Assembly (NCBI GenBank): GCA_048940445.1
Contig: JBHLON010000006.1
Coordinates: forward strand, 1 to 64,000
DNA from: Promethearchaeota archaeon
GTDB taxonomy: Archaea; Asgardarchaeota; Lokiarchaeia; Sigyniarchaeales; SOKP01
Direction: 5' to 3'
Length of the DNA: 64,000 nt
This document shows positions 1 through 64,000 of the stretch, one piece after another; within the stretch, counting starts at the first letter, position 1; every line of letters begins with the position of its first letter. Both the position numbers and the translations under genes were made by a program. The notes under the pieces are model-generated. The model had not been told where the DNA came from. It worked only from the letters and a program-made list of their open reading frames with translations, and ran no database searches.

Positions 1-81
1 GCTTAATTAAATTTAAATTATTTAATTATCTAATAATCGAAACAATTTTATTTAGAAGAATCAATCATTTAATTGTCTTAA

Positions 82-1989
82 ATGGAGACACAAAAAGCAC
101 CCTCTCGCCAGATACCGGGAATTATTTCCTATATGGATTTTTTTAGCACTAAACGATTAGCTATTTCTCTTTTTTTTGTCATACCTATTTTAATAGGGAT
201 TATTTCATTTTTTTTAAATTCAATTTTTACAGGAATTTGGAATTTTTATTACTTTTTTTTCGTGATTTTTATTTTTTTGAGTATTTCTGGATTGGGAGTT
301 TTACTTACCATTTTTTATTATGCTAAAAGATCTCCAATATTAAGGATGCCTCCTAATGGTTGGGCTCTACAAATGAACGCTTTCTTAGGGGGTATCATTG
401 GAATATCTTTTCTAATTGGGGCTATTTTAGCTCTTTTTCTTAATAATGTTACTTTTGTAGAGATGTTTTTTATACTTGGAGCAGTGATTTCCTATATTAT
501 AGGATATGTAATTTATTATTCTTTTACTACTATAGGAAAATATGGGAATTTTGTATTAGCATTAGTACAACCAATAAGTGCAATTATCCTATATAGCATT
601 TTAGCAGCCCAAGTATCTTGGACTTTCTTTTTAAGAGCAATTATTTTCTTTATCTCATGTGCTGTGGTCTTTGTTATACCTTATGCTAGAGAGATGTCCA
701 CCGTGAGTAATATATATAAGAAAGTTGCAGGAATAGGGGGATACCCGTTTATTAGGGCTTTTGTACTATCAATGATGACAAAAAATAACGATGAATTAAT
801 TGAAAGCTATTTTGAAAGAATTGGTATTGAATCAAAAGTAAAAATTCAATATTTAGCAATTCGATCAATGAGATCTAAGAAAATGAAAGGGTTATTCATC
901 ATCCCAGATTTACATTTTGGACCTTTCAAAACATGCGGATCCTCAGATTTACCTTCTCGAATTTATGAGGCTTTTAACAATATTCCAGGGATAACTGTTT
1001 ATCACACTACTAATGATCATAGTCGAAATTTGACAACTCATGAGGAACTTGAAAAGTTATTGACAAAGATAAAGTCTGATTTAGTAGAAATTGAAACTGG
1101 TGAAAATGTCAATTGGGTAAAGGGAATTAAGAATTTAACACGAAAGATGCAAAATTCCGCTAAATTAATAGGAACCCAAGTTGGAGATATTCCTGTTATG
1201 TTTCTTACTAGACATCCTTTACCATCAGACGATATTCAAGCCGAAATTGGACAAAGTATAAAAGAAATTGGTTTATCTCTTGGTTTTCAAGAAGTTATAA
1301 TAATAGATTCTCACAATTCAATCCTTGGTGATGAAATACTTATTAAAAAAGATTCTATTGAAGGAAGAGATTTAATAAACGTAAGTAAAAACTTTTTAAC
1401 TTCAATTAAGAAGGCTCAAGATTCTGAATTGAGTCCAATCAAATATGGAGTTGCTAAGGACACTCTAAAAGGATTTTCTGAACGTGATGGAATTGGTTCT
1501 GGTGGTTTAGTAGTGCATCTCTTTAAAAATACAAATACAGATCAAAAAACAATTTTAGTTCATTTCGATGCAAATAACGCTTATGCAGATATTAGATCAT
1601 TCATTTTAAATATGTTACAAAATCGTGGTATAGAATATGGGGAAGTTACTACATCAGATTCTCACACGGTTGCTAGACAATTTACTAGTAGAGGATATTC
1701 TCCTATTGGAGAAAAAATAAAGCTTGATTATATTTTACAAAAATTAGAAGAATTAATCCCAAAGGCAGAGAAGAATTTAAGTGACGTTGAATTTAGTTAT
1801 TACACTTCTGAAATTGATAATGTAAAGATATGGGGAGATCCCAAATACTTTGATACCATAATGAATACTTTACAAGAATGTATTAAGGTGTCTCAGAAAT
1901 TATTGACATATAGTTTAATATTACCTACATTTTTCTCATTGTTATTACTGTTATTTTATTATAATATCACTTTTAGAAATATATTTTAA
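82..1989 (+). CDS. DUF2070 family membrane protein (predicted membrane-associated hydrolase, neutral ceramidase-like)
   Basis: About 6 N-terminal TM helices, then HFGPF, DSHN, DANN and TSDSH motifs typical of archaeal DUF2070; C-terminal TM helix. Confidence 0.8.
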   Translation: METQKAPSRQIPGIISYMDFFSTKRLAISLFFVIPILIGIISFFLNSIFTGIWNFYYFFFVIFIFLSISGLGVLLTIFYYAKRSPILRMPPNGWALQMNAFLGGIIGISFLIGAILALFLNNVTFVEMFFILGAVISYIIGYVIYYSFTTIGKYGNFVLALVQPISAIILYSILAAQVSWTFFLRAIIFFISCAVVFVIPYAREMSTVSNIYKKVAGIGGYPFIRAFVLSMMTKNNDELIESYFERIGIESKVKIQYLAIRSMRSKKMKGLFIIPDLHFGPFKTCGSSDLPSRIYEAFNNIPGITVYHTTNDHSRNLTTHEELEKLLTKIKSDLVEIETGENVNWVKGIKNLTRKMQNSAKLIGTQVGDIPVMFLTRHPLPSDDIQAEIGQSIKEIGLSLGFQEVIIIDSHNSILGDEILIKKDSIEGRDLINVSKNFLTSIKKAQDSELSPIKYGVAKDTLKGFSERDGIGSGGLVVHLFKNTNTDQKTILVHFDANNAYADIRSFILNMLQNRGIEYGEVTTSDSHTVARQFTSRGYSPIGEKIKLDYILQKLEELIPKAEKNLSDVEFSYYTSEIDNVKIWGDPKYFDTIMNTLQECIKVSQKLLTYSLILPTFFSLLLLLFYYNITFRNIF

Positions 1990-2104
1990 TATCTCTTCTT
2001 CTCCTCAATGAAATTCTTTATTCGTAATACCTACATATTATCCAGATTGATATAAAATGTGGGTTCTTTTTTGTGTAAATAAATTCTTTTTTATGAATTA
2101 ACGG

Positions 2105-2641
2105 ATGCTAAGTTCAGAATTACATAATTTATTTAAAGTCTCTTTAATAGGTTTACCAGCCGTAGGAAAAACAACAATCTTAAAATTACTATCTAAAAAT
2201 ACAATTGATAGACTATATCTACCAACTCATGGATTTGACTTAAAAACAGTTAAATGTGATGATTACGTTGTACGAATCTGGGACTTTGGTGGTCAAGATT
2301 CGTATTTAAAAACTTATAGTCGAGATCATTTGTTAGGATCCGATGTACTTTTTGTAGTAACTGATTCCTCTCCAAGAAATGTTCTAAGATCTCGTGAATT
2401 AATTAATTATGCTACACATTTTATAGAAAAAGATTGTCCTATAATTGTGCTTGCTAATAAACAGGATTTGGTTAAAAATGACGGAAGAATGAAACCTACA
2501 AGAGTAGAAGATGTACTCCATGTAAAAACCTATGGTCTTACAGCAATTAATCCAAATAATCGAATTAAACTTATAAATATCATAAAAAAGGAATTAGAAA
2601 AAATTTCAGTTAAAAGGAGGATGAAAGAAATTGCACTTTAA
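2105..2641 (+). CDS. Small Arf/Ras-superfamily GTPase
   Basis: G1 GLPAVGKTT, G2 PT, G3 WDFGGQ, G4 NKQD. Confidence 0.9.
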   Translation: MLSSELHNLFKVSLIGLPAVGKTTILKLLSKNTIDRLYLPTHGFDLKTVKCDDYVVRIWDFGGQDSYLKTYSRDHLLGSDVLFVVTDSSPRNVLRSRELINYATHFIEKDCPIIVLANKQDLVKNDGRMKPTRVEDVLHVKTYGLTAINPNNRIKLINIIKKELEKISVKRRMKEIAL

Positions 2642-3188
2642 TGAAAACGAATTATTTGGAGCAGCTCTTATTGGATTTGACATGATTGATGGTCCATGCC
2701 TTCGGTGGACAAAATTCTATAATTCAAACAATGATTTCATGAAATTGGATGATTTTGCTATGAATTTTTATCTTGCTTTTAGAGGAGGTAATGCAGGAAA
2801 AAAACCTCGGGCGATCTTATATGATAACTTCTATATCGTAGCGTTTCCAAGAGATTTAGAATTATGTTGTTTATTTATGAAACCTCAGGGTATTGAGAAT
2901 AACTTAAAACATCTAAATAGGATTGCTCAGAGAATAATTGGTGAAATGGAAGTCGAAGAAGATGATTCCAAAGAAGATTCAGAAAACTCAGATGAAGATA
3001 CTATCGAAGAAGTTAAAAGATTGATTTTAAACCTACTAAATGGAAATGAAATGTCAACACCAGAACTCAGAAGGTATTTTAAATTAAGTAATTCCCAAAT
3101 TTGGAAACTTATGTCAGATTTAGAAAATAGTAGTAAAGTCAAGCGTGTTGATAGGAAAGGAAGAGCGGTCTATTGGACAACTGCATAA
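2631..3188 (+). CDS. Longin/uDENN-like domain fused to C-terminal winged HTH
   Basis: TTG start overlapping GTPase stop; N-terminal GFDMIDGP (FDxxxGP, uDENN-like), acidic linker, C-terminal wHTH (MSTPELRRYFKLSNSQIWKLMSDLE...GRAVYW). Confidence 0.55.
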   Translation: MHFNENELFGAALIGFDMIDGPCLRWTKFYNSNNDFMKLDDFAMNFYLAFRGGNAGKKPRAILYDNFYIVAFPRDLELCCLFMKPQGIENNLKHLNRIAQRIIGEMEVEEDDSKEDSENSDEDTIEEVKRLILNLLNGNEMSTPELRRYFKLSNSQIWKLMSDLENSSKVKRVDRKGRAVYWTTA

Positions 3189-3236
3189 TTTTTATTAATT
3201 TTTTTATAATTCAAAACAAAATTTTCAAATGTAGAC

Positions 3237-4052
3237 TCATCTAGTCCTATGAATCCAATCTTTAATTTTAGTATAATAGCGAGAAAACATCATAAAGCAA
3301 ATATCTGGTAATTCCTCATCCTTATTTTGAATTGTTATATATCTCAAAATATGATTTATCGTAAAAATTCCAATTAATTCAACATGATAACTATCAATAT
3401 TTTTTGATAAATTTCTTCCACTAAAAGAAATATCTAATCCATTCTGCTTATCAAATGTTATTTCAATGAAGATTTCAGGAAAAGCTTCTCTTTTGATTTT
3501 CCATCCATTTGTAGTTTGCCAGACTCTAGCACCAATAAATTTTTCTAGTGATTCTCGATCATTTTCATCTAATAATGAAAAAGGTTCTGCTCTCTGAGAG
3601 AGGACTTTCTGAATTAAATCCGTTTTTTCATCATATTTCTTTTCAAAAGGTTTTTCTTCCTTGATTCGTCTTTCTAAAAAGTCAATAATAATATCGATGA
3701 ATGTTGCAGTATCTTCGCCAGGAATCATCATAACGTGTTTACCTGAAAATAAAAATTTAAACTCAGCTTCAATTTCACCCCCAAACTCATTGCCAAAATA
3801 GTTAAAAATCAAATGAATATTAACTTGAGGAAACATCTCAATGGTTATGGTCCAATCCTCTTCTAACCCTAAATTCTCAATTTTTGCACCGAGATCTTTT
3901 TTGACAATATTTAAGAGCTTTTGGCGGTCAAGATTAATGAAATGATGATTTTTTGCTATACTAATATTTCTTAGTTCTACTTCGTGAGGACCTCTCACTC
4001 CAGTAGCATCGATTTCACCAATAGTCCAAAATTTTTTCTTTGTATCTTCCAA
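3237..4052 (-). CDS. DUF3786-like protein with two tandem copies of the domain
   Basis: WTITIEMFPQVNIHL...FLFSG repeated as WKIKREAFPEIFIEI...ISFSG; PGED motif. Confidence 0.5.
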   Translation of the reverse strand: MEDTKKKFWTIGEIDATGVRGPHEVELRNISIAKNHHFINLDRQKLLNIVKKDLGAKIENLGLEEDWTITIEMFPQVNIHLIFNYFGNEFGGEIEAEFKFLFSGKHVMMIPGEDTATFIDIIIDFLERRIKEEKPFEKKYDEKTDLIQKVLSQRAEPFSLLDENDRESLEKFIGARVWQTTNGWKIKREAFPEIFIEITFDKQNGLDISFSGRNLSKNIDSYHVELIGIFTINHILRYITIQNKDEELPDICFMMFSRYYTKIKDWIHRTR

Positions 4053-4093
4053 ATTAAAACCCCACTTGAAAATTTTTATGGTATTTTATGTTA

Positions 4094-5404
4094 TTATTCT
4101 TTCTTTTTGAATCTACCCACAAAAAATCCTTGAGTTTTATGAATTGCCGGAAACAATCTCCCGGTCCCTTTTAATATTTGATTATTTATTTTATAACTTG
4201 GAGAAAACCATTTTGGGATAGGTAACGGTTCTAATAACTCTTTAAACTTCATTATCTGTAATTCTCCTTCTTCAGGATATAAACTACAAGTAGAATAAAC
4301 TAAAACACCATTATTCTTTAAATAAGTTAATGCTGTCTTTATAAGCTTTTCTTGAATTAAAAGATTTTGCTTCAAAAAACTTTGATTTTGACGCCATTTA
4401 AGTTCAGGATTTAATAGAAAGGTTCCACTTCCAGTACAAGGTGGATCAATCAAAACTTTATCAAATTTAATAATTTTTTTAATCGGTAAATGGATTGCAT
4501 CTGAATTTAACAAAAAAGAATTAGAAACCCTTAGAAAGTTTAGAAATTTTCCCATAAATTCTAATCTAACTTGGGCAAAATCGTTACAAATGATGTTTGC
4601 TTGATTATTGGTTAATTGAGCAATTAGGCTAGATTTTATGCCTGGAGCCGCGCACATATCCAAAATTACTTCGTCTGGCATTGGAGAAAGAAGTTCTACT
4701 ACAGCTGAAGTTGCTTTATCTTGAAATATAATTTCAGCATTTCTATAACATCTACTACGAAGAATTTTACGTTTATTTTTATATGATGTGTGAAAAATGT
4801 TAGATATATCTTTATCTTTCCAAATTTTAATATCAATCTTTTTTAAATCTTCTTTTATTGAAGACATCAATGATTGTAATGAATTAGTTTCAGTAGTTAG
4901 GGTATTAATTCTAAAAGTTATAGAGTCCTGATCGGTAAATTGGTTCATATATCTTATATTTTTTTTTATAGTATCAAAATTCATTATTGGTGTTAAATGC
5001 TCAATAAAAAAATTGGGTATCGCTTCCAAAATACTTAATCGTTCGAATTTGGTCTTTGTATTTAAAGCAGATTTCCAAGAGAAAGTTTTCAATCTATTTA
5101 AAAAGTGAACAAAATCGTCTTGTAGGTTTAATTCACTAACAATTGATTGGATAGAAGCCTTTTCAAAAATTAGGCGATAAATGGAGTATAGTATAATTTC
5201 CATTCTGTAAGACTTAAATGATTCTGGAAGTGAACGGAATGTTTTTTTGGCAATAAAATTTAATTTACTCCAATATCGAACAATTTCGTTGAAATAATGA
5301 ATAATTTGGGGATTTATTCTTTCTTCTACATTGATAATATTTGATTTTCCTGAAAGGAATTCAGAAATTAAGTTTAAAATTGTTCTAATTGTAGATTTTT
5401 CTAT
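4094..5404 (-). CDS. RsmB/NOP2/Sun-family RNA m5C methyltransferase; start extended upstream of ORF-track ATG (5203)
   Basis: DMCAAPGIKS, DPPCTGSG, YSTCSL motifs; frame open 69 codons upstream of 5203; ATA at 5404 lies 8 nt after GAGGT. Family certain, start inferred. Confidence 0.85.
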   Translation of the reverse strand: MEKSTIRTILNLISEFLSGKSNIINVEERINPQIIHYFNEIVRYWSKLNFIAKKTFRSLPESFKSYRMEIILYSIYRLIFEKASIQSIVSELNLQDDFVHFLNRLKTFSWKSALNTKTKFERLSILEAIPNFFIEHLTPIMNFDTIKKNIRYMNQFTDQDSITFRINTLTTETNSLQSLMSSIKEDLKKIDIKIWKDKDISNIFHTSYKNKRKILRSRCYRNAEIIFQDKATSAVVELLSPMPDEVILDMCAAPGIKSSLIAQLTNNQANIICNDFAQVRLEFMGKFLNFLRVSNSFLLNSDAIHLPIKKIIKFDKVLIDPPCTGSGTFLLNPELKWRQNQSFLKQNLLIQEKLIKTALTYLKNNGVLVYSTCSLYPEEGELQIMKFKELLEPLPIPKWFSPSYKINNQILKGTGRLFPAIHKTQGFFVGRFKKKE

Positions 5405-5486
5405 AACAATTTACCTCTAAACAAATAATCTCTTTATTGAAATATTACCTATAATAAAAAGATGCAAAAATTTAAAAAAAAATTAG

Positions 5487-8400
5487 TTATTTTATAACAA
5501 CAGGCTCAAGGATTCCTTTATTTATTAGGGCCAAAATCGCGCTTATTATTTGATCCCGAGATTCTTTACGCCCAGCTAAGCCAAAACTTAATAGACTTGA
5601 TATAAAGAAGAATTTCTTTTCTTTTAGAATTTGCTCTGCTATTTCAACTAAAGCCTTCTCTAATGTATTCAACTTAAATCTTTCTTGCAAGCTGGTTATT
5701 TGGAGAGGATACATCAATGAAATATTGAAAAATTTCTCTATTAAAGAATCAGTGTCCTTAAAGGGTGAGAGATCCCCATCAAATCTTTCTAAAAGAGATT
5801 TATATTTAGTTTCAAATGCATTTGTAAACTCAATTTGATTTTCTTTTAATCGATCTGATGGAGGTCCTTCTAAGATTAAAGCTACTCTTATATAATCACC
5901 ATCAGTTATGACTATTTTAAAATCGTAGTAATCCATCTCAAATCCTTTACTTGTAACGGTAGGTGTCTTGCTAATTTCTTTTCGAAATTCAGAAATTGCT
6001 TGGAGAAAGCCTGAAATTAAATCCGAGTCGATCATATCCAAAGCGATTTGCCTATTGAATATAGAGACTCCGATGTCTTTATGGATAATCATAATATATG
6101 AAATATTAATCAAATCATCTAACACTTTAGCCTCATTGGCCCAGATCCTTCTTAGCTTTCTATGTCTCCGAGATCTAATCACCACAAAAATTAATAATGC
6201 GGCTATGACGACTAATATATACGGTAAGAATTGAAAAAAGGAATCCATAAAAATTATAAAATCATCGACAATTCTAAAATTACTTGAAGTAATTTCATAA
6301 CTTGTATATATTCCATCTCCCTCAAATCGAACTCTAATTGAATATGAATTACCTGTTTCCAAAAATTGTAAACTTGATGATGTAATTCCTTGATTATTTG
6401 AAATCGCACTGGCCTCTGATTTAACTACTGAATTTGTATCCAGAAGCTCAAAAATTACATTTAATCTTTCAATTGGTCGACCCGTAAAGGTAGTTATTCT
6501 AACTGAAAATAGGTGATTACCAGTCATATATTGATTAATGGGTGAATCCAAGAATTGGAGTGCAACTTGGACCTTATATACTTCATATGTTCCATTTACA
6601 TCAAACCGAATAATGTTCCATAATGAACTTACATTAAATTCAAAAAGTCCTAGAAAAGGTTGTCCTCTATCAATATCACCCTCCCAGTATCCTCTACCGA
6701 CTCCGAGATCTACTATATTAATCCCAAAATTTTGTAATTTGATATCTGATGGTTTGATTTCGTTGTTTCTTAACCCTAATCCAACTTTAGAAGCTATATC
6801 TGAAGAAATTATATTTTGAATATATAAGTTCAGTGTAAATTCATCAATAGACACATTGAATTTCTCAAATCCAGTTCCACCTAAATATCTTAAACGCATT
6901 CTGATAGAATTTTCATCACTAGAATTAATCAATTGTAAAGCTATCCATGTATAAAGAGAATTGAGAGAACTTTGCTGAGTAGTTTCGTATTTATTTGCTA
7001 ATGTTTTATTATTTTCTGATATCATTAACCATTCTTGTTGATTTGCTTCAGGAGATAAGAAGGTATAATTTCGATTCCCTTTATATATTTCAATTACAGC
7101 AAGTTCTAGATCATTTTGAGTATTTATACTTACATTTGAGCTAATCCTAAAATCTATCTGTGGTAAATAAGGATATGGATAAACTGGTGGAGTAAAAATA
7201 TCTTCCCAATCAAGCATGTCAATATCCCAAAATGATGTTTCAATATTTGGCAAGATATTAAACTTAAATTCTAATGAGAGATTATTAGTGCTAGCTTGAG
7301 CGTTAAAAAATTTGTCATCATTCAATTTCAATAGATCTAAGTTATTATCACTGGTTATAGAACCATTTAGAACATTTAGATTGATTTCTGAAGGAGAAAC
7401 TAATTCCTGAATTAGGGGATCATAAGGTAAAATCGTGTTGTTTATTTGCACTCTTTCTCCGAAATTTATGGTTAATAAATTATAAGATATCTCAAAATTT
7501 CCTGTTCCAGAATATTGAAACCTTAATTCCATTGAATTATTATTAGAATAATCTATGAAATATTGAAGAATACTTAGTTTTTCAAGAGCGTCACTCACCT
7601 TATAACTTATGAGAGTCTCGGTTTCCTGCTTAATATCAATTTTATCGGAAAAATCAACCCATTCTCCGCTACTATAATTTTTCATTAAAATTGATGCCGT
7701 ATTAATATTTATAGAACTACTTACATTTGTAACCAAATAAAAATCTATGCTATTCAAAAATACATAGTGATACAATTGCCATAAAACAGGGATCGCTGCA
7801 AAGATATCTACAACTGTTTGGTTTAAAATGCCTGATGCTAAATTTTGGATATGAAATTTCGTATCTAATGTGAAATTATTTGAAAATGGAGTACAAGAAA
7901 ACCTATTTTCATCATATTCTCTAAAAGATAACAAATCTCCTCTGGTATTTGTGCCATTTATGATATCAGTTATTTCATCAACAGCATTAATAGTAAAGTT
8001 TTCAATAAAGACAGAATTATAAAATAGAAAAGTATCACCAGAATCACTATTTTCTTGATCGGGATTGAAATACAAGAATTTTGGACCTCCACCAAAGTTT
8101 GTATCATCAGAAGGAATTTTTATTCTAAAGGCAAACCAATATTTATTAATCCCATTTTCCATCGAATTATATGTTTTAGAAATATTCAAAAAAATTGGGC
8201 CAACTTCAGAATTTAAAAAGTCGAAAACTTCCCAATGTGCAGCAATATTAAGAGGATGTGGTTTAACTAATACTCCAAGTGTATCATTATTTGGAATGCC
8301 TTCAATTGTACAATTAACTATCGCAACTTCCCATGAATTTTCTTCCGAATAATTATAGGGATTTATAATATCTTGAATGAATATACTCACATTATTGACA

Positions 8401-8801
8401 TATTGACTAATTTCTACAAAGAATTTTTGATATATGTATAATGGTTCACTTTCAGAGCTATACACAACCTCAGTAGGATTTTGTTCAATGATTTTCGTAT
8501 AGTTAATTGCTCGAATATTTTCAAAAGACATTTTAGCATATGAAATGTTATAATCTGGAATATTTACTTTAGGTTGAATATTTAGACTAGGGTTTGTTCT
8601 GTATATATGACAATCTGAGGATGTTTGTTTTATATTGCTAAAAACTTTTCCAGTACGATTTACAGCCTGACTCTGTATTAAATAATAATCATTGTTTTGT
8701 TCATTTTGGCCTGAATTCAATATATCAGCTAATAAGCAATAACTTGGTAACACTACAAGAAAAATTAAGTAAATTGAAAGTATATTTTTCTTATACCTCA
8801 T
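5487..8801 (-). CDS. Large surface protein: signal peptide, beta-rich ectodomain with internal duplication, TM helix, cytoplasmic longin-like domain and probable wHTH
   Basis: Signal peptide; TM LPYILVVIAALLIFVVI followed by RSRRHRK; IHKDIGVSIF...DSDLISGFLQAISEF longin-like signature. Confidence 0.6.
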   Translation of the reverse strand: MRYKKNILSIYLIFLVVLPSYCLLADILNSGQNEQNNDYYLIQSQAVNRTGKVFSNIKQTSSDCHIYRTNPSLNIQPKVNIPDYNISYAKMSFENIRAINYTKIIEQNPTEVVYSSESEPLYIYQKFFVEISQYVNNVSIFIQDIINPYNYSEENSWEVAIVNCTIEGIPNNDTLGVLVKPHPLNIAAHWEVFDFLNSEVGPIFLNISKTYNSMENGINKYWFAFRIKIPSDDTNFGGGPKFLYFNPDQENSDSGDTFLFYNSVFIENFTINAVDEITDIINGTNTRGDLLSFREYDENRFSCTPFSNNFTLDTKFHIQNLASGILNQTVVDIFAAIPVLWQLYHYVFLNSIDFYLVTNVSSSININTASILMKNYSSGEWVDFSDKIDIKQETETLISYKVSDALEKLSILQYFIDYSNNNSMELRFQYSGTGNFEISYNLLTINFGERVQINNTILPYDPLIQELVSPSEINLNVLNGSITSDNNLDLLKLNDDKFFNAQASTNNLSLEFKFNILPNIETSFWDIDMLDWEDIFTPPVYPYPYLPQIDFRISSNVSINTQNDLELAVIEIYKGNRNYTFLSPEANQQEWLMISENNKTLANKYETTQQSSLNSLYTWIALQLINSSDENSIRMRLRYLGGTGFEKFNVSIDEFTLNLYIQNIISSDIASKVGLGLRNNEIKPSDIKLQNFGINIVDLGVGRGYWEGDIDRGQPFLGLFEFNVSSLWNIIRFDVNGTYEVYKVQVALQFLDSPINQYMTGNHLFSVRITTFTGRPIERLNVIFELLDTNSVVKSEASAISNNQGITSSSLQFLETGNSYSIRVRFEGDGIYTSYEITSSNFRIVDDFIIFMDSFFQFLPYILVVIAALLIFVVIRSRRHRKLRRIWANEAKVLDDLINISYIMIIHKDIGVSIFNRQIALDMIDSDLISGFLQAISEFRKEISKTPTVTSKGFEMDYYDFKIVITDGDYIRVALILEGPPSDRLKENQIEFTNAFETKYKSLLERFDGDLSPFKDTDSLIEKFFNISLMYPLQITSLQERFKLNTLEKALVEIAEQILKEKKFFFISSLLSFGLAGRKESRDQIISAILALINKGILEPVVIK

Positions 8802-9022
8802 GAGATTTCACTATTTATTTAATAAATTCAATTATTCTTTAATATCAAATGCAAATATGAGTTTTTAAAATTATATATTCTAATAAAATCGAAATCGATT
8901 CAAAATCGAAATGAGTCGGAAATTTTATTTCAGATCTAATTGATAATACCTTAAGAGAACATTTTAAAAAGCAGGAAAGATAGAAATTTAATATTGTTTC
9001 ATAAGTGTAATAAATTGTAAGA

Positions 9023-9577
9023 GTGAGTATGGAACAAAAAGAAGAAGAAAAGGAAAAAATTAGCATTAGTCAAGAAAAATTGAGTGTTAGTGTTGCCATA
9101 ACAGCCATAACAGCATCTTTATATATAGCATTGGGATATATTTTCCAACCAATAAGTTTTTATGGTTTACAATTTCGTGTTGCAGAATTAATGCTTGGGA
9201 TGGTTATGCTCTTTCCAAAAGCAGGATTGATTGGAAAAATTATTGGAGTATTTTTTGTAAATTTATCAAGTCCTATGGTTCCACTTGACTTACTCAGTTG
9301 TTTAGTTAATATTCCGGCATTAACATGTATTATACTCACAAGAGATTGGAAATTCTTCAAATATATTGGTGCGACTGTTTATGCTTTTGTTATTGCTGTT
9401 TATGTAGCATGGTTAGTAAATCTTTATTTTAGTGCTCCATTTATTCTAAATTTAATTTATGTTTTTATATCTGAAGAAGTATTGGCATGTTTAAGTGTCT
9501 TTCTTTTCACAATTATAGGAAAAACATTTACACGTGAACAGAAGCTTAAAAGAAGACATGATGAGAAAGAAACATGA
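9023..9577 (+). CDS. QueT family transporter (queuosine precursor S-component-like)
   Basis: ASLYIAL...PISFYGLQFRVAE motif; about 5 TM helices. Confidence 0.75.
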   Translation: MSMEQKEEEKEKISISQEKLSVSVAITAITASLYIALGYIFQPISFYGLQFRVAELMLGMVMLFPKAGLIGKIIGVFFVNLSSPMVPLDLLSCLVNIPALTCIILTRDWKFFKYIGATVYAFVIAVYVAWLVNLYFSAPFILNLIYVFISEEVLACLSVFLFTIIGKTFTREQKLKRRHDEKET

Positions 9578-9683
9578 AATATTTGACTTACTGATCAATT
9601 GTTCATGCATAGATTCTTATTAAAGTTTAAAGAAGCTGAGTTTGTAACTAATTAAGTTTAAAAAAAAAGTAAGAAATTTGATT

Positions 9684-10526
9684 TTATTTTTTCTTTTTCA
9701 TTATAACATAGATTATTCCTATGGAGGTTATACCTGTAATCCCTAAAAATAGTGGAAGTTCAAAACCAGGAATGCCCGGGATTTCTAGTTCAATTGAGAA
9801 TTGATAAATTACATTGTTAGCGTCATCTAGGATCTTATAACCAATCCATGCTCCATAAGTTGTATCATAGGTCCATATTTCAGTACAATTTTCTAAATAA
9901 GTGAATCCATAATAAAATGCGGTATCACCTGCTTCTGCATGGTGAACAATAGTATTTCCTATATTCTCCCATTTAGGCTGCCAAGTTATAGCACCTAAAT
10001 ATTGCTCTACTGGTGTTGGCAGTTGAGCTAAATACGCACCAGCAGTATGTAACGACACATTCACATTGTAGTAGTATGGAAAACCGCCCCATAAAGTATG
10101 TATAAAATAAGATAAATTAGTTGGATCATAAAAACTAGTCACAATAACTCCTACAGAATCAGGTGTAGCATTGAATGGTCCAGTAGTAAAGACCCAATTA
10201 CTTGTGTTATATGTAGTTACATCATATACTCCATAAATTACAGTATCAAAGATAGCACTAGAATTAACAGCAGTTACTAAAGACTTTGATCTTGCACCTA
10301 CATTAAAAGCTTCTCCTTGAAAAATTCCAATAACACCAAGCCAAGTTGGATCACCAAATAAACTTGCCAAACTTGCATTATTTACGGTAGTGACTTTCAA
10401 GATTTTAACATTTCCTGCTGATCCATGAAACGTATATGTACCTACCTGAGGAACTACAGAGGGAACAAATGAGAGAGCTAAAGCAAGAGAAATTACAGCT
10501 AAAATTGACAATTTTGTTTTTTTCAT
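9684..10526 (-). CDS. Exported protein with C-terminal Loki-CTERM/PGF-CTERM-like anchor
   Basis: Signal peptide; C-terminal IPGFE + TM helix + KKKK. Confidence 0.7.
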   Translation of the reverse strand: MKKTKLSILAVISLALALSFVPSVVPQVGTYTFHGSAGNVKILKVTTVNNASLASLFGDPTWLGVIGIFQGEAFNVGARSKSLVTAVNSSAIFDTVIYGVYDVTTYNTSNWVFTTGPFNATPDSVGVIVTSFYDPTNLSYFIHTLWGGFPYYYNVNVSLHTAGAYLAQLPTPVEQYLGAITWQPKWENIGNTIVHHAEAGDTAFYYGFTYLENCTEIWTYDTTYGAWIGYKILDDANNVIYQFSIELEIPGIPGFELPLFLGITGITSIGIIYVIMKKKK

Positions 10527-10702
10527 GTTTTACCCTTTATTACGATTTTTTTAAATTAAGATTTCTATTAATTAATCTATTATTTATTAATTTTCTATAT
10601 AAACATTTCTTTAATCTATAAAGTCTTGATTTAATGCTTAGAATTATATATAAATAATAAAATGTGTTATTAGAATTATTCATAATCTGATTTAATTAAT
10701 AA

Positions 10703-11494
10703 GTGAGTTATAAAAAGATGGAATACTTCTCTCTCGAAAAAAATATTGAAATTGCTTATATCATCAGTGGAAAAGATGAGGGGCCTAAAATGGTCTTATT
10801 ACACGGCCTTTTCTTGAATAGTGATTGTTGGAAATATCAACTTTCTGAATTTGAGAAATCATTTAATATTCTTAGGTTTGATCTTCGTGGTCATGGAAGA
10901 TCTACAAAACCAAAAAAGCGTTTTACCATTCGTAATTATGTTGATGATATGTTTGCATTGTTGAATCATATCGGGTGGAATCAAGAGTTGTATTTAGTCG
11001 GGCACTCTTTGGGAGGCATGATTGCATTAGTTTATGGCATTGAAAATCCAGCCCATGTTAAAAAGATGGTTGTGGCAGATAGCTTTTGCTTTATAAGTCA
11101 AGAAGCAATTACTGATGTATTGGGAAGAGTTAACAGTAATAAACTAGAAGATTTTGCAATTGGAATTAGTGTAAGAGGCTTACTCCCTTATAATCAAGAA
11201 GTTGCTGAGTTTGTGGCCAAATTGGTAACAGATCATATGACAAAGAAGGATTGTTTACAAGCAACTGCTGCTTCTGCGGGATTTAATATTTGTGAACATC
11301 TAAAAAATCTTCAACTTCCTATTCTAGTTCTAGTAGGTAAAAAAGATATTACAACCCCTGTTTGGGCAAGTGAAATGATTCATGAATGGCTTCCCCAATC
11401 AGAATTAATAATTATGCCAGATGCGGGCCATTTAACTATATTGGATCATCCTAAAGAATTTAATGATCTCGTACTAGATTTTTGGAAAAAATAA
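10703..11494 (+). CDS. Alpha/beta hydrolase (PcaD/enol-lactonase-like)
   Basis: LLHG, DLRGHGRS, GHSLGG nucleophile elbow, Asp (KKD) and His (AGH). Confidence 0.9.
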   Translation: MSYKKMEYFSLEKNIEIAYIISGKDEGPKMVLLHGLFLNSDCWKYQLSEFEKSFNILRFDLRGHGRSTKPKKRFTIRNYVDDMFALLNHIGWNQELYLVGHSLGGMIALVYGIENPAHVKKMVVADSFCFISQEAITDVLGRVNSNKLEDFAIGISVRGLLPYNQEVAEFVAKLVTDHMTKKDCLQATAASAGFNICEHLKNLQLPILVLVGKKDITTPVWASEMIHEWLPQSELIIMPDAGHLTILDHPKEFNDLVLDFWKK

Positions 11495-11504
11495 AAAAAA
11501 GAAT

Positions 11505-12533
11505 TTATTTTGTTAAGCCCCATCTAATTACTCCTGCATTCCACGCCCATCCAATTCCTGCAGCAGTAAGTACCACAATATCTCCATCTTTTATTTTTCC
11601 ACTTTTTACTCCATATTCTATAGAAATTATCCCATCATTTTGACCATTATGGCCGATATCCTCAAAATAAGTAGCTTGCTTATAGGGATCAACTCCCACT
11701 GTCTTAGCAACATATTCAAAGGCACTTCTTTTCATATGTAAAAGAGCTAAATAATCAACATCTTCCCTTTTATAACCAGACTTGGATAAAGCATCATCAA
11801 TTACTCTTACAAAAGAATCCATCGAAAATTGATCTAATCTCTCTTTCAATCCTTCTGGATCTGGAACGTCTAAATAGATTAAATCTTCCTTAATTGCCTC
11901 AACAGAAATAGGTTGCATAGTTCCACCTGCAGGTACATAGACATCGTCGGCAAATCTACCATCTGAAATTGCAGATATTCCTAAAATTTCATTATTTTTA
12001 GAATCACCAACTAACACTGCGGCAGCACCACTTGCAGCAAGACTTATCATAAAGCGAGATCTTTGATTTTTATAATTAATTAAATCAGAATTTCTGTACC
12101 CACTAGCCACCAATACTTTATTGAATTCAGGGTTAGTCTGAATTAAACTTTTGGCTAGCAACATACCCACTAAAAATGTCCCACATCTTTGATTGATATC
12201 AAACGCCCATGGATGATCAGGGTTACCTAATAATTGTTGTAATTTTATACCGTATGTCATCATTGGCCTTTCGGCATAAACTTCTCCAGCCCATACAATA
12301 AGATCAAGCTCATTAGGAGTAATTTTTGCTCTTTCAAGTGCTTGAAAACTTGCTTTTGCCCCCATAGCGACCGTATGATCTTCCTTTCCAGGAACAGTTT
12401 TACTTTTCAATCCAAATTTTTCCTCAATAACATCTTTAGGAATTCCAGTTTCTTTGGATATAATGTCACTTGAATGTCTTTCCTTAGGAAGATAAATCCC
12501 CCATGATTCCAAACCAACGGATCGAAACTTCAT
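11505..12533 (-). CDS. FabH/KAS III-like condensing enzyme (3-oxoacyl-ACP synthase III superfamily)
   Basis: DINQRC catalytic Cys, LLH, GHNG, terminal AAGIGWAW. Confidence 0.85.
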   Translation of the reverse strand: MKFRSVGLESWGIYLPKERHSSDIISKETGIPKDVIEEKFGLKSKTVPGKEDHTVAMGAKASFQALERAKITPNELDLIVWAGEVYAERPMMTYGIKLQQLLGNPDHPWAFDINQRCGTFLVGMLLAKSLIQTNPEFNKVLVASGYRNSDLINYKNQRSRFMISLAASGAAAVLVGDSKNNEILGISAISDGRFADDVYVPAGGTMQPISVEAIKEDLIYLDVPDPEGLKERLDQFSMDSFVRVIDDALSKSGYKREDVDYLALLHMKRSAFEYVAKTVGVDPYKQATYFEDIGHNGQNDGIISIEYGVKSGKIKDGDIVVLTAAGIGWAWNAGVIRWGLTK

Positions 12534-12541
12534 GTTTTCAC

Positions 12542-14092
12542 CTATTCTAATTCACGTTTTAATATTTTTCCAGTAGCGCTCGTTGGTAGAGAATCTCTTA
12601 TTTCGAAATACTTAGGAATTTTATATTTTGCCAATCGTTCTGTCAAATAATTACGAATTTTATCAACACTAATTTGATGATCTGGTTTTAAGGTTAAGAA
12701 AGCTTTTCCAACTTCACCCCACTTTTCATCAGGTACTCCAATGACAGCAGCAAGATCAATCGCGGGATGTTTGAATAAGAGTTCTTCAATCTCAATCGGG
12801 TAGACATTTTCTCCTCCACTAATATACATTTCTTTCCTGCGACCTACAATATAATAAAAATTTTCGTCATCCTGCATCGCCAAATCTCCTGTATGAACCC
12901 ATCCATCTGGCTCAATAGTCTTTTTAGTTTCTTCTGGTTCATCCCAGTATCCGGAAAAAATATGGGGCCCTTTGAGCATGAGCTCTCCAACTTCTCCTTG
13001 GTTCACAATCTTGTCTGTTTTTGTATTGATTATTTTCATATCACAATGAAATACAGGTAAGCCTACTGAAGTCGGTTTTTGTTTAATTCTTTCTTCAGGA
13101 AGATAGAAATTATTAGGACCGACTTCAGTTAGGCCATAACCCATTTTAAATAACTTATTTTTCGCCCAGTATCTCTCCATTATGGCAACGGGGCATGGAG
13201 CCCCTCCTGAGATGAATATTCTAACAGACTCAAAATTGGTTTTTTCAAAAAGCGGTGAATTTGCCATCATATGAAACATTGTTGGAACCCCTATTACAAT
13301 ACTACAGCCTTCCTTATCAATAACATTAATTGTTTCTTCAGGATTGAAATCACCCATTAATATTGTCTTTGCTCCAAGATGATAAAATGGAACTAAAAGA
13401 ACATTCCACCCTCCAGTATGGAAGAGAGGGAATAATAGTGGTTGAACGTCATCCGGTCTTAAACTCCATGAAATAATAGTATTTATAGAATTCCAAAATA
13501 TTAATCTATGGGAAAGTACTGCTCCCTTAGGCAATCCAGTTGTACCACCTGTAAATAAAATTAGATGTGGATCTTCAAAGTTTATAATAGGGCGTTCAAT
13601 TTGCAAATTTGAAATTTTTCTTGTTAAAAAGTCAATAGTATTATCTTCTAATGTTGTTTTGTTTCCCATTACGATATAATTTTGAATTAAAGCTTTTTCT
13701 TTAATTCGTTTAACTATGGCTCCAAATTTAGTTTCATAGAAAAAAAGAGATGGCTTAATTTTTTTTAATAAGTAATCAAGCTCTTGTAGTGATAATCTTA
13801 TATTAAACGGAACAAGTATTGCTCCTAGTTTCCCCGTAGCTAAAAAAAGATCGATACATTCAATTCTATTTGTAGAAAACATAGCTACACGATCTCCTTT
13901 TGAGATTCCCTCATTCAATAGCACTTTGGCAAGTCTATTTGCTCTTAAATTCAGATCATTGTAAGTGTATAGGTTCTTTTCAATATTGTCAACAATTGCT
14001 TCTCGATCTGGGGTCAAAGTTGCGCGTTTCTCTGCCCAATCACCAATCCAATTGAATTCATCTGGAATAATATTGTTTTCTACCTTTACCAA
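12542..14092 (-). CDS. Acyl-CoA synthetase (AMP-forming)
   Basis: FTGGTTGLPKG, GYGLTE, TGDL, SGGENVYP, GKILK. Confidence 0.92.
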   Translation of the reverse strand: MVKVENNIIPDEFNWIGDWAEKRATLTPDREAIVDNIEKNLYTYNDLNLRANRLAKVLLNEGISKGDRVAMFSTNRIECIDLFLATGKLGAILVPFNIRLSLQELDYLLKKIKPSLFFYETKFGAIVKRIKEKALIQNYIVMGNKTTLEDNTIDFLTRKISNLQIERPIINFEDPHLILFTGGTTGLPKGAVLSHRLIFWNSINTIISWSLRPDDVQPLLFPLFHTGGWNVLLVPFYHLGAKTILMGDFNPEETINVIDKEGCSIVIGVPTMFHMMANSPLFEKTNFESVRIFISGGAPCPVAIMERYWAKNKLFKMGYGLTEVGPNNFYLPEERIKQKPTSVGLPVFHCDMKIINTKTDKIVNQGEVGELMLKGPHIFSGYWDEPEETKKTIEPDGWVHTGDLAMQDDENFYYIVGRRKEMYISGGENVYPIEIEELLFKHPAIDLAAVIGVPDEKWGEVGKAFLTLKPDHQISVDKIRNYLTERLAKYKIPKYFEIRDSLPTSATGKILKRELE

Positions 14093-14100
14093 TTAGATTT

Positions 14101-15339
14101 TCACCCTACTGCTTTATAGATAGGCCATTTCCTCCAGACATATGCAAATAAGATTTCAATCCATAGAAACCATAGTGTAAAAGGAGTTGGATTCATCTTC
14201 CAATAATTTGGATTATCTCCAAATAAGTAGGGAGATAGTAAATAATATCCAAAAAAAGTCACTGTACCAATAGCTATAACAATTAAAAATCTAATGAGAA
14301 AATTTTTCCATTGTGCATATTTTTTTGGCCAATTGTCAAAGAATAAAGCTACTAAAACAACCGCACATATAAGAAAGATCGCATAAGTAATGCTCATCAT
14401 ATACCATCCTTTAAATTGAGTCACTGAATCTGGTGGTACACCTCCGATTGCTTGAAAGAATGGATCGAAAAGGAATCCAGCTATATAAGGAAAAATCAAT
14501 GAAAGTAGTAGCCCCAATAAAACACAAGAAGCAAATGCAATTATGCCTATAAATGGCTGTTTCCTTCCTAATTTACTCCATGGCCAATATTCAAATACCA
14601 TAAGAGTGAGGAGAGAGAAAAAAATTATCCATTGTGTCCACCCAAGTGAGAATGCATAACTAGGAAAATGAAATACGTCTACGACAACATCAACCTCAGT
14701 ACCAGCTGTACGAACCCCTGTTGGAATGAATAATAAAAACCATATAAGTAATGTTATAGCGTTTCCAATCAGCCATACTATAAATCCACGTTTGGGCTGT
14801 TTTATTTTAAAGAATGGCCAGTACATCGTACCTGCTACCCATAGAACGGCAAAAGAAAAACAAGAACCACTCAATGCTCCAAATATGGATGCTCCTAAAA
14901 ACCAAGCTACATATGCATTAATTTCTGGTGTAGAACCCGTAGTTTCACTCCCATAAAATATGTTGAACACAGGAAGTAAAACAAGAGTAAATAGGAGGAT
15001 AATACCCCCATTAATTGCAGTACCCACTAATCCTACTTTCCAAGGAGTCCGAAACCAATTATAATAAGGCCAGTTCTCAAACCATATTGCCCATACTACT
15101 CCAATTAGTCCAAAGCCACCAATAACAGTTGCCCAAGCAGTGTAACCCATAGGTGCCCAATCGGGAGTTGGATGTAAGCGAGGGTCAAAAAAGATAAACC
15201 ATGTTATCCAAGCAATAACAAATACAAGCAATATTGATAAGATCCCTGCTGTTGGTTGTTTAAATCGAGCCATAACAACCATGGGAGCTTCATCAGCAGA
15301 AGGAATTCCTACTTTTTCACCTGCTAAAGCCATAATCAT
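14101..15339 (-). CDS. Polytopic membrane protein with five internal xxWP repeats; putative transporter
   Basis: About 10 TM helices; FENWP, TMYWP, FEYWP, FDNWP, WRKWP; upstream and co-oriented with the acyl-CoA synthetase. Confidence 0.6.
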   Translation of the reverse strand: MIMALAGEKVGIPSADEAPMVVMARFKQPTAGILSILLVFVIAWITWFIFFDPRLHPTPDWAPMGYTAWATVIGGFGLIGVVWAIWFENWPYYNWFRTPWKVGLVGTAINGGIILLFTLVLLPVFNIFYGSETTGSTPEINAYVAWFLGASIFGALSGSCFSFAVLWVAGTMYWPFFKIKQPKRGFIVWLIGNAITLLIWFLLFIPTGVRTAGTEVDVVVDVFHFPSYAFSLGWTQWIIFFSLLTLMVFEYWPWSKLGRKQPFIGIIAFASCVLLGLLLSLIFPYIAGFLFDPFFQAIGGVPPDSVTQFKGWYMMSITYAIFLICAVVLVALFFDNWPKKYAQWKNFLIRFLIVIAIGTVTFFGYYLLSPYLFGDNPNYWKMNPTPFTLWFLWIEILFAYVWRKWPIYKAVG

Positions 15340-15618
15340 TCACTAATTTTTTATGATTTTGATATGTTTTATGTTTATTTTTATATATATAAATCATATA
15401 TTTGAGAATATTCCATTTAAAGTTTTAAACTTGTAAATTAAAATCATTCTTTTAAATTTAAGAGATTATTATAATTTATTAATTTAATATGGTGAAAGAA
15501 AATTAATGATCAAAAAAGTACATTAAATTTTTACACTACGATTATAAGAATATTAGTATTTTTTCTAATACTTATTTCTATTTTTGCTTGGATCACTTAT
15601 GGCACATTAGAAGGTGTT

Positions 15619-17229
15619 TTGGGGACTCTTGCTTATATCATTGTAGGCTTGTTATGTCTATTTCCATGGTTAATCCCGTTTGCTGGAATCCCTTTAGGTA
15701 TTTTAGATGTTTTAAATATATATGGATTTGATATGTATAATTTAACATTGAAGTTTGCTCATTTAAACTCCTCTTGGATATCTATTTTCTGGTACTGGTT
15801 TATTTCTATTGTTGGAATTTTAGTAGATATAATTCTAATATATTTAATTGTTTCATGGTTAAAAGGATTAAAATATAGAAAAAAGAAGGTTAAAACTAAT
15901 CTTGCTCTAATTAATTGCTCTATTATTGATGGAAACAGAGATAGCAAGATTTTGGAAGATGGCATAATTTTAATTAAAAATCTAATTAACAATAATGAAA
16001 ATTTAGGAACAATCGCGGCAGTAGGAAGTAAAAAAGATATTAAAATTCCTGAAGAATATAAAAAGATCGATTTAAAAGGAAATTATGTCTTACCAGGGTT
16101 AATAAATGCCCATTGCCATTTAACAGGCAGTGGAAAACCAACGAGATTGACAAAATTAAGCGATGAAATGATGAAAAAATTCATTAAATTGTTAGAAAAT
16201 CCACTTGGTAAAACAATACTTTTTAATATGATGAGGAAAAATGCCTTAACAGCTTTAAATGCAGGAACAACTACATTAAGAACTATGGGAGATCCCCATT
16301 ATGTAGACTTGAAATTAAGAGATAAAATAAATAAAGGGAAAATGTTGGGTCCAAATTTAGTATGCGCAGGGAAAGGAATATGTATAACAGGTGGTCATGG
16401 AGGTGCAATGACATATATAGCAGATTCCATTCCTGAAATTAGGAAGGCGATTAGAAAAAATCTTAGAAAAAGAGTAGATTTCATAAAAATACTTTCAACC
16501 GGAGGTGTTATGGATGCACGAAAGATCGGAGAAGCTGGAAGACCTCAAATGACTTTAGAAGAAATTGAAACTGCTTGTTTTGAAGCACATCGTGGCGGGT
16601 TATTAGTAGCAACACATTGTGAATCCACAGAAGGGATAAAAGAAGCTTTACAAGGTGGTGTTGATAGCATTGAACATGGTGCTGAAATTACTGATGATTT
16701 GATTCCCATATTTAAAAATAATCCTAAAGCACTTAGAGGATATAGTGCTATAACCCCTACTATTAGTGCTGGTATGGGTTTAGCAACTTTACCAATTGAA
16801 GATACAAAAATTATGTTAGAAAGTTTTGAAAACGCCAAATTTGTTGAAAGAGGAATGATTTATGCACTACAGAAAGCTTATTTAGAAGGAATTAACATTT
16901 CCTGCGGAACAGATGCTTCGGTTCCCTATTCTACGCATTATGAGCTATGGAAGGAATTGAAATATTATCTTAGGTATACAAAAATGACCCCACAGGAATC
17001 AATTTATTATGCAACTAAAGGGAATGCTAAAAATATTGGAATAGATAATTTTACTGGTAGTATCGAGACTGGTAAATCTGCTGATATGATTGTAGTTCCA
17101 GGAAATCCATTTGAAAATATTGATTATTTAGGTGAAGTAGTTATGGTAATTATTAGAGGAAATTTAATTAGTAAACCCAAAATAAAGAAAATTAAGAAAT
17201 TAAAAGAGTTAACTCCAATAGAACTTTAA
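15619..17229 (+). CDS. Metal-dependent amidohydrolase (Xaa-Pro dipeptidase-like) with N-terminal membrane anchor
   Basis: LPGLINAHCH, TGGHG, IK, ATH, SIEHG, GTD motifs; two hydrophobic N-terminal segments. Confidence 0.85.
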   Translation: MGTLAYIIVGLLCLFPWLIPFAGIPLGILDVLNIYGFDMYNLTLKFAHLNSSWISIFWYWFISIVGILVDIILIYLIVSWLKGLKYRKKKVKTNLALINCSIIDGNRDSKILEDGIILIKNLINNNENLGTIAAVGSKKDIKIPEEYKKIDLKGNYVLPGLINAHCHLTGSGKPTRLTKLSDEMMKKFIKLLENPLGKTILFNMMRKNALTALNAGTTTLRTMGDPHYVDLKLRDKINKGKMLGPNLVCAGKGICITGGHGGAMTYIADSIPEIRKAIRKNLRKRVDFIKILSTGGVMDARKIGEAGRPQMTLEEIETACFEAHRGGLLVATHCESTEGIKEALQGGVDSIEHGAEITDDLIPIFKNNPKALRGYSAITPTISAGMGLATLPIEDTKIMLESFENAKFVERGMIYALQKAYLEGINISCGTDASVPYSTHYELWKELKYYLRYTKMTPQESIYYATKGNAKNIGIDNFTGSIETGKSADMIVVPGNPFENIDYLGEVVMVIIRGNLISKPKIKKIKKLKELTPIEL

Positions 17230-17391
17230 AATGAATTTTTTTTATCATTATTTAATTAATTAGACAGATTGTATTCATTTTATATTTTTACTAATTCATT
17301 CTCAATAAAATCGAGTTTATTTTGAAATCTAGAAGGCACTATTATTTAGGAGCCAGAAGACTTTACCAGTAAAGTTGTTTTCTAATTAGTT

Positions 17392-18204
17392 TTACTTTCT
17401 GCATCTAATGATTAAGAAAAAGGGAGCTATACGAGAATCATACTCTTCGGGATATTCCTTTAAAATTTCATCACTAGCATAAGGTTCACAGAACTCCTCC
17501 AGCTTAAAACCTGTTTTTATAAGTAGGTTAAGCCATTCAGAAAGAGTATGGTTAAATCTTGGAATTCTAAACTTCTTCATCTTTTCAGTCATTTCTATTG
17601 GGGCAGCACCAAATATCCACTCATCTATTTCCCCTTTAACTTTCTTGAAGTAATCCTTAATAATGAATCCTATCTTTCTGGGTTGAAAAGTCCCATCAGA
17701 AGAACGTACCTTATCATTTTCATTTCTTACCCATTCCCATATACCTTTTGAAATTGGATGACTAATAGAAAATTGAAAGAATCCATTAGGTTTAAGTACT
17801 CGAAAAGCCTCCGTTAGGGCTTTTTTATGATCTGCTATATCCATCAGACTCATAGTAGCCATTATGAAATGAAAATGATTATCTGGAAAAGGAAGGTTTA
17901 CCGCATTTGCAATTTGAAATTTAATTCCCAAAGTTTCTAATTGTTCAGACTCTTTAGCATATTTAATAAAGTTTTCAGATATATCGATTGCTGTCATATT
18001 CGCCCCTCTTTTTGCAGCTATTCTTGTATTATATCCCTCTCCACAGCCTATATCTAAACCACTTAAACCTGAGATCTCAGGGAGCATTTTAAAGAAGGCA
18101 GGTGCATTTATCAAATTTCTACACCGATCATACCCCAATCTAGCAAGTCTAGTCCAATTTTCCGCATTCTTATCCCAAAATTTGCCTACTTCTTTATCAT
18201 CCAT
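17392..18204 (-). CDS. Class I SAM-dependent methyltransferase
   Basis: LDIGCGEG motif I; RVLKPNG. Confidence 0.9.
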   Translation of the reverse strand: MDDKEVGKFWDKNAENWTRLARLGYDRCRNLINAPAFFKMLPEISGLSGLDIGCGEGYNTRIAAKRGANMTAIDISENFIKYAKESEQLETLGIKFQIANAVNLPFPDNHFHFIMATMSLMDIADHKKALTEAFRVLKPNGFFQFSISHPISKGIWEWVRNENDKVRSSDGTFQPRKIGFIIKDYFKKVKGEIDEWIFGAAPIEMTEKMKKFRIPRFNHTLSEWLNLLIKTGFKLEEFCEPYASDEILKEYPEEYDSRIAPFFLIIRCRK

Positions 18205-18259
18205 ATAATATTAATACTTATTGTTTTCCTTTAACTAAAACTGATTATAATCCAAAATT

Positions 18260-19591
18260 CTATAAAAAATCTTTGATCGTTTTCTGAGTTTTGATAAAAT
18301 TAATTATTTTACTGCTGTTTCTCCAGAATTTATAATCTACCATAAAGCCATCTGCCATTTTATAGATAGAATCATCAAAATTGTCTATAATAATAGGGTC
18401 ACTCGCCAACATAGCATTCCGAACTGTCTCCCTAATTACCCATACTCCTAAAGGAACAAGATAGCCTCCTGAAACTTCTCTGAAAATAAGAATTCTTGCT
18501 TGACGTTTGATATTATAAAGATATTCACATACAGAAAGTCGAGCAGCATAATAAGCTCCGGTTATATTACTTGCATAAGTAGTCCTTCCTCGATAAAATT
18601 CATAATCAGTCATTATCTGAGGCTTTAATTTCCGAGGATAACCATCGAGAGATATATTCCATAATGTATTTGGAGCCCATACTTCATTCATTTCATACAT
18701 AAAGCTTCCAGGAAAGAGCAGAATTTTGAAATGATTATCTAAGTAAGTTGATTCAAAAATTTGATATTGATCTATTTCAGGAAATTTCTTAATTTCCTCA
18801 ATTAAAGCTTTTGAAATGATATCGTCTACAGCTGTTATACTCCAGCGCGTCGGGACGAGCCTTCTGTTTGCTTTTTGCCCAAGTAACCCTGCAGAGAAAA
18901 TTCTTCTTATGGTTGATTCTGGAACATGCCCATCAAAATATAAATAATCAGATACAGCTTCAGTGGCTTTTAGATCTGTATCTGATACACAATATTCAAC
19001 TTTAGGATGTACTTTTACATTTTCAGTAATATTAATCTTTTCTGTCATACCGGTAGGTCCAAGAGGGGGTGCATGATCATCCATTAACATCCTAAAACTC
19101 ATCTTTGCTAATTTTGTTTCTGTATCTACTGGTCTTGCGGCCATGGCCAATTCTTGCGAAGTATCTAAGAGCCTTTGTACTCTTAATGGGGGTGTATTTT
19201 TTCTGCTAGTACGACCTATTCGTACATTCGATTTGAAATTATTGCGAACCAAACTGCTCCTGTATCTTATGACATCAACCATTTCCTTACCAAACCATAA
19301 TTCTGGAGCATCTAAAATATAATTATCTGAAATATCAAGATTTAGTTGAAATTCTTGATAGGGAACAAGGGGCCCTATATACACATTAGGATAATTGAAA
19401 TGCCCTACAAATACTCCTGGAGGGCTGGCACCAGAGACTTCTACATCCTTTATACCACTATCTAATTTGAATGGTACCATTGACTTTAATACAGACTTCT
19501 TTAGTAAAATAGGGCAAGATTTTTTACCACATAATAATCTTGAGCCTTTACATCTAAGACAAACGTTTCCTTCAGTTGGAGGGCGAACCAA
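18260..19591 (-). CDS. nreA: Archaeal DNA repair protein NreA (DUF650/DUF651)
   Basis: CLRCKGSRLLCGKKSCP, GASPPGVFVG, RRLVPTRWSITAVD, C-terminal PIP box QKTIKDFL; TTG start at 19591 inferred. Confidence 0.88.
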   Translation of the reverse strand: MVRPPTEGNVCLRCKGSRLLCGKKSCPILLKKSVLKSMVPFKLDSGIKDVEVSGASPPGVFVGHFNYPNVYIGPLVPYQEFQLNLDISDNYILDAPELWFGKEMVDVIRYRSSLVRNNFKSNVRIGRTSRKNTPPLRVQRLLDTSQELAMAARPVDTETKLAKMSFRMLMDDHAPPLGPTGMTEKINITENVKVHPKVEYCVSDTDLKATEAVSDYLYFDGHVPESTIRRIFSAGLLGQKANRRLVPTRWSITAVDDIISKALIEEIKKFPEIDQYQIFESTYLDNHFKILLFPGSFMYEMNEVWAPNTLWNISLDGYPRKLKPQIMTDYEFYRGRTTYASNITGAYYAARLSVCEYLYNIKRQARILIFREVSGGYLVPLGVWVIRETVRNAMLASDPIIIDNFDDSIYKMADGFMVDYKFWRNSSKIINFIKTQKTIKDFL

Positions 19592-19771
19592 TCTTTTTTC
19601 GCTTAAAAAGTAGTAGAATATAATTATAATAATGTTCTTACTTATAAAAAAGCTAAAAGAGTATAAATTTTTAATATTTATTGAAAAAATAATATAAATT
19701 TTTATTTTGATTTGATAAATTCTATATCTCAAATTTGACCAAGGAAGAGGATATTAATCCCCTGTACCTAT

Positions 19772-20593
19772 TCAAAAATATATTTTACTTTTTTGCTCCT
19801 TGATGCTTTCTTCGGTAACTTTTTCCTTATCCAATTTTTGGGACCAGGATTTAGACATGTCATTTATTTTTAGTACCTTTTCAGGGCAGATGTAAACACA
19901 TCCTAAACAAGCGATACATTTTTCCTTGTCAGCTTCACCCGATTCAGCTTCCATGGCTCCAGTGGGGCATAAATTTTCACAATCCAAACACATGATGCAC
20001 TCTTCGCCATATCTAGTCGGGAGTTGGGTGACCTTCTTAAATCTTAATGTTTCGGCCAAATTTAGCTTTTCTTCACTATATTCTGTCTTTTCCAATTCAC
20101 CTAATATTCTATCATCCTCACCAGTAAATCTTTTGCAGGTAAGCTCAACATAATCTTTTGCCACTTCAAAATCAAGTTCATTAGGGCGATCTTCCAGAGC
20201 CCTCCAGCCACCAAGGTTGAATGTATGGGCGCCTAAGAAATCAGCGGATGACACAACGATAAAATTTTGTTCTTTCAATATCTCTCTTGTGGAATAATGA
20301 GCTGGATGGACACCAAAGCCACCATATGTGAAAAACATTGAGCATTTTTTGCCTTTACCATCAAGAGTTCTTAACCAATCCCTCAATACTCGCGGGGCTC
20401 GACGAGCGTGAGTTGGCGCCCCAAATACTAACCCTTGATATGGTTCGAAATCAATCTTCCTTTGCCTATTTCCTAAGGGGGTAATATCAGTCATAGTGAC
20501 CCTAAACCCCTCTTCTTTAAATTTCTCTTTAATTACTTTTGCAATTTTAGCTGTGTTTCCTGTGGCTGAAAAGTACAATACCAATACTTTCAT
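19772..20593 (-). CDS. EFR1-type flavodoxin-ferredoxin fusion
   Basis: YFSATGNT flavodoxin motif plus two CxxCxxCxxxCP motifs; ATG at 20593. Confidence 0.88.
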   Translation of the reverse strand: MKVLVLYFSATGNTAKIAKVIKEKFKEEGFRVTMTDITPLGNRQRKIDFEPYQGLVFGAPTHARRAPRVLRDWLRTLDGKGKKCSMFFTYGGFGVHPAHYSTREILKEQNFIVVSSADFLGAHTFNLGGWRALEDRPNELDFEVAKDYVELTCKRFTGEDDRILGELEKTEYSEEKLNLAETLRFKKVTQLPTRYGEECIMCLDCENLCPTGAMEAESGEADKEKCIACLGCVYICPEKVLKINDMSKSWSQKLDKEKVTEESIKEQKSKIYF

Positions 20594-20918
20594 ATTATTT
20601 TTTCCTCTCTTTTTAACTGTATAGACTATATTGCCTATGTTTTGTGACTTATAATCATTATAATGAAAGCAAGCATACAATGTATGAAATAACATTTGAT
20701 AAACTTGATGCCCAAAATTATATAACTTTTGAAATTGCGAATAAGACTGCTATTGAAAGAGCAATTATTGATGAAAAATATCCTAATCGATGATTGATTA
20801 TACTTGCCCTCATCACGATCAATCATAATCATTGCAATTATTTAAAACTTTATAGAAGCGCCGTAAGGACAAAATTGTCTCAAAATAACAATCGAATGCA
20901 AAAATATTACCTTCAAAT

Positions 20919-20996
20919 GAGCTTTTTTTAGAAAATAATAGTTTAACTAAAATTGATGGGTTGGATCACCTTGCTGACCTAAACAAACGTCACTAA
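20919..20996 (+). pseudogene. Remnant of a leucine-rich repeat gene
   Basis: Translates ELFLENNSLTKIDGLDHLADL (SDS22-like LRR consensus); bounded by stops, no start. Confidence 0.5.
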
Positions 20997-21032
20997 AAAT
21001 TTTTTAATAATGCTGTTTTTTATAAATATCAC

Positions 21033-21371
21033 TTGAACTTGAAATTTCAAAGTTTAGTTGTTCAAACAATTTCCTTAATGTTATTATTCATAACATCAGT
21101 TGCGGGTATTAAATACATATTAAGTAATTGGAAAATCAATAAACTTGCTAAAAAAATTGAACGGCTTACTAAAAATAAAATAGATCGTAATAAATTTGAT
21201 TGTCTTATTCAAGAGTTTGTAAGGAAAAGGGAATTTAAAAAAGACGCTAAAAATATTATTGAAGGAACCGATTCAAATCTCCAAAATTTAGTTAGAAAAT
21301 TTGGTGATTTAGACTATAGATTAGATATGATTAATGATACACTCAAGAGATTTGAGAATTATAAAGAATGA
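21033..21371 (+). CDS. Small membrane-anchored helical hypothetical protein
   Basis: N-terminal TM helix then charged helical region. Confidence 0.5.
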   Translation: MNLKFQSLVVQTISLMLLFITSVAGIKYILSNWKINKLAKKIERLTKNKIDRNKFDCLIQEFVRKREFKKDAKNIIEGTDSNLQNLVRKFGDLDYRLDMINDTLKRFENYKE

Positions 21372-22001
21372 GAATACCCAAGAGATATATCAGAAACAAC
21401 AAAAAAGGAATAATAAATAATAAGTTTCATTTAAAAAACCCATTTTTTACCTTTTTTCTTGAGATATTTTTCAAAAATAATATTGATTATTGGAAAAATA
21501 AAAATTCAAAAAATAGAAGATGACACAAATTTTTGATTGGGTTCCCTTTAAAGTTCAATACAGGACTCATCTAAGGCATTTCCACTTCTAATTCATCAAA
21601 ATGCCTAATTTCGTATTTTATTGTCATTATAATGACAACAGATACAAATGGATATTAAGTGCTGAATTTTACTCCCGTTTGAAAGATTTCGCAATCTTTG
21701 TTGTAATAATCCTCAATATTATTTTCCACAGTATTAAGTCTATAAAGATATTTCTTCACTCCCGAAATTGGATTATAGTCATTTATTTTCAATATATTAT
21801 AATTTTGGATTATTTAAAAAAATTTATATTATTTTCAGCATAAATTTTTAATATTTCTCAATATAGATGTGAATTAATTAATTAATATCATTTCTTATCT
21901 CTTATTTTTATAAGCTCAATTGGTCAAAGGTTATTAAAATATAAACCTAACTTTTTTAATCCTTTTTTTTCTCTATTCTTATAGAAGATAGGTGGATATA
22001 A

Positions 22002-22610
22002 TTGGATAAAGCAAAATACTCTAATAAATCCGAAATAAATTTTTTTTCCTCAGTTTATAAGGGAAATCCCCCATGGGATATCGGCCATACTCAGCCTATC
22101 TTTAAACGTTTAGCAAAAACCTTACCATCTCAAAGCAAAGTTCTCGATGTAGGATGCGGAACAGGGGAAAATATTTTGTTCTTTGCCAAAATGGGTTTTG
22201 AGAGTACTGGCATTGACTTTATAAGTGAAGCTATTGATAAAGCTATAACTAAAGCCAAAGAAAGAAACCTAAACGCTAAATTTTATGTCATGGACGCCCT
22301 TGAACTCGGTAGATTGAATCAAAAGTTTAATTTTATAATTGACTCTGGCTTATTCCATACATTCAGTGATTCAGAAAGACCATTGTTTAAATACAGTTTA
22401 TCTAAGGTTATATTTACAAAAGGATTATATTATATGTTATGTTTTAGTGATCGAGAACATTCTCGATTCGGTCCACGGAGGATTAGTAAGGAAGAAATAT
22501 ATGATACATTTAATGGTGATTGGAAAGTAATATCCATTGAGCCCGAAGACTTCGAATCGAATTTTGGTCATGCAAAAGCGTGGTTAGCGAAAATACAATA
22601 TATTGGTTAA
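22002..22610 (+). CDS. Class I SAM-dependent methyltransferase (TPMT-like)
   Basis: PPWDIG, LDVGCGTG, IDSGLFH. Confidence 0.9.
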   Translation: MDKAKYSNKSEINFFSSVYKGNPPWDIGHTQPIFKRLAKTLPSQSKVLDVGCGTGENILFFAKMGFESTGIDFISEAIDKAITKAKERNLNAKFYVMDALELGRLNQKFNFIIDSGLFHTFSDSERPLFKYSLSKVIFTKGLYYMLCFSDREHSRFGPRRISKEEIYDTFNGDWKVISIEPEDFESNFGHAKAWLAKIQYIG

Positions 22611-22647
22611 AAGTCAAAGTAAAAATCTTTTTATTACGAGACGATAA

Positions 22648-22803
22648 ATGAAATTTATTGTCAAAGAAGAAAATAGTGATCAAGAAACTTCAGAAGATAA
22701 GGAAATAATATCCAAAATAACCAAAGAAGATGAGTTGTTTACGGTAAAATATCCCATAGGAGAATTATATTTCCAGTTTTTTGATGAAAATTCCTTTAAA
22801 TAA
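22648..22803 (+). CDS. Unannotated 51-aa acidic small protein or gene fragment
   Basis: ATG...TAA, MKFIVKEENSDQETSEDKEIISKITKEDELFTVKYPIGELYFQFFDENSFK; fills the gap between flanking genes. Confidence 0.4.
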   Translation: MKFIVKEENSDQETSEDKEIISKITKEDELFTVKYPIGELYFQFFDENSFK

Positions 22804-22804
22804 T

Positions 22805-23617
22805 TTATTCCTTCTTTAAAAAGCTTACAATTAGTTGGTTTACTAGTTTAGGTTTCTCCATTAGAACTAAATGTGTTCCACCTGGAATAACTTCGAGTCG
22901 CGAATTAGGTATTGCATCAGTCATTTCTTGCATAACCTTTAATGGATAAAGCTGTTCTTCTCCTCCAAAGATAATAAGTGTAGGGCTTTCAATATTTTTC
23001 AACTGGTCTAATGTGAAGTTCGGTTCTCGCTTGGCCATATCCATTTCTTTTTCGATTAAATTTAGCCAGTTATCGGGATCAACAGCTACTTTTTCATACG
23101 CTCTCTTAATGAATTTATAATCTTTAGGTAAATTATTAAGATCTACATTACTAAACTTTTCAAAGATTTCTGGATAGAAATTAGATATATTATATGGAGT
23201 TTCACATAGTACCAACTTATTTACTAATTCGGGGTACTTTAGACAAAGAGTCAAGGATGTGCAACCCCCATCACTCCAACCAACGAAGCTCGCTTTTTTA
23301 ATATCTAATTTTTCCATCAATTGAGAAATATCTGAAGCAAATAGCAGATAGCTTAGAGGTTTGTCCGAATCTGTTGTCCTTCCGTGTGCTCGGGTATCTG
23401 GAGTAATTATCCGAAAATTTTTTGCTAATTCTTTGATTTGGAAAAACCAACTTGTGTAATCCACCATACCACCATGTAATAGAAAAACAGGCTCTCCAGT
23501 ACCAAACGTAGCATAGTACATTCTAATATCTCCGATATTGACATAATCTTCAACAATGTTTCTTTTTTTCCAAACGTTAAATTTAGCCTGCCCTATTAAC
23601 ATTTTGATTACTCCCAT
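22805..23617 (-). CDS. Alpha/beta hydrolase
   Basis: LLHGG, DTRAHGRT, GWSDGG, GTH. Confidence 0.9.
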   Translation of the reverse strand: MGVIKMLIGQAKFNVWKKRNIVEDYVNIGDIRMYYATFGTGEPVFLLHGGMVDYTSWFFQIKELAKNFRIITPDTRAHGRTTDSDKPLSYLLFASDISQLMEKLDIKKASFVGWSDGGCTSLTLCLKYPELVNKLVLCETPYNISNFYPEIFEKFSNVDLNNLPKDYKFIKRAYEKVAVDPDNWLNLIEKEMDMAKREPNFTLDQLKNIESPTLIIFGGEEQLYPLKVMQEMTDAIPNSRLEVIPGGTHLVLMEKPKLVNQLIVSFLKKE

Positions 23618-24334
23618 CGTTATATACAACCTTTTTTTTTTTAACTAATTATTGAATTGTAATTACTAATAAAGTTTTACTTCATTAAAAATCAAGAAGT
23701 AATTAGCTAGCTTGTTTAACCATTCGCATTTCAAAAATCCATTGACATCTTGTTTAATACATTTGTTCATATGAATGCTTTTTATTGATTTAGAGTATTA
23801 CATTTGCCCCTGATGTTCTATTTCTCCCCTCATTTGTTTCATATAATTTACAGATGGACACTAAGTACATAGTTTTATATCCAATTGATAAATTGCATAA
23901 TTGCTTGCTATAATAATTATCAACATTGTTTTCATTGTTATTGAATCGATAAAGATTTTATAGTATTTTAACAATAAGTTTTTAATATTTATAAAAAAAT
24001 TAATATAAATATTTTTTGAATATTTACGTTTTTTTAATTTGATAAATAATGTTTTATAATTACTGGATTATACTCCCATAAAACTAGCTTTGTAATTACA
24101 ATACTGACATTTCGCTGAGTATTTGAAAATAAGAAAAGGGCAACAATTCTAAAGTTTATTAAGGAACCATATCTTACTAAAAAGAATTTATGATTATATT
24201 AAATTTTTGAATTTGTTTCAATTAGATTTTTATAAAATGTAAATTAAATCTTCTCAAAGAATCACATGTAATTTTATAAAAATGAATTATATTGTCCAAA
24301 TACATCAAATAAATTTAATCAAATGGGATAAAAA

Positions 24335-24868
24335 ATGTTATGGGTAACTAGAAATTATGTACATATAGATAGAGTAGCTAGTCCATGGTTAATTAAGAGA
24401 TTTGTTGATAAACAAGCACAATTTATTTTTCTTGCTCGTGATGAAATTGCTGATTTCACGAGTAAAACGGGTGCTATACCGTTTGATACCGCCGGTTTAG
24501 GAGTAGAACTTGATCATCATACTTGTAATAATGAAAAACATTGTACTTTTGATGCTATTATAGAAAAGTATAAGTTAGAATCTGATGAAGCTTTACAAAA
24601 GGTTAGGAAACTCGTTAGGGTCGCCGATACTGGAGGAATAGACGAAGAGCCTCTCGCATGGGCTTTAGAGGTTATAGCTGTGGGTATTCCAGTAATAGTG
24701 GATTCGGATCATGAAGCCTTGGAAAAAGAGTTTCCCGTATATGATGCTATTTACGCTTATTTTCAGCAACAAATAATTCATGAAAAATTTAAAGATGAAA
24801 TTGAAAAACTGAAATCTCGAGGCGAGAGACAGGCATTCATTAAGGAAAAATTAAGCAAATTAAAATAA
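24335..24868 (+). CDS. Chromate resistance protein ChrB C-terminal-domain family protein
   Basis: WVTRNYVHIDRVASPWLIKRFVD, GAIPFD, CTFDAII, ADT. Confidence 0.85.
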   Translation: MLWVTRNYVHIDRVASPWLIKRFVDKQAQFIFLARDEIADFTSKTGAIPFDTAGLGVELDHHTCNNEKHCTFDAIIEKYKLESDEALQKVRKLVRVADTGGIDEEPLAWALEVIAVGIPVIVDSDHEALEKEFPVYDAIYAYFQQQIIHEKFKDEIEKLKSRGERQAFIKEKLSKLK

Positions 24869-24883
24869 AAAGAAAGCAAAATT

Positions 24884-25321
24884 ATGAAATGGGTGACGAG
24901 AAACAAACCACATGTCGATCGGTGTGCTTCTCTATGGCTTATCAAAAACTTTGTTGACTCTGAAGCAGAATTTGCTTTTGTTCCTCAAGATTATATTTGG
25001 CAAGAAGATGAGATTCCCATAGTACTTTCTGGTGCAGAGTTGAGCCCAAAAAAAGGGAAAACAACCTTTGAACTAATAATTCAGAAGTATAAGATAAAGG
25101 ATAAAACTATACATGAAATTGCAAAAGTGATCCATGATATAGAACAAGCAGAAAAATCTGGTACATATTTTCTGCCTGAATCGAAGGGAATTTTTATGGT
25201 TTTACGAGGAATAGAACCATCTTCTCCAAATGATTTCGAAACTGTAAAAATTGCTTTTACAGTTATGGATGCGATTTACACATTTATACATGAAGAAAGT
25301 CAAGGAGCAAAATTCGCTTGA
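24884..25321 (+). CDS. ChrB C-terminal-domain family protein (tandem paralog)
   Basis: MKWVTRNKPHVDRCASLWLIKNFVDSEAEF, TTFE, PESKG. Confidence 0.85.
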   Translation: MKWVTRNKPHVDRCASLWLIKNFVDSEAEFAFVPQDYIWQEDEIPIVLSGAELSPKKGKTTFELIIQKYKIKDKTIHEIAKVIHDIEQAEKSGTYFLPESKGIFMVLRGIEPSSPNDFETVKIAFTVMDAIYTFIHEESQGAKFA

Positions 25322-25960
25322 AACAATTGGATTTCTTTACCTCCTAAAGTTTTAAGGTGATAACCTTAATCATATTTTATCTAATACACAGAAATTCGTC
25401 ACTAGTTTCAAAAATTTCTGGATAATTAAGTTTCCACCCTTAAGATTTTATAATTCCTTTCTTAATTTATTGCTGGTAAAGGAATTTCCTGTACCTATTT
25501 TTTTGACGAAACTATTTAAATTAGTATCTATATTAGAGAAAATAATTTAAAAAATAGAAAATAGAACTGTTTTTGCTCAATCAAATTAATATGAGAACAA
25601 TTTAATTAAATTTTCCGAATTTTTTTTTGAACAAGAGCATTTTAATTGAACTTACTATTTTTCGTAAATTCCAATATTCTTATGAAAAATTCCAAAAAAA
25701 TGCCAAGTTTTTCAAAAGAAAATGCTAATTCTCAATTTATCTATTAAAATATGACTTAATTTGAAAAAAGTATTACTTTCTTTCACGATCATACTAAATT
25801 AGATAATTATGTTAACCCAATCTTTAAATTCCTTAACTTTTTAACACAAATTGACAAAAAAAAGTAATAAGAGATGAAGGGTTACTGAATGAAAAAGTAA
25901 AAAAGGGGACAATATTATTCATTGAGCTTGTACTATGTGTTTTAAATGGTATTTTCTTGA

Positions 25961-26203
25961 ATAGAGAATAAAGATTACTGCAAAGGATGTAGAAGTGATC
26001 GAAAAGATATCCATTGGGCTTCAAATTGCTCTCTTTTAACATGTTGCATCGATAAAAAACGATTGAATAATTGTTCTGAATGTGGAGATTTTCCATGTAA
26101 CGAACATAAAAAATGGGTTGAACAAAGGGCTCATCATAAGAAAGCATATGAAAATCATATTCTAATTAAAAGGGGAAAGGAACCCTATATTATCAAATTT
26201 TGA
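25961..26203 (+). pseudogene. 5'-truncated DUF3795-like Cys-rich protein (missed by ORF track)
   Basis: CKGCRSD...HWASNCSLLTCCIDKKRLNNCSECGDFPC...HH; N-terminal CGxxCxxC motif absent, TGA directly upstream. Confidence 0.65.
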
Positions 26204-26345
26204 AAGAATTCTGCTTAATGATCTAACGATTCAATAATTAGAATTGCGGTGATTGTGGTTTCAATCATTGAGTATTTCTTGTCATCCCATAGACCATTTG
26301 GATTTTGTAATGATTTCAGACGTTTAGTACCCTTCTTAAAGAGTG

Positions 26346-28127
26346 CTATGTCAGACTTTGATGTTCAAAATATTGCCTATAGAGTTGGGCATATTTCCCA
26401 TTTTGTGCGAGTAGTGATACATGAGTCCCTTCTTCAATAATTTTTCCATGATCCATGACGATTATTCTATCAGCATTAAGAACAGTTGATAATCTGTGTG
26501 CGATAATAATAGATGTACGATTTAACATTAATTCTTCAAGTGCTTCTTGGATTATTGCTTCTGTATAAGCGTCAACACTGGAAGTTGCCTCATCCAAAAT
26601 GAGAATTTTTGGATCACTCAAAATTGCTCTAGCAAAGCTAATAATTTGTTTTTGTCCCATAGATAATCCTTTGCCTCTCTCCCCTACTTGGGTTTTAATA
26701 TCGTCTGGTAAATACTTAACGATTTCTTCAGCATGAACCGTTCTGATTGCTTTTTCCAATTCTTCTTTCGTAGCATCCAGTTTTCCAAAACGAATGTTTT
26801 CTTCAAGAGTACCAGAAAATAGAAATATTTCTTGCTGAACGATACCAATATTTTTTCGATAAGAATCTAGAGTTATATCCCTGATGTCTATTCCATCAAT
26901 TTTGATTGTCCCACTTTGGAATTCATAAAATCGTGCCAACAAGGAGACTAAAGATGTTTTACCGGCACCAGTATGACCTACAATTGCCAGTTTCTCCCCT
27001 TTTGGTATTTTAAGATTAAAATCCTTGAAAACCCACTGGTTATTTCCATAGCTGAAATTTACATTTTGAAACTCAATTTGACCTTCTAATTCACCTACTT
27101 CGATTGGATTTACACTTTGTTTAACTAAAGGTTTAGAATCGAGAACTTCTAAAATTCGTTCATAAGCAGCCATTCCAGTACTTAATTGTGGAAAAAATGT
27201 AGCTAAAACTATAATTGGCCTAAAAAAACTTTGTAAGTAAAGAATGAATGTGAATATTATGCCTTCGGTCAAATAACCTTCTAAGTAGATTTGAGCTCCA
27301 TAAAAAATTATTATTAATATTGTAATTGATGCAACCAAGTTCAATATGTGTCTCCATAAATGAGTAACAGCTGTCAATCTAAATGTTGACCGAAAATAGT
27401 CTTTATTAATATCATTAAATTGATTTGAGATCGTGGATTCTTGACCATAACTCTTAGAAACGTGAATTCCTTCAATAGATTCCACCATAGCATTATTAAC
27501 ATTTTCTATTGCTTTTCTATAAGCTCTACTAACTATTCTTGCTAATCTTCGTAATGAGAACATCAAAAGTAATACAATAGGTACAGCAGTTAGGGCAATC
27601 AAGGCTAAAATGAGATTTAGTACTGCTAAAATTGTGAAGGTTAATAGACTTATAAGAAAATTACCAATAGTTTCCGAAATGAGTGCAGTTATATCTCCAA
27701 AGTCTAAAGCGTCGTTTGATACTCTTGTATTTAAAGCACCACTTTGATATTTATCAAAAAAATTTATATCTTGTTCTTGTAATTTATCAAAAATGTCCAT
27801 TCGTAAATATTCTAAGAAGAAGGGAACAAACTTACCATATTGTCTTCGTCGCAAAGAAAACATAATCCATTGAATAGCAGAGAGTAGAATATAGCTTAAT
27901 GTAAAAAATAAAATCAGAGTGAATTGATTTGAAACTAAATTTAGCTGATCGACAGAAAATCCTACTACTAAAGGACCCAGAATATCAGCTATCGTCGCTA
28001 TAAAAATAAACAATGCTACAAATAGCATATTCTTTTTAAAGGGAGCTAGTCTTTTAATATATCTACTGAATAATTCACGATCAGAATATCTCCGTTGTCG
28101 TTTTTCTTTAATTAAACTTCTATACAC
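26346..28127 (-). CDS. ABC exporter half-transporter (TMD+NBD)
   Basis: TM domain, GHTGAGKT, LSMGQKQ, ILILDEATS. Confidence 0.92.
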   Translation of the reverse strand: MYRSLIKEKRQRRYSDRELFSRYIKRLAPFKKNMLFVALFIFIATIADILGPLVVGFSVDQLNLVSNQFTLILFFTLSYILLSAIQWIMFSLRRRQYGKFVPFFLEYLRMDIFDKLQEQDINFFDKYQSGALNTRVSNDALDFGDITALISETIGNFLISLLTFTILAVLNLILALIALTAVPIVLLLMFSLRRLARIVSRAYRKAIENVNNAMVESIEGIHVSKSYGQESTISNQFNDINKDYFRSTFRLTAVTHLWRHILNLVASITILIIIFYGAQIYLEGYLTEGIIFTFILYLQSFFRPIIVLATFFPQLSTGMAAYERILEVLDSKPLVKQSVNPIEVGELEGQIEFQNVNFSYGNNQWVFKDFNLKIPKGEKLAIVGHTGAGKTSLVSLLARFYEFQSGTIKIDGIDIRDITLDSYRKNIGIVQQEIFLFSGTLEENIRFGKLDATKEELEKAIRTVHAEEIVKYLPDDIKTQVGERGKGLSMGQKQIISFARAILSDPKILILDEATSSVDAYTEAIIQEALEELMLNRTSIIIAHRLSTVLNADRIIVMDHGKIIEEGTHVSLLAQNGKYAQLYRQYFEHQSLT

Positions 28128-28145
28128 TTTTAGTATTTCTCCAAA

Positions 28146-29924
28146 TCATTTGCTTTTTACTTTTATTTCGGGTAATGGAAGAACTCTGCCAAATATTCTT
28201 CTATAATCTTCTGATTTTTTTATTAATTCTTTATGCTTTCCTTCAGCTACAATTCCCCCATCTTTAAGAACAAGTATTTTATCAGAAGATCTTATTGTAT
28301 TCAAACGGTGAGTTATAATTATGGTCGTTCTTTTTTTTAAAACGTTTTCAATAGCTTTTCCGATTTTTTCTTCTGTTTCGCTATCTACTGCTGAAACAGA
28401 ATCATCAAGAATAATAATATCTGGATCGGTTAACAATGCGCGAGCAATTGCAATACGCTGTCTTTCTCCTCCTGAAAGCTTGGTTCCGCGTTCACCTACT
28501 ATGGACTCATAACCATTTGGAAAATCTTTCACAAAATCATCTACTTGTGCTAATTTTGCGGCTTCTCTGATTTCTAGGTCAGAAGCATCTGGTTTACCAA
28601 ATGAGATATTATCCTTTATGGACCGCGGAAAAAGATAAATATCTTGTTCTATATACCCTATCCGTTTCCTCAATGTTTCAAGAGGATAATTATTTATGTT
28701 TATATCATCTATATAGATTGATCCATTTTGCGGATTATATAAAGACAAAATTATTTTAGCTAGAGTTGTCTTACCACATCCAGTAGGACCTACTAAGGCA
28801 ACCTTCTGTTGGGGTTCAATGGTAAAATTAAGATTTTTAAAAACAGGGACAGTATTATTATTTACATCCTCATAAGAAAAAGAGATTTCCTTAAACTCTA
28901 TTTTTCCTTTAAACTTTTTGGGAGTTTGTTTCATAAATTGATTTATATCCTCACTTTCACCTTTAGAAAGTGCAGCAAAAACACGAGAACAAGCTGCAAA
29001 TCCACTAGTCATATCATTTGTAGCCCAGAAGATAGTGTTAGTTGGATCAATTAAAGTGATTAAGAGCAAATTAGAAGCAACCAGATCACCAATCGTAAGT
29101 GTGTTAAAATAAACAAAAAAGCAACTTAATAAAAATAATGTGCTTATTGCGAGATATAGAACTAATAGGGGATAATATTTCGATTGAACATTATTTTCTC
29201 CAATCCAGTTATCTCTAAATGCTTGAACAGCTGAAAGGAATCTTCTTCTCTCTAATCGCTCTTTAGTAAAGATTTTGATCACTTTTGACCCACTTATACT
29301 ATCTTGGAGCGTCATTGCGATGTTCGAATGTTTTTCCATGCGTGCTTTAACAAATGGGACTAGCCTTTTTCGATAATGTAAAATGAAATAACAATAAAAC
29401 AAAAGAAACGGTAAAAATAGTAGAGCTAATCTTAAATCAAGGATGTCGAATAAAACTATCAATGCTATAAATACTTGAACAAATGGATAAATGTAAAAGG
29501 CACCGTGGGAGACCATCGTGTTTACAATTCTTAAATCATAGGTAGCAAGAGCTTGTAAGTCCCCAGTCCTTGCACTATCATGATATTTTAATGATTTTGA
29601 TTGCATTACGTCGAAAAATTCTGTTCGCATATTCTTCTCTGTTTTCAATCCTAGAAAATGTCCTGCCATCATAGAGCTATAATCCAGAGCGATGCTTATC
29701 ACATAAACACCTAATGCCAGGAAAACTAAGGGCATAATTTCTGAAACATCACTAATAGTTGGAACTTTATCTATAATATCTCCTAATATCAACGGGATTA
29801 AAGTTCTCGCTAATGTTACTAATATAATTCCAATTATTACGCCTAATAACATATATTTTTGTTTTAAAAGGTGGTGAAGAAGCCACCTTAGATAACTTTT
29901 ATACTTTTTATGTTCGATACTCAT
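28146..29924 (-). CDS. ABC exporter half-transporter (TMD+NBD), heterodimer partner
   Basis: GPTGCGKT, LSGGERQ, IIILDDSVS (degenerate Walker B typical of heterodimeric exporters). Confidence 0.92.
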   Translation of the reverse strand: MSIEHKKYKSYLRWLLHHLLKQKYMLLGVIIGIILVTLARTLIPLILGDIIDKVPTISDVSEIMPLVFLALGVYVISIALDYSSMMAGHFLGLKTEKNMRTEFFDVMQSKSLKYHDSARTGDLQALATYDLRIVNTMVSHGAFYIYPFVQVFIALIVLFDILDLRLALLFLPFLLFYCYFILHYRKRLVPFVKARMEKHSNIAMTLQDSISGSKVIKIFTKERLERRRFLSAVQAFRDNWIGENNVQSKYYPLLVLYLAISTLFLLSCFFVYFNTLTIGDLVASNLLLITLIDPTNTIFWATNDMTSGFAACSRVFAALSKGESEDINQFMKQTPKKFKGKIEFKEISFSYEDVNNNTVPVFKNLNFTIEPQQKVALVGPTGCGKTTLAKIILSLYNPQNGSIYIDDININNYPLETLRKRIGYIEQDIYLFPRSIKDNISFGKPDASDLEIREAAKLAQVDDFVKDFPNGYESIVGERGTKLSGGERQRIAIARALLTDPDIIILDDSVSAVDSETEEKIGKAIENVLKKRTTIIITHRLNTIRSSDKILVLKDGGIVAEGKHKELIKKSEDYRRIFGRVLPLPEIKVKSK

Positions 29925-30029
29925 GTCCTTTAACAATATGATTAATTAATTAAATCATAAAAGATTAGTGAAATTAGTTAAAGCTCGTTTTCTTAATAAT
30001 TTGCTTAACTTGAACAAGGGGTTTTAAAA

Positions 30030-30401
30030 ATGAATGATTATAGTAAATATTCAATTGATCTTAAAGTCAAATTTAAGCCACTAGAAATTATTGATGTTCA
30101 AAAATTAATAGCTAATAGTACAAAAAAGTGGCAAAATTTATCTTTATGTAAAGTTAATGATTCTGTTGTTAGACTTGCTGTAATTGAAGGAGAATTTCAT
30201 TGGCATAAACATGAAATGGAAGATGAATTCTTTTTTGTTATCGAAGGATTCCTTCTAATAGATCTAGAAGATAAAACGATTAAATTATCAACTGATCAAG
30301 GTTTTGTAGTACCTAAAGGAACAATTCATCGAACAAGAGCTCCTTCTCGCACCTCTGTTCTACTGGTCGAAAAGAGTACTGTTAAACCTACAGGAGATTA
30401 A
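30030..30401 (+). CDS. Cupin domain protein
   Basis: GEFHWHKHEMEDEFF...VVPKGTIHRT. Confidence 0.9.
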   Translation: MNDYSKYSIDLKVKFKPLEIIDVQKLIANSTKKWQNLSLCKVNDSVVRLAVIEGEFHWHKHEMEDEFFFVIEGFLLIDLEDKTIKLSTDQGFVVPKGTIHRTRAPSRTSVLLVEKSTVKPTGD

Positions 30402-30521
30402 AAGACTTAAATATTATTTGAAACTAAATCTAATTTTAGTAACTCTAGCAAATTTGAAAAATACTATTGCATTTTTACTGTTTGAAAAAGTAATTGTTCT
30501 TCAGTACTTTACATGTTAATT

Positions 30522-31337
30522 TTATTTTTTTAGCTTTCGATATATCAACTTTAGTAAATTTTCCTGTTCTTCCTTTATCTCTTCATTTAAGCGCGCAGCA
30601 TATATAATAATGTCCCACTCTTTAATTTTTTCTAATAGAGTTCCAGTTAGTTTACAATATTTATTTATATATACCTTTGATAAGATACTTTTGAACATTC
30701 TAAATATAAATTTATGAAAAAAACTTTTTTCGATAAGATCAACATCGTTGGGACCCATTCCATATTTTAATAAATAGTATGTTCTTGCAACATCTCCATT
30801 TGGATTGCCTATTGATGTATTTGCCCAGTCAATTATGTACAATTTATCTTTTGATATAATAATATTATCTGGGTGAAAGTCACTATGACAGATCGATTTC
30901 CCTTCTGATAATTTCTCCAAATATTTAATAATTTCTGTTTTTTGTGGTTCACTTAAGAACGGAGTATGCTGAATAGAATGAAAATAAACTTCTTTTTGAA
31001 GGTTTAGATTATCAATTTTACATTTATGCATATCAGTATGTAATTTTGCAACTAATTTTACCAATTTAATCAGTTTGAAGATATTTTTACCGCCAGCTTC
31101 ACCTAAATTTATACCCTTAATATATTCGTATAAAATACCGGTTCTACCATTCTGTTCTATTATTTTAAATGCTTTAGGACAATTATCAAAAACTTTTTGT
31201 ACACTTTTATTTACTTTAAATTCATATTCAATACGTTGTTTTGAAATGTTATTATAAAATAATTTTAGAACGCGTTTATTATCCCAAACTATTACTTCTG
31301 CTTCTCTTCCCTTCCCAATAATCTTACCTTTTATCAA
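30522..31337 (-). CDS. Aminoglycoside phosphotransferase-like kinase
   Basis: IGKGREAEV, CHSDFHPDNII, IIDW. Confidence 0.85.
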   Translation of the reverse strand: MIKGKIIGKGREAEVIVWDNKRVLKLFYNNISKQRIEYEFKVNKSVQKVFDNCPKAFKIIEQNGRTGILYEYIKGINLGEAGGKNIFKLIKLVKLVAKLHTDMHKCKIDNLNLQKEVYFHSIQHTPFLSEPQKTEIIKYLEKLSEGKSICHSDFHPDNIIISKDKLYIIDWANTSIGNPNGDVARTYYLLKYGMGPNDVDLIEKSFFHKFIFRMFKSILSKVYINKYCKLTGTLLEKIKEWDIIIYAARLNEEIKEEQENLLKLIYRKLKK

Positions 31338-31885
31338 ATGTTACCCTTAATAAAATTATTTTATTTAATTTATTAAGAAAATTGAGTCTTTTTTAAATCT
31401 TTATTATCTTCATATTTAGGAAATTCGAAAGTTATTTGAATGTAGAGAAAAAAAATATGATGAGAGTTAAAAAAATCAAATTTACAGTTTCTAATAATTA
31501 TTTCATTAGGACTTGTTTTTTCAATTAGTCTATTTTATTTAATTCTTGAATTATATAACATTTTAAATGTGTTCTTAGAACCGATATTGCCAGGATCTTC
31601 ATTGATTTTAATCAATTGTTTTTAATTCCTCTCACTAAAATTTTCAAATCAATTATAACTTTGCCCATGAGAAGAGTATTCAAGAAAGATTTGCCCCAAA
31701 ATAGAAAAGAAATTCTATATATATTATCTTTTTATGGTTCACTAGTAATTTTTATTTCCTTTATTTTAAATCCTTTTTTAAAAATAAATTAAACATTCAT
31801 TCTGTTTAAATAATCATAAGGTATTATTAGCTTGAATTCTGACTTGTATATAGAATATCAATTTTTTTTTAAATATAATGGTGAT

Positions 31886-32971
31886 ATGAAAATTCCATCC
31901 ATTCGTAGAAGAATTGCTCGTGTAAAGAAAAAAGAAAAAGTAGGACATCCTCCTGGTACACTCGTATATACTGGAGAGAAAAAAAAAGTAGATACCAAAA
32001 TTGAGCTTATTGATTATACTGAAAAAACTTATACTATTAAAGAATTCAATCATGTGGAAGGAACCTTTAACTTATTAGACAAAAATAAAATCAGATGGAT
32101 TAAAATTACAGGATTAGCTCAAGTAGATATCATAGAAGAAATAGGAAAACAATTTAATTTACATCCACTTGTTTTAGAAGATATATTAAGCACAAATCAG
32201 AGACCAAAATTTGAAGTATATGGAGATTATATTTTCATTATTCTTGAAAGAATCTTTTGGAATGATCAAACAGAAGTATTTGAACGTGAACAAGTAAGTT
32301 TAGTATTAGGACAAAATTATGTCATTTCGCTCGAAGAACAAAAAACTGATATTTTTAATCCTATCTTTGAACGAATCCGAGTTCCAAGAGGAAAAGTTCG
32401 TTATATGGGGGCAGATTATTTATTATATACATTAATTGATATCGTAGTAGACAATTATTTTATAACTTTAGAAATAACTAGTGAAAAAATAGAAAATATA
32501 GAAAATGAATTAATTTCTGATCCTTCACCTGAGACCTTACAATCAATTTATAGACTTAAAAGATCTATAATAGATTTGAGGAAAACTATATGGCCTCTAC
32601 GAGAGTTAGTAAATATGTTACAGAGGGAGACAAGTGAACTAATTCGAGATAATCTGCAGATATATCTAAGAGATCTTTATGATCATGTTTACAAGATTAA
32701 TGATCTTTTAGAGAGTTATCGTGATATAATATTTGGAATGTTAGATATGTATCTTTCAAGTGTTAGTAACAGAATGAATGAAATAATGAAAGTTTTAACT
32801 ATAATTGCAACAATTTTTATTCCGTTGTCATTTCTAACAGGGATTTATGGCATGAATTTTCAATTTATGCCAGAATTATCTAATCCTTTCGCTTATCCAC
32901 TATTGTTAGTTGGAATGCTATTTATCGCTGTTTTAATGCTTTCTTTTTTCAGAAGAAAAAAGTGGTTATAG
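31886..32971 (+). CDS. corA: Magnesium/cobalt transporter CorA
   Basis: GHPPGTL, LHPLVLEDI, QRPKFE, GIYGMNF, MPEL; ATG 31886 after GGTGA. Confidence 0.95.
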   Translation: MKIPSIRRRIARVKKKEKVGHPPGTLVYTGEKKKVDTKIELIDYTEKTYTIKEFNHVEGTFNLLDKNKIRWIKITGLAQVDIIEEIGKQFNLHPLVLEDILSTNQRPKFEVYGDYIFIILERIFWNDQTEVFEREQVSLVLGQNYVISLEEQKTDIFNPIFERIRVPRGKVRYMGADYLLYTLIDIVVDNYFITLEITSEKIENIENELISDPSPETLQSIYRLKRSIIDLRKTIWPLRELVNMLQRETSELIRDNLQIYLRDLYDHVYKINDLLESYRDIIFGMLDMYLSSVSNRMNEIMKVLTIIATIFIPLSFLTGIYGMNFQFMPELSNPFAYPLLLVGMLFIAVLMLSFFRRKKWL

Positions 32972-32976
32972 ATTTA

Positions 32977-33528
32977 TTATTTGCGTTGGATACCAGAAAT
33001 TAAATGAATAATTCCATAAAGCATTAAAGAGATTGATATAAGTACCACTAAAGTAATAAATCCAAGGGCAGGTAATGCTATCACCAAGATCCCAAATATA
33101 AAAATCAACAATCCGATTATGAGTAAAAAAATCCAATATTTTGTTTTTTCACTCCTTACTTTAATTCCAAGATAAATTATTATAAATCCAATTATTGTTA
33201 TAACAATCCCAAAAAGAGTAGTAGCAATTATTACAGAACCAGCAGGATTTATAATTACGCTAATAAGTATTATCAATGAAATGAGAATTGTTCCAATCCC
33301 TGTAATATATTTGAAAATCACTTTTTGCCTATCAAGCTCCTTGGAGAAAATAACATTTAAAATTTGAGCCAAACCTAAGGCTAACAATGTCAATGAGAGA
33401 ATAATTAACAGAATTACAACTGAAGCTACAGAAAAAATTAGTACTAGTATAGATAAAATACAAATAATTAATCCAAATGTAATATCAATAAATTTTAAAT
33501 TTCGTGCTATTAATTTTTCACTACTCAT
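32977..33528 (-). CDS. HdeD/DUF308-like membrane protein
   Basis: Six TM helices in three repeated hairpins. Confidence 0.6.
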   Translation of the reverse strand: MSSEKLIARNLKFIDITFGLIICILSILVLIFSVASVVILLIILSLTLLALGLAQILNVIFSKELDRQKVIFKYITGIGTILISLIILISVIINPAGSVIIATTLFGIVITIIGFIIIYLGIKVRSEKTKYWIFLLIIGLLIFIFGILVIALPALGFITLVVLISISLMLYGIIHLISGIQRK

Positions 33529-33627
33529 TTTTAACAAGCTAGATAATATTATAATACTTTTGAAGGTTTTCTCCTTAATTAATTTTGAATACAGAAAAGT
33601 CTCTTCTAAAAATATCGAAAAAATAAA

Positions 33628-34269
33628 TTAAGGTCTTATTTTTTCACGTTCTGATAATTTCAAGGTGAGTTTCTTTTTCAAATCAGATAAAGTATTCTGT
33701 TTTTTTCTTACGATTTCCATTTTCTCATTGATTCTGTTTTCGGATTTTTTTAAGTCATTTTGTTGAGAGCCGAATTTTTCTTTTGCTCGAGCTTTTTTCT
33801 CTTCGGATGCGGCTGCTTTAACAAGTTTAACATATGCTAATTGAAGCTTTCCTAACTTTTCTCTTTCTTTCGCAACATGAATCTTCTCATCCATTAAACT
33901 TTTATTGGCTTCTGAAATATCAGTTTCAACTTTAGCTATTTTTCTATGATTCTCTGCTATTTCTATTTGAATATGTGCTAAATTTTCATTAAAAAGTGCA
34001 TACTTCTTTTCAATATTTAATCCTAAATCCGAGTATTCAAAAAGATCCTTAGATGCTATTTTGCTTTTTATTAGATTAGTAGTTTGTTCAGCTAGTTCTT
34101 TCCTTATTTTTGCTAATTCAAGTCCTTTTTTAGAAAGTTGTTCCCTTGCTTTCGCTTTTTTTAATTCTGCTTTTGCCATATTCTTGGATTCTATTGCAAT
34201 TTTCTTTTCATCCAGAGCTATTTTTAGGTTCTTAATGGCACTTTTTTCAAGTAATTCTAAATTCTCCAT
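33628..34269 (-). CDS. Coiled-coil hypothetical protein
   Basis: K/E/A/L-rich heptad pattern throughout. Confidence 0.6.
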   Translation of the reverse strand: MENLELLEKSAIKNLKIALDEKKIAIESKNMAKAELKKAKAREQLSKKGLELAKIRKELAEQTTNLIKSKIASKDLFEYSDLGLNIEKKYALFNENLAHIQIEIAENHRKIAKVETDISEANKSLMDEKIHVAKEREKLGKLQLAYVKLVKAAASEEKKARAKEKFGSQQNDLKKSENRINEKMEIVRKKQNTLSDLKKKLTLKLSEREKIRP

Positions 34270-34408
34270 TCACGCTCAGTCTCTTTTTATCTAATATATG
34301 ATTTATACATGCATATACATTAATAATATTATTGATTAAGCTATTTCAAAATCATTAAAAATTTAATAAACCAAAATAAAACTTAGCTAGAAAAAGAAGA
34401 TTCATCTT

Positions 34409-34873
34409 TTAAAAATATTTAATCCAAATTACAGCATCATCATTTGGATAAAAAGCAGGAATAACTGAAACTTCACGAAACCCCATACTTTCATAGAATT
34501 TTCTAGCTATGCTATTTGATCGCTCCATGAAAAAATATATAACTCTTAATTTATAGCCCTTGAGCTTAAAAAACTTTTTTGTTTCACTTATTAAAGTTAA
34601 TACTAATTCCTTGGCTATTCCTTGCCTCCTATAACCTTGGGTTACACCAAGCCCAATTAGCTCTATAACTCCATCATTTAATCCGCCTCGAGTATCCCAT
34701 GATACAGTTCCAACTATTTTAAGATCAGTTGCACAAATGATTGTCTTTAATCTAAATATTAAATCACTTGCAAATTCTATTGCCCTCTGTTCATGATTTT
34801 CAACATCATTTAGATACATTTTTTTTAAAAACTCAATATCATTTTCTTCAGCAAATCTTATAATTTTCTCTAT
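34409..34873 (-). CDS. GNAT acetyltransferase; inferred ATA start
   Basis: VTQGYRRQGIA motif A, NSIARKFYESMGF motif B; in-frame upstream IEKIIRFAEENDIEFLKK supplies the first GNAT strand/helix. Confidence 0.85.
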   Translation of the reverse strand: MEKIIRFAEENDIEFLKKMYLNDVENHEQRAIEFASDLIFRLKTIICATDLKIVGTVSWDTRGGLNDGVIELIGLGVTQGYRRQGIAKELVLTLISETKKFFKLKGYKLRVIYFFMERSNSIARKFYESMGFREVSVIPAFYPNDDAVIWIKYF

Positions 34874-34891
34874 TTAAATCACTTCTCAAAA

Positions 34892-36016
34892 TTAATTCTG
34901 CGATAATAATTCAATTAATGCTCTTGGAATTTCTTTATAATCATTTACAGCATAAAATTTTCCCCTTCCCTTAATAGCAATTTCTTTACAAGCATCAATT
35001 CCTCTATCAGCATCGTTTTCAGCAGGCATCCCTATTACGTGTAATTTAGGATACTCTTTCGCTAGATTAAAAGGATTTTCTCCTCTGTTATAATTTCCAT
35101 CTGTTATTAGAATACCAAATTGATTTCTCGGTTCCTTTTTTAATTTATTTAATTCTTTTAATCCTTTTTCTAAACCAATATAGATGTTTGTAAAACCACT
35201 TGCTTCAGAGTCAAGGATATCATCTATAATTGTCGTAATTGGTTTTTTTTCATCAATTCTTTTTAATGTCAGTGCAGTTGAGTTGAATAAGATAATAGCA
35301 TAGTCTTCTTTCTCCATATTATAGGCAAGCACAGAAGCAGTTAAAGCAGCATTTAGGAGTAGCTTTCCATACATACTTCCACTTGTATCTAAAATCAATA
35401 CAATCTTGCGCTTCTGTTGCATTCTTTTAATACCATAGATGTCATCATATGTGATGATTTTTTGATGAATCTTTAAAGGATTATGCTGAATTGTTTCATC
35501 CAAATCAAATTCAGGTGAACCAATTTCGTAATGAGGGATAACTTTTCGATAATTCCCTCTTATGCCTTTACTTGTAATTTTAAGAGCTGTTTTCAATATA
35601 CTTTGGCGAGCTAAACGCCTAAATATTTTTTTATATTTCTCAGAGATTGGACGTCTTATAAAGAAGTAAACTTCTGCCATAGAAGTTGCTGAATCCTTTG
35701 CTTTTTCAGAGAAAAATTTAATTCCTTCATCACAGTCTAAAGCATCAGTCGCAGCATAAACATTTGATTTAAGCATGCCTATTATAGCCTCTAAATTTTT
35801 ATATTCTATCGCTAAGTAAGTTAATTCCTTAATTTGCTTATAATCCAATGAATTAGCTAAATGTTGATAATAATTGGGCTTTTTTCTCTTCTTTCTAATA
35901 ATTTCATATCTTAAGATCTCTTTGTCAGGAAGTTTTTCTGTTAATCTTACATGTAACCTTTTATTCTCAATCTCTTCAGAACTTTCTTTAGAGAAATCAT
36001 CGATTACTGAAAATCC
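34892..36016 (-). CDS. vWA domain protein (MoxR partner); frame opens inside the end of moxR, probably reached by -1 frameshift
   Basis: MIDAS DTSGSM, T (GFTNI), LITDG; frame open from 36019 with no ATG/GTG/TTG until 35848. Confidence 0.8.
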   Translation of the reverse strand, partial: GFSVIDDFSKESSEEIENKRLHVRLTEKLPDKEILRYEIIRKKRKKPNYYQHLANSLDYKQIKELTYLAIEYKNLEAIIGMLKSNVYAATDALDCDEGIKFFSEKAKDSATSMAEVYFFIRRPISEKYKKIFRRLARQSILKTALKITSKGIRGNYRKVIPHYEIGSPEFDLDETIQHNPLKIHQKIITYDDIYGIKRMQQKRKIVLILDTSGSMYGKLLLNAALTASVLAYNMEKEDYAIILFNSTALTLKRIDEKKPITTIIDDILDSEASGFTNIYIGLEKGLKELNKLKKEPRNQFGILITDGNYNRGENPFNLAKEYPKLHVIGMPAENDADRGIDACKEIAIKGRGKFYAVNDYKEIPRALIELLSQN

Positions 36017-36876
36017 AGCTTATTCAAAGTAGAAAGGACGATATCTGTAATCATTTCTGCTTTTGATTTAGTTACTCCATCTTCAATTTCAATCTTGTTG
36101 TATAAAGCCATAATACCTGCTTCTACCCAGTTTCTAGTACTTGTTTCATATCCTGAATTTGATACCAATCCTGCTAGATCGATTGCTCCTCTAATTGAAC
36201 TACCTCTTCGAATGAAGGTACTTTGTCTTGTCAGTTGAATAATATTTTGACAAATTCTGGCGATTTTATGTCCATTAGAGTCATTTAAGTTTGCTTCTTT
36301 TTCTATTATCAAAATTTCTTCTTCTGGATTTTGGTAATCTAATTTGATCCATATGAATCTATCTTTTAAAGCTTCACCTAAAACAGTTACTCCTACGTGA
36401 GCCCTGGGATTTTGCGTGGCAATTACAAAGAAGCTGTTGTCTGATTTAATTGTTCGTAATTTCGGAATTTCAAGTATTCCTTCATCTAAAGCCGTTAATA
36501 ATGAATTTTGAGTACTTTCTGGCATTCTATTAATTTCATTAACAAATAAACATCCACCTTTAAGCATGGCTGAAGCAAGTGGGCCATAGACATAGGATTC
36601 TTCTAGATAACCCTTCGCTATAACTAAAGGAGGATCCCAAAATCCAACTAAATTATGAGATAAAGTCTCCTCATTACAATCAATTCTATAAAAGTCTGAA
36701 TCAAAATATGATGCAACAGCACGAGCTATTGTTGTTTTTCCGACTCCAACCTCACCCTCAATCAAAATGTGCTTTCCAACAGATCTAGCAAGTATAATCT
36801 TATTTAGTTCAAAATCTCTTCCAATAATTTTGTATTTTTGTTGTATATTTTTTACAGTCTCAAATGCGTGAACCAT
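36004..36876 (-). CDS. MoxR-family AAA+ ATPase
   Basis: IIGR, GEVGVGKTT, LFVNEINR, IATQNP, EALKDRF. Confidence 0.9.
   Translation of the reverse strand: MVHAFETVKNIQQKYKIIGRDFELNKIILARSVGKHILIEGEVGVGKTTIARAVASYFDSDFYRIDCNEETLSHNLVGFWDPPLVIAKGYLEESYVYGPLASAMLKGGCLFVNEINRMPESTQNSLLTALDEGILEIPKLRTIKSDNSFFVIATQNPRAHVGVTVLGEALKDRFIWIKLDYQNPEEEILIIEKEANLNDSNGHKIARICQNIIQLTRQSTFIRRGSSIRGAIDLAGLVSNSGYETSTRNWVEAGIMALYNKIEIEDGVTKSKAEMITDIVLSTLNKLDFQ
36010..36016 (-). other. Candidate -1 programmed ribosomal frameshift heptamer G_GAU_UUU
   Basis: moxR ends CTG GAT TTT CAG TAA; the -1 frame GGA TTT TCA GTA runs without stop into the vWA ORF. Confidence 0.6.
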
Positions 36877-36996
36877 AATATTAATAATATTTTATTTCTA
36901 AAAAATTAAACTAAGATAAGAACTTTCAAAATAAATATGAAGACTTTTATTATAATAAACGAAAAGGAAGAATTAGAAGAATCCGTTTAAGCGGTT

Positions 36997-38253
36997 CTAT
37001 TTAGGAAAAAGTTTTACAATAACTTTTTCTCCCTTCTTTAATCCTTCTTGATTTGGAGGGATTTCAACAATTCCATCTGAATATATCAATGAAGTAATAA
37101 TAGCAGAACCTTTCAATTTAATTGGATAAGCTATATAATTATGATTTTTTTTTTCTACTCTTACCCTTAAATAATGTAAAATTCCTAAACTTGAAACAGG
37201 AATATCTTTATCGATAATTGCAAGAAGTTCATTTCTAGGATCTAAGACAGAACACCCTAACATTTTCCTAATGGCAAGTCCTGCAATTTTTAAAAAGGAA
37301 ACATATGCTGCTACAGGTGTTCCGGGAAGACAGAAAATTAGAGTATTATTAAAAAGACCCAATAATATAGGTGAACCAGGTCTCATTGCAATACCGTGTG
37401 TTATAATAGTACCTAATTCATTAATAATTTCAGGTAAATAATCTTTTGTCCCAACTGATGTGCCTCCAGTGAAAATTAAAACTTGAGAATCTTTTGTTGC
37501 TTCAATCAGCTTCTGTTTTATGATAAACTTATCATCTTTAAATGTTTCAGCTCTAATGACAAACCCTCCATATAAATTCACTAAAGATGATATCATTAAA
37601 TTATTTGAGTTGTAAATCTTACCAGGTTTCAAGGTATCACCAGGTTCTACTAACTCGTCTCCTGAAGAAAAAATACTTACTCTTGGTTTAATTTTTACTT
37701 CTATATGGTTTAATCCTAAAGAGGATAAAAGAGCTAAATGTTCAGCTTTTAAGTCTGTGCCCTTTCTTAGTATTTGGGTCCTCTTTTTAATATCTTCTCC
37801 TTTCTTTGAAACATTTTTTCCTGGAACTAAAGATACATAAAGCCTTATTAAATCATTTTCTATTTCTGTATCTTCTATCTTTATAACAGCATCAGCACCT
37901 TCTGGTAACGGCGCACCTGTAGAAATTTTACAACCTTCACTTTTTTCAATTTTAACTTCTGCAGATTCGCCAATTTCAACAGTTCCAACAAGTTTTATCA
38001 TTTTAGGAGTTTTTAGAGAGGCCCCAAATGAATCCTCTGCTTTAATCGCATAGCCATCCATAGCTGATCGATCAAAAGGGGGGATATCCAATTGACTGAC
38101 GATATCTTTTGCTAAGATTCGATTTAAACTATCCTTAATGTCAATATCTTCAACTGAAGTTTCTTGGATCTTTAAAAATAATTTATCTAAAGCATCATCT
38201 ATTGGTGTTAACTTAGAAAATCCTATTTTTCGAAGTTTTTCCACTTGTATCAC
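36997..38253 (-). CDS. moeA: Molybdopterin molybdo/tungstotransferase MoeA
   Basis: PPFDRSAMDGYA, SSGDEL, TGGTSVG, MRPGSP, LPGTP. Confidence 0.93.
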   Translation of the reverse strand: MIQVEKLRKIGFSKLTPIDDALDKLFLKIQETSVEDIDIKDSLNRILAKDIVSQLDIPPFDRSAMDGYAIKAEDSFGASLKTPKMIKLVGTVEIGESAEVKIEKSEGCKISTGAPLPEGADAVIKIEDTEIENDLIRLYVSLVPGKNVSKKGEDIKKRTQILRKGTDLKAEHLALLSSLGLNHIEVKIKPRVSIFSSGDELVEPGDTLKPGKIYNSNNLMISSLVNLYGGFVIRAETFKDDKFIIKQKLIEATKDSQVLIFTGGTSVGTKDYLPEIINELGTIITHGIAMRPGSPILLGLFNNTLIFCLPGTPVAAYVSFLKIAGLAIRKMLGCSVLDPRNELLAIIDKDIPVSSLGILHYLRVRVEKKNHNYIAYPIKLKGSAIITSLIYSDGIVEIPPNQEGLKKGEKVIVKLFPK

Positions 38254-38819
38254 TCTTGTTTATTTATTATATATAAAACATGTCCTAATTCAGGTATAAT
38301 AATATGCTGAAAAGCTAATTTTACCGCATTTGGAGAACCTGGTAATAAGAAAATGGCTTTATTCTTTTCTTCACTCCTTAAAATACCTGCTGTTGCTCTT
38401 GATAACATAGCAGAAGCACCAATTTCATTGTAAGAAAGTGATCTAAAAAGTTCTCCGAAGCCATCAAATTTCTTTTCTAATAATGGCTCCAATGTTTCAT
38501 AGGTTATATCTTTGATTGATAATCCTGTACCGCCACTAAATATGATTGCATCAATGGCTGGATCCTTTAACACCTGGGAAAGCGCTATTTCTAATTGTAT
38601 TTTTGAATCTGCTATAATAGTCGTGAATACTAATGAAATTGAATCGATATTTTCTAATAGCTGTCTTACTGTCGAAATTGTTTTATCTGAACTCTTTTTT
38701 CCAGATTCAATCTCATGAAATCTACTAGTGCTTACAATAATTAGAGCCATATTTATTTTTTTTGGAGCTTTCTTTTTGTGTTCTTCTGGAACTATGGTTT
38801 CTCTTACCATTTTTATCAT
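38250..38819 (-). CDS. moaB: Molybdopterin adenylyltransferase MoaB/MogA
   Basis: SGGTGLSIKDITYE, GFGELFR, AMLSRATAG, LPGSPNA. Confidence 0.9.
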   Translation of the reverse strand: MIKMVRETIVPEEHKKKAPKKINMALIIVSTSRFHEIESGKKSSDKTISTVRQLLENIDSISLVFTTIIADSKIQLEIALSQVLKDPAIDAIIFSGGTGLSIKDITYETLEPLLEKKFDGFGELFRSLSYNEIGASAMLSRATAGILRSEEKNKAIFLLPGSPNAVKLAFQHIIIPELGHVLYIINKQE

Positions 38820-38845
38820 TATTTTTTTATTTCAATATTTATAAT

Positions 38846-40072
38846 TTAGAAGAGATATACATTTCTTTTATCTCCCTTTTCTATTATTGATTCTAACTCA
38901 TTAATCTCTATATATCCATCTGCATAGAATATAGTACTTATCGCTTCAGATCCAGTTTTTATAGGAAATACCTTCATCTTACCATCAACCTCTTTGATTT
39001 GTACAGCTTTAAACTCGTGTCGGCCTATGGTGCTGTAAATTCTCTCGCCAATTTCCAATTCTTTCGAAAATACTTCTCTTAAAGGATATCCAGACATCTT
39101 CCTAAGGAAATTATCTATAAAAACATAATAACAACTTAATGCAGATGTGGGATATCCTGGTAATATAAAAATTATCTTTTTCTTTAATTTAGCAAATATG
39201 ATTGGTTTTCCTGGTTTGATTTTAACCCCATGTACTTGAATTTCAATATCATCATATTGTTCTAAGACTCTTGGTCCTAAATCCCCTTCTCCTTTTGATG
39301 TGCCACCTGATAATATTGTAATATCGCTTTTTTCTAAAGCTGTATCGACGGCTTTCTTTAAATCTTCAAACTTATCTCTTACTACACCTAAAAAATTCAC
39401 ATGAACACCTGTATTTTCAATAGCCTTTTTTAGAACTATAGAATTTACATCATAAATTTTACCAATCTCTAATTCTTTCGTATTTTGATTTACTAGTTCA
39501 TTACCAGTACTTAAAAGGCAAACTATTGGCTTCTCATGAACGGGAACATCTTTAATGCCACATGAAGCTAAAATCCCTAAAGTAGATAAATCAATCAACT
39601 TATCTTTTTTAACAATAATCTCGTTTTTTCTTATATCATGTCCTACTTCGATGATATGAGTTCCTGGAGTTATAGCTTTCGAAATTAAAACTTTATTATT
39701 TTTTTTTTCTGTGAACTCCACCATCACAACACCATTAGAATTCTCTGGGATTGCAGCTCCTGTTGCTACATAGGAACATTGATCCGTTTTTAGTGACTTT
39801 TGAGGAATTTCTCCTGCCTGAATTGTTTCAATTAATTCAAGCGCGATTAAATTATCTTCTTCTGCTTCAAATGTATCCTTAGCAATTACAGCATATCCAT
39901 CCATTCGTGACTTTTTAAAATGTGGGACATTTATTTTACTAACTATATCTCTAGAAAGAGTTCTGTTAAAGCAATCATTTAAAGAGACTAATTCTTCAGT
40001 AGTTGTTATCTTTTCTATTGAATTAAGTATTATTCTAAAATCTTCCACACTAATAGTTTTTAAAAATTTCAT
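38846..40072 (-). CDS. moeA: Second MoeA paralog
   Basis: SRMDGYAV, STGNEL, SGGTSKG, IKPGKP, LPGYP. Confidence 0.93.
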   Translation of the reverse strand: MKFLKTISVEDFRIILNSIEKITTTEELVSLNDCFNRTLSRDIVSKINVPHFKKSRMDGYAVIAKDTFEAEEDNLIALELIETIQAGEIPQKSLKTDQCSYVATGAAIPENSNGVVMVEFTEKKNNKVLISKAITPGTHIIEVGHDIRKNEIIVKKDKLIDLSTLGILASCGIKDVPVHEKPIVCLLSTGNELVNQNTKELEIGKIYDVNSIVLKKAIENTGVHVNFLGVVRDKFEDLKKAVDTALEKSDITILSGGTSKGEGDLGPRVLEQYDDIEIQVHGVKIKPGKPIIFAKLKKKIIFILPGYPTSALSCYYVFIDNFLRKMSGYPLREVFSKELEIGERIYSTIGRHEFKAVQIKEVDGKMKVFPIKTGSEAISTIFYADGYIEINELESIIEKGDKRNVYLF

Positions 40073-40115
40073 TTTTATGTATAAAGCTCACTCTTTATTA
40101 TTTTATAGATCATAA

Positions 40116-40559
40116 TTAATGTATCCATTTTGATGTTCCATTAGCAAAATCTTCTCTCTTCCAAACTGCTACTTCCTTTTTATACATTTCAACTGCTTGT
40201 TTAATAACATCAAATCCTTCTTTTCTGTGTGCAGATGCTACAACAACGTAAACTAAATCATCAGAGAGATCAAATTCACCTTTTAAATGGATAATTTTAA
40301 CATCTATGATTCCATTGACTCTTTTCAATTTTTCACAAATATCGTTAATACTTTTCCTTGCTAATTCATCATAAGCATCTACTTTCATACTAACTACTGG
40401 TTTACCTTCAAGCGAGCTATTTCTTACAATTCCTGTAAAAGTATGGATAGATCCAGCTTCTTTTATTTTATGATTTTTTTTAATGGAATTAATTATATTT
40501 TCTAATCCAATTTCTCCTTTATTATATATTCCAGATTGAACAGTCTCATCATTTTTCAT
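40116..40559 (-). CDS. moaE: Molybdopterin synthase catalytic subunit
   Basis: FTGIVR, VASAHR, WKRE. Confidence 0.92.
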   Translation of the reverse strand: MKNDETVQSGIYNKGEIGLENIINSIKKNHKIKEAGSIHTFTGIVRNSSLEGKPVVSMKVDAYDELARKSINDICEKLKRVNGIIDVKIIHLKGEFDLSDDLVYVVVASAHRKEGFDVIKQAVEMYKKEVAVWKREDFANGTSKWIH

Positions 40560-40565
40560 CAGTTA

Positions 40566-40844
40566 TTAACCTCCAGATACTGGTAATAAAAAAGCCACTT
40601 TATCTCCATTCTTTAACCTAATTAATAAAGGATTTTTTTCTTGAACGGTTTGATTATTGATTATTATTGAAATTAAATCATGTATCTTTTGAATTTTTTC
40701 ATCCCAAATTAAATTTTCTAAGTTATATTTTTCAAACAATAGATTAAGTAAGCCTTGTAGATTATCACCGGAAACATCAAATTCTTCTTTCTCTTTTCCT
40801 GTTATATCTTTAAATTCCGCAAAATATAAAACTTGAATTATCAT
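40566..40844 (-). CDS. moaD: MoaD/ThiS ubiquitin-like sulfur carrier
   Basis: YFA; C-terminal PVSGG. Confidence 0.92.
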   Translation of the reverse strand: MIIQVLYFAEFKDITGKEKEEFDVSGDNLQGLLNLLFEKYNLENLIWDEKIQKIHDLISIIINNQTVQEKNPLLIRLKNGDKVAFLLPVSGG

Positions 40845-40870
40845 AAATACAAAAAATCTTTAAATATTTG

Positions 40871-41791
40871 TTAATAGTAGGGCTCTCGTGAGTCTACAAC
40901 TTGTTTTACTATTTGCTCATATTTGGATAATGAGGAATTATTCTGTAGAGCCTCTTTAATATTTTTTCCAAGTTCAGATCGATATAAACATCCAAAGAGA
41001 TTTCCATCACATCCTACGCGTAATTTAGTACAACCCATACAAGATTCGTGACTTGGTGTGATTGTCTCAACTGTAACTGAATTAGGTAATATGAATACTT
41101 TGCGATTTTGCATAGAACCTCTTATTATTGTTTCTACTGCTCTTGATTCAAGTTCGTCTATAATAGGCTTAATATCTATGTGATACTTCTTGTAAAATTC
41201 ACCATTCTTAATTACTGAATTTGAAACTTCGTGTAATTCAATTAATTGAAGAATATATCCACTTTTTCCACAGAAATCAAGCATAGAGTCAAATTCATTA
41301 TCATTAAGTCCTTTCATTAAAACAAAATTTAATTTTATAGGATTTAATCCTACTTCCTTTGCTAGTTTTAAACCACTCAATACTTTATCTAAAGTATCTG
41401 AGCCATAAATCAGTTTATATACTTCTCGGTTGAGTGATGCTAATGACACATTTATCCGATTTAAACCCGCTTTGTATAACTCTTCTGCGTTTTCATATAA
41501 GAGCAATCCATTCGTGGTCATGGAAATATCTTTATATAGGTGTAGATCAGACACGTTCTTTATTATTTGCACAATTTCTTCCCGACATAAAGGCTCTCCT
41601 CCAGTAAACTTAATTCTTGTTACATTAAGTATCTCAGCTAATATTTTACATAAATTAGTGATTTCTTCGACTGTTAAATCTGATGTTTTGGGTATAAAAC
41701 CTTCTTGATCGCAATAAATGCAATTATAATTACATTTAGAAGTAATAGAAAATCTGATGTGCCTAATTTCTCTATTGCATTTATCTTTCAT
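40871..41791 (-). CDS. moaA: GTP 3',8-cyclase MoaA (archaeal type)
   Basis: CNYNCIYC, TGGEPL, TTNG, CMGCTKLR...CL; ends REPYY. Confidence 0.93.
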   Translation of the reverse strand: MKDKCNREIRHIRFSITSKCNYNCIYCDQEGFIPKTSDLTVEEITNLCKILAEILNVTRIKFTGGEPLCREEIVQIIKNVSDLHLYKDISMTTNGLLLYENAEELYKAGLNRINVSLASLNREVYKLIYGSDTLDKVLSGLKLAKEVGLNPIKLNFVLMKGLNDNEFDSMLDFCGKSGYILQLIELHEVSNSVIKNGEFYKKYHIDIKPIIDELESRAVETIIRGSMQNRKVFILPNSVTVETITPSHESCMGCTKLRVGCDGNLFGCLYRSELGKNIKEALQNNSSLSKYEQIVKQVVDSREPYY

Positions 41792-42227
41792 AATCTAAAT
41801 CCTGTTTTTTGATTTTTTCTTCAACCTTAATGTCATAAATTTTTGTGGTAGGATATTGCCCATTAGCATCTTTTTCATACTTTTTAACGACATCCCATAT
41901 ATTTAAAAGTGCAATACTAACACCAGTTAAGGCTTCTATCTCTACTCCCGTTTTGGCAATACTCTTAACTTTACATATTACATTAATATTCTCATCTTCG
42001 ATTTGAAAATCTAAGTCAACATTAGTTATAGAAATAGGATGGCAAAAAGGAATTAGTTCAGGAACTTTTTTTGCTGCACTAATAGCAGTAATTTTAGCTA
42101 CAGTTAATACATCTCCTTTTTCAACTTGCTTATTTTTAATCTTTTCAATTGTTTCTTTTTTTAATTTAATCTTGCCAGAAGCTGTGGCAATCCTTAGAAT
42201 TATGTCTTTCTTAGAGATATCAATCAT
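41781..42227 (-). CDS. moaC: Cyclic pyranopterin monophosphate synthase MoaC
   Basis: MIDISKK, KGDVL, LIPFCHP, TGVEIEAL, IWDVVK. Confidence 0.95.
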   Translation of the reverse strand: MIDISKKDIILRIATASGKIKLKKETIEKIKNKQVEKGDVLTVAKITAISAAKKVPELIPFCHPISITNVDLDFQIEDENINVICKVKSIAKTGVEIEALTGVSIALLNIWDVVKKYEKDANGQYPTTKIYDIKVEEKIKKQDLDYER

Positions 42228-42232
42228 TTTAC

Positions 42233-42256
42233 CGATATAACTTGGGATACATAACG
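42233..42256. promoter_or_regulatory. ModE-like operator upstream of moaC
   Basis: CGATAT-N12-ATAACG, 5 nt from the moaC start; same geometry as the box upstream of tupA. Confidence 0.65.
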
Positions 42257-42293
42257 ATTAAATAATTTAAATTGATATTTCTTAAAAATTTAT

Positions 42294-43385
42294 TTATAAT
42301 ATTTTAACGTCGGTTGCTTTAAAATTAATAAATACAACAGAATTAATTTCTAACTCTAAATTTCTTCTCGATAAATCTGTAACTGTAATCAAGAATTTTT
42401 CAGATTTGCATTTAACAATTAAATGACAAATGTTACCAAGTTCACGGATATTTTCAATAATACCTTTGAATGTATTTCTATAACTTGTATTTTCTGTAGG
42501 TTGTTTAACAATACCTATACTTTCTGGTCGAATGCATACCTTTACTTCACCTTCCTGTTGACTAGATGCTGCTATAATTAATTCATTGACTTTAACGAGT
42601 AATAATCCCGAAGACTCATCAAATTTTGCAATCCCATAAAAAATATTTTCATAACCCATAAAAAGAGCTGTAAATTCGTCTTTTGGTGAGGTGAATATCT
42701 CGTTTGGAGTTCCAATTTGAGTTACCTTTCCATTATTTAAGACTGCAATACGGTCTGCATACTTTATGGCTTCAAGTGGATCATGAGTGCTCATTATGGT
42801 AGTTTTTTCCTTATCCTGCTTTATTTTCATTATAAAATTTTCTAATAATTTAAGATTCATGGAATCTAGATTTGCCGAGACTTCATCTAATAAGTAGATT
42901 TCTGGATTAATAATAAAGTTCATCGCAATCGCTACTCGCTGCATTTCTCCACCAGATAAAGATCTTGCATTTTTTTTTTCCATACCTTTCAATCCTATAA
43001 ATTCAATAATTTCATCTACAGATTTTTTATACTCATTAGATTTAATCCCACGTATCTTAAGACCATAAGCAATATTATTAAAAACGGTTGTATTCCGTAC
43101 GACAGGCTTTTGTCTAACAAATGAGAATTTTCTTCGTATTCTGATTTTCTCCTTACGTGAAATATTTGTTAAATCTTTATTATTATAATAGATTTGTCCA
43201 TTTGTCGGTGATTCAAGTAAACCTATTAATCTTAATAAAGTTGTTTTACCACTTCCATTTGGGCCAATAATGACAAAAAATTCTGATTTATTAACTGAGA
43301 AGTTGATATTAGAAAGAACTTTAATTGAAGATTCTTCTTTCTTATGAAACTCTTTACTAAGATTACTAATTTCAAGTAATTTCAT
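42294..43385 (-). CDS. tupC: Tungstate ABC transporter ATPase with TOBE domains
   Basis: GPNGSGKT, LSGGEMQR, LLDE; C-terminal TOBE (FKATDV); operon context. Confidence 0.85.
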   Translation of the reverse strand: MKLLEISNLSKEFHKKEESSIKVLSNINFSVNKSEFFVIIGPNGSGKTTLLRLIGLLESPTNGQIYYNNKDLTNISRKEKIRIRRKFSFVRQKPVVRNTTVFNNIAYGLKIRGIKSNEYKKSVDEIIEFIGLKGMEKKNARSLSGGEMQRVAIAMNFIINPEIYLLDEVSANLDSMNLKLLENFIMKIKQDKEKTTIMSTHDPLEAIKYADRIAVLNNGKVTQIGTPNEIFTSPKDEFTALFMGYENIFYGIAKFDESSGLLLVKVNELIIAASSQQEGEVKVCIRPESIGIVKQPTENTSYRNTFKGIIENIRELGNICHLIVKCKSEKFLITVTDLSRRNLELEINSVVFINFKATDVKIL

Positions 43386-43386
43386 G

Positions 43387-44082
43387 TTAATCAGCCTTGG
43401 ATTGTACACGAGTCATTCCATAATTTACAATAAAAGCTATTAAAATAAGGATAATACCCAAAGCAATTGCCATTCCAAATTCACCCATACGAGTTTGAAG
43501 TACAATGGCAGTTGTAAATGTTCTTGTTTCCCACCGAATATTCCCTCCTACTATTATAACTGCACCTACTTCTGAGATATTTTGACCAAAAGCAACAAGA
43601 ATTCCTGCAATTATGGATCTCTTTGAATGTTTTATCAATTCCCACCATAATTGGCGTTCATTTGCCCCAAGAGAGATTACTGTTTCCTTTAAAGCTGGAT
43701 CGACGGTTTCAATCGCAGCTTTTGTTGTACCCATAACTATTGGAAGTGCTAAAAGAAATTGAACTAAAATCATAGCGGTTGTAGAATATAATAATCCTAA
43801 GGCACCAAAGGGTCCCGTTCGAGAAAGTAGTAAATAAACTACTAGTCCCATGACTACAGGAGGGAATCCCATAAATGTATTAATCAGATTGGCTAAAGTC
43901 TTTTTTCCCTTAAATCTTCTTAAGCCAATAAATGAACCAATTGGTAAGGCAACTAAAGTAGCAAGAAAAGTTGATGTTAAAGATACTCGAAAAGATACAC
44001 CAATAATACCCCAAACTTCGGGATCAAATGTAAATATTAAACGTAACGCATCTAATATTCCCTCAATAATTTCATTTGCCAT
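43387..44082 (-). CDS. tupB: Tungstate ABC transporter permease
   Basis: MGFPPVVMGL, SRTGPFG, SEVGA, VGGNI, TRTFTTAI. Confidence 0.92.
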   Translation of the reverse strand: MANEIIEGILDALRLIFTFDPEVWGIIGVSFRVSLTSTFLATLVALPIGSFIGLRRFKGKKTLANLINTFMGFPPVVMGLVVYLLLSRTGPFGALGLLYSTTAMILVQFLLALPIVMGTTKAAIETVDPALKETVISLGANERQLWWELIKHSKRSIIAGILVAFGQNISEVGAVIIVGGNIRWETRTFTTAIVLQTRMGEFGMAIALGIILILIAFIVNYGMTRVQSKAD

Positions 44083-44141
44083 GATCTAGTTTAAGATTTG
44101 TATTTTTATATTTTTTAAAAAAAAATTTTAAAAATAAAATT

Positions 44142-45179
44142 CTATACTGTTAATCCAGAGAATTCAGCTTGAAAAGGAGTCCAAATAGCTACTTCATCTT
44201 CAGTTGTAAAACAGTTTGTATAATAATCACATGATCCAAAATCAGCATGAAATAAAATAGCGTTATTTTTTTTATATGAATTTATCAGTGCTTGTCCGTA
44301 ATTTGATGTTAAGAACCCTGCAAATCTGCATGCAGATATATATTTTGTATGTGGATGCAATATTGGATTAATAGGAATAACTCCATAAGGGTTAAGTAAT
44401 AAATTCTCACCAGGAACTGATTCTGCTAAAATCTTTAAAGAAGTATATGTATCGTTGAAAGAAAGCCACGTACCTCTATCAACTAAAGTATAGCCTTCAT
44501 GAGCAGGATTATCATCCTCGTAAGTCATTAACAGCGTTTCTGCCATACCTTGTCCTGTTTCTGTATATTTATCAGGTTGTAAAGCCCATCTTGTCGCAGC
44601 AACAACACCAATTAATCCCCATAATTCTTTCTCTTTTGAATGTGTTCCAGAATTATCCCCTCTTGAATAAAAGGTCATATTTCCAGTGTCAATTGCATCT
44701 CTTAATTTTGTCATAACTGTTGTTATGTTATCACCAGGTTGTAAATTGGCAGGATTAGATTCATGTCCAACAATAATAAAGTCGTTAAACATGACACATG
44801 CACGATGAATTCCATATGGAATTCCATCAACACCAAGGCTTGCATTAACAAAATCGTCTTCTCTTGGTCTCGAATGAACGAGAATTACATCAGCGTTCCC
44901 ATCTTTTCCATACTGAATAGCAGTTCCTGTACCAACTGATAACACACTAATCTGAATACCAGTTAGTTCAGTGAACTTTGGAAGTAAATAATCTAATAAA
45001 CCTGAATCATAGGTTGAAGTGGTCGTTGCTAATACTATTTTTTCTGGATTTTGAGCATTTAGGTAGTCTATTGTGAAATAGACTCCTATTGTACCACCCA
45101 CAATGATTAATACTGCTATCAACAAAGCAGTTTTATGCTCACTTAATAATTCTTTGAACGATCTTTTTGGTGATCTCAT
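44142..45179 (-). CDS. tupA: Tungstate-binding protein
   Basis: ATTTSTYDSGLL (TTTS motif), GTG, SRGDNSGTH, NPY; N-terminal TM anchor. Confidence 0.93.
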   Translation of the reverse strand: MRSPKRSFKELLSEHKTALLIAVLIIVGGTIGVYFTIDYLNAQNPEKIVLATTTSTYDSGLLDYLLPKFTELTGIQISVLSVGTGTAIQYGKDGNADVILVHSRPREDDFVNASLGVDGIPYGIHRACVMFNDFIIVGHESNPANLQPGDNITTVMTKLRDAIDTGNMTFYSRGDNSGTHSKEKELWGLIGVVAATRWALQPDKYTETGQGMAETLLMTYEDDNPAHEGYTLVDRGTWLSFNDTYTSLKILAESVPGENLLLNPYGVIPINPILHPHTKYISACRFAGFLTSNYGQALINSYKKNNAILFHADFGSCDYYTNCFTTEDEVAIWTPFQAEFSGLTV

Positions 45180-45236
45180 TTTTTATTTAAAATTTTTTGA
45201 TTAGTTTATTAGTTCTAAATATGCTTAAAATTTAAA

Positions 45237-45260
45237 CGTTATTACCGATGGAACATAACG
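45237..45260. promoter_or_regulatory. ModE-like operator upstream of tupA
   Basis: Perfect inverted hexamers CGTTAT-N12-ATAACG. Confidence 0.7.
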
Positions 45261-45349
45261 CTATTTCTTATCTTTTTAAATGAAATTTAATAAAAGAGAG
45301 TAAGTCTTAATATAATAATTATAAAAATGAATATATTGAAAACCACTAG

Positions 45350-46087
45350 TTATGGCATGGTAATAATATTAGAATTTTCATCTAAATTAATGATACCTGC
45401 AACTGCAAGTTGCTTTATAGTCCTTACTGCCATAATTGGAGGTACATCAAGCAATTTTTTTAGTTCATCAAGACTCACACTACCTTGCGTCATTATGGTT
45501 GCAAGGATATCTACTTCTGGAATTTCCTCCTCTGAATTCTCTATTAAAAACGATGTAAAGAAGTTGTTTCTTCTCAACTGAGACAATTTCTTATTCAAAT
45601 CAGCCATTTTTTCTTGAGTAAAAGTTGTTTGAAGATAATTCTCTTTATTTTGATAATCTATTTTTTCTTGATCTAAAGCAGATTTTTCACCTTCCTTAGA
45701 AGTAATCTTTTGATTTAATGAATCTAATTTTACGTTAAGTTTCTGCAGTTCTAGCTTTGGTACTTTTAGATCATAATCTAGCTTTTCTAAGGAACTATTT
45801 AATTCAGAAATTTTTAGTGTTAATTCCTCTTTTATACTAATTAATTCATTGATCTTTTCACTTAATGATGTGCTTTTAAGATTTAATTCTGTAAGCTCAG
45901 AATTCTGTGAACGAATTACAGTCTCTAAATCTTCAATTTCTTTTTGTTCGACCTTAATTTTATTCCATGTATTACCTAGATCCTGGGTTAAGGCCTCATA
46001 GGTTTTTTGAAAAAACTGTTGATACCCCTCCAATGAGCTCTCAAGCGATTCGATAAATCCAAATATGCTTTTTATATAGGAACTCAT
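45350..46087 (-). CDS. Long coiled-coil protein with C-terminal winged helix
   Basis: About 170 aa of heptads, then GSVSLDELKKLLDVPPIMAVRTIKQLAVAGIINLDE. Confidence 0.65.
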   Translation of the reverse strand: MSSYIKSIFGFIESLESSLEGYQQFFQKTYEALTQDLGNTWNKIKVEQKEIEDLETVIRSQNSELTELNLKSTSLSEKINELISIKEELTLKISELNSSLEKLDYDLKVPKLELQKLNVKLDSLNQKITSKEGEKSALDQEKIDYQNKENYLQTTFTQEKMADLNKKLSQLRRNNFFTSFLIENSEEEIPEVDILATIMTQGSVSLDELKKLLDVPPIMAVRTIKQLAVAGIINLDENSNIITMP

Positions 46088-46839
46088 TAGAAGTCAACCT
46101 CCTGTTTTAATTTTACAGTTCCAGCAACCGAATCATATTCGATTGGACCATTTTCGCTAACCATTTTATTGAGGATCTTAATGGCTTGATCTTCTCGCAT
46201 ATCAATAGCAAGCAAAATGTTTTTTAATTCTAATGCACTTCCAACTTGTAATGCTCTTAAAAATTGGTATAAGGAAGAATTAATATATTTTTTATTAATT
46301 AAAATCTTCATTGCTTGAACACGATATCCAAAATTTTGAACCTGTCTTTCTTTCTTTAGAAATGTATCCTCTAGATTTTTCTCAATCTGTTTTAATTTAC
46401 GTACAAATTGTTCCAATTCTCTTGATAAGTCAATAATAGTATTCTCCAACTCATTCAATCGTTTTGTGCGACTATTAACTTCCTCATTTTTTATTTTGAT
46501 GGCATCTTGAGTTTCTTTCAATTCCTTTTGTTTAAGCTGGATTTTATCCATTATGTCTTGACGATTTTTAGTTAATGAATTATTTGATTCCTCTAATTTA
46601 GAAAATTCTTTTTGATCTTCAGTTAATTTATTCTTATATGAATTAATTTCATCTGTATTATTATTTATTGATTTTAATATTATAGATTTCTCGCTTTCAA
46701 GTTTTTGAATTTCTTCTAATATATTTTTCGGTAAATCTTTTATTTTAGAGATATAATCTTTATTTAGGCTCTCTAAATAATCGATATTTGATAACATATT
46801 TTTTAAAGAAGTTTTAGTATCTAATAGATGGCTACTCAT
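46087..46839 (-). CDS. Long coiled-coil protein with C-terminal winged helix (same architecture as neighbour)
   Basis: Heptads then GSALELKNILLAIDMREDQAIKILNKMVSENGPIEYD; stop/start overlap with the next gene. Confidence 0.65.
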   Translation of the reverse strand: MSSHLLDTKTSLKNMLSNIDYLESLNKDYISKIKDLPKNILEEIQKLESEKSIILKSINNNTDEINSYKNKLTEDQKEFSKLEESNNSLTKNRQDIMDKIQLKQKELKETQDAIKIKNEEVNSRTKRLNELENTIIDLSRELEQFVRKLKQIEKNLEDTFLKKERQVQNFGYRVQAMKILINKKYINSSLYQFLRALQVGSALELKNILLAIDMREDQAIKILNKMVSENGPIEYDSVAGTVKLKQEVDF

Positions 46840-46945
46840 TACTTAAATCTCCATAAAGATAATAGACTTTATAATTACTTTATAGGGTACGTATTATTAA
46901 ATGTGTTTTTTTGGGAGAAGTAGTTTATAAATTTATAAAAATATC

Positions 46946-47782
46946 TTAAAATTCTTTGGGAATTTCTTGGACAAAATAGCTTTTATCTAAAATCAAATTA
47001 ATATTTCTTCTCTTCATAACAAGATTAAGATTTTCAATCAATTTTCCAGCAAAATAAGTATAATCAAATTGAAAATTTGTATTTATTTCATAGTAACTTT
47101 TTAAAAAGAAATTTAATAAATCAATTTTTAATTTAGGATCATCTAATTCAAAGATTCCAGGATTTGTATCAAGTAATGCACAACAAATCCATGCAATGTC
47201 ATCTAAATGATCACCTCGATGTGAATCTTCAAAATCTAATCCATATAAATTGTCTTCTTCATAATCATAAATGAAATCTCGTAATCGAGTGTCTCCTTTA
47301 TTTAAAACGATAATTCCCGAATGATTAGTTTTATCATAAATATTCCCTTTATGTAGTTGGGCTAACCAAAAAGCTAATTTATTCAAACCCTTAAAAATTT
47401 TTTCTTTAGATTCATTATCTAAATCATTTAAACTTACAACGTGTCGTAGCTTATCGTTAATGAAATCACATAAATTTATACCGGGAACTTTTTCAAGGAA
47501 CAAGTAAGGTTCTTTATGAAAAATAATTTTAGGGATCAATAAGTCTTGTTGTGCTAAAGTAATTAGAGTAGTATATTCATTTTTGAAATTATCAGTTTTA
47601 AACAATTTGATAATAAATTCTTTAGGAAAACGTTCAGTTCTGCGGTTAAAAACGATATTTAAAACAGAATTTCTTTTACTGGGTAATTTTTTTAATATAA
47701 AATGATTAAATTTGTCGACTAATTCCGGAACATCTTCTCTTAAATCAATAATGATTCTCTTCCTTAATTCTAAAATTTCCAT
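46946..47782 (-). CDS. Protein-kinase-like phosphotransferase (Bud32/APH-like)
   Basis: IIK, NE, LEKVPG, KGDTRLRDF, GLDFED, DDIA. Confidence 0.65.
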   Translation of the reverse strand: MEILELRKRIIIDLREDVPELVDKFNHFILKKLPSKRNSVLNIVFNRRTERFPKEFIIKLFKTDNFKNEYTTLITLAQQDLLIPKIIFHKEPYLFLEKVPGINLCDFINDKLRHVVSLNDLDNESKEKIFKGLNKLAFWLAQLHKGNIYDKTNHSGIIVLNKGDTRLRDFIYDYEEDNLYGLDFEDSHRGDHLDDIAWICCALLDTNPGIFELDDPKLKIDLLNFFLKSYYEINTNFQFDYTYFAGKLIENLNLVMKRRNINLILDKSYFVQEIPKEF

Positions 47783-48000
47783 TTCTTTTTATCTTTAACT
47801 AATTGCTTATTAAATTCTTTCTGCATAAGTGAAGCATTATGAATATGAAATTTAAATTATATTCTTAAATGAATTTCTAATACTTCTTATTTTTTACTAT
47901 AATTATTGCCTAAGATTTTAAATGAAGATGTTCGGGCTAAAAATTAAAAGAGTTTTAGATTATTAGAATCATAGATAAAAACTAAGGATTAATATATTTC

Positions 48001-48894
48001 ATGATGATCGATAAACATTATTCTCTTGGAATATTCTTTGGGACTGATCCAGATACAGAAATGCTTACTCAAAAGTTTGTTGGTAATCTTATCAATCATG
48101 AGGATTTTTGTAAAGCCTGTGAAGTCCTGGAACAAAATGTAAAATGTGATAAATGCCGAGAATATGTAAAGAGTTATGCTAGCTCGATCTATTTCTATGA
48201 AAAAATTGGTGAAAATGTTCCTGAACTCATTGAAGAACCAGAGGATTACCTTCCAAAAAGTTTACCTCCTGTTGATTTTTTAATGGTTGTGGGAATACAT
48301 CAAGATCTACTCTCTGGTCTTCCTTCTTATTTGAAAAACTCAGGAATAAAAGCAGTAATTATTCCGATAGAAGATCCAAAATGGGTACCACCTGGATTAC
48401 AAGTTCAAGTGTTAGAAGAGTTTGAGAAATATGGAATCCAGGCAGCCTTTCCTAAACCATTTTGCTCCCTAAATAAAGAGCCAAATGAATATAATAAAGT
48501 TGGCTTTCATTTAACCAAAAATCATAATTTTATTAATGAATTCATAGATTATTTTAAAATTGGTAAACCGGTCGTCTCACTTCTATTAAGTAGGGATGGA
48601 AATTCGATCGAGGATACATGTGTTATTCAGAGCGCTCCCTGTGGCAGTACTTATTATATATGTCAACAATTAAAGTCAAAATATTTTAAAGATGGAGAAA
48701 GTGGAGAAATTTCTTTGAACGAACGAATAAGTAAAGCTCACCATGCCTATCCATGTAATGCCTCAATGGATCAAGATTCTATACTTAAAGATTCTATTTT
48801 ACATGTAGCGGGATATTTAGTGAGAAATGCAATCAGGTGTGAGTTAAATCTTGAAGAACAAGAAGGTCAAAAACTTGTATATGTAATAAAGTAA
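48001..48894 (+). CDS. DUF166 family protein
   Basis: HQDL, PKPFCSL, SAPCGST, HHAYPCNASM, LHVAG. Confidence 0.8.
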   Translation: MMIDKHYSLGIFFGTDPDTEMLTQKFVGNLINHEDFCKACEVLEQNVKCDKCREYVKSYASSIYFYEKIGENVPELIEEPEDYLPKSLPPVDFLMVVGIHQDLLSGLPSYLKNSGIKAVIIPIEDPKWVPPGLQVQVLEEFEKYGIQAAFPKPFCSLNKEPNEYNKVGFHLTKNHNFINEFIDYFKIGKPVVSLLLSRDGNSIEDTCVIQSAPCGSTYYICQQLKSKYFKDGESGEISLNERISKAHHAYPCNASMDQDSILKDSILHVAGYLVRNAIRCELNLEEQEGQKLVYVIK

Positions 48895-48948
48895 TATGTG
48901 AAATTTTTTCATGATTTTGAGTAAATTATAAAAAGGAAAAAAAAGATT

Positions 48949-49028
48949 ATATAGAATGGAGGAATATTAGTTTAGGTGTGGTTTATCGAGAAGCCAATTA
49001 TCTAGACGATATCCTCCTTATTCTATAT
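48949..49028 (+). other. 80-nt imperfect intergenic hairpin; candidate structured RNA
   Basis: ATATAGAAT/ATTCTATAT, GGAGG/CCTCC, ATATT/GATAT, GTTTAGG/TCTAGAC, TGGTTT/AAGCCA with several G-U pairs. Confidence 0.5.
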
Positions 49029-49143
49029 TTTTATTTAGAGATTTCAACCTTCAACTAATAATATTCTCCATAACTATTACATTCAACCAATTTCAAAAAT
49101 TTCTATTGTCTCAACAGGCCACAGATCACCGAAATCTGGTAGC

Positions 49144-49576
49144 GCACTCATACATTTATCTGACACATATTTAATACTATTCGGTGAAACAGATGATTTA
49201 AAAAATATTAGATGAAATTAACCCTTACATTACTCAATTAAAATGTATTGCAAAAACTCAAAAATCATTCTGGTTACTCGTTGAAACATCCATCTTGCAA
49301 GCTAAATTGAATCTAATAACTTTTGAGTTCCGAAATACTCAAAAGTTGCTTTATAAAGCTTTAGATGTTGCCAAAAGATTCAGTCTGGATCGATTAGCAA
49401 ATCGGATATTATATGAACAAAATGAACTATCTAAAAATTTTATTAAATGGGAAAAACTAAAAGCTTCTGGAACAAATATGTCAGAATGTATGGATTTAGC
49501 TCTTATAGAAGAACAAATTGAAATTTTGCTCCAAAAACGTAAATATTTAAGAAGTTTAATCAGTCAATCAAAATGA
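49144..49576 (+). pseudogene. Frameshifted C-terminal remnant of a TPR-like helical repeat protein
   Basis: ALIHLSDTYLILFGETDDLK then frame change in the A-run at about 49200 to ILDEINPYITQL...FWLLVETSILQAKL; no plausible 5' part. Confidence 0.6.
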
Positions 49577-49769
49577 CAAGAGTATTTTAGAATGTTCGAA
49601 ATATTTGGATTTTTTTAGAAAAGATACGTTTTTACTAATAATGTTTATTAAAAATAATAGGATTTCTATAAAATTTTTAAGAAACTACATTTAGCAGTTT
49701 TTTCTTTTATAGTCCATAAATGTTAAGTTCTAATTAAACTACTTACATACATTATATAGGTGAGAAATT

Positions 49770-51917
49770 ATATCTGTGGTAGAATGCTCATCACCAGTTT
49801 GTGAAATAGAGGAAGTAGAGAAGGAATCCTTTTTTGAAAAAAATTTTTGGTATTTTATTATCCCTTCAGCAATTTTACTTGGAATTTCTATTTTCTTAGA
49901 TTTTGTATTCATAAATGTAGTTATCGCCCAAATTCTCGCTATTTCTTCAGTTTTACTCTCTAGTTTTGGAATTGTGAAGGATGCAGTCAAAGACATAAGA
50001 AAGAAGAAAATTACTGCTAATCTTTTAATGTTAATAGCGGGAGTTGCTTCATTCTTTATTTTTCACGGTCAAGAAGGAGCTACAGCATTAATATTATATG
50101 CTATTGCAGAAAGATTAGAATTAATAACTACTGAGAAATCTAGGAATGCAATTAAGGAATTACTTGAGCTTGCTCCCGATGAAGCTCTGCTGAAAAATGA
50201 TAACGATTATATAAGTGTTCCTTCAAGAGAAGTGAAAATAGGAAATATTATTGGCATAAAACCTGGAATGAAAATTCCCTTAGATGGTGTTATTACGAAA
50301 GGAGGTTCTTATTTTGATGAAAGTGCAATTACTGGTGAATCAATTCCAGTTTTTAAAAAAGAAGGAGATGAAGTATTCGCTGCTAGTTTAAATTCAGACA
50401 GTTTTATCGATATCGAGGTAACAAGGGAAAGTTCTAATACAATAGTTGCACAAATTGCCGAGAGTGTTAAAATTGCTCAACAAAATAAGAGTGACCATGA
50501 AAAATTTATTGAAAAATTTGCAAAGTATTATACCCCTGTTATTCTTTTTTCATCCATTTTGGTTATGATCATTCCTTCTTTATTAGGATTAAATTTTTAT
50601 GATTGGTTTTATCGTGGATTAGTTTTACTTGTAGTTTCATGTCCATGTGCTTTAACCTTATCAACACCATTAGCAAATATCGCCTCATTAACAAAACAAG
50701 CTCGAGAAGGCATATTAGTCAAAGGAAATAAATTTATTGAAAAGATAGAGAATATTGAAGTATTTGCATTTGATAAAACGGGTACTCTCACTGAGGGAAA
50801 ATTAAAGATTTTTGACGTTCTTTCTTATAATAGTGCTAATAAACAAGTTATTCTCACTATAGCAGCTAGTTTAGAGACTCTTTCAGAACATCCAATTGGT
50901 AAAGCAATAGTGAATCAAGCAAAAGAAATGAATTTAGAGTTTCAGTCCGTAGATGATTTTGAAGTAATAAAAGGAAAAGGGATAAAGGGTAAAATAAATG
51001 GAGAAATCTTCTATGTAGGAAGTCAAGCGTTTATGGAGGAATTAAAGTTTGAAATTCCCCATGATGATTTAAAAGATATTGAAACTAAAGGAACAATACC
51101 TATTCTTTTAGGAAATGAACAACATTTAATGGGGATTATTACCATTAGAGACGTGTTAAGAGTATCTGCTCCAATCCTAATTAATGGATTGAAAAAGAGA
51201 GGGTATGAAACTGTATTAATTTCGGGTGATAATCAAAGAGTTTGCAATTCTATTGGAGCTTGTTTAAATATTGATAAAATGTATGGTGAGCATTTACCGG
51301 ATCAAAAGTTAGAAGAAATTAAAAGTTTAAAAAAACAGTATAAAGGAGTAGCTATGGTTGGAGACGGAATAAATGATGCTCCAGCTTTAGCTTTAGCGGA
51401 TTTAGGAATTGCAGTGGGAGGCTCAGCCACAGATATTACTCTAGAGACTGCAGATATTATTGCTCTTGGTGATGATTTGAAAAAAATACTTACATATATA
51501 GATATAGCTAAAAAAACAAATAAAAAAATAAAACAAAATATTTGGACCTCAATTATTGTAAAGGTTGTATTTGCAATTTTAACTGTTTTTGGCTTTATGA
51601 CACTCTGGCTCGCGGTCGGAGCAGGCGACATGGGGGTGTCACTCCTAGTTTTACTTAACAGCCTGACTATTTTCAGGTATAAATTCCTTTACAAGGATGT
51701 CTCTATAAATGAGATAGAAACTGAAGCGAAGTTGATAATATGCGATAATTGCCAAACAAAGGATATAATTCCCCAACATCACGGTCGGGATATGGTGAAA
51801 AAAGGAGACAAATTAGTTTGTTGGAAAAATATATTAAGTAGTGACGAATTAGAAACTTGTAATGAAGAACTACCCCTTCATTGTCCATATTGTAATCACA
51901 AATTAGAATTGAAATAA
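49770..51917 (+). CDS. Heavy-metal P1B-2-type ATPase (Zn/Cd/Pb) with C-terminal Cys/His-rich extension
   Basis: TGES, CPC, DKTGT, SEHP, GDGIND; Lys (IVKVV) and DMG in the last TM helices; start ATA 49770 or GTG 49776. Confidence 0.9.
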   Translation: MSVVECSSPVCEIEEVEKESFFEKNFWYFIIPSAILLGISIFLDFVFINVVIAQILAISSVLLSSFGIVKDAVKDIRKKKITANLLMLIAGVASFFIFHGQEGATALILYAIAERLELITTEKSRNAIKELLELAPDEALLKNDNDYISVPSREVKIGNIIGIKPGMKIPLDGVITKGGSYFDESAITGESIPVFKKEGDEVFAASLNSDSFIDIEVTRESSNTIVAQIAESVKIAQQNKSDHEKFIEKFAKYYTPVILFSSILVMIIPSLLGLNFYDWFYRGLVLLVVSCPCALTLSTPLANIASLTKQAREGILVKGNKFIEKIENIEVFAFDKTGTLTEGKLKIFDVLSYNSANKQVILTIAASLETLSEHPIGKAIVNQAKEMNLEFQSVDDFEVIKGKGIKGKINGEIFYVGSQAFMEELKFEIPHDDLKDIETKGTIPILLGNEQHLMGIITIRDVLRVSAPILINGLKKRGYETVLISGDNQRVCNSIGACLNIDKMYGEHLPDQKLEEIKSLKKQYKGVAMVGDGINDAPALALADLGIAVGGSATDITLETADIIALGDDLKKILTYIDIAKKTNKKIKQNIWTSIIVKVVFAILTVFGFMTLWLAVGAGDMGVSLLVLLNSLTIFRYKFLYKDVSINEIETEAKLIICDNCQTKDIIPQHHGRDMVKKGDKLVCWKNILSSDELETCNEELPLHCPYCNHKLELK

Positions 51918-52011
51918 CTCCATTGTACTATAGACTTGAAGTTTTTATCCCAAATCGTTTGAATTTGAAAATCCTAAATTTTAGATCAATTATAGAAATA
52001 AAAAAAAAGAC

Positions 52012-52896
52012 TTAAATAATTGATTTAATTCGTTTTTTAAGATAGATAGCTGAAATTACACTCACTATACCTATCAATATATATAAGTTATATCCAGGAA
52101 TCCCTGGTTCCGCGGTTGGCGTTTCTGGAACGTAGAGAAGTACATTTTCTAAGAATTTAGAATATCCATGATAATAACCCCATTCAAGTGGTTGCATACT
52201 AATTAAAATGGTTCCTTTTCCAAAAACAGATTCAATGAATACAGGTTCGGTTGTTATTCCGTCTATTAATATTTTTTTACTGTTTATTGGGTATGTATTA
52301 AAATAACCATGAGCTGATTGCGACCAATAATCTAGTTCATCATCAGTAATAATATTCGGATGAGACAAAATTGAATGTGTAGGTAAATTTATCGTTATAT
52401 TGTCCGAAGATATATGTGTTTGATTTATCCCACCTGGCATTAAAAATAATCCGTTCCAGATTCCACCATTCCACCCGTCATCAGCAGCATGGATTTCAAG
52501 GATACCCCCTCTTAATACATAATAATCAAACCATGCAATTTTTGATCCAAGAGCATCATAAAAGTTCTGATCCTGATCTGAGACAATAATCACTTTTTCA
52601 AATGGAGTGAGATCCACAACACCCATATCTGTATGGTCATAAATTGTATAGCTTATACTATGATTGACTAGTATTTTTTCAGTTATATTAATAGCCCATG
52701 GAAAATCATTTCGAAAAATAGCCACATGACCATCTATTGTTGCACTACTTTTTAATTTACCTTCATCAGAAACAATGATTTTATCAGTTTTAGTTCTGTT
52801 CTCAAAATTCATAAACACTACGCAACTGATTACGACGAGAAAAGCAATCACTACTGCAATTTTTCCTTTTTCAAAATTTATGTTTAATTTTAACAT
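52012..52896 (-). CDS. Exported protein with Loki-CTERM-like IPGY anchor
   Basis: N-terminal hydrophobic segment; C-terminal PGIPGYN + TM helix + KKR. Confidence 0.7.
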   Translation of the reverse strand: MLKLNINFEKGKIAVVIAFLVVISCVVFMNFENRTKTDKIIVSDEGKLKSSATIDGHVAIFRNDFPWAINITEKILVNHSISYTIYDHTDMGVVDLTPFEKVIIVSDQDQNFYDALGSKIAWFDYYVLRGGILEIHAADDGWNGGIWNGLFLMPGGINQTHISSDNITINLPTHSILSHPNIITDDELDYWSQSAHGYFNTYPINSKKILIDGITTEPVFIESVFGKGTILISMQPLEWGYYHGYSKFLENVLLYVPETPTAEPGIPGYNLYILIGIVSVISAIYLKKRIKSII

Positions 52897-52992
52897 TCTC
52901 TTTTACCCTCATAAATCATAGAATTGTTAAAATAAATGATGATCTAACTATTATTTATTTTTTTTGTTTTACCCTTAATAAATGATTAATGA

Positions 52993-53085
52993 GGGGATAA
53001 ATTGGAATGCTGGAAGAATATATTAAGAAGTAAAGAATTAGAATCTTGCAAGGAGGAATTACCCCTTCATTGTCTGTATTGTAAT
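52993..53085 (+). repeat. Diverged direct copy of 51804-51896 (3' end of the P1B ATPase gene)
   Basis: 76/93 nt identical by manual alignment, no indels; GDKLECWKNILRSKELESCKEELPLHCLYCN vs GDKLVCWKNILSSDELETCNEELPLHCPYCN. Confidence 0.9.
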
Positions 53086-53170
53086 AAGTTGTTTCTATAT
53101 TTATGTTGCTACACATAAATGCAAAGAAAAAGTATAATAATGTATAAGAAAATGATATCTACTCTTTTTA

Positions 53171-53255
53171 TGCGGGAAGGGAGATTCGAACTCCCGAACC
53201 CCTACGGGACTGGATTCTGAGTCCAGCGCCTTTGACCAAGCTTGGCAATTCCCGC
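53171..53255 (-). tRNA. tRNA-Leu (anticodon CAG), no intron, CCA not encoded
   Basis: GCGGGAA/TTCCCGC acceptor stem, CTGGA-CTCAGAA-TCCAG anticodon arm, long variable arm, GTTCGAA T-loop. Confidence 0.97.
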
Positions 53256-53447
53256 AATCTTTTAATTACTAAAATTATAGACGTTCCTATAATTAATTCA
53301 TTATAACATAAGCTATAAAATTGATTAGAAACTTCAGTAATCATTTTTAAGATTTTAAACAAATCAACAAATCTATTTTAATACAGAAAATAATAATATA
53401 TTATTAGAATTTATAAGTATTATATTCAAACACTTTCTTAGTTTAAC

Positions 53448-54179
53448 ATGTCTCACAAGCAATCACCTCCTACGAATAGTAAAGGAAAAGAAGAACTGAC
53501 AAAAGTAGGAAGACAAGACCAACCTATAGTTGTGTATCAATTTAATGATACAATTGGAGACTTTGAGGAATTGATTATTGATGCAGATATTGAATTAAAG
53601 GACCTATTAGATGATGACTTTATTCTCCTTTTTGTAGATCCTCAACATTATCGGGTTTGGTTATGGCATGGTTTCAATACAACGACTAGGATGAAATTCT
53701 TAGCAGCAAAAATGGCAGCCCCGATAAGAGACAAACATGGGATTGCTTTTAAAATAACTGCTGTAGATCAAGATAACGAAACTCTTGCTTTTAAAGTAAT
53801 GATTGGAATAGAAGATGAAATAGATTATGAGGTGGCCCAAACCGGTCCAAGATATGAAGGTACTAAAGAGGATCTTGAATTATTAGAATCTTTAACTAGA
53901 GAAAAAATCTTATTATTACTTGAAAAGGCTGGTCTTCCGGAAGGATATGAACGAAAAATGGTTATTGTAAAAAATAAACTATTTGGATATAGAGAATATG
54001 ACCGAAATTATTTAGGTTCTGTGATCAAGGAAAAAGAGCTATTTCCTTTAAAAGAAGAAGTTGAAGATGGGGCATATTTGGCTGAAAATTATGTGCCTAG
54101 AATGCTATTATCCTATAACAATGTAATTCTGACTGAACTTCTTCAGAAAGTTGAAATTGATGATACTGTCAAAAAGTGA
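53448..54179 (+). CDS. Asgard gelsolin-domain protein (one gelsolin repeat plus C-terminal domain)
   Basis: LDDDFILLFVD...VWLWHGFNTTTRMKFLAAKMA...ITAVDQDNETLAF matches the gelsolin repeat pattern. Confidence 0.75.
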   Translation: MSHKQSPPTNSKGKEELTKVGRQDQPIVVYQFNDTIGDFEELIIDADIELKDLLDDDFILLFVDPQHYRVWLWHGFNTTTRMKFLAAKMAAPIRDKHGIAFKITAVDQDNETLAFKVMIGIEDEIDYEVAQTGPRYEGTKEDLELLESLTREKILLLLEKAGLPEGYERKMVIVKNKLFGYREYDRNYLGSVIKEKELFPLKEEVEDGAYLAENYVPRMLLSYNNVILTELLQKVEIDDTVKK

Positions 54180-54212
54180 TTCTTGAAGTTAATTAATCAT
54201 TAAAAATCAATA

Positions 54213-54425
54213 TTATTCTCGTGAATATTTTTCAATGATGTAATTCTGAAGAGTCCATGCATATTTTTCAAGATTTAGAATTAGAACCTTTTGTTGTATC
54301 TCTCGCAAATAAGGGACATCTAATTTCGAAAATAAAGATTTTAAGTGATCAATAGTATCATAAATACTCACTATAACCTTCCAATCATGAGCCCATTCTT
54401 TATCTTGGATCTCTATTTGTTCCAT
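54213..54425 (-). CDS. Small helical hypothetical protein
   Basis: 70-aa ORF with ATG, amphipathic helices; fills the gap. Confidence 0.65.
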   Translation of the reverse strand: MEQIEIQDKEWAHDWKVIVSIYDTIDHLKSLFSKLDVPYLREIQQKVLILNLEKYAWTLQNYIIEKYSRE

Positions 54426-54517
54426 TTGCCTATAACCATAAATAATTGGTTTTATGGATTTTATAGAAATCTACATTAAAAAATGTTTAGATATTTATGA
54501 ATTAGTGATTTCCAAAT

Positions 54518-55666
54518 TTAGAGATATATTTGAAAATTTTTTTCAATAATTTGTTTTGTATCTTTGAATTCTGAGACATTAATTAACCGATTTAAATCTT
54601 GGATTTCATTCAATTCATTTTTATAAAAAGATTTGAATTCTTGTGAAAACTGTTGAATGAGTTTCTCAATGATCGCATTTTTTTTCGATGTCATTGCTAT
54701 GACTGCGAAACCATATTCATTATCATAATTGACGACTATGTCAGCTTCTTTGGTTTGAATAACATCAATTTTATCTGTTTTATCAACGAATTCATATAAG
54801 ACATGATTTAATCCAATTATAATATTTCCCCAAATCTTTGAGTTATTTATATATGGCATGTCTTTTTTAAGATTATACGAATAAAGTAAAATACCAGACT
54901 TATGATAAATATTAATTGAATATAGCTTATTAGGTAATATCAAAAATGTGTCTGGTTTAAATATTAGCAAAATATCAATTCCAAAATTTGTAATCCATAT
55001 TAATATAAGAAAGAGATCTCTAAGAAATGAGTGTTTGAGAATTATATAGAGAGTAAAAAATAAGAGAGGAATTGTGAGGAGAATTGTACTCAAAAATACT
55101 GTTATACTTTCTACAGATTTTTCTGAATTCAAGTAGACTGAAATAGAGATATATAAAAAATAAATAATAAAAGAAATTTGCATGATAATAATAACAGTTG
55201 CAGTAAAAAAATTAAAATAGTAATCAATAGTAGATAGATCTATTATTGAAAATGGAGAAGAAGGCGGAGAATAAACAGCAATGATTATAGATTCAGGTGA
55301 TAACAATGCCCCCAATTGAAGCCCAAATAGAACTATGATCATTAAAGCGGGGATTATTTGTATTTTTCTGTATTCCTTAAAAAATGAATAAATAACTGAT
55401 GTGAGGATTAAGGAGACTGATCCTGAAATCAATGTGAGTTTCCATAATACTAAATTGATGGCATTTGAAGTGTATATAACTACAGAGAACAAGAAACAGC
55501 TAGAAAAGATAAAACCTATATTAAAAACTGTCGTGAGGCTTAGAATAACAATAATCTTTGTACCAAATTGCTTATGCTTTTTTATAATTTTGAGCACTGT
55601 CATAATTGTTAAACCTAACATTAGAAAGTATCCGATGATAATCGAAATGCTTGGAAAGTAATCCAT
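54518..55666 (-). CDS. 7TM membrane protein with C-terminal longin-like domain
   Basis: Seven hydrophobic segments, then IYHKSGILLYSY...IIIGLNHVL...YGFAVI...F...F. Confidence 0.65.
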   Translation of the reverse strand: MDYFPSISIIIGYFLMLGLTIMTVLKIIKKHKQFGTKIIVILSLTTVFNIGFIFSSCFLFSVVIYTSNAINLVLWKLTLISGSVSLILTSVIYSFFKEYRKIQIIPALMIIVLFGLQLGALLSPESIIIAVYSPPSSPFSIIDLSTIDYYFNFFTATVIIIMQISFIIYFLYISISVYLNSEKSVESITVFLSTILLTIPLLFFTLYIILKHSFLRDLFLILIWITNFGIDILLIFKPDTFLILPNKLYSINIYHKSGILLYSYNLKKDMPYINNSKIWGNIIIGLNHVLYEFVDKTDKIDVIQTKEADIVVNYDNEYGFAVIAMTSKKNAIIEKLIQQFSQEFKSFYKNELNEIQDLNRLINVSEFKDTKQIIEKNFQIYL

Positions 55667-55718
55667 GATTATCCTATGTTCATCTGATCTATTTCAAAAT
55701 ATAATTTTTAATAAAAAT

Positions 55719-56813
55719 CTAAAGGTTATATTTACCAAAACATTCTATAATTAAATTTTTTGTATCCTTAAAAATTGAAACATCAATTAACCCATTCAAA
55801 TTTAATAGGTTTTCTCTATAATAAGCAGAAAATTTCTTTATAAAATTTTGTAAAGCATTTTCAAGAGGTTTATTTTTATGTCGTGCAATTAATAAAACAG
55901 CATAACCCAAATCATTTTGAAAATTAAATAAAATTCCTTTATCACTCATTTTTATTTGACTTAATTGATTTTCAATCCCTGAAAAATTAGCTAAAATATG
56001 ATTTATCCCTATTAAAATACTACCTTTTAAGAGTGAATCATCAATAGCTCTACTTGTTTGAAAATTATAGGCATAAAGTAAAATTCCTGATTTATGAAAA
56101 ATTATAAAATCATAAATTTTATTTGTGAATACTAAAAATAAAGCTGGTTTTCGTATAATCACATATAGCATATAAGCGCTATTTAATATATATAAAATTA
56201 TATGAATGTTCTTAAGTATTATATTTTGAGTCGTAAGAAAGATTGAATATATAACTATGTTTAATGACATTAGAAATATATAAATAGTGAAGAAATTTGC
56301 TAAATCTCTATCATTAAAGTTTTTAAAACCCAATACTTGAGAGATTACAGAAAAAATAATTACTAAGGAGTTAAATATTAAAATAAATATTAATAAAGAG
56401 AAATCTTGAAAAATATAGAAGTAATTATTATTATCTAAAATTACATAAAAAGAACCAGGGAAAAAAAGGAGACTGATAATGATTCCTTCCAATAAAAAGT
56501 AGACTATAATTGCTAAAAATCTTACTGCACTATGCTTATGTAACTCCTCAGTATGAAGAGAAGACCATAACCCAATGGTAAAGATTCCAATAAAGATTGA
56601 TAATTTCCATAAAATTTTAGAAATCTCAAAATTGAAGTAGTTCTGTGTTGCTAGATTAAATATTATAAAATAAATTGTTTGGTTTATAAAAAAAATTATA
56701 AAGATGATGCTAAATCCAGTTTCAATTTCAAATTTTTCTCTATAATGGATTCTATAGAAAAGACCGATTAGTAATAAGCCTATAAAAATAGAAATATAAA
56801 CAATTCCGATCAT
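55719..56813 (-). CDS. 7TM membrane protein with C-terminal longin-like domain (tandem paralog)
   Basis: Seven hydrophobic segments, LWKL, IFHKSGILLYAY...ILIGINHIL...LIDVSIFKDTK. Confidence 0.65.
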   Translation of the reverse strand: MIGIVYISIFIGLLLIGLFYRIHYREKFEIETGFSIIFIIFFINQTIYFIIFNLATQNYFNFEISKILWKLSIFIGIFTIGLWSSLHTEELHKHSAVRFLAIIVYFLLEGIIISLLFFPGSFYVILDNNNYFYIFQDFSLLIFILIFNSLVIIFSVISQVLGFKNFNDRDLANFFTIYIFLMSLNIVIYSIFLTTQNIILKNIHIILYILNSAYMLYVIIRKPALFLVFTNKIYDFIIFHKSGILLYAYNFQTSRAIDDSLLKGSILIGINHILANFSGIENQLSQIKMSDKGILFNFQNDLGYAVLLIARHKNKPLENALQNFIKKFSAYYRENLLNLNGLIDVSIFKDTKNLIIECFGKYNL

Positions 56814-56996
56814 TTAGAAACTTGGATCCGTAAAAGCAATAATTGATTATTGATCAACAAATTATATAAATCAAACTCATATAATTATTGATTAAATGTA
56901 AAATAAACTTTAATCAATATTTCATATGACTTATATCGAAACTATTTTAATATAGTATATTCTATCTTTCAATCTTTATAATTCAAACGTAAGATT

Positions 56997-58889
56997 ATGA
57001 GAGACTTTACAAATTTTCTTTTGGAAAAAAATATTATTCAACAGCTAAGAAAGACATATAATTTAAGAGAACAGAGTCCAAAGGATAAGGATTTATTAAA
57101 CATGATAATTGATGACTTAAAACGCTTAAAAAAGCAAGAAGGTAGTTATCTCTTAGAAAGTAATATAATTGGCAAATTACATGAAAAAAGAATTTCTAAT
57201 AGCCAGAAAAAAAAATTTGGCCAATTCTATACACCACTTGATATAGTGAAATACATCTTAGACGCTATTGGCTATACTTGCAAGAATGAACTAAATGATA
57301 AGAAAATAGTTGATTTGAGTTGCGGATGTGGAAGTTTTCTCATAATAGTTTCAAAAAGAATAGTTAAATTCAATCTTAAAAAGTTTCGATTAGGAAGCTC
57401 ATCTAATTTATCTTATGACCAAGTTAGAATGATTCTGGAAATTATTCAAATGAATTTGTATGGTTTAGACACAAATCCTTTAGCTTGCATCTTATGCTGC
57501 ATAAATATTTATCTTTCTCTGTATGATTTAATCAAAATTGCTATTCAAAATAATCCGAACTATGAAATTCCTAGATTTAAAATCTATAATATAAATGCTT
57601 TGGAATTTACTAGTTTTAGTAAGTTTGATTTTGTTGTTGGAAACCCCCCTTATATATTTTTACGAGACATAAATCCAACAAATAGGCAATTAATTGAAAA
57701 AGGAAATTTTGAAACAATAAAAGGTCAATATGATTATTACCAAATTTTTATTGAGTTAGGAATTAGAGTTTTAAAAAATTCTGGTTATTTAGGGTATATT
57801 ATACCAGATTCTCTTTTGGTGCTTTCTAACCGAAAGGAAATAAGGAAATTTATGTATTTGAAAACTAAAATTAGAGAATTATATTACGTAGGTCGCAGTT
57901 TTAATGATCTAGTTGTTTCAAATGTTATAATAATCTTAGAAAAAGAAAGTAATGAGAAAAAAAGATTAGAGAACTTTATCATACTTAAAAATGAGTTAGA
58001 ACGCAATCCATTGAAAAAGACTATTAAACAAATGGTTCTTAAAAAATGGGATTATAACTTTTTACTTAATCTAAATGAAACTGATATTAACATCCTTGAT
58101 TATCTCAATTCTAATTTTTTGAATCTTAAGGAAATAAATAAAAATCCTAACTTTAAGATAAAGATTTCTAGAGGTGTAGAATTAGGGAAACAAGGAAAAA
58201 TCCTCTATTGCAAAAATTGTGAAAAATATATCCCTTTACCAACAAGAACTAATAAATGCAAATATTGTAATTCACCCTTAGACTTTTCCAGCTTAGAAAA
58301 AATTATTGTTGATAAAATCCCCCACGGATATAAGAACGAATATGAACCTTATTTATTTTCAATGAGTAGGTATCAAACTAAAGAATATAAACATATTAAC
58401 ATAAAAAAGAAGGGAATAAATTATAAAGACTTAGAAATATATAAAGATCGGATTGTTATACGGCAATTAAGCCAAAAAAATTTGATCTGTGCTACATATG
58501 ATAAATATTCTCTAACATCCCAATCTTTTTATAATTTAAAAATTATTAAATCTTCTATAACTGAATTTAATCATTATTATCTACTTGCTTTAATTAATTC
58601 TCAGTTATTATCGTATTATTTTTTTAAAATGTTTGGTTCTTACAAAGCTTTATTTCCAAGAATACTTATTGAAAAAATTAAAAAATTACCAATTTTAATA
58701 CCAAAAACTCCAAAAGAACGCCTAATAGCCAAAACTCTTCAAGAAGCTGTAAAAAAAATCTTATGTTTTGAGAATAAAGCATGGAAAGAAATAAATAATT
58801 TACAAGCTAAAATTAATTCTTTAGTGTTTAAGATTTATCAAATATCCGCTCCAAATGAACTATATATTTCAGAAATCTTAGAACCATAA
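56997..58889 (+). CDS. Gamma-class N6-adenine DNA methyltransferase with TaqI-like C-terminal domain and zinc-ribbon insert
   Basis: GQFYTP, DLSCGCGSFL, VGNPPY; CKNC...CKYC; YLLALINS...LPI. Confidence 0.88.
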   Translation: MRDFTNFLLEKNIIQQLRKTYNLREQSPKDKDLLNMIIDDLKRLKKQEGSYLLESNIIGKLHEKRISNSQKKKFGQFYTPLDIVKYILDAIGYTCKNELNDKKIVDLSCGCGSFLIIVSKRIVKFNLKKFRLGSSSNLSYDQVRMILEIIQMNLYGLDTNPLACILCCINIYLSLYDLIKIAIQNNPNYEIPRFKIYNINALEFTSFSKFDFVVGNPPYIFLRDINPTNRQLIEKGNFETIKGQYDYYQIFIELGIRVLKNSGYLGYIIPDSLLVLSNRKEIRKFMYLKTKIRELYYVGRSFNDLVVSNVIIILEKESNEKKRLENFIILKNELERNPLKKTIKQMVLKKWDYNFLLNLNETDINILDYLNSNFLNLKEINKNPNFKIKISRGVELGKQGKILYCKNCEKYIPLPTRTNKCKYCNSPLDFSSLEKIIVDKIPHGYKNEYEPYLFSMSRYQTKEYKHINIKKKGINYKDLEIYKDRIVIRQLSQKNLICATYDKYSLTSQSFYNLKIIKSSITEFNHYYLLALINSQLLSYYFFKMFGSYKALFPRILIEKIKKLPILIPKTPKERLIAKTLQEAVKKILCFENKAWKEINNLQAKINSLVFKIYQISAPNELYISEILEP

Positions 58890-58929
58890 TTGGAAATTAT
58901 TATTTTAATTGAAAAAAAATATTGTTATA

Positions 58930-59103
58930 TTACATTAAATCACTCAATTGTTCTCGGCGCATACAATTTTTCAATATTCTATTCCATTTTTCTGCTAAAT
59001 CGTTTAACCCTGTTTTTTCAAACAATTTCACAGCACGATCAAGAATTTGGATCATCTTTGTCTGATTTGACAACTCTCTATTTAACTCGAGATTTTCCGT
59101 CAT
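58930..59103 (-). CDS. Unannotated 57-aa helical microprotein (paralog B)
   Basis: MTENLELNRELSNQTKMIQILDRAVKLFEKTGLNDLAEKWNRILKNCMRREQLSDLM; similar to the neighbour at 59191-59343. Confidence 0.65.
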   Translation of the reverse strand: MTENLELNRELSNQTKMIQILDRAVKLFEKTGLNDLAEKWNRILKNCMRREQLSDLM

Positions 59104-59190
59104 AAATTAAGAGAACTGCAATTTGAATAAAAAAGCTTATAATACGGTGATGTAACTATTAGAATATACAATATTGGCTGCTATAGGATG

Positions 59191-59343
59191 CTACCTTAGT
59201 CTTTTCGATTTGTAATATTTCCGTAAGGCATGTTCTCCTTTCTTTGCTAAATCTATTAATCCCGATTGCTTAGATAATGTAACAACACGATTGAGTATTT
59301 TAGCTATGTTTTCTTCATATTCTTGTGTTTCATCCTTGACCAT
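59191..59343 (-). CDS. Unannotated 50-aa helical microprotein (paralog A)
   Basis: MVKDETQEYEENIAKILNRVVTLSKQSGLIDLAKKGEHALRKYYKSKRLR. Confidence 0.65.
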   Translation of the reverse strand: MVKDETQEYEENIAKILNRVVTLSKQSGLIDLAKKGEHALRKYYKSKRLR

Positions 59344-59495
59344 AAAATTATAAACCATAATCAAAAGATAAAAGAGAACATATTATGGTGATATTTGGAC
59401 TGCTATAGATATTGAATTTAATATTTTTCAATACCTATATTTATATTAATTAAAAATATATTATTTGTAAATAATATTTAAAGAATGAAGCCTCA

Positions 59496-60470
59496 ATGGA
59501 ACATCTCCCTAATATTAATCTTATTTCTTCATTATTGAAAAATTATATGTATGAGGTTGATGGTGCAGCAGCTGTTGCGTTATGTGACAGAGACGGTTTC
59601 ATAATAGCCTCCGAAAGCAAGGAAAAGGAAAATCAGGATTCAGATTCTATCATTGGGGCAATTTCAGCATTTTTAGATGTTTATATTGATCGTATTAAAA
59701 GTGAATATAAAACTCAAAGTAATTTTTTCAATATTACCTCACTACAAAATAGAAAATTTGCATATTGTTCAATGGGACATCATTCAATCTTAACCACTAT
59801 TGCTGATCCATCAACTTCTGATGTTGAATTAAAAGTTTACTCTGAGCACATCGCAAGCAAAATCGAAATGTTATTAGAAGGAAATGAAACTGTTTCAATT
59901 GAAATCCCTGAAATAATTCGTGTTTTATCCAAAAGACGAGAAGGTAGATTACCGAAGGGCCAATTTACAGCTAAACTTATACTAACTGGAGACTTTAAAG
60001 TTGGTAAAACTTCTCTGATTAAAAGATTTGTTGAAAATAGCTTTAAGGAGAGTTATATAAGCACCATTGGAGTTGAAATCTCTAAAAAGTCAATATTTCT
60101 GGATGAAGAAGCTAAATTGAACTTTGTGATTTGGGATATAGGTGGTCAAAGCAATCAGAATAGACCTTACCGCCATAGATTTTATGAGGGTGCTAATGCA
60201 GCATTTATCGTAGTTGACAGAACGCGAAGCCATTTAGAAAGCATTAAGGTCTGGCATAAAGATATAAAAGAGTCAGTTTCAAATCATATTCCAATCGTGC
60301 TAATAGGTAATAAGTCTGATTTGCAAGATCAGATTGTTATTACAGAAGAACAACTAAAGGTTATATCAAAAGAATTAGACCTTCATTATATTCTCACTTC
60401 TGCTAAAACTGGTGAAAATGTGAATGAGGCTTTTTTATATATCGCTTATAGATTTATAGAAAAAGTATAA
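59496..60470 (+). CDS. Roadblock/LC7 domain fused to Rab-like small GTPase
   Basis: N-terminal VDGAAAVALCDRDGFIIAS roadblock signature; GDFKVGKTS, STIGVE, WDIGGQ, GNKSD, TSAKTG. Confidence 0.9.
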   Translation: MEHLPNINLISSLLKNYMYEVDGAAAVALCDRDGFIIASESKEKENQDSDSIIGAISAFLDVYIDRIKSEYKTQSNFFNITSLQNRKFAYCSMGHHSILTTIADPSTSDVELKVYSEHIASKIEMLLEGNETVSIEIPEIIRVLSKRREGRLPKGQFTAKLILTGDFKVGKTSLIKRFVENSFKESYISTIGVEISKKSIFLDEEAKLNFVIWDIGGQSNQNRPYRHRFYEGANAAFIVVDRTRSHLESIKVWHKDIKESVSNHIPIVLIGNKSDLQDQIVITEEQLKVISKELDLHYILTSAKTGENVNEAFLYIAYRFIEKV

Positions 60471-60571
60471 ATAGATTTAAAATAGCTTTTTTAATTTGAT
60501 GAATTATTCTAATTTAATCAAGTGAATAGTTTATAAAAAAATAAATAAAATTACAAGGAGGTTATAAAAAA

Positions 60572-61501
60572 ATAGTACTAAAAGTAGCCTTCAATGAGAT
60601 TTTTGCTACTTGAAATACAGCCGGATATCTTATGGGATTTTCGATCAAAGAACTGACATTTAAGGGAAAATATCTACTATATTTGACACAAAAGGAGATG
60701 GCGGGTCCATGGTTTAGCTTTAAACTGACAGGTAAAAATGTGGGTATTATTCCAGTAATTTTAAAAAATATTGAACCTGCGCCAATCTATAAAATGGTTA
60801 ACACTCGAACTGGTACTCTAATTGATAGAATCACACTCGATTTTGATATCAAGGAATATTTGATGAAGTTAATAAGGGAAGAAAAAATAAAGCCATTAAA
60901 ATTAACGAAACAGCATTCTCTCATCCGTTTATACATTGATGTATTTAATCGCCCAAAAGTTCCTTACATTAACACATTTTTTACGTTGAAGAATATCTCA
61001 GATTATGATTTAATTGATTTTTCGATGTATTTTGTTTTTGATTTTGATATCAATGGTCTCGAGGGTTTTGATAACGATTTTTCGGGATATGATGATGATA
61101 ATGATATTATATACCAATATGACAACACGGGATTATACGCGGGTTTCTCACCAATTTCTCGTTCAACTAACTATGAAACCTGTTTGACTAAAGATTTTAA
61201 GATTGATCATACAAAACTGAATTTATCAAACAAGACTCATGATGGAGCAGGAGAAATCTTATCCGCACTACAAATTAAATTTCAAACCTTAACTCCTGAT
61301 CATTCATTTCAAACAGCATTGACCATCTCAGGAGGATTAAGTAAAGAAGAGTTAGTCCAAAACATTAAGGAAGGAAAAATTAATGCAATAAAGTATCTCT
61401 CCCAAGTTAACAGATCAATTAAATCAGAGCAAAGAAATTTGCAGGAAGAAGCATTTTTGAAAATAAATCTTCAAGAAGGAGTCGATTGTAATCAAAAATA
61501 A
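60572..61501 (+). CDS. Hypothetical beta-rich protein; candidate selenoprotein (UGA at 60611-60613, residue 14); ORF track starts it at 60632
   Basis: GGAGGT 9 nt before in-frame ATA; single in-frame TGA; SECIS-like hairpin directly after the stop. Confidence 0.6.
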
Positions 61502-61576
61502 ATCCGAAATAATGATTCAAATAAAAAAATCAGTTAAGAAAGTTATTTGATGAATACTCTGCGCGAGTGAGGATTT
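61500..61576 (+). promoter_or_regulatory. Eukaryote/Loki-type SECIS-like element
   Basis: AUGA-U core (61512-16), 8-bp stem UCAAAUAA/UUAUUUGA, unpaired AAAAA at the loop 5' side, U-GA-A (61551-54), basal AAAUCC/GGAUUU. Confidence 0.65.
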
Positions 61577-61587
61577 TAACATATTTA

Positions 61588-62070
61588 CTAAGCTCTAAGA
61601 GTAGCAATCATGATTTTCTCATCTAAGAGGAAATCAATTGCATCAATAATCTTTGTAAAAATTATGTCACTATTTAGTAGAGTTTGCTGTGTAGAGCCTT
61701 CTTCACCTATTATTGCAATTCCAATAATTGCATTTTTTAGCATTAGATTATCATTAATCCCATTTCCAATGGTTACAGTTTCACCTTTACCTAATTTCAA
61801 TAATTCATTATTCTTGGCTTCTGCTTCTGATGTAGTGGGTGATGAGATTCTAATATAATTTACCTGTAGAATTTTAGCAAGTTCATTAAGATTTCCCCGA
61901 GTATCTGCAGAGATCAAATAAATGTTATAAAATTTTTTTAATTTTTTAATGCGCTTAATGATTTTTCTAGATACACGCCCTTTAAATTGAATTGTGCCAT
62001 TTACATCAAAAATGACATTTGAAATTGTAATTTTACCATAATTAGGAATATCTATGATTCTCATAAGCAT
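61588..62070 (-). CDS. Soluble P-type ATPase-like HAD phosphatase
   Basis: FDVNGTI, SADTRG, K, IGNGIND, TLR C-terminus. Confidence 0.85.
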   Translation of the reverse strand: MLMRIIDIPNYGKITISNVIFDVNGTIQFKGRVSRKIIKRIKKLKKFYNIYLISADTRGNLNELAKILQVNYIRISSPTTSEAEAKNNELLKLGKGETVTIGNGINDNLMLKNAIIGIAIIGEEGSTQQTLLNSDIIFTKIIDAIDFLLDEKIMIATLRA

Positions 62071-62083
62071 ATAAACCTTTATC

Positions 62084-63289
62084 CTAAATAAAAAGATTTG
62101 TAAAGTCAAATTTTTCAGATATCATTTCTAGAAATTGTATTATTTGTACAGACTTGTTAGAATTAATCTCATTAATATAATCTTTTACTTTATGGAAAAC
62201 TGCTTGAGTCGATTTAATAACAATTATATATTCAGAGAATTTATCCCAATTAGGTTTTTTCCTCAAAAAATTTTGTACAGTATTCTCCCTTAGCTTAGTA
62301 TCAATTTCTTTTTTGATCTCTTCTTTTGTTAGATTGGAACCTTCGATGAATAAATAATCTAAAATTATTCTTTTATTATTTTCATGTTGGAGAGCGATAA
62401 TTCCCTTCTGTTTTTGTTCTTCCCAGAGGATTTTGAAATCCTTCATTTGAGATTTTTTGAATAAAATGTATAATAAGTAATGAAAATCTTTAAAGTAACC
62501 AGTATATGCTTCCTTTACCTTATTCAAGATAATAGAATGAAAATTCTTATTAACCTCATAGCCAATACTCTTTCGAGACAAAGATTTCGCCACTTTTAAT
62601 GTAGTTCCTGAACCTACAAAGGGATCTAATACAGTATCTCCAATAAAGGAAAACATCCGTATCAATCTATAAGGCAATTCTTCTGGAAACATAGCGATAT
62701 GTTCTTTTTGTATAACTCCCGGAAAGTTCCAATGCCCGATAAACCATTTTTTCCATTCACTAAGAGATATTTTCGACATTTCTTTTATAATAATGTCAAC
62801 TTTTCTTCCCTTTCCGTGAGCTTTTTTAAAAATTAATATATGTTCATAGTCGTATGTTAACAACCCATTACGAGGATAATATATAGAACCCATTAGAGAA
62901 CACCCACCCGTAGTATTAGTGGTACTAACTTTTTGCCAGATAATATCACCCAGATAATCAAACCCGACCTTCTGGCAATCCTCGATTATCTTGTTGGCAA
63001 CGGATAAAATACGATATCTCCCATATTCTGTGGTTCTTAGATATTGATCCCCAACATTTATAGCCATTCGGCAATGAGGTTCAAGCACACGATAACATTC
63101 GTGCCATACTTGATTCAATCTCTCAAAATAGGTCTCAAATGAATCTGAAAAACCAATTTGAGTATCTATACCATAATCTTTTATTTTTCCATAGGGAGGT
63201 GAAGTAATTATAAACTGGATAGAGTTATCCTTCAACTCATGCATATGTTCAGAAGATTTAAAATAAACAATAGGTTCTTCAATCTTCAT
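62084..63289 (-). CDS. Beta-class amino (probably N4-cytosine) DNA methyltransferase
   Basis: ITSPPY motif IV precedes DPFVGSGTT motif I; HIAMFPEELP; extra C-terminal domain. Confidence 0.88.
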   Translation of the reverse strand: MKIEEPIVYFKSSEHMHELKDNSIQFIITSPPYGKIKDYGIDTQIGFSDSFETYFERLNQVWHECYRVLEPHCRMAINVGDQYLRTTEYGRYRILSVANKIIEDCQKVGFDYLGDIIWQKVSTTNTTGGCSLMGSIYYPRNGLLTYDYEHILIFKKAHGKGRKVDIIIKEMSKISLSEWKKWFIGHWNFPGVIQKEHIAMFPEELPYRLIRMFSFIGDTVLDPFVGSGTTLKVAKSLSRKSIGYEVNKNFHSIILNKVKEAYTGYFKDFHYLLYILFKKSQMKDFKILWEEQKQKGIIALQHENNKRIILDYLFIEGSNLTKEEIKKEIDTKLRENTVQNFLRKKPNWDKFSEYIIVIKSTQAVFHKVKDYINEINSNKSVQIIQFLEMISEKFDFTNLFI

Positions 63290-63329
63290 TCTATTGCTTA
63301 TATTAAGCCTTAAAACCTTATTAAAATTT

Positions 63330-64000
63330 TTAATTAGAAACTTGAGTAAAATAACCAACGATCCTTAATTTATTCTCAAATTTATTAAGATCTGAGATAA
63401 TTCCTATTAATCCGTCACCATTATGATACAGGAGTTTATCAAACTTAAGAATCGCTTCTCCAGTTTCTCCAGGATATAATTCTGCACCAGATGTAAATTT
63501 AAAAGGAGAAAACTTAACATCGACCAAAGCATTAAATTGGACACCGTTCCCTGGTTTAATATATTTATCTTTAGGTTTGAAAAACTCATTGAGGTGTATA
63601 TTCGCTTTTATTTCGGTTTCTGGTCGATATGTACCATGAGTGACTAAAAAATTGTCTCTACTTATCTCATTTGGAGCTATATTTCCTTTAAGAGCTAATC
63701 CAACCCTATCTCCCGCATAAGCTACTTTAAAATCACGATCGTGTTTTTGGATGTTACGGACTATTACTTTTTTGCTAGGTCCATCATAACCTGATAAATC
63801 CAACATCTGACCAACTGTAACCTCCCCTTCTTTAACAATACCTAAAATAACGGTTCCTATTCCTTTAACTGGAAAAGCATGATCGATAAGAATCTTCGTA
63901 ACATTACTCCTTTGAGGCTTTTCTCCTAATATATTTAACCCTAGTTTGATAATTTTTAATTTTAGTTTATGATAATCTTCTTTACTATTAATCTCAAATA
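63330..64000 (-). CDS. SelB-like (EF-Tu domain II/III) translation factor, 5' end outside the window
   Basis: IDHAFPVKGIGTVILG, IQKHD, GDRVGLALKG; frame open to the window edge; ends after domain III. Confidence 0.75.
   Translation of the reverse strand, partial: FEINSKEDYHKLKLKIIKLGLNILGEKPQRSNVTKILIDHAFPVKGIGTVILGIVKEGEVTVGQMLDLSGYDGPSKKVIVRNIQKHDRDFKVAYAGDRVGLALKGNIAPNEISRDNFLVTHGTYRPETEIKANIHLNEFFKPKDKYIKPGNGVQFNALVDVKFSPFKFTSGAELYPGETGEAILKFDKLLYHNGDGLIGIISDLNKFENKLRIVGYFTQVSN

What the first reader, a model, noticed from the sequence alone, without database searches (positions are those of the whole stretch)
34892..36876. MoxR AAA+ ATPase and vWA partner probably joined by a -1 programmed frameshift at G_GAU_UUU
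Seen: moxR ends AAT AAG CTG GAT TTT CAG TAA. The vWA frame is the -1 frame. It opens right after a TAA two codons before the heptamer and runs GGA TTT TCA GTA ATC... for 56 codons (GFSVIDDFSKESSEEIENKRLHVRLTEKLPDKEILRYEIIRKKRKKPNYYQHLANS) with no ATG/GTG/TTG before the TTG picked by the ORF track. The roughly 5-codon overlap of the two frames contains G GAT TTT in the correct phase. Known: G_GAU_UUU is a functional -1 slippery heptamer in some plant RNA viruses, and frameshifted chlD genes make a short AAA subunit and a long AAA-vWA subunit from one locus. Inference: this locus makes a 290-aa ATPase and an approximately 661-aa AAA-vWA fusion at a set ratio, extending that strategy to an Asgard MoxR system. 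I see no strong downstream stimulatory hairpin.
Basis: partly seen in the sequence, partly recalled or inferred. Interest (0 to 1): 0.8.

Follow-up and report, generated by a model that had tools for sequence, protein, structure and literature searches.

The report
Asgard ATPase-vWA frameshift with kink-turn
What looks like two neighbouring genes in this Asgard archaeon is best read as one recoded gene: at a U-run conserved across the phylum some ribosomes most likely slip back one base and make an ATPase-vWA fusion beside the ATPase alone, and the signal behind the slip site fits a kink-turn, an RNA bend that the protein L7Ae binds.

Summary
Observation confirmed (minus strand). moxR ends ...GAU UUU CAG UAA; the vWA frame is -1, has no ATG/GTG/TTG for 56 codons, and a slip gives 661 aa. 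It is not an assembly error: 117 of 127 Asgard orthologous loci (20 of 23 families) have the same -1 layout, and 116 of the 117 carry U_UUY just before the stop. The constant part is U_UUU, not G_GAU. The ten exceptions keep UUU_UUU_CGN, either in +1 or inside in-frame fusions. Best reading: -1 ribosomal frameshifting gives a short MoxR ATPase and a long ATPase-vWA subunit (0.88); L7Ae involvement about 0.4. It works like frameshifted chlD but is not ChlD. No RNA or protein data. This scan noted the frameshift, a kink-turn and the +1 site before on other Asgard DNA; I found no paper on them.

The parts
36004..36876 (-). MoxR-type AAA+ ATPase ORF (290 aa), the 0-frame product and N-terminal half of the fusion
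   Evidence: (AAA_5 E 1e-21, AAA_3 E 5e-20)
36733..36756 (-). Walker A (GEVGVGKT)
   Evidence: translation; GxVGVGKT across the alignment
36535..36546 (-). Walker B with Asn in place of the usual Asp (FVNE), a family trait
   Evidence: hhNE in all frameshifted and nearly all fused rows
36020..36022 (-). -1 frame stop (TAA) that bounds the shift window on the 5' side
36010..36016 (-). slippery heptamer G_GAU_UUU; the invariant part is U_UUU at 36013..36010
36004..36009 (-). CAG UAA: one dispensable sense codon and the 0-frame stop
   Evidence: 0 or 1 codon between UUU and the stop in 98 of 104 loci
35990..36003 (-). 5' (bulged) strand of the kink-turn-like stimulator: UC (C-stem), GAU bulge 36001..35999, GA 35998..35997, then UUUCUCU
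35965..35975 (-). 3' (non-bulged) strand of the stimulator: AGAGAUU, GA at 35968..35967, then GA closing the C-stem
   Evidence: (GAG in 63/63 at codon 304)
34892..36010 (-). -1 frame: acidic linker, helical domain and vWA domain (372 aa after the slip), with no conserved start of its own
35375..35389 (-). MIDAS DxSxS (DTSGS) of the vWA domain
   Evidence: the first D, both S-flanking positions and the later T and D are invariant or nearly so

Best explanation
One recoded gene makes two subunits. Most ribosomes read moxR to UAA and release the 290-aa ATPase. A fraction, slowed at GAU UUU by the adjacent stop and by a hairpin starting 7 nt downstream, slips one base back (tRNA-Phe re-pairs UUU to UUU) and reads on to make the 661-aa ATPase-linker-vWA protein. 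The two products most likely co-assemble into an AAA+ ring carrying few vWA domains, as in MoxR/vWA chaperones. The hairpin fits a kink-turn and is weak by itself, so L7Ae (or L30e) may be needed to stabilise it. Shown here: the frame layout, conservation of U_UUU, coding selection in the -1 frame, the kink-turn consensus, and fused relatives. Inferred: slippage by the ribosome (0.88), kink-turn folding (0.75), protein dependence (0.4), mixed ring (0.7). The client is unknown.
For: Frame: 105 of 107 scorable Asgard loci are -1, plus 4 and 8, in 20 GTDB families. Slip motif: U_UUY in 116 of 117 -1 loci; the exception has C_CCU directly before the stop. Bracketing: in 2 loci the -1 frame opens only at UUU, and in 13 the 0-frame stop follows UUU directly. 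P-site match: the first two heptamer bases are equal in 49/63 and 33/41 loci against 32% and 21% at other U_UUU sites of the same genes; canonical A_AAU, G_GGU and C_CCU variants occur. Synonymous constraint peaks at codons 287-304 (excess 0.33, sd 0.05, best window elsewhere 0.07). The -1 codons upstream of the TTG vary like coding sequence (0.15/0.09/0.38 by codon position), and no ATG/GTG/TTG column is conserved before residue 400. Residues 32-55 of that frame form confident helices. Kink-turn: 63/63 against 22.5+-4.3 in synonymous recodings and only at bulge size 3; 21/41 against 6.6+-2.1 in distant loci; 7/9 held-out loci against 1.7+-1.1; changes on both sides in 6 of 12 pairs. About 100 in-frame AAA-vWA fusions exist. 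Precedent: G_GAU_UUU with a stop 3 nt later works in pea enation mosaic virus (PMC5009743).
Against: G_GAU re-pairs poorly in the P site, and 21 of 104 loci have no first-position match. In this family an AUC overlaps the stop (UAAUC) in 51 of 63 loci. The window's C-stem is only 2 bp and its core pairs never vary, so they give no covariation. GA-rich Glu/Asp codons favour chance kink-turn matches (null 36% in the family). Several lineages (f10, f13, f16, f17, f33) show no kink-turn. Many loci are kin, so counts overstate independence. Many fused relatives have no slip site and no adjacent short ATPase gene, so two products are not required everywhere.
Confidence: 0.88

Rival explanations
1. 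Two separate proteins: after stopping at UAA the ribosome re-initiates on the overlapping near-cognate AUC (UAAUC, like a UAAUG stop-start) or on AUA.
For: ATC starts at the last base of the stop in 51 of 63 family loci, and every family locus has some near-cognate codon within 8 codons. An earlier unchecked note suggests ATH starts in these genomes.
Against: In 41 distant loci that codon takes 19 different forms, with ATC once. The family ATC is explained by the stop plus the UC of the C-stem. The rival does not explain U_UUY in 116/117 loci, the P-site bias, or the switch to +1 and fused forms at the same U-run. The genome's own paralogue, which is a true two-gene pair, has a GGAGG and an ATG.
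Confidence: 0.06
2. Transcriptional slippage: RNA polymerase adds a U in the T-run, so part of the mRNA is in frame.
For: One U-run would explain the -1, +1 and fused layouts together. Runs of 6-8 T occur in families f18, f24 and f32, and runs of about 9 A in bacterial relatives.
Against: The window and most loci have only 4 T. Known slippage runs are A over 7 and T over 8 (PMC3711429). The phase of the run, the adjacent stop and a 3' structure at ribosome spacing point to translation.
Confidence: 0.04
3. Assembly indel or a recently broken gene.
For: Raw reads could not be checked.
Against: The same layout is in 117 assemblies from 20 families, including single-contig genomes (G135, G138, G143, G279, G188, G067). 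Both halves are under purifying selection, and Walker A and MIDAS are intact.
Confidence: 0.01
4. The conserved RNA is a box C/D guide RNA that overlaps the junction and has nothing to do with decoding.
For: There is a box-C-like GAUGA, and two chance-level Rfam C/D matches cover the stretch (E 2.7 and 4.7, far below their cut-offs).
Against: No CUGA box is conserved (at most 15 of 63 at any position). The motif keeps its distance from the slip site while its polarity flips between lineages.
Confidence: 0.01

Closest known systems
Frameshifted chlD (fs-chlD, Mg/Co-chelatase medium subunit) genes (PMC3711429; PMC9227772; PMC5009743)
   Same: One locus gives a short AAA+ subunit and a long AAA+-linker-vWA subunit; usually a -1 shift at the domain boundary with a 3' structure; in-frame fusions among relatives; some fs-chlD genomes also lack the large subunit.
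   Different: The protein is MoxR/AAA_5 type and scores about 21-24 bits on ChlD/chelatase models with cut-offs of 500-780. No CobN/ChlH in the genome. The slip site is U_UUU beside a stop, not A_AAA_AAR or poly-A. The 3' element fits a kink-turn.
MoxR AAA+/vWA chaperone pairs NorQ/NorD, CbbQ/CbbO, RavA/ViaA, CobS/CobT (PMC9976466; 10.64898/2026.10.09.757910)
   Same: MoxR ATPase followed by a C-terminal vWA with an intact MIDAS; the best fold match of the -1 product is the NorD vWA domain. NorQD is one NorD per hexamer, a ratio a frameshift could set.
   Different: Those partners are separate genes with their own starts. Here the vWA part has no start and would be tethered to an ATPase subunit. 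Walker B is hhNE. No client is conserved nearby.
Kink-turns in archaeal l7ae 5' leaders and mRNAs (PMC6298567; PMC5539422)
   Same: GAU bulge plus tandem GA; C:G before the bulge; few Watson-Crick pairs in the C-helix; low intrinsic stability; both polarities occur among species.
   Different: This one lies in coding sequence 9-13 nt behind a slip site, not over a ribosome binding site; the proposed output is frame change, not repression. Binding is untested.
Protein-stimulated frameshifting in cardioviruses (2A) and PRRSV (nsp1beta/PCBP) (PMC7618472)
   Same: A U-rich slip site with a protein-binding element 10-14 nt downstream that is weak without its protein.
   Different: Those are viral signals with viral transactivators. 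This would be a cellular archaeal gene using a housekeeping RNA-binding protein; dependence on protein is not shown.
Umbravirus (pea enation mosaic virus) G_GAU_UUU site; influenza PA-X UCC_UUU_CGU +1 site (PMC5009743)
   Same: Same heptamer with a stop 3 nt later. The +1 and fused Asgard orthologues keep UUU_CGN.
   Different: Viral and eukaryotic ribosomes; unrelated genes and stimulators.

Membership tests
fs-chlD (chelatase medium subunit) | ChlI/ChlD-type AAA+ sequence above family cut-off | tested here: not met
   TIGR02031 21.4 bits (cut-off 499.55), TIGR02442 23.6 (779.45), PF01078 20.1 (20.3); AAA_5/AAA_3 score 72-78
fs-chlD (chelatase medium subunit) | AAA+ and vWA halves in different frames with fused homologues | tested here: met
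fs-chlD (chelatase medium subunit) | A-rich slip site (A_AAA_AAR or poly-A) | tested here: not met
   U_UUY in 116/117 orthologues; A-runs only in paralogues and bacterial relatives
fs-chlD (chelatase medium subunit) | large subunit CobN/ChlH in the genome (usual, not universal) | tested here: not met
   no PF02514 match in a 93% complete genome
MoxR AAA+/vWA pair | MoxR-type ATPase with Walker A and B | tested here: met
   Walker B has Asn for Asp
MoxR AAA+/vWA pair | adjacent vWA domain with MIDAS | tested here: met
MoxR AAA+/vWA pair | hexamer formation and client remodelling | not testable with these tools
   needs biochemistry
-1 programmed ribosomal frameshift | slippery site in the correct phase inside the overlap, conserved | tested here: met
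   the XXX triplet is often imperfect
-1 programmed ribosomal frameshift | 3' stimulator about 5-9 nt downstream | tested here: met
   first paired base at +7; folding stronger than synonymous recodings in 63/63 and 33/41 loci
-1 programmed ribosomal frameshift | transframe product made by the ribosome | not testable with these tools
   no reads or proteomes
standard kink-turn | 3-nt bulge followed by tandem G:A and A:G | tested here: met
   GAU bulge 62/63, both GA invariant; enrichment only at bulge size 3
standard kink-turn | flanking C and NC helices | tested here: inconclusive
   NC helix 5-7 bp with two-sided changes; C helix only 2 invariant pairs in this family, but 4-5 varied pairs in distant loci
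standard kink-turn | kinked fold and L7Ae binding | not testable with these tools
   two L7Ae-family genes are present in the genome; binding untested

The most novel reading that the evidence does not exclude
A phylum-wide, probably ancestral Asgard -1 frameshift whose stimulator is a kink-turn bound by L7Ae. This would be a protein-stimulated frameshift in a cellular gene, tying the ratio of free ATPase to ATPase-vWA to the level of a core ribosome and guide-RNA protein. Lineages without the kink-turn keep two products by other signals (plain hairpin, +1 at UUU_CGN, or truncation of an in-frame fusion).
Probability: 0.38. Interest if true: 0.9.

Novelty: new variant of a known kind. Interest (0 to 1): 0.76.

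Why it matters
Only one archaeal cellular -1 frameshift (fucA1) has been shown experimentally, with chelatase genes as a further candidate (PMC8211752). This locus was matched in 253 of 400 Asgard genomes and keeps the shifted layout in most families, so it offers a deeply conserved test case for how archaeal ribosomes near the root of eukaryotes change frame. It also means hundreds of Asgard vWA genes are annotated with false starts. It extends the chlD trick to a non-chelatase MoxR chaperone. If the kink-turn needs L7Ae, it is a cellular counterpart of protein-stimulated frameshifting, which the review I read describes for viruses, and it can be tested with a 60-nt cassette and a standard protein.

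Tried and rejected
Antonov 2020 (MBE) is not held, so I cannot exclude that some of these loci fell into its tblastn set. Paper searches for MoxR plus programmed frameshift, and frameshift plus Asgard plus AAA plus vWA, gave nothing; kink-turn plus L7Ae plus frameshifting gave only unrelated papers. My first kink-turn pattern was too loose and confused polarities; it was replaced by a stricter rule with a synonymous null and a held-out test. A second, upper kink-turn in the family was not supported (9 against 27.7 expected). Rfam gave only chance-level matches. The 0-frame ATG after the stop opens a short, unconserved peptide and is a by-product of the GAU GAU motif. The midasin hit is a summed score over several AAA domains and is not taken as a specific link. 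The bacterial promoter scan was at chance level. No complex prediction was run: halves of a split gene tend to pass regardless.

Full report
Observation. The two ORFs are on the minus strand: a 290-aa ATPase at 36876..36004 and a vWA frame ending at 34892. The ATPase ends CTG GAT TTT CAG TAA. The vWA frame is -1, opens after a TAA at 36022..36020, overlaps the ATPase by 16 nt, and has no ATG/GTG/TTG for 56 codons. A slip on U_UUU yields 661 aa. In the whole genome this is the only long ORF that ends in T_TTT(NNN)stop, continues in a long -1 frame and has no nearby start. The closest relatives are labelled Promethearchaeota.

Proteins. The first ORF is a MoxR-type AAA+ (AAA_5, AAA_3), far below all chelatase cut-offs. 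The second has a vWA domain with an intact MIDAS. An AlphaFold model shows a disordered linker (residues 1-23), then confident helices from residue 32, upstream of the TTG at residue 58, then the vWA fold, whose best match is NorD. No CobN/ChlH was found in this 93% complete genome.

Conservation of the layout. The ATPase was matched in 253 of 400 genomes of the phylum. After removing duplicates, 105 of 107 scorable loci have the vWA in -1, one in +1 and one fused. Further loci add 12 in -1, four in +1 and four fused. The total is 117 -1, 5 +1 and 5 fused, with -1 in 20 of 23 families; single-contig genomes are among them. An assembly error is excluded for practical purposes.

The slip site. 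U_UUY stands in frame just before the stop in 116 of the 117 -1 loci; the exception has C_CCU before the stop. The 5' triplet varies: G_GAU 59, A_GAU 17, A_AAU 12, and G_GGU, C_CCU, C_CAU and others. Natural variants bracket the site: in two loci a -1 stop lies directly before UUU, and in 13 the 0-frame stop lies directly after it. So re-pairing of tRNA-Phe is the essential step. The first two heptamer bases are nevertheless equal more often than at other U_UUU sites in the same genes (49/63 against 32%; 33/41 against 21%), which suggests some tandem slippage. The same heptamer with a stop 3 nt later works in pea enation mosaic virus, where the stop matters (PMC5009743).

No independent start. 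In the family alignment the first ATG/GTG/TTG lies 5 to 107 codons after the stop, and no start column is conserved before residue 400 of the fusion, while the codons upstream of the TTG vary like coding sequence. An AUC overlaps the stop in 51 of 63 family loci but in 1 of 41 distant ones, so re-initiation remains a minor rival.

The 3' signal. Synonymous positions are frozen at codons 287-295 and 302-304 (excess 0.33, sd 0.05). Folding energy peaks just after the slip site and beats synonymous recodings in 63/63 family and 33/41 distant loci. The invariant letters are UC-RAU-GA on the 5' side and GA-GA on the 3' side. This is the kink-turn consensus: a 3-nt bulge followed by tandem G:A pairs (PMC6298567). 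All 63 family loci fit it, against 22.5+-4.3 in recodings, and only with a bulge of 3. Distant Asgards show the motif with the strands swapped and longer, covarying stems (21/41 strict against 6.6+-2.1; 29/41 relaxed). With the rule fixed beforehand, 7 of 9 held-out loci had it, all at +9 (null 1.7+-1.1). Flipped polarity, a GAU bulge, C:G before the bulge and weak C-helices are also features of the l7ae leader kink-turns that need L7Ae to fold, and L7Ae binds kink-turns in coding regions (PMC5539422). The genome has two L7Ae-family genes. Caveats: the window's C-stem is 2 bp and invariant, Glu/Asp codons raise the background, kin are not independent, and families f10, f13, f16, f17 and f33 show a plain hairpin or no clear structure.

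Exceptions. All five +1 loci (f18, f24, f32) and all eight distinct in-frame fusions of the f24 clade that I read keep UUU UUU CGN at the same place. UUU_CGN is the +1 site of influenza PA-X. In the fusions both other frames hit a stop within a few codons, so a slip would give the short ATPase. On the tree these rows nest inside the Asgard clade with the -1 rows (support 99). Paralogues in G067 and three bacterial relatives are -1 with A-runs. About 100 fusions exist in other archaea and bacteria; most lack Phe at the junction, and none of seven read had an adjacent short paralogue. So recoding is tied mainly to the Asgard clade and has been solved in several ways.

Mechanism and function. Most likely ribosomes pause at GAU UUU between a stop and a protein-stabilised or ion-stabilised kinked hairpin, and a fraction shifts -1. 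The two products would form a ring with few vWA domains; NorQD has one NorD per hexamer (PMC9976466). The client is unknown. The window's upstream neighbours are molybdenum/tungsten-cofactor genes, shared by about ten family loci, but other loci have ECF transporters, CDC48 or corrinoid methyltransferase genes.

Novelty. It works like frameshifted chlD (PMC3711429, PMC9227772) but fails membership on sequence, slip site and large subunit. I found no paper on it, though one key paper was not available. This scan has noted the frameshift, a kink-turn in one Heimdall family and the +1 site on other DNA; my analyses were done before reading those notes. Verdict: new variant of a known kind, interest 0.76.

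Noticed in passing
window 36535-36546 (-): Walker B reads hhNE instead of hhDE in essentially the whole family, frameshifted and fused alike; the effect on ATP hydrolysis is unknown.
   Followed up: partly
window 36997-44082 (-): Molybdenum/tungsten-cofactor cluster (two moeA-like, mogA/moaB-like, moaE, moaD, moaA, moaC-like, ABC transporter; named from the translations, not searched) directly upstream on the same strand; linked in about ten family loci only.
   Followed up: partly
G000 C51 about 9625-6160 (-): A paralogous AAA+ gene and a long vWA gene lie in the same frame separated by one TAG; GGAGG plus ATG follows, so it looks like an ordinary two-gene pair rather than read-through.
   Followed up: partly
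L083, L141, L145, L161, L164; L084, L138-L140, L142, L158-L160: Invariant UUU UUU CGN at the junction in +1 and in-frame orthologues (families f18, f24, f32): candidate +1 or truncating shift.
   Followed up: partly
L063, L067 (family f6): The slip motif is replaced by C_CCU directly before the stop, still with the vWA in -1 (shown for L063).
   Followed up: no
L152, L155 (G067); L010-L012 (bacteria); L134: Paralogues and bacterial relatives are -1 with A-runs (A_AAA_AAG, about 9 A), one with a strong hairpin; an in-frame fusion (L134) keeps a 10-A run at the junction.
   Followed up: partly
L129, L157-L160: In the f24 (Njordarchaeales-labelled) clade the fused gene directly follows a CDC48 gene and lies near EAP30 and RNA polymerase subunit L genes.
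   Followed up: no
L127, L135, L130: Fused homologues outside Asgard lie among trimethylamine methyltransferase and corrinoid genes, or next to a molybdate/tungstate-type ABC transporter, which may hint at metal-cofactor clients.
   Followed up: no
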